Positions 1 to 64,000 of a stretch of DNA of 64,000 nt are shown here, piece by piece. Origin of the DNA: the human T2T-CHM13v2.0 reference genome, Homo sapiens. Position 1 is the first letter of the stretch. Each line of letters begins with the position of its first letter. Location: NCBI RefSeq assembly GCF_009914755.1, contig NC_060936.1. One strand, written 5' to 3'. Under the pieces are notes generated by a model. It ran no database searches and was not told the origin of the DNA. It was given only the letters and a program-made list of their open reading frames with translations. The position numbers and the translations under genes were made by a program.

Positions 1-692
1 GGTTCACATTGATTTATATACAATAACATTTGCATAATTCATAATAGCTCTCAAAAGGAGACAAACAAAATGTCAAACAATAGGAAATTGGTTAAATAAG
101 TCATGGTGTATTTATATGATGTTTAATAAAAGTTACATTGTGGAAACGTATTTTTTGACATGGAAATATTCTTGAGATGCTAAGTTAAAAAGAAAAATTT
201 TAAATAATATGTATACTATTATTCTGATTATCCATTGCTTATAAATATGTTTGAAAATTCTCCCAAATATAAACAAATATGCCGTTCCATATGAATATAT
301 TTGCATATAATATATGCTAACACATTATTAGCATATATTATATGCTCATCAGTGATGACCTCTGAGTGCTGTATTTAGGAGGCTTTTAAAATTTGTTTTT
401 TTGTGTGTGCTTTTTCTATATATTTTGCCATTTCCCCCATTAAATAACCACTGCTTTTGTAATGAGAAAATAGCTACAAAATTGGGTTTTTAAAATTAGG
501 TCATTGATAACCTTAGAGTAATTTCAGTATGTTATAAGTGTGGAAGATTTTTAAATTTGTTTGAGTAGTGAGTGTGACTGGAAGCGGAGGCAATGAATAG
601 AGACTGCGCTTCAGAGCATCTGGCAGTAAGGAGCACTAGTGAGAAACAAGGGTAAGTTTTGGGGAGGTCAGATTGAGGGAAAAGAAGATGGG

Positions 693-995
693 GACCAGGC
701 GTGATGGCTCACACCTGTAATCCCAGCACTTTGGGAGGCCGAGGCGGGCAGATCACGAGGTCAGGAGTTCAAGACCAGCATGGCCAACATGATGAAACCC
801 CGTCTCTACTAAAAATACAAAAAATTAGCGTGGTGGCGGGTGCCTGAAGTCCCAGCTACTCGGAAGACTGAGGCAGAAGAATCACTTGAACCCAGGAGGC
901 GGAGGTTGCAGTGAGCCAAGAACGTGCCCCTGCACTCCAGCCCAGGTGACAGTTGAGACTCTGTCTCAAAAAAAAATAATAATAATAAAAAAATA
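693..995 (+). mobile_element. Alu (AluS)
   Basis: Full dimer with A-tail; TSD AAAAGA(A/C)GATGGG. Confidence 0.93.
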
Positions 996-1719
996 AAAGA
1001 CGATGGGATATGAATATATTTGGAGGATAATGGGAAAAAGACAATGGGGAAAAACATTTGTACATAGATTAAGGTTATCTAGAGATATAATATCTTTTCC
1101 TTAGCCACGTACCTTTGTATATAGGTTCAAAGGAAATGAAAAATGCAAACTACTGTGCTCTTAATACATAATAAAACGTGTATAAACATGATGAAGTGTT
1201 AGAAGGTTGCATTAGGGTTCTCCAGAGACGTGGAATCAATAAGATAAAGGCCAAAGAACTATCGTGGGGGGTCTTCTTTATTTGTTATCATACTCTTCCC
1301 TTATGTTTAAATATTTACTGATACATAATAATTGTACATATTTAGGGGGTACATATGATGTTTTGATATATGCGTGTTTAGATTTTGATATTGAGAACAA
1401 AAGAGAGAATGGAGGGCGTCACAAGCAGTGTTTGTCACAAATAACATCGTGATAAAACCAAAAATAAAAAGAAACAATGTGTAATGATAAACTCAGGGAA
1501 ATTAGAATATGCATCACCTCAAGCATTTACCATTTCCTTGTGCTAAGCACATTTCAAATATTCTCTTAGCATGGGACTCTTAGCTGACCTCAGAATCTAC
1601 AGTACCATGGAACACTAGACTTCTGAGAAAAAAAAAAAGAGACTGAAATATCATTAAGATAGCATTTAATAGATAGCATGAAGAAAAGATAGTCATAGCG
1701 TGCAAAATTTCTTAGCTTC

Positions 1720-2130
1720 TGCAGAGCTTATAGCTTGCAGTGAACGCCAACTTCTCAGACAATTCCAGCTGAGTGGGGCCGTGGGGCAGCTCTTCTGAGA
1801 GAGTCCGCCCCAGCGTCCGTCCGCCAAGGATTTATTGAAAGGGCTTGTTAAACCACAAACATCCACTAGATGGCTTTTTTGAGGTGGGGTCGTGAGACAC
1901 CTGTGGCCTTGTAAAAGCGCTCAAACTGCATGCTCAGCAGGGTGTTTTCAGTATTCCTTATCACACCACGGACTCCACTCCCTGTCCTGTTTTCAAGGTC
2001 AAGGAGTTTCATTCTCATGCACAAAGAACATACACACAGTGCCTCGGTATTTTTCCATGCCCCAACCTCACATGTCATGTACATAAGCTTTAATAAGTTG
2101 CCGTGCACTCCCACGGCTTCTATTACCCAC
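1720..2130 (-). mobile_element. Probable ERV solo LTR (family not identified)
   Basis: TG...CA termini and an internal AATAAA on the minus strand; GC/CpG-richer than flanks. Confidence 0.45.
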
Positions 2131-3161
2131 ATAACTCATCTAAGGAAAACTCTTTTAAAAGGACTATTCAATCGAAAAATAAATCAGAACACAGACTTCA
2201 AAATCAGAGAAGATGAAGAGAACAAATAGTGAGCAATGATTCATCTGTTGTATATATAATTAAGTCTGAGTAGATAATGATATAGTGACTGGGAATTCGT
2301 AATGTAAATGCTAAATAAAGATGCTTGAAATAATAGAGGTACTCGGCAAGAGAAATCATAATAACAGTCTAGAATTGAAGTGCTAATCTCCCTAAATCTT
2401 TGAAGTTGACAGGGGATACAGAGAAAGGAAACGGAAGTGATGAAAAGATGTCAACTTGAGAGTAAAGATGGAAGGTGGGGAAGTAAATATTCTGGAAGTC
2501 TCTACTTTCTGAGGTGGGAGAAGTAGTGATGTGGCTGGATGTACAATAACTGGTATTTCATAAAAGACCAAAGAAATGTAGTTTGACTATGCATGCCGCG
2601 AAAGAGAATGTAACAACCAATGAAATAGAAAAATACAGTATTACTTCTAAATTAACCAAGAAAAAAAGAGGAATACATATTCTACCATTTTGGTATCACT
2701 TCGGGGAAATTAGTAACAGAGAGCTGAAATAACAGGGGCTTAAACATAAAAGTTTACTCTTCCCTCATGTACAATATATCTGAAGGTAGAACTACCTAAG
2801 ACTGATGCAGTGGCCTCATGATTTCATCAATGTCCAGTTTCCTTTTATCTTTTTTGTTCCGATATCATTAATATTCAGTTTCCATCTTCAGTGTCATCTT
2901 ATGAATGCTATATGGCCATTATTACTTCCATATTCCAAGCAGGAAAAAGGAGGAAGACTGAAGCACAAAGCTTCTCTCGTCTGTGTCACCCTCTGCAAGG
3001 AGTTTGCAGTTGGACTGGAAAACCCACATTTCCCACTGAGTGCTTTACCACTCTCAGTGGAACTTAGGTTCTGATACTGAGAACAAAGGAGAGAATGGAC
3101 AATGAAGGGATCACTAGCAGTTTTCATTACAAATAGTATCTTGAAAAAACCTTAACAATAA

Positions 3162-3458
3162 GGTGAGGTGTGGTGGCTCATGCCTGTAATATCAGCACTT
3201 TGGGAGACCGAGGTGGGCAGATTGCTTGAGCCCAGGAGTTCCAGACCAGCCTGGGCAACATGGCGAAACCCTGTCTCTACAAAAATATACAAAAAATTAG
3301 CCAGCATGGTGGGACGTGCTTGTAGTCCCAGCCACTCAGGACACTGAGGCGAGAGGATCACCTGAACCCAGAAAGTCGAGGCTGCAGTGAGCCATGATGG
3401 TGCCACTGCATTCAAGCCTGGACGACAGAGTGAGACCCTGTCTCAAAAAATAAATAAA
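3162..3458 (+). mobile_element. Alu (AluJ-like)
   Basis: Alu dimer with J-type diagnostic positions and A-tail. Confidence 0.9.
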
Positions 3459-3937
3459 AGCAAAAGAAACAATAGAAAAACACAAGAAGGAAGGAAAAAT
3501 CATATTTACAGTTTTTAAATGTGAACGAACTGAATTCTCTTATTAAAAGATAAAGACCACCAGATTAAATGAAAAATACAAAACCACTTAAGTTGCTTAG
3601 AAATACAATTGTAACGAAATTGTTTTATAAAAAGGCTGAACACAGGAAGCACCTTCCCCAGTTTCTTCATCTTATTCTTCAAAGGGTAAACAAGAGTTCA
3701 GAGCTGATGATGATGACAATGAATAAAGACAACACAAAAATGTAGATATTTAATTGAAAAATATTAAGTATTTCCTTTTCATATATCTAGAGCAGCTAAT
3801 TCAATGGTTTTTCAAATTACAAGATTAATATATAATTTATCTCTAAGACAATTTGCTTTTCATCAAATTGCACAAATCCCATTTAAAAATGTAAGACAGC
3901 ACAATAAATATTGTGGAAAACTTATTGATATGCATTA

Positions 3938-4398
<461 letters not shown>

Positions 4399-4616
4399 CA
4401 CTATTATAACTTTTAAGATTGTAAGAGTGCTGTTTGTATTTTGGGATATTATGATTTGATTGAGTTTATAGGGAGGAATTTAGTGGTAAATTATTTTATA
4501 ATTACAAAAATATGTACATAGGATTTTAGATTTCATAATGAATAAATTTATTATCAGACAATGATCATAATCATGATTAATTCAATGCCAATTATTAAGA
4601 AACTACTTATTGGGCG

Positions 4617-4912
4617 GGCTGGGTGTGGTGGTTCAAGCCTGTAATCCCAGCACTTTGGGAGCCCAAGGTGAGTGGATCATGAGGTCAGGAGTTCAAGACC
4701 AGCATGGCCAAGATGGTGAAACCCTGACTCTACTAAAAATACAAAAATTAGTGGGGCATGGTGGTGGGTGCCTGTAGTCCCAGCTACTCAGGAGGCTGAA
4801 GCAGAGAACTGTTTGAACCTGGAAGGTGGAGGTTGCAGAGAGCCGAGATCGTGCCACTGCACTCCAGCCTGGGTGACAGAGTGAGACTCCGCCTCAAAAA
4901 AACAAACAAAAA
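4617..4912 (+). mobile_element. Alu (AluS)
   Basis: Alu dimer; TSD-like AAACTAC(T/C)TAT. Confidence 0.93.
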
Positions 4913-5033
4913 CTACCTATGGGTAATTAAAACATCAGCTTATAAATGTTGCAAAGGAATTATAGGAAAAACACATAATCTACATTTAAAATAAAGTATG
5001 TAATGAGAGGCTTTGAGTTGTCAGAAGGAAGTG

Positions 5034-7340
5034 TGATATGGTTTTTCTGTGTCCCCACCCAAATCTCACCTTGAATTGTAATAATCCCCATGTATCAAGG
5101 GCAGGGCCAGGTGGAGATAATTGAATCACGGGGGCGGTTTCCCCCATACTGTTCTCATGGTAGCAAATAAGTTTCACGAGATCTAATGGCTGTATAAATG
5201 GGAGTTTCCCTGCACAAACTCTCTTTGCCTGCTGCCATTAAGACGTGACTGCTCCTCCTTCACCTTCTGTCATAATTGTAACCCCCACCCCCCCCCACAG
5301 CCATGTGGAACAATGAGTCAGTTAAACCTCTTTCCTTTGCAAATTACCCAGTGTTGAGTATGTCTTTATTAGCAGTGTCAGAATGGACTAATACAATAAA
5401 TTGGTACTGGGAGTGGGGTGCTGCATAAAGATACCCGAAAATGTGGAAGCAACTTTGGAATTAGGTAACAGGCAGAGGTTGGAACAGTTTGGAGGGCTCA
5501 GAAAAAGACAGAAAGGTGTAGAAAAGTTTGCAACCTCCTAGAGACTTGTTGAATAGCTTTGGCCAAAATGCTGATAGTGATATGGACAATAAAGTCCAGG
5601 CTGAGGTGGTCTCAGATGGAGATGAGGAACTTGTTGGGAACTGGAGCAAAGGTGACTCTTGTTATGCTTTAGCATAACAAGCAGTGGCACTTTGCCCCTG
5701 CCCTAGAGATCTGTGGAACTCTGAACTTGAGAGATGATTTAGGGTTTCTAGTGAAGAAATTTCTAAGCAGCAAAGCATTCAAGAGATTATTTGAATCCTG
5801 TTAAAAGCATTCAGTTTTATGTATTCACAAAGATATGGTTTGTAACTGGAACTTATGTTTCGAAAGGAAGCAGAGCATGAAAGTAGAAAATTTGCAGCCT
5901 GACAATGTGATGGAAAAGAAAAACCTATTTTCTAAGAAGAAATTCAAGCCAGCTGCAGAAATTTTCATAAGCAATGAGGAGCCAAATGTTAATCACCAAG
6001 ACAATGGGGAAAATGTTTCCAGGGCATGTCAGAGGTCTTCAGGCAGCCTCTCCCATCACAGGCCTGGAGACCTAGGAGGAAAAAGTGGTTTCGTGGGCTG
6101 GACCCTGAGCCTTGTTGCTTTGTCCTTTCTCAGGGCTTAGTGCCCTGCATCCCAGCCATGGCTAAAAGGAGCCAACATACAGCTCAGGCCATTGCTTCAG
6201 AGGGTGCAAGCCCCAAGTCTTGGAGGCTTACATGTGGTGTTGGGCCTACGGGTGCACAGAATTGAGGTTTGGGAACCTCTGCCTAGTTTTCAGAGGATGT
6301 GTGGAAATGCCTGGATGTCCAGGGAAAGGCATGCTGCAGCAGCACAGCCCTCATGGAGAACCTCTGCTAGGGCAGGATAGAAGGGAAATGTGTGGTGGGA
6401 GCCCTGACACAGAGTCCCCACTGGGGCACTGCCTAGTGGACCTGTAAGAAGAGGGCCACCATCCTCCAGACCCCAGAATGGTAGATCCACCAACAGCTTG
6501 CACCACATACCTGAAAAAGCTGCAGACACTCAAAAACGCTAGATGGGAAGGCAGCCATGAAGGGGGCTGTGCCCTGCAAAACCACAGGGGCAGAGTTGCC
6601 CAAGACCATGGGAACCCACCTTTGCATCAACATGACCTGGATGTGAGATGTGGTCAAAGGAGATCATTTTGGAGTTTTAAGATTTGACCACCCGCTGGGT
6701 TTTGGATTTGCATGAGGCCTGTAGCCCTTTTGTTTTGGACAATTTATCCCATGGAATGGGTATATTTACCCATTGCCTGTACCCTCATTGTATCTAGGAA
6801 GTAACTAACTTGCTTTGGATTTTACAGGCTCATAGGTGGAAGGAAATTGCCTTGTCTCAGATGAGACTTTGGACTGTGGACTTTTGAGTTAATGCTGAAA
6901 TCAGTTAAGACTTTGGGTGACTGTTGGGAAGGCATGATTGGCTTTGAAATGTGAGGGCATGAGATTTGGGAGGGGCCAGGGTGGAATGATATGGTTTGGC
7001 TGTGTCCCCACCCAAATCTCACCTTGAATTGTAATAATCCCCACGTTAAGGTTGAGGCCAGGGGGAGATAATTTAATCATGGGGGTGGTTTCCCCCATAC
7101 TGTTCTTGTGGCAGTGAATAAGTCTCATGAGATTTGATGGTTTTAAAAATGGGAGCTCCCCTGCACAAGCTCTCTTTGCCTGCTGCCATATAAGACGTGA
7201 CTTTGCTCCTTCTTCACCTTCCACCATGATGTGAGGTCTCCCCAGCTATGTGGAGCTGTGAGTCAATTAAACATCTTTTCTTTATAAATTACCCAATCTT
7301 GGGTATGTCTTTATTAACAGCATGAGAACAGACCAATACA
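5034..7340 (+). mobile_element. Full-length THE1 (MaLR, THE1C/D-like) provirus: LTR 5034-5395, internal 5396-6986, LTR 6987-7340
   Basis: Two LTRs TGATATGGTTT...AATACA, polypurine tract before the 3' LTR, 5-bp TSD AAGTG on both sides. Confidence 0.92.
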
Positions 7341-9224
7341 AAGTGTGAAAGTGTTGGGTGCTTGAAGGATGGAAGAGAATAGGTACAGAAAGAGAGAAAT
7401 GTCAAGGACACATCTGTCACACTTGGAAATTTTACCAAGGACCTCCAAACCAGATTGCAAACTCTTGGTTTTCCATTTGCCACAACTGTGTCAAGTCACT
7501 GTAACTCCAGTGATACCCTTAATAGTCCTGGTTTGACCTTTGGTTGCATGAGTAAGTTACATCTTGTACTGACTTTGTAATGTGGCTCTAACTATTCACA
7601 GACCTTGAAAAATAGAATATACTAGTCAATGTTCAGCTAACTTAGAATAATGATAGACATGAAAGATAAACTTAATACTCAATCTGACTATACCAAAGGA
7701 AAAAATGTCAGTTTCACTAGTAAATCTTGATACAAGGAAGTGGAAGAACTATATCTGTATTCGTTGCATAAAAGTTATGACACATAAAAGAGATTTGAAT
7801 TTAGTCTTTTCACTAATCATAAATAAAGCACGAAGATAACTTAGACCATTATAAACACGTTGCTTTTTATTTTACTAAGTTATTTACATATGCTGTCTCA
7901 CTGAATAAAACAACAATCCTGCTAATTAGATGGTATTATCATCATTCTACAGAGAAGACTAAAGAGAGGTTTAAGTGGTCTGCCCATGTTTACACTAGAC
8001 ACTGTCAGAACAAAGCCTCAAATGCAGATTTTCTAACACCAGGTCCAGTCTTACCCATAATACACCAAACTGCACACCAACCAAGTTTTCTTAAGGTCCA
8101 TGGAGCAATTGAAAATATGTCTAAAACATCTGGGGGTATGTGCAATGGGGAATAATGGTGTTGGATTATTTTACTAGACTTTCAAAGGAATTCATAATTA
8201 AAAAGCAAGCTAAGAACCACTGACCTATACTGTAAGTTACCTGAAATAAGGAACTTATTTTGTTTTATTCTTGTTTATACCCCAGCATTACTATAGTGCC
8301 TAGCACTACTATAATGCCTAGTACCAATATAATGAAAGGTGGTAAGGACTTATAAATTTGTGGATGAATCAATAGAATATGCCATATAATTTAAGATATT
8401 TTTCTGATGTTATTTGTATAACATGAAATTGTTCTGATAATTTGCTTCCCCCTGAATTATATAATAATCTATATAGATATTTTATACATTATTCCAAATA
8501 ACCCAAATAAAGTTCTTAAAATTTGGGGGAGATAAACATTTTAATTAAATCATCAGTGTATTTGGCTGCAGGAGCCAAACAGCACCTGAGGTAAGGTTAA
8601 AAAAAAAAATTAGAATTCAATTTAATTGATATCCAAGGGACAAAAAGAGTTATTCACACTGATAAAAGGTCCAACCTCTAAAGAAGGCATGGTTTAAATA
8701 ATAACTCACAATCACATTTTATAAAATAACTATGATTTAAAATATGATACATTGACAGAAACAAAAACATAGCAGGGGACAACAAGATACTATCAGGCAC
8801 ATATATATCAGGTAGACAAAAACCAATGGTTAGTTTTTACTTTCAAAATACAATTAACAACACTGAATACAGCTATAAGTTGAATGTTGTATTTTGAAGC
8901 ACATACCATGCTTTCTTGTTCAGGAACCATGAAATGGTTTCAAATATTGGTCACAAATAAAACTTCAGTAATATCCAAAATGAAGAAATTGCTCAGGTCA
9001 CATTCTTTAGTCCAAATTTATAACTAGAAATTAATACTGACAATTAAAACAGGAAAACATTTCAACTACCTAAAATATTAACCTCTTCAATAAGTGAGTT
9101 AAGATGAAGTAAAAATAAAATCATAGGTTACTTAGAAGTAATAAAATACACTATAACATTTTAAGAGTTTATATGTGGCTAAAGCTATAAATAAATACAC
9201 ACCCATAAATTATGGTGTTATTTA

Positions 9225-9511
9225 ATTAATTTAATTTTTGAGACAGGGTCTTGCCTTGTCACCCAGGCTAGAGTGCAGTGGCTCACTGCAGCCTTGACCT
9301 CCCGGGCTCAAGTCATTATCCTACCTCAGCCTCCCAAGTAGCTGGGACTACAGGCACATGCCACCATGTCCTGCTAGTTTTTGTATTTTTTTGGTAGAGA
9401 CAGGGTTTCACCATGTTGCCCAAGCTAGTCTCGAACTCCTGGGCTCAAGTGATCCACCCATCTCAAACTCTCAAAATGCTGGGATTTCAGGTGGCGCCAC
9501 CACGCCAGGCC
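9225..9511 (-). mobile_element. Alu (AluJ-like)
   Basis: Reverse Alu; TSD ATGGTGTTATTT. Confidence 0.88.
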
Positions 9512-9745
9512 AATGGTGTTATTTTAAAAACAAAGAATCGAAAATGAACTGAGGAGAAAAGAAGAAATGCAAAAAAACAAAAACAAAAACATAAAAATTA
9601 AAAAAGGTTAGAATATAAGAAATAACAATAGAAATTATTAAACATTTCTAAAAGGATAAATTGATAATTTCTTGAAGAAACTAACAGACAAATTTCTGAA
9701 AAAATATAATCAGAAGATAAAACAAAATTAGAAATGAGCAAGGTG

Positions 9746-10244
<499 letters not shown>

Positions 10245-10377
10245 TCATCTCCAGGGCAGGAACAGGTAATTAATATAGCACATAATTTTTAGAAAACAGA
10301 AATACATGAAAAGCAACTCAGTTTATTTTATTAAAACGTTACCATAGTATCTAAATATATAAGAATTTTCCCCAAAA

Positions 10378-10516
10378 CTTTATTTTATTTGTTATTTTTG
10401 AGATGGCGGTCTCACTATGTTGCCCATGCTGTTCTTGAACTTCTGGGCTCAAGCAATCCTCCCACCTTGGCCTCCCAAAGTGCTGAGATTACAGGCATGA
10501 GCTACTGCACCCAGCC
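10378..10516 (-). mobile_element. Alu monomer (FLAM-like)
   Basis: Left-arm Alu sequence only. Confidence 0.8.
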
Positions 10517-10685
10517 AAATTTCCCTAAAACTTTAATGTTTTATTCAAAATTTTAGGTCAGAAGTTCCTTCTTTCAAGGAATTTACAGATAAGTCACGGA
10601 AGACATATGAATCAAACTATAGTTAGTGAAATACACTTCCAGCAGTCTGGCAAACACTATCTGAATAACCCTTCCAGGGTTGAGA

Positions 10686-11930
10686 AATGGGAACAATTAC
10701 ACACTGTTGGTGGGAATGCAAATTAGTTCAGCCTATGTGGAAAGCTGTTTGGAGATTTCTCAAAGAGCTAAAAATGGAATTATTATTTACCCAGCAATCC
10801 CATACTGGGTATATACTCAGAGGAAAATAAATCGTTCTACCAAAAAGACACCTGCACTCATGTTTACCACAACACCATTCACAATAGCAAAGGCATGGAA
10901 TCAACCCAGGTACCCATCAATGGTGGACTAGATAAAGAAAATGTGGTACATATACACCACGGAATACTATACAGCCATTAAAAAGAATGAAATCCTGTCC
11001 TTTGCAGCAACATGGATGTAGCTGGAGGCCATTAGCCTAATCAAATTAATGCAGAAATAGAAAAACAAATACTGCATGTCCTCACTTGTAAGTTGGAACT
11101 CAACATTGTGTACACATGGACACAAAGATAGGAACAATAGACACTGGTGTAAAAAAAAAAAGTAGAGGTTCCTCTTCAAAGACTTTCTTCCCCATCTAAT
11201 TAGGAATAAACAGTAACTTTCCTTAGAAGCAAAATTTATTCAAAGACCTGTGCCAACATTCTTAAATATCTGCTATCTGTAATAAAGAAATCAATGTACT
11301 TTATGTTATCTCCCACAATTTAGCCTAAATATTTGCCCTGGCATGCTTATACTGGTCCAAGCAAGCATTAGGTCATAGCCTGTTCCTCTTCCTTATTTGA
11401 AGGTGTTTTTACCTTTCTCAGCATTCCACAAGTTACTTCCTCCTTCCTTTGTTCTCCTCTGCCTTTGCCTCTTTTAAAAGGTTCTAAGTTGCTAGCCAAT
11501 CAGGACAAATACAGAATGTGAGGTCCCGTTCCAGCCAGTGGAAATCAGACACAGCAGTAGTGTGGACGCATCAGGTTATAAATGACCCTGTCTCCTTTGT
11601 TCTGTGTACTCTGGTGACAAAACTGCTAGTGAGTGTACCCTTTCTGCAGAAAGTAAAAATGGCCTTGCTGAAGAAATTAAATTTATGTTCAAGTGCTATT
11701 TCTTTACGGCACTGGGGAACAAGCATTTCTAACACTGGGGATTCATGGGAAGGGAGGGAGTGGGGCAAGGGTTGAAAAACTAAAAAACTACCTATCGGGT
11801 ACTATGTTTGCTACTTGGGTGATGGGGTCATCAGAAGCCTGAACCTCAGCATTATGCAATACTCATGTAACAAACCTGCATGTGTATCCCTTGAATCTTA
11901 AAAAAGATAAAAATATTAAAAAAATAAATC
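10686..11930 (+). mobile_element. L1 3' end (L1PB/L1MA-like) split by an LTR insertion
   Basis: L1 ORF2 C-terminus and 3' UTR motifs at 10686-11147 continue at 11735-11930 with an A-rich tail. Confidence 0.85.
11148..11734 (+). mobile_element. ERV1 solo LTR (LTR10C-like)
   Basis: TG...CA, 587 bp, 4-bp TSD CTGG, CCAAT, TATAAA and ATTAAA in LTR order. Subfamily by recognition. Confidence 0.8.
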
Positions 11931-12588
11931 TAGGGTTACACTGGAGAATAAGCCTTGGGAATAAGCTGTAAGAAGTAAAAGTTGACTCTACTAATAGCCT
12001 AGGATACTCAAACAGGGCTAAAGTGGCCCCAGTCCATAGCAGTATGTTACCCGAAAAAAACAAGCAAATGCTAATTCTCTCTGGAGGCAGCATGCTCAAT
12101 TTAGTTTCTGACTCCCACAGATGACCTTCAACCACATATAAGTTCAGAATAAAAATGCTAAACATATGAAGACACAAGTATTGATGTGTCAGCAGAGAAA
12201 CAAAACATTCGCTGTAAACCACTGTTAAGTCATATTGGATTTATCTGTTAATTTTGACTGCAAAATATTTCACTGTAATTTATTCATCCACTCTCGTCAA
12301 TGGGCATTTGGTTTGTTGTTGCTATTGTGAGCAGTTCTACTAAGAACTTTAATGACCATGTCTCCTGGGGCATTCATGCTATCATTTCCTTTAGGTAAAT
12401 ACCCAGAGGTGGAATTGCTGCTTGAGCATATATGTGAATCTATCTTAAACTTCACAAGATAATGCAAACCCTTAGTTTCAAAAATAATTGAAACAATTTA
12501 TACTCCTACCAGCAATATAAGAGATTCTGTGTAACATTTGTTAATTTTTGTCAGTCTACTGAGTCCAAAGTTGTATTTCATTGTGGTC

Positions 12589-12875
12589 TTTTTTTTTTTT
12601 TTTTGAGAGAGAGAGATCGAGAGTCTTGAGTGCAGTGGCTGATGTCGGCTCACTGCAACCTCTCTCTCCAGAGTTCAAGTGATTCTTGTGCCTCAGCCCC
12701 CGAGTAACAGGGATTACAGGTGTGTACCACCATGCCCAGCTAACTTTTTGTATTTTTAGTAGAGACAGGGTTTCACCATGTTGCCCAGGCTGGTCTTGAA
12801 CTCCTGTCCAAGTGATTTGCCCACTTCAGCCTCCCAAAGTGCTGGGATTACAGGCATGAGCCACCACACCCAGCC
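12589..12875 (-). mobile_element. Alu
   Basis: Reverse Alu dimer; TSD TGTGGTCTT. Confidence 0.9.
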
Positions 12876-13489
12876 TCAGTGTGGTCTTGATTTGTAGTTT
12901 CTTGATGACTGATCAAGCTGAACATCTCTTCTTACGCTTATTGGCCATGTTTTTCCAGTCTTTTGCCCATTTTTCAATAGGCTTGTTTGAACTTGGTTTC
13001 AATTTTTATTCAACTAGTTGCCTAGTTCATTGCATTATTCTTGGACAAAGGACAAATTAAATATACAACATTAGGAGATTCTCCAAATACAACCTGCCTG
13101 GAAAATACTCTGGCATTTGTTTATGCTGCTTTTCCCCCAAATTTGGTGTGGCCTTCTTCAATGGGTCATTAGCTCAGAACAGATGGCACCTGTGCTCTTT
13201 GAAGATACCCATACACTTGGCTGACAAAATTTGTCCTTTTGTATACCAATAGCATTTGATTTATACCACTCTATTAGAGCAAACCATATGTGTACAACTA
13301 CACGTCTTTCCCCTTTCTCTCCTAGAAAAATAGGAGTTTCTTGATGGCAGTAACTTGCTCATTTATCTCTGAATATTCAAAATATGCTTGGAAAAGAGGC
13401 ATTAAACAAATGTTCAAAATTCAAAAGGGATGACTTTGCTACAGGATCAAATTTCAATGCATTCCATTCACTTTACATTTTATAATTCT

Positions 13490-13595
13490 TATTTTATGTA
13501 GAGATGGGGTCTCACTATGTTGGCCATGCTGGTCTCAAACTCCTGGCCTCCAGCAATCCTACTGCCTCAGCCTTCCCAAAGTGCTGGCATTATAG
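13490..13595 (-). mobile_element. Alu monomer fragment
   Basis: Left-arm Alu sequence. Confidence 0.75.
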
Positions 13596-14532
13596 CCACC
13601 CCCACCCCGCCCCCCTCATTCACATTTTAAGTGAGGCATTACAGAGTTTTAAATCAAGTTCTTTAACATTTTTAGTAAGCAATTTTACTATTAATAGTAA
13701 ACTTCAGAAAATCTTGATCGTTTTCAGTTTGAGATATTCTGTTCAGTTATTGAACCGTGTGACCCAGTTTTGGTTTGGAAGATATGATTACTGTCAGGAC
13801 TGGGTACTTACTATACCATAGGACTCAGAGTCACAGACAAAAATAAATATTTCTTGGGTTTAGATAATTAGGTTATATTTTATAAAGAACAAAACACAAA
13901 CAAAAAAATAACTATGCTACAAGGGAAAATATAAGTTCTATTCTAATCAAAGAATTGAGACCACTACAAAAATAAAAAAAAACCCCAAAACCATGAAATA
14001 TTTAAACAATTCCATATAAGTTAAATACTTAAGGAAGAGTTTTAACTGTCATACAAATATCTACAGTATTTCTATCCTCCATCGGGGCCCTAACTTTCAT
14101 CCTTAATTTATGTGAAACCCAAAATCACTCATTTGGTCATGCAACAAATATTGAGGGCACGAAAGTATGCCAGACTCTATTTCTTTTAAGTAACTCAATT
14201 TTTCACTTGCATTAAAGAAAATTGAACTTCTCCGAGTGTCTCACTGTCTTAGAAATTAAACTAACACCAGTATTGTGTACTCACTTGAAGTCTTTATGGA
14301 GTAGGAGAAAGTACTTAGAAATGACACGTCAGCAAAAAGGAACAGGGGAGCCTTCCTGGCAGAAGAAGAGGCAAATGTCAAGATCAAGCGGTGCGGAATC
14401 CTTCGCCAGCTGGGTTCCAATCTTGACTCCAGTTCTTTAACCCCTGGGGCTGGGAAACTCCCTTAGAGTGACTTCAGCCCACCGCACCAAGGAAGCTATA
14501 TGACTTCTTCATGTTTAGAATAGCTAGAGCAA

Positions 14533-14838
14533 GACCAAGCGTGGTGGCTCACGCCTGAAATGCCAGCACTTTGGGAGGCGGAGGCGGGTGAATCACTTGA
14601 GGCCAGGAGTTCAAGACCAGCCTGGCCAACATGGTGAAACCCCGTATCTACCAAAAAAAAAAAAAAAAAATACAAAAATTAGCCAGGCGTGGTGGCGCAG
14701 GCCTGTAATCCCAGCTACTCGGGAAGCTGAGGCAGGTGAATCGCTTGAACCCGGGAGGCGGAGGCGAGATCGTGCCACTGCACTCCAGCCTCGGTGGCAG
14801 AGCTAGACTTGGTCTCGAAAAGAAAGGAAAAAAGAAAA
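14533..14838 (+). mobile_element. Alu (AluS) with right-arm deletion
   Basis: Alu dimer with long central A-tract. Confidence 0.9.
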
Positions 14839-15124
14839 GGTAGAGAAGGGGCAGATTAGTTAACGCGGCATGGATCACACCGCATCCTGGGGTGCCAAGC
14901 CTAATGAGAAGTTAGGAAGGACAGAGCCAGGAGTAGAGCGAGGCTGTTATACGGAGCTTTACCGGAGGCCGGGGCGACCCCTACGGCCTGGACGCAGGCT
15001 GATCACCAGGTCTTCCGCCCCCTACCCTCGCCTACTGGAAAGTGCGCTTAACTGGTAGCACCAGCCCCACCTTTCTCCAAGACCCTCACTACACCCCGGG
15101 AGTACCGGGTAGGACCACGCGCTT

Positions 15125-15835
15125 GGTAATCCCACAGCTGTCTCTCTTACATTCTCACTGAACTTATTAGAACCTAACCCGCCACCCGTTTCCCTTCTAG
15201 ACCCCCAGGCTGCTCTGAACAGGGCCTTTACTCGGAAGCCAGGGCTTACCTCCCGGCTGCGATAGGGTTATTTGTGATGGGCATGACACTGCTCGGAGCG
15301 GGGGATTCCCGGCAACTTGGCGACATGCAGGTGATCTGGCCTTTCATGCCGGCGTGACCCCCACTGCCTGCCTGCCAACTCCACGCCCGCCGCCAGGTGG
15401 CCGAGCAGGACGCTACCCGCTTGGCGTAGGCAACTTTACGCAGCTGGCTAAGAGGGAATCGCAGGGTGTCGCGAGTTTCGCCCGGCCGCCTTAATCTCAG
15501 CATCTGAGCTTGGTCACCTCTCACTCAACGTCAGCGATTAAGTAAAATAGTACCCAGTAAGACTACGCGCCACACTAGAGCTGCATTCAGCTTTCGGGCT
15601 TGCAGGTAGCGGCGTGCTGCGACCTCCCATTTCCTGCGACTTAGCAAGCCCTGCACACGCACGAACCGCCCTTGACGCGTGACGCTCACCCCTGAAGGCC
15701 AGCAGGAAGTCACCTAAGCCCTGATTTACATGGAAGCCATCCGATACGTGCTTATGGGCCAACGACTCGGCCGCTTAGAAGACCATGACCAGTTCTAACA
15801 CTAGGGCTTTGTACAAGCACTCTTCTAAACAAAAT
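15125..15835 (-). pseudogene. Decayed inverted duplicate of H2AJ (unprocessed pseudogene; former CDS about 15268-15511)
   Basis: Colinear minus-strand blocks match the H2AJ promoter, 5' UTR (GAGAGGTGACCAAG vs GAGAGGTGATCATG), CDS (CTGCGTAAAGTTGCCTACGCCAAGCGGGT, ACCTGGCGGCGGGCGTGGAGT, CACCTGCATGTCGCCA, CGCTCCGAGCAGTGTCATGCCCATCA), stop context, stem-loop relic and poly(A) region. Confidence 0.8.
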
Positions 15836-16041
15836 CCGGTGTCTGGATTTTGGGAGGTCACTACTGCGTTGCGCGGCACCTCCAGGGTCGTACCTAAGCA
15901 CAGGCGGAACCCCCTCCTTGAGGTCTAGTTCTCCCCGCGCCCGCCAAGTCTAATCCCGAGCAGATGCTCGGGCCGCGAATATCCCATTTCCGGTATCCGG
16001 AAGGCGACATCAAAGGGTTGATATTTACCCGTTATCTAGGA

Positions 16042-16058
16042 AGTGTTAACAGCTCTTT
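16042..16058 (-). terminator. Histone downstream element (U7 snRNA binding site)
   Basis: Minus strand AAAGAGCTGTTAACACT, about 15 nt 3' of the stem-loop, complementary to the 5' end of U7. Confidence 0.9.
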
Positions 16059-16073
16059 CTGTGACAGTTTGGG

Positions 16074-16089
16074 GGCCCTGAAAAGGGCC
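16074..16089 (-). terminator. Histone 3' stem-loop (SLBP site) of H4C16
   Basis: Minus strand reads AAA-GGCCCTTTTCAGGGCC-CCCAA, a perfect 6-bp stem and 4-nt loop about 33 nt after the stop codon. Confidence 0.95.
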
Positions 16090-16122
16090 TTTTGGAGTCT
16101 GTAGAGAAGCTGTGGGGACAGC

Positions 16123-16608
<486 letters not shown>

Positions 16609-17804
16609 TCAGCGAAACCAGCCTGATTTTTTTGTTGTTTGCTGTTTTGGGAAAATTTTTTCTGATGTTTGGAGAAAGGTTCATGGTGATACGTTTTAAA
16701 GTTAAAACAGTATGAGCTAAAAGAATTTATATTGCCTTTTCTCAGCGCTTAAATAAAAGTAGGCCAGATCCTATGCACGTTCCTTGTTCTGTCCCTCCCT
16801 CCTTCTGTTTTTTCAAACGGAATTCCTGACTTACTATGAAACTCTATAAAAACCTGAAAAGCTTTACATCCGAGATTTCAAAGCAATTACTTAAAATTTA
16901 AAATTTTTCACACGTGGGTCTTCTGAAGACATAGTAGGGGGAGAGGACTTTTTTCTCTTTTACGGCCCTGCAGATAATTAAAATTCTTTCAATTGAAAAA
17001 AGAAAGTGCAGCTTCCCGTCCCCCACCTACACTCCACCCCCACCTCCCCCCGACCCCCGCCATTCCCCTTTCAGCTGCTTCTGCGCAATTTGCAGGTTTT
17101 CCTGCCCTGCAAGAGCCTGTGTGCTTTTCAACCAAGTAACTTCCTGTGGTTATTTAGTTGAAATATTGTCAATGTCTTATGTCATTCAAATCTCAGGTTC
17201 TCATCTCACATTTTCCACTTAAAAATTCAAAGTTCTTGTAAAACAATGGATGCCACAATCATGACTTGGAATAATGATTTCTACTGCAAATCCCCTCAGG
17301 AGGTTCTGAATCCCTTCCTTTCTCAAGAGAATCCCTGAACAAAAACGAAAGTTTCTGTAAGGTGTCACCGCTCTTCAAAGGTGTCAGGACCCTGTCTTCT
17401 CTAAAGGTTTTACTGTGTTAAAAAGCAGCTGTTATTTAGAGGATGAGTCATAAGTCTTTCCCAGGTAGTTAATTAGGATTCTGAGCAATGAATTTTAGTA
17501 AGTGGGGCTTCTTTGTCCCTGGTCTTGAAGATAAGCCTTTACAGCAGGAAGACTTTATGGTAAAATTTTGTTATATTTATAAATGCCTATAGTTTACATT
17601 TGTTTCAATCCATGCCCATCTTCATAACCCAAAAGGTATTTATTTTTCTTTTACTTTTTGTTAAAGATAAAAGAGTTGGAACACTGTCTTGAATGGCTGG
17701 AAAAAGTCCTGAATGGTCGAACTTCACTCATGATTTTAATATTTGACTCAGAGGGAAGAGGAAAAGTCTATCAGATCTTGAAGAGATAAGAATTATTGTA
17801 ATGG

Positions 17805-18173
<369 letters not shown>

Positions 18174-19559
18174 TCAAATTAGAAATCTCTTGCTTATTGG
18201 AATAAAAGAAAAAAAATCGTGTCTAAAATAGTAATACTTTTAAAAACTCTTGAAAATTCCCCAAGATACAGGCAAAAATTTAAGCTAGTTTACAGAACTC
18301 ATTCCAGGAACATCTCGTTAAAAACTGCATCAGAGATTTGTATGCCCATTTATTTGGTATATCTAAGAGTTATTGGATGCTTACTAACGTATTTAATTTT
18401 CAAAACACTTTGATACAGGTAGAGGAGTCAAATAACTTATCAAAGGTCACTGCTCAGTGGTAAAGCCAGGATTTAGGCTGAGGCAGACTGGCTCCGGAAA
18501 GACCGCCTAAACCATGACAATAGCTCTGAAGACATTTATTGAGTCCCCAGTATGGGTTCATCATTGTTCTAGGCAGTAATGACATATACATAAATATTTG
18601 AAAATGTTATTTCAATGAAGTCAAATCTTTATTCGGATAGTGAGAAGGTAAATTTGCTTTACTTTAAATGTAAATGAATCCACATAAAATGTTTATTTTA
18701 AAAAGCAAGCGTTCAACATTACATCACGTATCGGTGTTAACTGTGTTACTGAAAATGTTCAGGTAAAAATGAAATGACCTCGATGAATTAGGAGAAAGTA
18801 ATTTTTAATTAAAACAAAACACTTGAAACACTCTTTTTGTTTCAAAAAGCATGGGTCCACAATTCAGGTATATAAGAATAAGCTGCCATTCTGACTTTAG
18901 TCTCTGGACTCATTTACAAAGAGACCCGGGGGACCTCCACGTCTTCGCAGAGGACCCGATCCGCTGATCTGTGGCGCCCTGGCTTGCGGGGAGCAAGCCA
19001 AGGCCAAGACTTTGGCCTCTCCAATAAAACCTAGTGGCTCTTTGCAGGCCCATAGCCTCAAAGACAAAAGATATTTTGGCTAGGCGAGCTTGTTCCTCCC
19101 GTCAGCACAGGAAGCATTCACGTCTGGTCATCACTCTAGCTTCAGACTCAAAAGTGAACGATTGGCTGGCTGTGAGCCGCAGGACCCTGCGGGGAGACCA
19201 GGGTGGTCTCTACACTGTTGGGTAGCTAGCTGGAGGCAAGGCGCTTGTATAAGAAACAGTCCACGGACCCTGTCCTGGGCAGGCAGAATTCCGCGGACAG
19301 GCTGTTGTTTCGCCTAAGCAGCACGGGCTGCGGAGACAGAAACCTACCTGAGTAGTACGGTGTATTATATGAGAACATCCACTTAGCATAGCAACGTCTA
19401 CGGACAACCCCTGTAGCTCTTCTTCTGGATTGTTTTCTGTTTCCAACCATGTTTTCTTATTTCCTACGAGTTTATGTGCTTGGAAGCGAGCGTGGTCGTG
19501 GAAAACCCGTAACCGCTAAATTCATCTGGGTCCCCAAAGACTGAGCCGGCTGGCCTCGT

Positions 19560-20209
<650 letters not shown>

Positions 20210-20248
20210 CCCTGACGCCGCCCTCAGGGAGCTGGCTCCCCCAGCAAA

Positions 20249-20264
20249 GGCCCTTTTCATGGTC
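20249..20264 (+). other. Degenerate histone stem-loop in the H2AJ 3' UTR
   Basis: AAA-GGCCCTTTTCATGGTC versus canonical GGCCCTTTTCAGGGCC (2 substitutions), 40 nt after the stop. Confidence 0.8.
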
Positions 20265-20353
20265 GTCCCGCAATGCTTTTGAATGTGCTGGATGTCATGG
20301 AGGGCCGGTGACATCTAGCGGGGAGGTGGGCGGCGAGGGTCCCGGCGGGAGCC

Positions 20354-20359
20354 AATAAA
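20354..20359 (+). terminator. H2AJ polyadenylation signal AATAAA
   Basis: AATAAA 145 nt after the stop, followed by GT-rich sequence. H2AJ is known to be polyadenylated. Confidence 0.75.
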
Positions 20360-22674
20360 GTTGGTGAAAATCGTTTGGTCGAGAGAGCTGTGTAGTCGCG
20401 GGGACATGCCGGATGGCCCCAGGGGAGGGGGGCGACCGGGAAACCCCTGGAGCAGGCACTGGTGGGTGGGCTTGAGCCACTCTGGACGGCTTTAGTCCGC
20501 AGGTCACCCTCGAGGCGTCAGGGGAGGGTGGCCTGGAGGTGGGCAGGGTGGAAGCCACCTCGCTGTCAGTAGGGCAAAGGGGAGGCAGAGTCGGTGCGGT
20601 GAGGCCTCCTTCGGAATTATTTTTACTTCCCTTTCACAGAGCCTTCGCTCTCCTGCCAGTTTGTGAGCACTCAGGACCAAGTTCTGGGAAGATACCGTCG
20701 GATCGAGCTGAGCTCGGGGCAGGAAGTGTCTGCGGCCATATTTTTCAAAAAGTGGAGTAACTTTCCGTCTTGGAAGGGTGGCTCTGATGGCACGATGTCA
20801 ACTTGAGATTCTTCCTAGCCTAGTAGCTGCTGTGCTTTCATGCTTTGGATATCAGATATCTTTATATAGCACTTTTATGTTCATATTTTTTTTTTAATGA
20901 AGGAAACGTTCAATAAGTGAGTCATGAGGTTGGAAATTCGTTCCCCTGACAGTCATATTGCATAACATTGCAGCGCCTTTAGTCGTGGGTTACATATGCT
21001 TGAGCTTTTAAAGTGATGTTGTCAAGTTTCTAGCTTCATAATGATCCTGTCTTCATCATATCATATTCACTTTGAGAATCGGTTTGACTTTGCTTTCAAA
21101 CAAAACAAAAACCTCTTGCTTTTAGGGGTTCTTACCCAACAAATAACCTGTTTGAACTCTCTTATATTCTCCCACTAGCCTGAAGCAATGACCTCATTCC
21201 AGTAATGTCTTTGGGAGTTGCATTGCCTAATGGCACAATATTGCTTTAATAAACATGTAAGGAAAGATAGGACCAAATATGTAAGTGCAGGGGGAAACAC
21301 ATTTCAGACCAGGAATCCACATTGAAAAGTTAACACTAGTAATCATCTTCTGCCCTTAATTGACACTCCTATTTATTTCATCCTCAGCAAATTTCATCCT
21401 GGCTCACAGACCCCACAAAAAAGATCCCAGTACAGATTTCACATCTTTGGATTCATCTTTCCTGTGAGTCGGAATTGAAGTCTTCCCCAAAAATATATGT
21501 ATATATTGTATGTCTTCATCCTTGGTAGCGGCTGGCCCATTTTCCCACATGGACTTTATTTTGTCCCCAGTATTTATTGAACAGCTGTCTATGCCAGGCT
21601 CTGTACAAAGTGATAGGAGTAGAGCTGTGAATGAGGCCAACCAGATTTCCACTCTCTCGGAGCTCACTTTATTTTTATTGGTTCCTGAAGACGGGACAAG
21701 GAACAAATACATACGTTAATATGAGAGATCAGCTTCTGTTAGTACTTGTACCTCTCTGCTGTGTGTGGATGAATGATGGAATTACTTCTCCCATGTTGCC
21801 ATTTTTGAGGTGTACAAAGGTCAGGCCGTACACACCTCTGTTAGGAGGCAAATTATTGGGCAGGTTCGAGATGTTCTGCTATTTACTCTGTGGTTTTGTC
21901 ATATGTAAAAGTCATAACACCTGTTTTAAGGATTGAGATTGTTCATTTACTGTGTGCCACATATTAGACAATAAATGGAAAAAAGTACCATGTTCAATGG
22001 GGGTATGGGTTTATCCTTATAGGTTAAATTATAGGTAAACATTAATAGGACTTTTTAAAAAATGCCTCATTGTTAGAACTACTACTCACAGTTACCACTT
22101 GGGGTCAGTGGAACAAAATGCATATATGGTTTTGACATTTGAGTCTAAATTTCTTAAAGGGATGAGGCATCTGAGGGATTGTTACCAAAATGATGAAGAA
22201 ATAAGGACAAGGGACATCAAGACATTCATAAGAAAAAGCACCTTTGCCTTCCCCTGGGAAGATTCACAGGAATCTGTCCAGCTCTTGTTACATGATGAGC
22301 AACATAGACAAGATACGAGGCATTGTAACTGCCCTGTCGCCACCCGCCTCTCCCACCACTACCCAAAGGATTCTTAGCATCCCCTCACATACTCTGCCTG
22401 CCTCAACGTTCAGTCAGCCCCTCACCATTTTTGTTTTTGAGAGTTTTTTTTTTAACCCGAATAGTTTACTGGCTGTTTAAAATGCATACTCCTACAAAAT
22501 CAGCTCAGCCCATGATCCATGATGAACAAACAGTAGTTCTTGCTGATGTGTGATTATGAATTTAAAAGGCCAGTATTTCTTTAAGCATAAGACCATATGG
22601 AAAAAGGCCTAAGACAAAATCTGATGGGAACTGAATTCCAGTTTTTAATAGAGTTATAATCCATAGTTTTATTT

Positions 22675-22698
22675 ACACACAAACACACACACACACAC
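22675..22698 (+). repeat. (CA)n microsatellite
   Basis: Interrupted ACACAC run. Confidence 0.8.
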
Positions 22699-24668
22699 TC
22701 TTTCCTGCAGAGATAAGCAAGCCGTTCAGTGTGGCTGTGGCTTGGCCAGGATTTGTTTGATCTTTGTTTTTCCTGCAGGGCCAGTCTTGTCTTTGTGTCC
22801 CCGAGGACTGGTCTGTTTAGTTGTGCCTGCCTGGAATCAAAAGGCTTAGTCAGGCCCCATAATTGGTGATGACTGGCATACTATATGCAAACTTCACAAT
22901 GCCCCTTCCAGTGGTTGAAAGGTCGCATACCATGCTGTGTAAGAACTTTAGCTCTCTGCAATGAGACTTAAATTCAGATTCACTCTACTCCTTATTAGTT
23001 ATCTGATTTTTGGAAACTTAATCTCTTTAAACCTCAGTTTCATCTCTAAAATGGGCATAATAGTTTACCTCATAGAGTTTGGGGAGAATTGAGTGAATTA
23101 ATGTGTGTGAGGACACTAAGATTCCCATATAGAAATAGGCTCAATGAATAGTAGCTGTTTTTATTTCTATGTAAAGTGAGTAGCGGTAGTTGATGGGAGC
23201 TGTTGAAACAGGTAAACAGCATTCTAGCAATCCTTCGACTTTTGTGATAGCAAACCATAAAAACAATTTTAGTGGCTGTTTTACTAATTAAAGGACATCC
23301 ACAATTCAATGTATAACAGAAAAAGTAATGATTAAAGCTTGTGAATCTGAATTTGCATTTTCGTTGTTTTTTGTGTGTGTGTTTTGTTTTTTGGTTTTGC
23401 CCCTGAAGACAACCTAGTTTAGAATTTATGGCTTGTTAAGTCCACCCACACACATTAAAAATGGACCCTGTTTGTTCAATAATTTATTGAACAATATTAT
23501 GTGTTACACCTGTGATTGGTAACCAGCTGCCAAGAAACTCTCATAGGACACACACTCAAAAGGAAGATAATAACAGGGTACATGTAGAGAAAAGGAGATG
23601 CTCAGGGTGTTAACAGGAACAGGGAATATGGGTACCTGTGTCACTCAGCTGCGTGGGCACACTGGCTGGTGGGAGGTGTAAGCTGGGCTGAGAGGCAGCA
23701 TGCACGAAGACATGGGGGTCAAAAGGTAACTCCTGCAACTGGATTTGGGTCTGAATCTAGGGGAAAAAATCTGGATTGGAGATAATTATTTGGGAGTCAT
23801 AACTAAAAATAGCCAGAGTAGATCAAATCATCCAGAAAGAACATATACATGTATAGAGTATAGACCGATATCAAAAATTGCCACAACAGAATTTGAGGAT
23901 CTGTGAGATTTAATCAATTGGCAGAGGAAGAAGCATCACTAAAGAGAGGAGAGGATGCAGCCGGAAGGGCACCAGGAGAGAAAGTGTCAGTAGAGATTTT
24001 TCCACAATTTGGATCGCTGTGCTTCTTCATACCCCCTGCTTGCTTATACTTTGCCATATAACTAGAAACTGGTCTTTAAAAGTTATTACTTTTTTCCACA
24101 CATATGAAATGGTGACAAGCTGGCTCATGTTACTAATGGAATTGGAATCGAAATGCATTTTTACCCTTTACATTTTTAAACTGCACATATGGAAATTCAA
24201 GGTATACATGGTGACAGCAAAAACATTTTTCTAAAAAAAAAACCTAGAAAAATATTGGCAAAGAACCCTTAAAGATATCCTTTATCATCATTCTTTTTAG
24301 TTGAATATAATTTTTTACATATAAATTTTAAAGAAGTTTTAAAAACAGCGGTAACTTATTCATAAAGCCAATGTAGGCATTTTAGAATGATTACAACATG
24401 AGAAATTGGACTCTGACAAGCCAATTTTCTAAAAAATCAATAAATGTTTAGCTTTCCAAGAGAGAAATGGAGAGTAAGAGGAACAAAGAAGAAGCAGAGG
24501 AAGAAATAATGAAACTGGTTTCAGGTAGATATGAAATTATCACTGTAAAGCTTTATTTTGTTTTCTCCGTAAGTGGAGGAAGGAAAGCTTACGTGTTGAA
24601 AATTGGATTTCAACATATACATACTTGAAAGAGAATGATGGCTTTTTTGGGCAGTAACTTGGAACCAT

Positions 24669-24671
<3 letters not shown>

Positions 24672-24708
<37 letters not shown>

Positions 24709-24990
24709 AGACAGGATCTCTCCCTGTTGCCCAGGCTGGAGTGCAGTGTTGTGATCACAGCTCACTGCAGCCTCCACCTCTAGGCTCAAGCCATCCTCCT
24801 ACCTCAGCCTCCTGAGTAGTTGGGACTACAGGTGTGTGCCATCACACCTGGCTAATTTTTTTATTAATAATTTTTGTAGAGATGGGGTTTCACCTTGTTG
24901 CCCAGGCTGGTCTCTAACTCCTGGGCTTAACTGATCTTTCCGCCTCCGCCTCCTAAAGTGTTGGGATTATAAGCATGAGTTACCACGCTC
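24672..24990 (-). mobile_element. Alu (AluJ-like) with a long poly-T
   Basis: About 37-nt T run followed by reverse Alu. Confidence 0.9.
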
Positions 24991-27900
24991 ATAGATCCTT
25001 GATAATTTTATCAAGCCATGAAATAAAAAAGCCAGCTTTGCTTAACCCCAAAGTATGGAATCAAAGGAGAGATGAACCCTATATTCAACAAAATTATCTT
25101 TCTTTTAGACAAACAAGCCATCTGCTCATGGGAGTTTATTTGCTTTCTGTTTTAAAGTACTTCTCAAATGAACTGTCTTTTTCATGTCAAAAGCCCAAGT
25201 GACCACTACAATTCCTAAATATCCCTGATGAAATGGTGCGTATTAGAGATGGAAGTGTACAGATTAGCCTTGTAGTGAGACATCATGAAGAAAGCATGTG
25301 TTTGGCCTGAAAGAAGTGCAGTTTTAAATTGTGAAGACTAGGAGAAATGCAGTGGTATGTAAAGATGTGTAACCTCTAACCCCCAGAGTTTGGCCATGGG
25401 CCAGCTATTAGTCTAGGCAGACAAAACAAAATAGTCCAGTTCTCAGGCGCACATAGACAAGACTGAGGAAGACATCTTAATCAGGTTTGGAAATGGTAAC
25501 CCCAGGCAAAATTTATCCTAAGATGTCTGATCTGGAGACCTTCTGAACTCATTAGCACTTGGAGGTCACTTGCAAACAGATTTATCAGAACTATGTTTAT
25601 AACTTTCCCTGTGGACAACACTAAATATTAAGCAAGCAGTAGAAGCAAGGAATAGAAGACTAAAAATGGTTTGATGAAAGAATATAAATCTGATTAGATA
25701 ATTTAAAAAATTCCAAGAGACCGTCTTCCTAGGGAAACACATAAAGTCAACACTGAAGTGCTTCAACAGAATATAGGAACTCAGTTCAATGTGAACTTAC
25801 TTCCCAGCCATGAGCAAGTGGCACCTCATAAACATTAAGTCACAAGAGGTCTCAGATGTGTGCACTGCGTTGAGAGTCCTGGTGCAAGCAATGAGAGCTT
25901 TGGCCAAACCTGTATTTTTGTCTGTGTCCTCCAGCCCAAGACCATCAGGAACATACTCGTAGTTGAACAAGTTGGATTTATTTCTCTTTGCAGCAAGGGG
26001 GAACACATTCCATGGGGAAATGTGGGGTGTCTCAGTAAGAGGCTGTTAGGGTGTATTACAGGATTTGGGTTTGTGTTAGTTGATTTGGGGGCTTTGCTCA
26101 GAATTGCATCCTGTCAGGAAGTAGGGTGCAAGGAATGCTGTAATGTGCAGAATGAAGTGAAACTAAAGCTGTCATTGGTAAATATGCTAATGCATATTAG
26201 TCAGGATAGCGGGTTTTTGTTCATTTTTGTTGTTTGGACAATGTTCATGTTTTTGTTTCTGTTCAGACATGATTACAGAATGGTCTTTTTTTAATTTGAT
26301 TTTTCACAGCCTTGTCTTGTGTTAGTGTTCTGTGAATTGTTTATGTTCAACAGATCACCACAGTGTAGCTGTGTCAGGCCAACTCCTAGCAACAGCACAG
26401 TCTAGCTGATAGTCCAGGTCATGGGCTGCTTTTCCCTTGCTCATTAGCTTAAAAAATAATGTGACACCCAGAAGAGTGGTTGCTCAGCGGTGGAAGTAGA
26501 CAAATACATCTCAAGGCAAATGTTGGCAGTGTCCAAGCATCATGCAAAAGAGGGAGCTACTGTCTTCGAGTAGTTTAGTTACACATTTACATATTTTAAG
26601 CATCCATATCCGCTAACAAAATCCTCATTTTCATGTTTATCAAGTAACTTTCTATCTTGAATGTATCTTTTTGTCCATGTCTTCACATAGGGTAAGAATG
26701 TCCTTGTTTCTTGAACATGGTATTCCAGGTGTTCCTCATAATAAATCATGCTTTAAATTTTTTATATCTGTATATGCATATTACTTATATTTATTTAAAC
26801 GTATATATTAGGTAAATACCATGACCTCACTTTCCTCCCTTCTTCCAATATCCTGTTTCCCATTGCCCAGCCCAAATGGAAGACAAAAGAAAGCCCATTG
26901 ATGCCCTATCTACAGTTTAGCCTTCTGGAGGCATACAGCAGGGTAGAAAAGTATAAAGAGGGCGTTAGGAGGGCAGACCTCTTAGTTGTCCAAATATAAT
27001 ATGAGCATGCATCCATTGCTGGGGAAAGAGTGTCACTGGACGTTTTACAACATGATTAAGGTTATCTCCTCACAAAACCCTTGATATACAGAGTGTTCTA
27101 GCAAGAGCAAACAGTCCAGATGAAACCTCTGTGTTGCAAAACTGTCATAAGAGTAGTCCTTAAATGAAGTCTATAAAATTTATAGCTTTACAGATTCCAG
27201 CCTGTTCTTCTGCCATTCTTTATACCACTCACCAGCCATACAAAACTCTCTCTTGTCTCTTCCAGCAGGGTACAAGGGCCCAGAGAACTCACAACCTCTT
27301 TTTTGCTTCAGCCCATCCACTAGAACTAGCTCAGGCTTAATCTAACTGCAAAGAAGCCCAGGAAATATAGAAGAGAAGATGAAATATTTTGGTGAGTACC
27401 ATTGTCTCTGCCAGTTTCTTGGAGCATTTTTGCTTACTTCCTAGTTCTTAGCTTTGTTCTATTTAACATACTTCTGTTGTGGAGCTTGCCAGTTAATTAA
27501 AGTTCCTTTGAGATTTTTCAAGAAAAGTGACACACACAGTTATATTAGCTAGCACACATAAGCTAACAGTACTAGCTAGTAGCCCCTGCCAAAAGGTGCT
27601 TGAGAAATATTCCATTTGTTTTTGCCAAAGGAACCTATGCTAAGAATTGTTTTAAAACGTTGTGATAGTAGAAGTAAAGACCACTGAGTTTTCTTTGGAT
27701 TCATGTGTGCCAGTTATGAATTTATTGGTTCTGAGCTCCAAATTAAAACTTCAAATTCGGCTCTGAGAAGTTTTCTCAGTAGAGGGCCCTGTAGAGAAAC
27801 CTTGCAGGAAGAAAGGGCGTTATTTCCATTTGGACACCAAGTAAGGTAGGCTACCTGCCTTCAGTACAGGTTTCATGTTAGGAAACCAGAGTAGTGACAG

Positions 27901-28032
27901 AAACTGTATAGCTCACAAAGCCCAAAATACTCACCATCTGGCCCTTTAGAGAAAGTTTGCTGATCCCTGTTCCAGTCTATGTGTGGAAACAAAAATGAAG
28001 AATACAAGGCTCCCCAAACCACAAAGCATCTA

Positions 28033-28105
28033 TTGAAATAACTGATGTTGTTCTGCTAGTTTTTTTCCCATAAAAAAACTAGCAGAACAACATCAGTTAT
28101 TTCAA
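28033..28105. repeat. Perfect inverted repeat, 34-bp arms, 5-nt loop
   Basis: TTGAAATAACTGATGTTGTTCTGCTAGTTTTTTT-CCCAT-AAAAAAACTAGCAGAACAACATCAGTTATTTCAA. Confidence 0.97.
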
Positions 28106-30403
28106 ACAGATACTTTTTAAGGTTAACCCTTCAGTTTTAAAACAATCTGTCTTAAAATTATTTCTTCAAATACAAGTTTTTTTTTTTTTTTCCCCATGAA
28201 CATGTATTTTGTAAATGAACTTTGAGGGTACAAGTGTAAATTTAAAAATACCTCCTCCTTTGGTCTGGGTTATTATGCAGTAAGAACAGTCTTAGGGGGA
28301 GATGTTGGATTTGTACTTGGCCTGGGTTTTACTTCCCTTTTCAATCAAGAAAGGCATCAAACATTCTTTGAAGGTATGGTTTTCTTTGCAATAAGTTGCT
28401 GAAGCCCTTTTTCACTTTTACAAAGAAGTTCAGCCTTCATAAAAATAATATGGCTTTTTCATTTGTGGGTGGTGTGTTTTATAAAATCAGACAGGATTTC
28501 AGAGATATGTTTCCCCCTCTTCCTGCCTAAACTTTGGCTGCCATCTTCCTTTTTTGTCTCACTCCCCATTTTATTGGGATCAAGATTGCTGGGTATAGAC
28601 AGTAATAATGAACAGTGTAGTTAATTCTGTTCTTCCTTGGACTGTATATTTTTCTAGAGATTCTATGGCTAGAAACTCTGTGGTATTCTTTCTTCACAAA
28701 ATACTGTTACAAAAGCCATTAAAATATTTTTTACATTTCTTACAGCATTTTTAAAGTGTTAATTCTGCATGTATTTATCTCCTGCAGAAGTGGTGTAATT
28801 CTTACTAAAAATGGATTTATCGTGGTATTTTACAATTTTAAAAACACAGCTTATTTTTAAGCTTAATATGCCTGGAAGGGAAATACTCTGTGACTGGAAT
28901 AACATGTCAAGGAAAAATGTGTTTGGGGACCCATGGTCTTCAAACTTCTTTGCAGACTTCTGATTTATTTGAAATACATACTTTCTCTATTTGGTTGCAG
29001 CACCAGTAGACCCACAGTGTATATTTAATATTTCTAAACTTACAGAGAAAATATTCAATTTTTAAAAAAAACTTTTAAAAAGTTAACATGTAAAATTATA
29101 AACGTAAAATGAATATGTCTTCACTGGCACATGGCATATATAGCTGATTTTTCCCCCAAATTGCTCATAAAGTTAACGATTCTTTAAAAATGTAGCATTA
29201 GTAAGTATTGTACTCAAGATTTGAGACAGATAAAGACAATGAAGTTTATTCCCTGAATTTCCCTAAGGTCCATGAGGGTAGGGACCTTACTTGATTTAGC
29301 TCACCACTGTATTCCCAGCACCTAGCTCAGTTGTTGGACAGTAACTGTCTATAGAATAAGTAAACTTCATAAACTCTGACTCTGATGTCCCCAGATCCTC
29401 AAGTACGTCATTCCATCAATTACGCCATCATTCTCCACCCTCTCCCTATTGGCTATTGCCCCTCAGCAAAAGTCTACCAATTAAAATCCCTCCATTCACC
29501 CAGAACATAGCCACCTGCCTTCTGTCCTCTTTCCTTCATAAACTACAAGGCCTTCCTAGAGAAAAAAGCTGGGAGACAGTTCTTTTGGCTTCACAGAAGT
29601 TCTGGTTCTGACTTTTGCCAAAAGCTCTTATTTCTAAGAATGTAAAAATATGTTTTCCAGCAACTCATTAATACCTTCCTGGATCTAGGATCTGTATATG
29701 AAGAAATTATGTGTAGTTCTGCTTGTTGACAGCTTTGAGCCCCAGTAGTCCTTAAATAAGGCGAGTCTTCCAAACTGGCTGAGGAACATTTTCAGACGTT
29801 AGATCCACTGTAGTTTGAGTTAGGGATAAAACCGTTCAGTTCTATATGGGTAGCGATTGTCCCATCTTCTGGGCCTGAAGAATTACTTGAATGCAATAAA
29901 AATGATTTAAAAAATACTTATAAATAACCCTTCCCAGCTATATATAAGGAGATATTTTAATCAAGAGCACAAACAAGAATATACAAAATGAGAACTGAAA
30001 CAGAATCTTGGATAGCATCCAGGGCTTCATGCTGATTCCATGACATGGCAGAGTATTATTGTGGTGATCCTTAATTTAAAGGGGCAACTGCTGTCCCTAA
30101 AGTGACACTTTGATAAGGAAATAGTAACAAGTCTATCCATATACATGATTAAAGATTTCTATCATTTACATTTCATAGCTGTGAGCTGACCATTTTCATG
30201 AAAATATTATGTAAATTATGATCATAACAAGTGTACCCAGAATCAGAACTGCTAATTAATTCCCCTTTCCTGTGGATGCAGCTGATGTATTGTCACATCT
30301 TACCACTAATTTTCAGAAAATTATACTAGCAATATAAGGAAATGCCTTTATGATAAACTATCAACAGCTTTCTTATATTAACATAAATCAGAAATCTCCA
30401 ACT

Positions 30404-30632
30404 GAAGGCTGAGATGGGAAGATCACTTGAGGCTAGGAGACCAGACTGGGCAACATAGCGAGACCTCATCTCTAAAAAATAAATTAGCTGGTTGTGGTGG
30501 CACGTATCTGAAGTTCCAACTACTTGGGAGGCTGAGGCCAGAGATCACTTGAACCCAGGAGTTTCAGGCTGCAGTGAGCTATGATCACATCACTGCACTG
30601 CAGCCTGGGCAACAGAGTTAGAACCTGTCTCC
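30404..30632 (+). mobile_element. Alu (AluJ-like, 5'-truncated)
   Basis: Diverged Alu sequence. Confidence 0.82.
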
Positions 30633-31855
30633 ATGGAAAAATGATAAAAACATCACTCCCAGAAAGAATATAAGTTTCAAGTAAGACCATTAAAAATATT
30701 TCAGATCAAGTATTGGGAAATAATTCTGTTTATGCTGAATAACTAACAATATTGATACCATATGGTTTGATCCTTGATATCCGTAAGTTATCAAGGATGG
30801 TGTCAAGGATTGATAACATAAGGTTCAATCCTTACATCTGAACAGACTCAATTCACCTGTGGACCCGTATTAATATTACACTAAAAAACCAACCCAAAAC
30901 GGTCTATTTAGTGCTTTGGCAGGATTTGCTTTAATATGAAAGAATAAATCAGTATCTTCCAAGCAAAGCCAAACAAACAAAAGATCTTGAATAAAAATCT
31001 AAAAATCCATCAACTCAACTCTAAGAAAATAAATGCCTTATTGTATTATTGCACTACATTTTAGGTTATCACCAATTTTTGATAGTATGGGATTCATGTA
31101 AAAGGCATTTGAGATACTGTGGAAAGTAACGTATGCCTAAACAATGCACGCACTGTGTGTATGTGTTTATGAAATACACACTTTGGATCACTGGATAAAT
31201 CACGAGTCCTTTTTAAGTTTCAATACTCTCTAATGTAAAATGGGGAAAATACCCAGAAAAGTTATCTATAGGGTTAATTGGTAGATGAGTTAGTCATTAA
31301 ATTAACATTAAACTTAGTACTAAGAGTTAGTCTAAATTGGTAGATGAGTTTACATTAAAGCACTTTGTAAAGAAAATGGTATAAATGCAAATTAATGTTA
31401 AGCACTCTTATTCATTCATATTTTAATATAAAAGCACACCAAACCCACCAATTCAGAAAGGAAAAAAAGCTAACCTCTTCTGATTCTTTTATAGCTTAAA
31501 AATGGTTTAAAATGACTTTTGCCATTCAACTCGTATCAGTTCAAGAAGCTCTGGAATAAGTAACCACTGAAGGTAAGACATCTTTTAAATAATAAAAGCC
31601 AAACCATACTATTCTTAACACCTCTCAGTTTCTCTAAAGCCAGTATGACAATCTTAAAAAAGGGAAATAATTACTCCTTTTTATCCCTTAAAATTTAAAA
31701 TGTAGTTTTTACCATGTTTTCAGTAAGATTCTCATTCTGTACCAGAAAGGCAGTTCCTTAAAAACCCAAGTTTTAAATATTTAACTTTTTCTGTCCATAA
31801 AATAGGTATTATGTTTACATATTATCAGTAACACAGAGTATCTTGGTGTAGAACA

Positions 31856-31865
31856 TTTATTTATT
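31856..31865 (-). terminator. WBP11 poly(A) signal (two overlapping AATAAA)
   Basis: Minus strand AATAAATAAA about 570 nt after the stop, with TGTGTT downstream. An ATTAAA at 29956-29961(-) is a possible distal site. Confidence 0.7.
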
Positions 31866-32429
31866 TTTCCCACAAATCACTGAAAGTTTAGGTCAGTGGG
31901 AAATAATTTTAATCAAATAATTGTACATATTCTTCCCACATATCCTGCCTTGTATTAGGAAATGACATTGTGATCCATTTCATTACAAGTAAAATATTAC
32001 AAAATATTTACAGGAAAATATTAAAAATAACTCAAACACAAAAGGCAAGATGAAATAAACTGTTTTTTTTTCTCCAGAAATCTCTACTCCAGTGCCCACA
32101 GCACACAAGAGTCAAAACAAATAAGCAACTAAGATCCCCCGATCACAAATTTCCAAAGAACTGGAGGAGGGGAAGAAACAGGGTGAAAATGGTGGTATGA
32201 AAGGGAATGGATGTTAGCAGCACTGCTTCAATAACTGATCTATTCTGGATGAAATACCCTTTTTTATGTGCAGTAAATTCTGAACAAGGCTAAATTTTAG
32301 GATATTCCTTGAACTGAAATTAGAAAATACCCTGACAATGGAAGCAGCTCTTTCATCTAAGTTTAATAAGAGCCTCTTTCTCCATGGGCCACTGTTGTGA
32401 ACAGAAGCCTTTTCTGGCATCAAAAGCTG

Positions 32430-46748
<14,319 letters not shown>

Positions 46749-47856
46749 GTTGACAATTTGTATGGTTTACTTGTTCATTAAAAAAAGAAAAACCTGTGAA
46801 GGTGAAGACAAAGAAATAGCTTATATCTCCTAAATGTATTTCTTCCTTTTTCTAGTCCCTACCAATCTCTGAAAAAAAATTCCTTTAATTAGAAATTCTG
46901 TGAGACTGTTCTTTCCTTAGTTTTGACTTTAATGTCCAAGAAAGATGGCATCACCTTTCTTGACCATGAAAATTTAGATCTCTATCATTCTTCAGAAATG
47001 TGATGAGTGTGAAGACCACTTTGAATATCCTCAAGTCATCAGTTTAGCTTTTTTCTTATGGATCACAGCACTGACTTTGTCAACTGATAAAAACAACTAG
47101 AAAATGCTTTAACGATATGGCACAAACCATGAACATCAGAATTCATTAGTCCTTCTTCTATAACCTCCCTTTATTAACATGTAATTGTAAAAGAAGAATA
47201 AGAAGGGAATGGGGGTAATGGATCTAGGCTCAAAACACATACCTCACCTTTGCCTCTCTCCATGGTTTTTCTTGGCATGTATGCTGTACATTCTCAATAC
47301 TTCTAAGACACTAAAAACTCATTAATTTAAGCATATTTAATTCAGATTCAGTTCTAGTTCAGATATAATGCTTGACTCTCAAGAGTTCAAAACACAACTA
47401 AAAATGCAAATATTTGAAATTAGTGCTATACTGAGAGCTCCCCAAAACTTAAATATTAAGACACATATTTTTCTTACTAAGACCTGACTCCCAATATATA
47501 TTTCTTAAGGTAATTAAAGGGAATACTTATTTTTGTTTGAGGAAAAAATATTTTGTAAGCTAAAACTTTTATTAACACAGTACCCTATTACATGACTTCT
47601 TCCTCTTATTCCAAAATAATGGGGCTTAATTTTTTGAAGCGCAGTCTTTCCAGTAATAAAGGCGGACAAATTTGCTTCCTTTTGCAAGTAGACACTTTTT
47701 AAAGGTAAGAAAGGGAAGATTTTGTCAGCCCAGTTTATTACAGTTAATGTCTCTTTCACCAAGTGTCCAACTGCCCCGAAAGCCAGATGTTTCAGAAAGC
47801 CAGATGTTTCACAGCTGTTCTGGTGGCAATTACTTCAAGACAGCGGTATCAAAGGC

Positions 47857-48020
47857 TCTGATTTTTAGCTTCCTCATCTAAAAAATGGGGACATCAATTA
47901 CTTTATAACAAAGCTCTGATGATACAATGAGATTACAAATAAAATATCCTGTGATGTTTGACTCACTACTTAACTAAAATCTTTATAATGGATCCATATT
48001 CCTGGCCTAGCTACCATACA
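47857..48020 (+). repeat. 164-bp direct repeat, copy B
   Basis: Ungapped alignment to 42730-42893. Confidence 0.92.
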
Positions 48021-48716
48021 CCCTGTCAAGTGGTTTCCTTCTAAGAAAAACTGGGGATGGGGGGGTTAGGGGGGTGGGAGAGCAGCAGGGAGTAGGAGGT
48101 AGGGAAGGAGGAAAACAAGCAAAATCAGTACAAATACAAGCTCTCCCATCTTTGATTGCCTGCGTTTTTTGTGCTTTCCTTTCTCAAGTTTCCTCAGGCT
48201 CATGTTCTGAATCTCCTCCCCCACAAATGAAACACAACGGATACGAATTACAGAGAATTTTACGGAAGACACTGGAGCTTAAGTCTGCAGATTAGTTTTT
48301 TGTCTACAAGCGGAGGCGACTGGAAAATCAAGCCAAATAAGCGTTGGATAACTCTAAACAGCCAAAGAAGCTTCAATGGGATAGGGTCCAGGTTCACCAA
48401 AGGAGGCAACACCAGCAACTGACGAAACCATAGCGACGGCTGACCGACCATGACTCGAGGTACAAGACGTCAAACCTAAGGCTACTAATCAACGTGCGTA
48501 AGAAGCGGCCCCAACCGACCCGGGCGATGCCAACCGCGCAACCACTGGTCGCCGCGCCACCCCAGGCCCAGGAATAGCCCAGTCCGCAACAGGGAGACCT
48601 CAACCAGGGAGAGGAGGAGCGGGGCAAAGGGGCTGGGTGTCCCCCAAGCCGCTGCGCGGGACGTGGAAGGGACGAAAGAGGTGAGGAAGAGTAGTAAATC
48701 AATTCAATACACTCAC

Positions 48717-48845
48717 ACTTCTGCTGTGCTCCCAGGACTACGAGAAGCGGGTAGGGGGCGACTCCCGGCCTCTTTCACTTCGTAAAGGCCTTCAACTGGG
48801 TCTCTCGGTCAACCCCTCAGCTACCGCCATCTTGAAACCTCGCGC
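48717..48845 (-). other. WBP11: WBP11 non-coding exon 1 (5' end approximate)
   Basis: Donor AGT|GTGAGT at 48716, inside a CpG island, with a YY1/TISU-like CAAGATGGCGG near the start. Confidence 0.8.
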
Positions 48846-49029
48846 CCCTCCGCACTCCTCACGTCATTTCCCATTCCTCTGTCCCGCCTTCTCTTAGCGC
48901 CGCTTGGCCCTGGAACCATAGAGAATACCCAAGAATTCCAGGACCAGAGTCTCTTCCGGTTCCATACAATACTCAATTGGTTGGTTGTCGGCTAAGAGCC
49001 CGCCTCATTGCGCTCATCTAGTACAATAG

Positions 49030-49116
49030 GAATTAGAAGAAGATAGCTGCTAACTGAGTGGCTGACGGTCCTGTCTCTCGAGTTGGAGGCATCTTGACTT
49101 AGTTGCTGGGAGCCTG
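49030..49116 (+). other. C12orf60: Probable non-coding first exon of C12orf60 (coding exon lies beyond the window)
   Basis: Donor CTG|GTACGT at 49117, divergent from WBP11. Gene identity comes from my knowledge of the locus, not from coding sequence in the window. Start approximate. Confidence 0.5.
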
Positions 49117-51367
49117 GTACGTTGAGCCGTCCGAGAACGGTACATTCTGCAGATAAAGAAGCGTTCTGCGTTTTCTGTCTTTTGGAATTACCTTAGTTTT
49201 TGCATTTTTCTGTTTCTTATGACCCAAGCAGGTGCGATCCTTTAGGGGTGTCTCCGTGTGTAAACGAATACCCAGATAACATTTGCCACTGAGTTTAATC
49301 CGCTTTGTAAGCATCAGGTTATCCCATGTGAGCGCCTAGTACGTGTGGAAATTTAATAGACACGCAGAACAGAACGTTTGTAGACCACCTGAACAAATAA
49401 ATTAGCACCCGTATTAGAGTCGCAGATTGCTTATATGGGCGGTGATTTATTATTTGTTAGTAGTGTTTTGAAGAAGAAATACAGGGATACATATGCAGTC
49501 GGTTTTAAGTTATATGAGTGGCAAGGTTGATATATATTGGCTATATTCCCGACTGGTCTTTTCACCAGCCAAAAGTCCTCTATGATGTCACTCTACGTAC
49601 GGGATTCTTCACTTAACTCTAGCCTTCGCCCTTTCCCTACCTTCTATCCCCTCTTTCCGTGAGTCAGCCCCCACTTATTTCCCTTAAAGGTAAGTTTAAA
49701 CATTTAAAAAACTATCTTAGAGGATACGCTTGGTTATTTCTAATCTTAACCTGACTATCCCATGTAGGAAGGCTATTCTTACCACCAGTTATAAATATTT
49801 CAAAATATTGATGGAGATACATACTAATTTTTAGCAGAATCTTTAAACTGCCCTTGAAGGTATAAGATCGGTCCTATACCTAAACTTACCTTTGTGTTAG
49901 GAAATTCTTGATTTGATTTTAGACTGAATTTGAGTGTCAGAAAGCAATGACGAGATATTGTAGGTTAAAGCTGATAAACCAGGTAGTACATAAAAAAGAA
50001 AATAATCTTGAACTGCGAAGGTGAGCTAAGTTGTAATGTTTTGCAACTAGTTTTTTTTCTTTCCTAACACATTAGTGATCATAGTTTTGCAACTCGTTTT
50101 GAAAAACAATGCAAGAAGAGAAAGAGAAAACAGTGTATGTTGGAAATATTAAAGTCTTTCATGTAGCTAAAATTTTATATGTAGCTACTATTTTTAAGAT
50201 ATGCTGAGCAGTTTTTATTTCAATACATTTCTTGTACTTGGATGGGAGAATCAACTATAACAAACACAGTCTGGCATCAACAGCATATTAATAATTTTGT
50301 CAGTATAGACTAAAAGAGTCCTCATGGGAATTATTGGTTGGCAAAGGATTTAGAAAACAAACACATCTGCAGAGATTCAGCGGAACCATTAATAGGCTTC
50401 CATAGCCTTTGGCGTTTTCTAAAATCAGGTAATTAGTGAAATGGCCCACCTAATGCGTCATGTAGCAAAGGCAGCTGCCTCCTTTTTGCTAGTGTTGAAA
50501 ATGAAATTATATTCTTTTTTCTGAAAGCTTATAATAAATTATGACTTTCTTTTAAATGACAAATGCTTTGAGTAGTGACCTTCTATTCTGCATCCTAAAT
50601 GCAATATGTGTAGCTGTGTTTTGCTTTCTTGTCTTCTAAATGTTTCAGTGTTTGAACATTCACTTGAGCGATATTTAATTATCACAGTTGGTCAGGGTTG
50701 ATTGCAGTGACTGAAACAGGACCTTGATGTTTTTAGTTTTGATTTTTACCATTTTCAAATCCATCCGGTTTACATTGTGTAATCAGTAGACGTTTACAGA
50801 TCAGCTTCCTGTCCTAATTGAAGCACATTGTTACAAACCATTTTTCAGTCTCTTCTAGTTTACAGAAAACCAGATTTACTCTGATGGTCAAAAATATGGT
50901 AGTATTTCTGTCTCATTCGAAGGCCTAGAGTTTGTGTCTAGGCAGAAGTTACTGAGTATGTCCCCTTATAACTAAATGATGTTTGAAGCTGGTGGTAGAA
51001 ATGAAAGTCTCTGCATTCAATGTGAAATTTAAGAATTTTACTGAAATTAGAAAAGAGAAAAGTAACCCCTATACTTGCTACTCTACGATAGCATTTACCC
51101 CAATGTTGATCTGGTAGAGCAGGGTGTGAAAACATCCAGGGAGAAAATTTTTTTACCTCACAGGGTCTAGCATCAGCTGATCCAGGCATTGTTGACTCAA
51201 AACTCATCTAGTCATCTAGTCTTGGCATCTCCAGTTTCCCTCTCCAAATTGTTTATCTTATTTAAGTCCATATTGGAAGCCTATAGAAAATGAACCTAAT
51301 CAAAGAAGCAAACACTGTTACTGAAAAGGAAGCAGAAAAACACTTCAGTGGCAAATAAAACGGCTGT

Positions 51368-52084
<717 letters not shown>

Positions 52085-52155
52085 TTACTGAAAGTCTTAA
52101 AAAATGTCTGCTAACTGTGTAGAAGGGACTAGGAAATCTTTTTCTTCATGCATAG

Positions 52156-52509
<354 letters not shown>

Positions 52510-53248
52510 TAAAACAGTTATTTTTATGAAATTTGGAGTCAGTGTATGGAAAGTGTAGGCAACAGAATACAACCCTTTGATGGATAAATTAAGTTATTAG
52601 ATTTTGTGGTGGTGAGAAATATTCATCGTTTGTCAAGCATCTGTTTATTAATAAGCGTGATTATTTCTAGGTAATATTTAATAACTTTTATTTGAAACAG
52701 ACCCCAATTTGAAATGCTTAGCTCTTGATTACTAGTGCTCCTTAGTTTCCCGAACCCCTAGTCACCACATTGACCACACCTACCAGACTGATTTCTCTAG
52801 CATTTGGAGTTAAACTCTAGTCAGGGCCAGATAAATATTAACATCTCTAAATTTACAGGGCTGTTTTTTGTATTTCAATACTTGGTTATTTTAACTTAAA
52901 ATATTCAAGTCACTTTATATATCTCTACAGGCAAGTTATTTGTTTTCTAAACCTAAAGGATATCCAAAGGCAACATGTATATCATGCTAGAATCTTTAAC
53001 AAATTTTTTCTTGTGATAAGAGTATATATTCAAGACTCTTTGGATTAAAATTTCATGTGGGGAGAAGGTAGGCACTATACAGGGCACAGTGTTAATCAGA
53101 TAATCATGTGATTATTCTCCATTTGCAAAGCTTATAAATTAAATTATTTAGAATAGTCTAAATAGTATCGCACTTGGGCATTATTTAGATAAACTAGAGT
53201 GAACGTCAGAAAAAAAATGCCATTTTACAAAAGTATTAAAGAATAAGG

Positions 53249-53542
53249 GGCCGGGCATGGTGGCTCAGGCCTGTAATCCCAGCACTTTGGGAGGCCCAGG
53301 CAGGTGAATAACTTGAGGCCAGGAGTTCAAGACCAGCCTGGCCAACACAGCGAAACCCCATCTCTACTAAAAATACAAAAATTAGTTGGGTGTGGTGGTG
53401 CATGCCTGTAATCCCAGCTACTCTGGAGACTGAGGCAGGAGAATCACTTGAACACGGAGGTGGAGGTTGCAGTGAGCCAAGATGGTGCCACTGCACTCCA
53501 GCCTGGGCAACAGAGCGAGACTTTGTCTCAAAAAAAAAAAAA
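53249..53542 (+). mobile_element. Alu (AluS)
   Basis: Alu dimer with A-tail. Confidence 0.92.
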
Positions 53543-56500
53543 GTACTGAGAGTACATCATAGAATGAATAAAATAAACTTGACAAGAGACTTCAGTGTTT
53601 GTCCTTTTGGCCTACAGTACCTAACAGTCATGCTCTTCTGTGTTTATTTGGGTGAAAAATCTAAATTTGAGCCAGTAAGAGCACGATGCTACTCAATATG
53701 CATACTTTGAGTAGCCTTCCTATGTGGCTGGTACTTTTTTTTTTTAAATTACACTCTTGAGAGAAAAGAGAGAAAAAATGGAGTTCTTTATCCATATCCA
53801 TGTGGAATCTGGCACAGCCTCTTTTTGAGTAAATAATATCGTAATTAATTTGGACCGTATGTCTTCTAGCACTACGGTTCTTATTCTGCTTAAGGGGAAC
53901 CTCAGAAGTATGGAATGTAGGAATGAAGATTTTTTTCTTTCAAGAAAGTAAACCTGAAAATAACCTATCCTCCAAATCGTATGGATATAAGTTGGCAACG
54001 GAAAAGAGAAAATTTTTCTGAAATGGTTTAGGAACATAAATAACCATGTATGTTGTTAGATTTAGAAAAATGCACTGGAACCTCCTGGTAAAATAAACTA
54101 CCATGGTCAGAAATTAATTTTTATCCTTGATTCAAATCCAGCACACATACACATATATACAGGCATGCACACATGTAACAGACACACATTTCCACAAAAC
54201 AATACTTAGAAAATTTCCTAATCCAATTCCCTTTAAAGAAATTGCTTGTTGATGATCCAGTAAATATTCTCTAAACTTACAATGGGTTGGAAACTGTAAT
54301 TTGCTAAGCACAGATTTGGACTTTGAATTTTCTTTTTTCTTCTAGTAATTTTCCATTAAACGTTTGTCTTTTTTGACTCCCGGTTTTCAGATCTTATTAT
54401 GAAGTGAAAACTCTAGTTTCTGACTGACAGGAGAAAATTAGCTATATTCCTTTTCAGACAGTTAGGTGAGAGGAGTTTTCTTATCCTGAAAAAGTTCAAA
54501 ATATCTCTAGCAGCTATCATATGCCATTATATGAAGGCATAGTTTCCAGAAAAGGTGGGTGGTTCTGTCTACCTCAAGATAAACAAATGGAGAAATGAAC
54601 CTTCCTCCTGGATGGGAGGCAGAATGCTTCCAAGTGGTCGGCTCCTTTTCAATTAACTCATTGTTTTAGCACAACTTCACGAATTAATCGTAAAATGTAT
54701 CTGAAAGACTGAACAGGTGAGCCTTATTTTTTTTCAGAAAATAAAATAGAACTCTTCTCCCCCCAGTATTAAAACACCATAAAAACAAAATAGTAAACAG
54801 TATGGTACAGGTACAAGAGTCAGTGAATTAATGGAACAAATTAGTCCCCAAAGCAGACCCTTCTATCTGTTTAATAATAATAAATTGTAGAATCTCAAAT
54901 CAATAATAATCGAAATTATTACTCCATAAATGGTCTTGAGTCATGGGCTAGACTTTGGAGTTAAAAATTAATAACAAAATTGTTAGTGTAATATATGTAG
55001 AAAATTAAATAATAGCTAGAAGAAAATGGATAATTTTCAAATATCGGTATGGAGTGGGACTTTATAAGCCTAAAACCAATAAAAAAAAAGCACATGCAAA
55101 AATTTGACTAACAAAGATGGCCAATGTAAAAAGAACTGAAAACAAGCTGGAGAGAATGCAAAAAAAGTATTGTTATTATTTTCAAAAAGCAGTGACAATC
55201 TAATATATAAATGAGCAAACCACCCTGAACAGAGTACAAAAAATAGTATCTAATAAAATGGTGGGAAAAGTTCAGTCTTACTAGAAATCAAAGTGTAAGA
55301 CATTGTACGTTTTCAACTACTAAAGTAATGTTTTTCCTCCTTTTAAGTAGTCTTGCTCTTGCACTTGCGCTTAGACTCTTTTTCGTGGGATCTAGACATC
55401 AGTTCATGACTTCGTTCCAATAACGAGTTTGGCTAAAGAAATGTTATGATGTGCTAAGAATTATGTTTCCCTTATAATGAAAAAGGACTTTTATTCTGAG
55501 TCAGACTTACCTTCCTAGCTTTTTTCCTTGGGTGGGGAGTGGGGAGGGTTTTCTTGTGCTAACATATCTTCAGCAGGCCTGCCACCATACCTGCTTAGGT
55601 ATGTCTGAGCTCCAGTTCTGAATACAGCTCAAGGTTATTTCTACACCCCAAATGAGATAAGAAGCACTGGGGAATTAGGAAGAGGAGAGGTGGGGATTGA
55701 AAGTGAAACCATTGAATTGTGTTTTGGACAGGTGAAGTTTGAAGAGCTTAGCGAAGAAGGCAATTATTGATTCATTAACAATTCATCTAATAGGTTAGTA
55801 CTTACCACGTGTAAGGTCATATGCCAGCACCACTCTGCAAAGCATACAAAGATGAAAAAGACATGGTCCTTGCTTTTTTGGAATTTCTAATCTAGTTAGG
55901 AAGTTAAGACAGATTTATAACTGTAATATCAAGTTGAAAGTAATATGTCGTACAAAATTAAAGGTACACTTGGTATTTGACTTGTGCAAATTTGTTTTAA
56001 ACAACCCACACTTTAATATATAATATATTGGCACTGTGGCCATGTGGAGACATTTAGTCATCTAGTAAGGTTAACAATTTGTAACCTTTCAAGTATTCTT
56101 AGATATGTGCTTGACAGTTGAGGAGAGGCTGGGCACCACATGGAGAACCATAGTTGGCAGTGTGCAGTATTTTCGCTATTGCCCTTAACAATTTAGTTCT
56201 GACTCCCAAAGTGATTACTCCACTCAGCAAAACAAAAGCCCTGCAATTATTTGGAGTCACCCTTCTTAAAGATCGTAGTTGTTACTCAGGCAAGCTTCAA
56301 GTGATATTTTACAAACAACCCATAATATTGTGCCCGAGAGGAGTTCTGAGCCATATACTTTCTCCATCTTATTCCATTTTCATTGATGACCTGTCACTTT
56401 CAAAGATTGTAGCACCAACAGCAAGTGGTATATTTAATCCAGCTCTAATTAACTACACCTATTGTATGGTAAGTTTGAACTTTTACATAATTTGAATTGT

Positions 56501-57527
56501 CACATGATGGTGCTTCCTGTTGGTGAAAAGTTCCACTTGGGGAATTACCATCCACTTTTGTACAGAGTTTGTGCTATTATTTGAATATTTTCTTGTAGTT
56601 ATCCATGAAATGGGTTCTGTAGTGCCCTGGAGCAGCCCATTGGGAATTGCTAGACAGCAGGTGGAGCTCTTGGTCTCTGGGTCTCCCATTTTTCACCTGG
56701 GCCTTTGCTGGACTGGAGCAGCTGTGCTTTCTCTTGCTCTACACATTTGGGCTCTGGGTAGGTAAAATTTTATTTGATGAGAGAGTTCTGTTGCTAAAAC
56801 AAAGTTTGGAAATTTTTGACTTGTTATTTTATTAAAAAATGACAAAAAACATCTGAAAGTGCTGATGTCATTGGTCAGCACACCTTAAGAAATGAAAATG
56901 GAGACAAAGGTTAGCTTGAGATGGATGCTTACTGCACCTAACCTTGTTAATTTTTTTGAATTGAGAAGTCAACATTTAAGATTAAAGGGCATCTAAGATA
57001 TGGTAGAAATATGCTGATAATTGTGTCTAAAAGTTAAGTTTTATTTAATGACATCATACAGTTGTTTTAGTTTTTCAGAAAAGGAACTACCTTACAAAAT
57101 GAAAATGTACTGATCATCATATGTTCAAATACAACTCTTCAGGGTACTTTCGTGAATAACAGTAGTGCGTTGACTGTCAAGTGCTGTTGAACTTAGAAAT
57201 TAATATCAAGGTGATTAGAGAAAGCTTCATGGAGAATGCAATATATGATTTATACTTTGATAGATGGTACATTATGGAGAAATTAAAAGTGAACGGTTTG
57301 GTAAAACGATTTTTAAATATATACTTATTACCAGTAACATATACACTTTTTTAAATAGAGGAGGAAAAACACCCATAAACCTACCATTTCACTTTTGATT
57401 TTTGTTATTCTTTTTCAAAATTTGTTTATATGCATAAGTATCTTCACAAAGTTATCATAATAGTATAAATAAAATTCATCTTTTATTCACTTAACACTTT
57501 CCCCTATTTATAGCTTTAAAAATATTT

Positions 57528-57853
<326 letters not shown>

Positions 57854-58083
57854 TTACCCTGGTTCAATAAATCTAAAATTGTTTCACTATCACTAATATT
57901 CTAATGAGCATTTTGATACCCACAGATTTTTTTTCCTCCATTATCTGGATTATTTCCTCAGCATAAGTACCTAGAAGAATTACATAATTAGTGGCATAAG
58001 TAATGGGAATTAAATTTTTATTACTTTTGATATGTATCGTAAATTGCATTCCAAAAGCTTTTACTGTGCTACCCCAAATAAAT

Positions 58084-58118
58084 TTTTATAGCAGGATACT
58101 GGGTATCCTGCTATAAAA
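58084..58118. repeat. Perfect inverted repeat, 16-bp arms, 3-nt loop
   Basis: TTTTATAGCAGGATAC-TGG-GTATCCTGCTATAAAA. Confidence 0.95.
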
Positions 58119-58240
58119 TTTTTACAATTTTTATTTTAGATTCAGGAGGTACATACACAGGTTTGTTCCCTGACTATACTGTGTGTTGCTGAGGTTTACT
58201 GTGAATGATCCCGTCACCCAGATACTGAGCATAGTGCTGG
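58119..58240 (-). mobile_element. Short L1 3'-end fragment
   Basis: T-rich tail followed by TTTAGATTCAGGAGGTACAT...CAGGTTTGTT, typical of L1PA/PB 3' ends. Confidence 0.65.
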
Positions 58241-59490
58241 TATATTTCCCAGTCAAAGATGGTCCTGTTTAAATATTGTTGATTTGGGAAGAGTAAGGTT
58301 AAATTTCAAAAAGAGAAGTTCTTGCCTATTTGGAAATACATACTGAAAACATTTAAGATGAAATGAAATGGTCTCAGAGATTTGTTCACAAATAATCTGG
58401 AAAGAATAGTGGGGTAGGGTTATAGAGGAAAAAAGATTGGCCTTGTTTTGATAATTTTTAAAGCTGAGTTATGGGTACATGGGAGTTTATTATATTATTG
58501 TCTCTACTTCTGTGTATGTTTGAACTTTTCTTATAACAAATAAAAAAGAAAGAAAAAGAAAAACGTGACCCTGTCTAAACCTCTGATGTTTAGTCGTTAG
58601 TGCTCTCTGAGGTTTTACATTTCTTCTTGCTGTCACTTTTCTTCACTGTCCAAACAGGGTTTTGCCATCATGCACAGTTTCCTTATCTGGGAGTGTGGAA
58701 ATAGGGTATAGGTAAAATCAGGAGCTTTTCAGAAGAAAATAACAGCTTCTAACTAGTTCTGAGTCTCCTTTAATTCAAATAAAAATCTGTGGCCTTTAAT
58801 TAAAACAAAAATTGATCATGATGTGATGATATACTTTCTGATATAAATTCATTTAAAAAATGTTTCTGACCAGAAAGAAGAATATTAAAGTCATTCATCA
58901 GCATTTATCAAGTGCTCACTGGTGAAGCCTCTACTGTGTCCCTTGAGGCATTTGAAAACGACAATGTTCCTTGCCCTCAAGACGATAACAGCCTGTTTGG
59001 AGACACACAGCAAATGCTCAGAGATATTTAGATACAACATAATTTATGAAGGAGTATAAGTACTATACATTAACCAGTATTAGATTCCACATTCATTCTT
59101 TCATAGATAGGTACTGAGTGCCTATATTAATATTAATGACATAGAAGGAAATGTTACTATCCATGTAAACTTCACACATTCACACAGGTATCATTTCATC
59201 CTTAATCCTTCTTAGAATTGATGTCTTTACTGCTTCTCTTCCACTCTGACTTAATCAGTCCTAGAAATTGTTAATTTTCTTCCTTCTCTGCTGTCTTCAG
59301 AGAAGGCACCAGGAAAGGTTCCTTCCAAATCACAAGGAACATGTCATGGGATCCTCTTATAACAAAGCTGTTTTTTTACTTTATTTTATTTATGGTTAGG
59401 ATTCAAGACTGACGGGCTAATTCAAATTCCTCCTACTACTGAGAAACAGAGTATTATATCAATACTAATAGAAATATCCACGTTGCTTAC

Positions 59491-59550
59491 CTTGCTGTGT
59501 TTCTGAGTTCCGTGGTCCTAGCAGTTGTTTAGGAGTATTGTTAAAGTGCT
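59491..59550 (-). other. SMCO3: Probable SMCO3 non-coding exon 1
   Basis: Strong donor CAAG|GTAAGC at 59490 in unique sequence upstream of the SMCO3 acceptor. 5' end approximate. Confidence 0.5.
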
Positions 59551-62050
59551 TTTTCATCTGGTTTCATCTGGATATTTCTGATGGAATGTGATGACTTACA
59601 GACTTTGCTAGTCTCTGCTGGGTCCCTCTGCCTGTCTGGTTTATAGGCTATTTCTACATGGCTTGGCCCTCAGAATTCCTTCATTTCCTATTAATAAAAA
59701 CTTAGTATACAGTATTAAGTTATATAAACTGGAAGACTAATAGTGTGTAAAACTTATTTTTAAATTTCTGTTCTTTAATGGACTTTTTATTGTTGAGAAG
59801 CGCTATATAACTGAGCTAATTCAATTTAGTAGAGAAGATGGCTCTTTGATTGCAGCTCTCAGATTTTGGGGTTTTATCTTGTCAACTATTCCAGATACTA
59901 AGTTTCTTTTAGCTTCTGTTGCATTTGCACCTCTAACTGTTGCTGATTATTTAAATTCTCAAGATATATAAATGCAGTTACTTGCATCCAATTTTTTTTT
60001 CTCTTCTTTCCAGCTAGGAGTTCTCCTCTTTGTCATTCTTTCTCTTCCTGTGTTTGTAAATTGTCTTGACAATATAAAAACCTTAAAGTCCAACTTCACT
60101 CTTTTCCCTGAAAGCTCAGATCAGTCTTCCCTGCTGCTTCTTCCCAGCTTCAGTCTTCAGACCCGTTAATTCCTCCACAGCAAAGACACCTGAGTGGCAG
60201 GGAAATCACTCAGCCCCAGTGTAACTTAGTGAAAGACAGCAGGCTTTACACTCAGACAGTCCTGGTTTTGTGTACTCCAAGTACCACTTACTAGTCATGT
60301 AATCCTAAGAAAGTCACTTAGCCTGAGTTTTCCCATTGGTGTAATATGAGTATTAGTTAATAATTTATGGATTAAATGGGATAGTGTTTATAAAGTAATT
60401 GGCATAGTGGCTGATATGTGGCAAAATCTTATGAAACGGTAGCTATTCATATATTAACAACAGTATCTCCTGGTGGAGGGGAGAGGAGAATGGGTGGGTA
60501 CAGGATACAGAATCAAAATGCCAGACAGGCAGACAGGAAACTTTAAAATCTAAAGATGCTGCCCTGTGATTCTAAAGAAGGGCTAAGTGGGGTCACTTTT
60601 CTACTTTTGTCCCAGTGGATCATCTTGCCCTTGATGTATCCAGGGCCCCACCACGTACGGATGTGTGGCCAGTGTATCTGAACTAGGTATGGATGTTAAG
60701 TAGGATTTTAATAGATGTTTGGGGAGGATGGTGGTATAGAGGAAATAATACAGATAGAGGGAACACTGAGAGCAAAGGAGCTGAACCAAAAATTGTAGAA
60801 CATTTTCAGGGAACAAAAACCAACCTGCTGGTGATACAGGGTGTAAGTGGGAGCAGTTAAGGGAAGGTAAGTCATGGAAAATTGAAAATAGTTTGTAGAT
60901 AGCCTTAGATGTCATGCTAGGAAATTGTATTTCATTCTGTAGATAATAATGAACCATTAAAAAATCCTTTTAATTATGGTGTAATATTTGGAGATTTGGA
61001 TTTCAGGAAGGGTACATTATGTAAACTTGATTAGTAGGTATGGACAATAAAGCATAAGTTACCAACCCCATTGCCTACAGTATGTGGACAAAATATGTCT
61101 GTCTTTTACCCTGTCTTAAAACAGTTGCATTTTGTTTCCGAAGAGGCTATTGTTGAAGAGTACCATTTAACCCACTTGTTCCTAAGGTGTTTGTTTCTCT
61201 CCTATTTCTACCCTTCTTAACATTTATTGCCTACTCATCCACTCCTTTCTCTCCTACCACATAGCAGCCTAAGTGGAGTTGCCAAAATTAAGGATAAACA
61301 GTAACAATGCAAAATAATTATCAGAGAAAAACTAGAAGCAATATTGACTTCATACTGAGCCCCCTAATCAACTTGAACTTCTTTTTTCTGCAATCAGTTT
61401 CTCAGGTTGAAAACTTGAACTTCTTAAATCTTTCTTGACTACTAAAGCCAGTATTAACGTCAAGTCAATAGTCAGAACTGAACCTTAGGAAGGAGGCACA
61501 TTTTCTTAGTGTAGATCTTGGAGTCAGGGTGGTTTTAGGGAATCAGGAAGGCTGATTTGACAAGTTTCACTGCTGGATTGACAGTGGTGGGAAATGAGAG
61601 TGAAAGCAATAATATCTCCAAACTTATCTGCATGTAGCTCTCACTTGATCGTCTTTTATTTAGAATGCTTTATTTTCCCTTTTATCCTAAAGCTCATCCC
61701 CTTCTTTTCCTAAAATCTCTGCTCAAAAACCATATATTACATGACCCTGAATAAACTGCCCGATTCAATTACGATTGTTTCAACAATTTGCCAGCACTTA
61801 TGAATGCTGCACTTAAAAAAAAATCAAGCAAACCTAAAAATAATCACCTTTTTGACCCAATAGCCTCCTTTATCTTTCTTCTTCACAGTTAGACTTCCCA
61901 GTTTGGTAGTGTACATGCATTGCCTCTACTTCATTTTCTCCATTAATTTTCCAGTATTTATAATCTAGCTTCTGTACATATTCCTGCCTCTTGCAAAATT
62001 GCTTTTCTAGCATTGTCAATGACATTGTAATGACTAAACATAAGAAATAA

Positions 62051-62440
<390 letters not shown>

Positions 62441-62685
62441 AATTTATCGTTTTTTCTTTAATGGATATGCTTTTGGTGTCATACATATCAAAGGACTAAT
62501 CAGCTAACCAAAAGTTACAAGATTTTCTTCTGTATTTTCTTCTGTTTTATGGTTTTATATTTTTCATGTCCCATTTTGAGTTAATTTATGTATGTGTATG
62601 GTATGACATAAAATCAAGGTTTATGTTTTTGCATATGGGTATCAGGCTTTTCCAGCACCATTCATTGAAAAACCCTAAACTTTCT

Positions 62686-63801
62686 TTTTTTGTTGTTGTT
62701 CTTTCTTTGTTTTTTGTTTTTATTTATTTCTTCCAAAACAAAAGGGAGGATACATGTGCAGAATGTGCAGGTTTGTTACACAGGTATACATGTGCCATGG
62801 TGGTTTGCTGCACCTATTGACCCATCCTTTAAGTTCCCTCCCCTCGCCCCCCACTCCTCAACTGGCCCTGGTGTGTGTTGTTCCCTTCTCTGTGTTCATG
62901 TGTTCTTATTGTTCAACTCCCACTTATGAGTGAGAACACGTGGTGTTTGGTTTTCTGTTCCTGTGTTAGTTTGCTGAGGATGATGGCTTCTGGCTTCATC
63001 CATGTCCCTGCAAAGGACATGATCTCATTCCTTTTTATGGCTGCATGGTATTCCATGGTGTATATGTAACACATTTTCTTTATGCAGTCTATCATTGATG
63101 GGCATTTGGGTTGGTTCCATGTCTTTGCTGTTGTAAATAGTGCTGCAATAAACATACATGTGCATGTGTCTTCATAGTAGCATGATTTATAATCCTTTGG
63201 GTATATACCCAATAATGGGATTGATGGGTCAAATAGTATTTCTGGTTCTATATCCTTGAGGAATTGCCATACTATCTTCCACAATGATTGAACTAATTTA
63301 CATTCCCACTAACAGGGTAAAAGCATTCCTATTTCTCCACACCCTTGCAAGCATCTGTTGTTTCCTGACTTTTTAATAATCTCCATTCTGACTGGCATGA
63401 GATGGTATCTCACTGTGGTTTTGATTTGCATTTCTCTGATGATCTGTGTTGTTGAGCTTTCTTTTTTATACATTTGTTGGTCGTGTAAAGATCTTCTTTT
63501 GAGAACTGTCTGTTCATATCCTTTGCCCATTTTTTGATAGGGTTGTAAATTTGTTTAAGTTCCTTGTAAATTCTAGATATTAGACCTTTATCATGTAGGT
63601 AGATTGCAAAAAATTTCTTTCATTCTGTAAGTTGCCTGTTCACTCTGATGATAATTTCTGTTGCTGCGCAGAAGCTCTTTAGTTTAATTAGATTCCATTT
63701 GTCAATTTTGGCTTTTGTTGCAATTGCTTTTGGCATTTTTGTCATGAAGTCTTTGCCCATGCCTATGTCCTGAATGGTATTGCCTAGGTTTTCTTCTAGG
63801 G
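62686..63801 (-). mobile_element. 5'-truncated L1PA (ORF2 C-terminus and 3' UTR)
   Basis: ORF2-like peptides (LLGIYPKDYKSCYYEDTCTCMFIAALFTTAKTWNQPKCPS; [16 protein letters not shown]); TSD GAAAA..CCTAAACTTTCT. Confidence 0.92.
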
Positions 63802-63861
63802 TGAAAACACCTAAACTTTCTATGTTAAATTGCCTTTGCATCTTTGTTAAAAATCAGTTGA

Positions 63862-64000
63862 CCGGCCAGGCACAGTGGCTTATGCCTGTAATCCCAGCAC
63901 TTTGGGAGGCTGAGGCAGGCAGATCATGAGGTCAGGAGATGGAGACCATCCTGGCCAACTTGGTGAAACCTCTTCTCTACTAAAATACAAAAAATTTAGC
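63862..64000 (+). mobile_element. Alu (partial, runs off the window)
   Basis: Alu left arm. Confidence 0.9.

What the first reader, a model, noticed from the sequence alone, without database searches (positions are those of the whole stretch)
15125..15835. Hidden inverted fossil copy of H2AJ directly downstream of H4C16
Seen: the minus strand aligns colinearly, by eye, with H2AJ 19475-20395. Upstream, CCTGATTTACAT matches CCTCATTTACAT and GCAGCTCTAGTGTGGCGCGTAG matches GCAGTTCGGGTGCGGTACGTTG. At the start, GAGAGGTGACCAAG matches GAGAGGTGATCATG (ATG became AAG at 15511). Coding blocks include [84 protein letters not shown] and CACCTGCATGTCGCCA/CACCTGCAGCTCGCCA. The stop context CAAATAACCCT matches CAAATGACCCT. 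A stem-loop relic AAAGGCCCTGTTCAGAGCA lies at 15211-15226. The poly(A) region AATAAGTTCAGTGAGAAT...GAGACAGCTGTG matches AATAAAGTTGGTGAAAAT...GAGAGAGCTGTG. The former CDS shrank from 390 to about 244 nt by deletions, one of them between two TGGAG repeats. Inference: homology covers promoter and post-poly(A) flank, so this is a DNA-level duplication rather than a retrocopy, and H4C16 sits between two outward-facing H2AJ-type units. I am not aware of this being annotated.
Basis: partly seen in the sequence, partly recalled or inferred. Interest (0 to 1): 0.8.

Follow-up and report, generated by a model that had tools for sequence, protein, structure and literature searches.

The report
Mirror-image fossil H2A.J and H4 genes
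Beside the human H4C16 and H2AJ histone genes lie two badly decayed dead copies, one H2A.J-like and one H4-like, arranged as a mirror image, which indicates that this small locus arose by an old inverted duplication and then lost one gene from each arm.

Summary
The minus strand of 15125-15835 aligns colinearly with the H2AJ unit at 19475-20395. The score is 548, against 169 +/- 23 for 200 dinucleotide shuffles. It is also the best of 404 native windows. The upstream region, pseudo-CDS and 3' flank are each significant alone. An H2A profile built from genes on other chromosomes finds the pseudo-CDS at E 0.0048. The flanks match H2AJ better than any of 21 other H2A loci.

A psi-H4 on the + strand at 18901-19010 lies upstream of H2AJ (H4 profile E 1.7e-7). 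It shares H4C16-specific synonymous states at 8 of 11 informative sites.

The locus therefore reads [psiH2A.J <- H4C16 <-] ... [-> psiH4 -> H2AJ]. I interpret this as an old inverted duplication of a tandem H4->H2A unit with reciprocal gene loss. Decay of about 0.3 substitutions per site in both fossils suggests an age of roughly 100-300 Myr, which is an inference.

Neither fossil appears in the RefSeq table or the HGNC tables. BLAST and Pfam miss both. This is a new member of a known kind, of moderate interest. No other mammalian genome could be searched here.

The parts
15125..15835 (-). psi-H2A.J: the whole fossil unit (promoter relic, pseudo-CDS, 3' flank)
   Evidence: Colinear alignment to 19475-20395 with 437/646 identities and K2P about 0.43. 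z is 16.6 against shuffles. It ranks first of 404 native windows. Colinear top hits span 15823-15133.
15512..15835 (-). Relic of the H2AJ-type promoter and 5' UTR. The CCAAT box is lost: CCAATGG in H2AJ reads GAAATGG here.
   Evidence: Score 118.5 against a shuffle max of 44. It matches the H2AJ upstream region better than that of any of 21 other H2A loci: 139/125 against 114.5/97 at most.
15268..15511 (-). Pseudo-CDS of 244 nt against 390 nt in H2AJ. The start is ATG->AAG. There are several deletions and frameshifts. The codons for A11V and for the C-terminal SQK region are deleted.
   Evidence: The H2A DNA profile from 16 genes on other chromosomes hits 15448-15378 at E 0.0048. Differences are spread evenly over codon positions: 25/78, 17/76 and 24/74. 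Pfam finds nothing in the 85-aa ORF.
15211..15229 (-). Histone 3' stem-loop relic. It matches the H4C16 stem-loop at 13 of 16 bases and the stem is broken.
   Evidence: Sequence. The stem-loop ends of the H4 and H2B profiles hit here weakly, at E 1.3 and 4.1. Rfam Histone3 does not score it.
15133..15205 (-). Relic of the H2AJ poly(A) module (AATAAG at 15168-15163, then GAGACAGCTGTG)
   Evidence: Score 91 against 20296-20400. None of 500 shuffles and none of 2948 native 86-nt windows reach it.
16070..16481 (-). H4C16, the living H4 gene of the left arm
   Evidence: Hub annotation. Rfam Histone3 stem-loop at 16049-16094, 33.2 bits against a gathering score of 34.
18901..19010 (+). psi-H4 core, equivalent to H4 CDS positions 140-242 (codons 47-81). 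It has a 1-nt deletion and an 8-nt insertion. The 5' half and the promoter are missing.
   Evidence: tblastn pieces lie in three frames. DNA alignment scores 264, first of 614 native windows. The H4 profile from 13 other genes gives E 1.7e-7. Identity to H4C16 is 78/102, against 71/102 at most for the 12 other H4 loci that align over this same span. It shares the H4C16 state at 8 of 11 sites where H4C16 departs from the majority.
19011..19075 (+). Possible psi-H4 3' UTR with a stem-loop relic at 19036-19050. The last ~20 codons and the stop are deleted.
   Evidence: Alignment to the H4C16 3' flank. This is weak: the score of 86 is not better than for other H4 genes' flanks, and Rfam does not score it.
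19475..20395 (+). H2AJ, the living H2A gene of the right arm, with its promoter, a degenerate stem-loop at 20249-20264 and AATAAA at 20354-20359
   Evidence: Hub annotation.
14500..16750 (.). CpG island covering both H4C16 and the fossil
   Evidence: CpG observed/expected is 0.63-0.91 across this span. It is 0.80 in the fossil and 0.33 for the whole window. Of the 43 fossil CpGs, 18 are shared with H2AJ.

Best explanation
The stretch at 15125-15835 on the minus strand is a dead H2A.J-type gene. With a second dead gene, psi-H4 at 18901-19010 on the + strand, it marks an old inverted duplication of a tandem H4->H2A unit. The arrangement is [psiH2A.J <- H4C16 <-] spacer [-> psiH4 -> H2AJ].

Each arm then lost one gene. 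The left arm kept H4 and the right arm kept H2A. Today's divergent H4C16/H2AJ pair therefore consists of survivors from opposite arms.

The fossil H2A lost its start codon, CCAAT box, reading frame and stem-loop, and codes for nothing. The common ancestor of the two H2A copies already had a poly(A) module downstream of the stem-loop. Its stem-loop was probably still intact, because the two copies share no disabling change.

Shown here: homology, its extent, orientation, paralogue affinity and the degree of decay. Inferred: a single event, its age (on the order of 100-300 Myr) and the state of the ancestor.
For: 1. The homology is real and colinear. z is 16.6. The fossil window ranks first of 404 native windows. 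In 11 of 40 segments the top hit falls in the colinear band. Upstream region, CDS and 3' flank are each above all 100 shuffles.

2. Profiles that do not include the window's own genes find both fossils. The H2A profile gives E 0.0048 at 15448-15378 and the H4 profile gives E 1.7e-7 at 18901-19012.

3. Both fossils are closest to their local living gene.
- The fossil's flanks score highest with H2AJ among 22 H2A loci. Upstream is 139/125 against 114.5/97 at most, and downstream is 177/115 against 108.5/85 at most.
- The poly(A) module is the best match in the whole window.
- psi-H4 is 78/102 identical to H4C16, against 71/102 at most for the 12 other H4 loci that align over the same span.
- psi-H4 shares the H4C16 state at 8 of 11 third-position sites where H4C16 differs from the majority of 13 other H4 genes. 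Three of those states are unique to H4C16.

4. The geometry is mirrored. The genes have the same order and orientation in the two arms. The spacing is similar: from H4 CDS position 140 to the H2A start is 784 nt on the left (16295 to 15511) and 919 nt on the right (18901 to 19820).

5. Decay is similar at sites that are constrained in living genes. JC distance is 0.28 for psi-H4 (69 sites) and 0.33 for psi-H2A (135 sites invariant in 17 H2A genes).

6. H3 and H2B profiles find no other histone fossil in the 64 kb. The relics match exactly the two living gene types.

7. Inverted repeats containing pseudogenes are known in histone cluster 2 (PMC9526256, passages).
Against: - No homology is detectable between the arms in the H4-H2A intergenic spacer (z -0.3), inward of the H4 genes (z -0.2 and 0.6), or clearly beyond the H2A 3' ends (z 1.9). 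The two arms are therefore linked by the genes and their immediate flanks only. Decay of both copies at about 0.3 per site each would explain this, but it does not prove a single event.
- In the CDS the fossil is not clearly closer to H2AJ than to other H2A genes. Under strict scoring it scores 156 with H2AJ and up to 174 with others.
- The shared-state count is 15 H2AJ, 9 majority and 7 neither. It comes from an alignment fitted to H2AJ.
- The defining H2A.J codons (A11V and the SQK motif) are deleted, so the variant identity rests on the flanks.
- Protein-level searches are not significant: tblastn E 0.56 and no Pfam hit.
- No other species was examined, so age and ancestry are not tested.
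Confidence: 0.75

Rival explanations
1. Two separate events. An H2AJ copy was inserted in inverted orientation downstream of H4C16, and an H4C16 copy was independently inserted upstream of H2AJ. Alternatively, a tandem duplication was followed by an inversion.
For: No homology is detectable in the spacers between the genes or beyond them, so continuity of the arms is not shown.
Against: The order and orientation are mirrored, the spacing is similar (784 against 919 nt), and the decay is similar (JC 0.28 against 0.33). These are most simply explained by one event. Two independent insertions landing in exact mirror positions would be a coincidence.
Confidence: 0.1
2. The fossils are relics of other members of the ancestral amniote histone cluster, left behind when the cluster moved. 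On this reading there was no local duplication. The likeness to H2AJ and H4C16 is family-level homology or old concerted evolution.
For: [quoted passage not shown] The fossil CDS aligns about equally well to many H2A genes.
Against: The non-coding flanks and the poly(A) module match H2AJ specifically. psi-H4 shares 8 of 11 H4C16-specific synonymous states, and 3 of them are unique to H4C16. No H3 or H2B relics were found. Neutral DNA from before the bird-mammal split should no longer be alignable (inference).
Confidence: 0.1
3. The fossil is a processed pseudogene (retrocopy) of H2AJ mRNA.
For: None specific. H2AJ mRNA is polyadenylated, so retrocopies are possible in principle.
Against: Homology runs from about 265 nt upstream of the transcription start (19489 against 19754) to about 20 nt past the mRNA end (20392 against 20373). 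No A-tail follows. It lies 4 kb from its parent with a mirrored H4 partner.
Confidence: 0.01
4. The similarity is a chance or compositional effect between two GC-rich CpG-island stretches.
For: BLAST-like strict scoring is weak, and one scheme tied its best shuffle. tblastn gives E 0.56.
Against: Reversed and wrong-strand controls score 176.5 and 134 against 548. The fossil window ranks first of 404 native windows, which include other GC-rich ones. In 11 of 40 segments the top hit is colinear. An independent H2A profile hits it.
Confidence: 0.01

Closest known systems
Inverted repeat of histone cluster 2 (HIST2, chromosome 1), with H2AC18/H2AC19, H4C14/H4C15 and the primate pseudogenes H2BC19P/H2BC20P
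   Same: It is an inverted duplication inside a histone locus that carries H2A and H4 genes in both arms, and some arm members have become pseudogenes (PMC9526256, passages). The mirrored pairs appear in my own searches as equal-scoring hits on opposite strands of contig C1.
   Different: The HIST2 arms are young, nearly identical, and keep both H2A and both H4 genes. Here the arms have decayed to about 68% identity over the alignable parts, homology is lost between the genes, and exactly one gene survives per arm.
Named histone pseudogenes of cluster 1 (H2AC2P, H2AC3P, H2AC5P, H2AC9P, H2AC10P, H4C10P)
   Same: They are unprocessed dead copies of replication-type histone genes lying among living ones (PMC9526256, Tables 3 and 9). 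This is the birth-and-death pattern described in PMC13525598 (passages).
   Different: Weak, partial H2A and H4 matches in cluster 1, likely such pseudogenes (not identified by name), are still found by a plain DNA search of the genome at 71-83% identity.
H2AX, a gene with both a stem-loop and a downstream poly(A) site
   Same: The inferred ancestor of H2AJ and the fossil had a stem-loop followed by a poly(A) module. That layout is described for H2AX (PMC9526256, section 15 passage).
   Different: In H2AJ and the fossil the stem-loop is now degenerate, matching the H4C16 stem-loop at 14/16 and 13/16 bases. Dual use in the ancestor is an inference, not an observation.
Inverted duplications in the chicken histone cluster
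   Same: They show symmetric gene order around a centre within a vertebrate histone cluster.
   Different: I could not read that paper or the chicken sequence. My search did not return it, so this is only a lead.

Membership tests
H2A histone gene family (as a pseudogene) | Nucleotide homology to H2A coding sequence, detectable with a family profile that excludes the local gene | tested here: met
   An nhmmer profile of 16 H2A genes from other chromosomes hits 15448-15378 (-) at E 0.0048. The pseudo-CDS aligns to all 22 H2A loci.
H2A histone gene family (as a pseudogene) | Intact reading frame and a histone-fold domain in the translation (a living gene) | tested here: not met
   The start is ATG->AAG, 146 nt have been lost net, and there are frameshifts. 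Pfam finds no family in the 85-aa ORF. The sequence is therefore a pseudogene.
H2A.J-type gene (paralogue of H2AJ) | Non-coding flanks (promoter, 3' UTR, poly(A) module) specifically like H2AJ | tested here: met
   Both flanks score best of 22 H2A loci. For the poly(A) module, 0 of 500 shuffles and 0 of 2948 native windows reach the score.
H2A.J-type gene (paralogue of H2AJ) | A11V and the C-terminal SQK motif (defining residues per PMC5436145, passage) | not testable with these tools
   Both codon regions fall in deletions of the fossil: 19847-19852 and 20154-20202 have no counterpart.
Replication-dependent histone gene | 3' stem-loop (Rfam RF00032) | tested here: not met
   Only H4C16 scores (33.2 bits). 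The fossil, H2AJ and psi-H4 relics do not appear at E <= 10.
Processed pseudogene (retrocopy) | Homology confined to the mRNA, followed by an A-tail | tested here: not met
   Homology extends upstream of the transcription start and past the poly(A) site, and there is no A-run.
H4 histone gene family (psi-H4, as a pseudogene sister to H4C16) | Family-profile hit and shared derived states with H4C16 | tested here: met
   The profile of 13 other H4 genes gives E 1.7e-7. It shares the H4C16 state at 8 of 11 informative sites, the majority state at 1, and neither at 2.
Inverted segmental duplication | Two arms in opposite orientation with the same order of at least two markers | tested here: met
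   The order is H4 then H2A, read outward in both arms, with spacing of 784 against 919 nt.
Inverted segmental duplication | Continuous homology along the arms, including intergenic DNA | tested here: inconclusive
   The intergenic, inner and outer stretches are not above shuffles. This is expected if both copies decayed, but continuity is not shown.

The most novel reading that the evidence does not exclude
The dead H2A.J copy is not inert. Its DNA has been kept as an unmethylated CpG island for 100 Myr or more and now serves as regulatory DNA. It could be an enhancer, or part of the NPAT-bound histone-locus-body platform, for H4C16 and perhaps H2AJ.

The evidence is indirect. CpG observed/expected is 0.80 in the fossil against 0.33 in the window. 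The island runs 1.5 kb past the end of H4C16. Of the 43 fossil CpGs, 25 are not inherited from the H2AJ-like sequence. The hub's RefSeq table also places enhancer features at 15107-15702 and 15703-16299.
Probability: 0.2. Interest if true: 0.55.

Novelty: new member of a known kind. Interest (0 to 1): 0.4.

Why it matters
**Origin of the pair.** The locus is described in print as one H4 gene with a neighbouring H2A gene (PMC9526256; PMC13525598, passages). The two fossils show that it once held four genes in a palindrome. The present head-to-head pair is the result of reciprocal loss.

**State of the ancestral H2A gene.** The H2A gene that became H2A.J already had its downstream poly(A) module at the time of duplication. 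Its stem-loop was probably still working then. This bears on how a replication-type histone gene turned into a polyadenylated, senescence-linked variant.

**A testable prediction.** Marsupials or monotremes may keep a less decayed, or even intact, second H2A and second H4 at these positions.

**A gap in annotation.** Pseudogenes this old escape BLAST- and Pfam-based annotation, yet they can be recovered by gap-tolerant colinear alignment to their neighbours.

Tried and rejected
- **Protein-level detection.** tblastn with the H2AJ protein gave only E 0.56 at 15521-15408. tblastn with H4 gave E 0.059 at 18900-18932. Pfam found nothing in either translated fossil.
- **Whole-genome searches.** Searches of the window's own assembly with H2AJ DNA (28 matches), H4C16 DNA (17 matches) and Pfam PF00125 (150 matches scored) listed neither fossil.
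- **Other histone fossils.** H3 (18 sequences) and H2B (4 sequences) DNA profiles found no further fossil in the 64 kb. The only hits were weak ones at the stem-loops and E > 0.2 noise.
- **Extension of the arms.** The intergenic, inner and outer stretches are not above shuffles. One apparent outer match (14626-14810 against 20774-20933, z 4.4) proved to be an Alu plus a T-run and was discarded.
- **Long gap-tolerant alignment.** The alignment of whole arms runs on through unrelated DNA, because that scoring aligns anything. I did not use it for boundaries.
- **H2AJ affinity inside the CDS.** The result is equivocal.
- **Literature.** One paper search failed on a two-letter term and was re-sent. 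Searches returned no paper describing either fossil.
- **Material not seen.** Table 2 of bioRxiv 10.1101/720235 (pseudogene counts per cluster) is an image and was not seen. Supplementary Fig. 3 of PMC5436145 (the H2A.J phylogeny) was not seen.
- **Other species.** No other vertebrate genome is available through these tools.

Full report
**1. The observation**

I read both stretches.

- GAGAGGTGACCAAG lies at 15522-15509, so the former ATG is AAG at 15511-15509.
- The former stop context CAAATAACCCT has TAA at 15270-15268. The pseudo-CDS is therefore 244 nt against 390 nt in H2AJ.
- The stem-loop relic GGCCCTGTTCAGAGCA is at 15226-15211.
- AATAAG is at 15168-15163.
- The two TGGAG repeats in H2AJ (19986-19990 and 20010-20014) bracket 24 nt that the fossil lacks.

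A local alignment of revcomp(15000-15900) with 19400-20500 under gap-tolerant scoring gives 548. Two hundred dinucleotide-preserving shuffles give a mean of 169 (sd 23, max 233), so z is 16.6. The reversed sequence scores 176.5 and the wrong strand scores 134.

Stricter, BLAST-like schemes are much weaker. They gave z 5.9 and z 4.8, and one scheme tied its best shuffle at 17 (z 3.4). The signal therefore lies in a long chain of short blocks broken by many indels.

Among 404 native 900-nt windows of the 64 kb, on both strands, this window ranks first. The next unrelated window scores 174.5.

In a colinearity test I searched 40 overlapping 160-nt segments of 18100-21300, each against 24 kb on both strands. 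Eleven had their best hit on the minus strand inside a 550-nt colinear band, where about 0.5 would be expected by chance.

Taken separately, each part exceeds all 100 shuffles:
- Upstream of the ATG: 118.5 against a max of 44.
- CDS: 232 against a max of 48.
- 3' flank: 107 against a max of 32.

Overall, 437 of 646 aligned columns are identical, with 37 gaps and a K2P distance of about 0.43.

**2. What the fossil is**

I built a DNA profile from 16 H2A genes on other chromosomes, with H2AJ excluded. It hits 15448-15378 on the minus strand at E 0.0048. After H2AJ itself, this is the only hit in the window below E 1.

The pseudo-CDS aligns about equally well to all 22 H2A loci I collected. Inside the coding part it is therefore simply "H2A".

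The flanks discriminate.
- The upstream relic scores 139/125 with H2AJ and at most 114.5/97 with any other H2A locus.
- The downstream relic scores 177/115 with H2AJ and at most 108.5/85 with any other.
- The stretch after the stem-loop, which carries the AATAAA module, is the best match to H2AJ 20296-20400 in the whole window. None of 500 shuffles and none of 2948 native windows reach its score.

Homology starts about 265 nt upstream of the H2AJ transcription start and ends about 20 nt past the mRNA end. This is therefore a genomic copy and not a retrocopy.

The gene is dead.
- It has no start codon.
- The CCAAT box is lost.
- 146 nt have been lost net, and the frame is shifted.
- The codons for the H2A.J-defining A11V and SQK residues (PMC5436145, passage) are deleted.
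- Pfam sees no histone fold in the one 85-aa ORF.

Differences from H2AJ are spread evenly over codon positions, at 25/78, 17/76 and 24/74. The copy therefore lost constraint early.

**3. A second fossil, and the structure of the locus**

tblastn with the H4C16 protein gave three colinear pieces, in three different frames, at 18900-19020 on the + strand.

- DNA alignment to the H4C16 unit scores 264, first of 614 native windows.
- A profile of 13 H4 genes from other chromosomes hits 18901-19012 at E 1.7e-7.
- The fossil covers H4 CDS positions 140-242.
- The 5' half and the promoter are gone.
- The last ~20 codons are deleted.
- A possible stem-loop relic follows at 19036-19050, but the evidence for it is weak.

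This psi-H4 is specifically related to H4C16. It is 78/102 identical to H4C16, against 71/102 at most for the 12 other H4 loci that align over the same span. H4C16 differs from the majority of the 13 other intact H4 genes at 11 sites, all third codon positions. At these sites psi-H4 has the H4C16 base 8 times, the majority base once and neither twice. Three of the shared bases occur in no other H4 gene.

The locus therefore reads, left to right: psiH2A.J (-), H4C16 (-), about 2.4 kb of spacer including an Alu, psi-H4 (+), H2AJ (+). Read outward from the centre, both arms have H4 followed by H2A.

- Spacing is similar. H4 position 140 to the H2A start is 784 nt on the left and 919 nt on the right.
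- Decay is similar at sites that living genes keep constant. JC distance is 0.28 for psi-H4 (69 sites) and 0.33 for psi-H2A (135 sites).
- H3 and H2B profiles find no other relic in the window.

**4. Most likely history**

The best explanation is one inverted duplication of a tandem H4->H2A unit, followed by loss of the H2A copy in one arm and the H4 copy in the other.

The arms show no detectable similarity in the spacers or beyond the genes. That fits two neutrally decaying copies at about 0.3 substitutions per site each, but it means continuity is inferred and not shown.

With recalled mammalian neutral rates of about 1-2.2e-9 per site per year, 0.3 per site corresponds to roughly 100-300 Myr. 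This is a rough figure and probably a lower bound, because only the alignable blocks are counted. It agrees with H2A.J being reported only from mammals (PMC5436145, abstract and passage).

Both H2A copies share the poly(A) module, so that module predates the duplication. Their stem-loop relics carry different disabling changes. Against the H4C16 stem-loop, H2AJ differs at positions 12 and 15 and the fossil differs at positions 7, 13 and 16. The stem-loop was therefore probably intact at the time of duplication (inference).

**5. Rival explanations**

- *Two separate insertions, or a duplication followed by an inversion.* These are not excluded. They are less economical given the mirrored positions, spacing and decay.
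- *Relics of the ancestral amniote cluster.* This is suggested by the chicken synteny noted in PMC9526256 (section 30). It does not explain the H2AJ-specific flanks or the H4C16-specific synonymous states.
- *Retrocopy, or chance.* Both are rejected by the tests above.

**6. What is known**

HGNC's human tables list H2A and H4 pseudogenes only in clusters on other chromosomes (PMC9526256, sections 14 and 30 read in full). Reviews describe the chromosome-12 locus as a single H4 gene next to H2AJ (PMC9526256 and PMC13525598, passages). The hub's RefSeq table has no row at either fossil.

Five paper searches returned nothing on them. I could not check GENCODE or Ensembl tracks.

The nearest known analogue is the young inverted repeat of histone cluster 2, which also contains pseudogenes. 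I therefore class this as a new member of a known kind.

**7. Present-day role**

The fossil lies inside a CpG island that runs from about 14500 to 16750. CpG observed/expected is 0.80 in the fossil, 0.33 in the window and 0.54 in psi-H4. Only 18 of its 43 CpGs are shared with H2AJ. The hub lists RefSeq enhancer features over it.

The DNA has therefore probably stayed unmethylated in the germline. It may have been reused as regulatory sequence for H4C16. I rate this at about 0.2, and it cannot be tested with these tools.

**8. Verdict**

It extends to a mirrored psi-H4. I put interest at 0.4. It explains how the H4C16/H2AJ pair arose and makes a clear prediction for early-branching mammals, but it remains a pair of old pseudogenes from a familiar process.

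Noticed in passing
window 20249-20264 (+): H2AJ keeps a recognisable stem-loop relic, GGCCCTTTTCATGGTC, which matches the H4C16 stem-loop at 14 of 16 bases. It lies about 40 nt after the stop codon. [quoted passage not shown] Rfam Histone3 does not score the relic.
   Followed up: partly
window 15246-15503 (-): An 85-aa ATG ORF runs through most of the pseudo-CDS, starting 8 nt after the former start codon. It has no Pfam match. In 60% GC DNA an ORF of this length is not remarkable.
   Followed up: partly
window 14500-16750: The CpG island around H4C16 extends about 1.5 kb beyond the 3' end of that 412-nt gene and across the whole fossil.
   Followed up: partly
window 17806-18088 (+) and 14626-14818: There are Alu elements in the central spacer and just outside the left arm, seen as Rfam Metazoa_SRP and mir-1268 matches below the gathering score. 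The left one produced a spurious arm-extension signal.
   Followed up: yes
window 15722-15733 (-) and 19577-19586 (+): The best-kept upstream block shared by the fossil and H2AJ is ATGTAAAT. It resembles the octamer motif known from histone H2B promoters (recalled). It lies about 170 nt upstream of the H2AJ transcription start.
   Followed up: no
window 19820-19933 (+) and 16434-16309 (-): The N-terminal tails of H2AJ and H4C16 cross-match weakly in tblastn, at E 0.11-0.17. This explains the second-ranked window in the H4 native control.
   Followed up: yes
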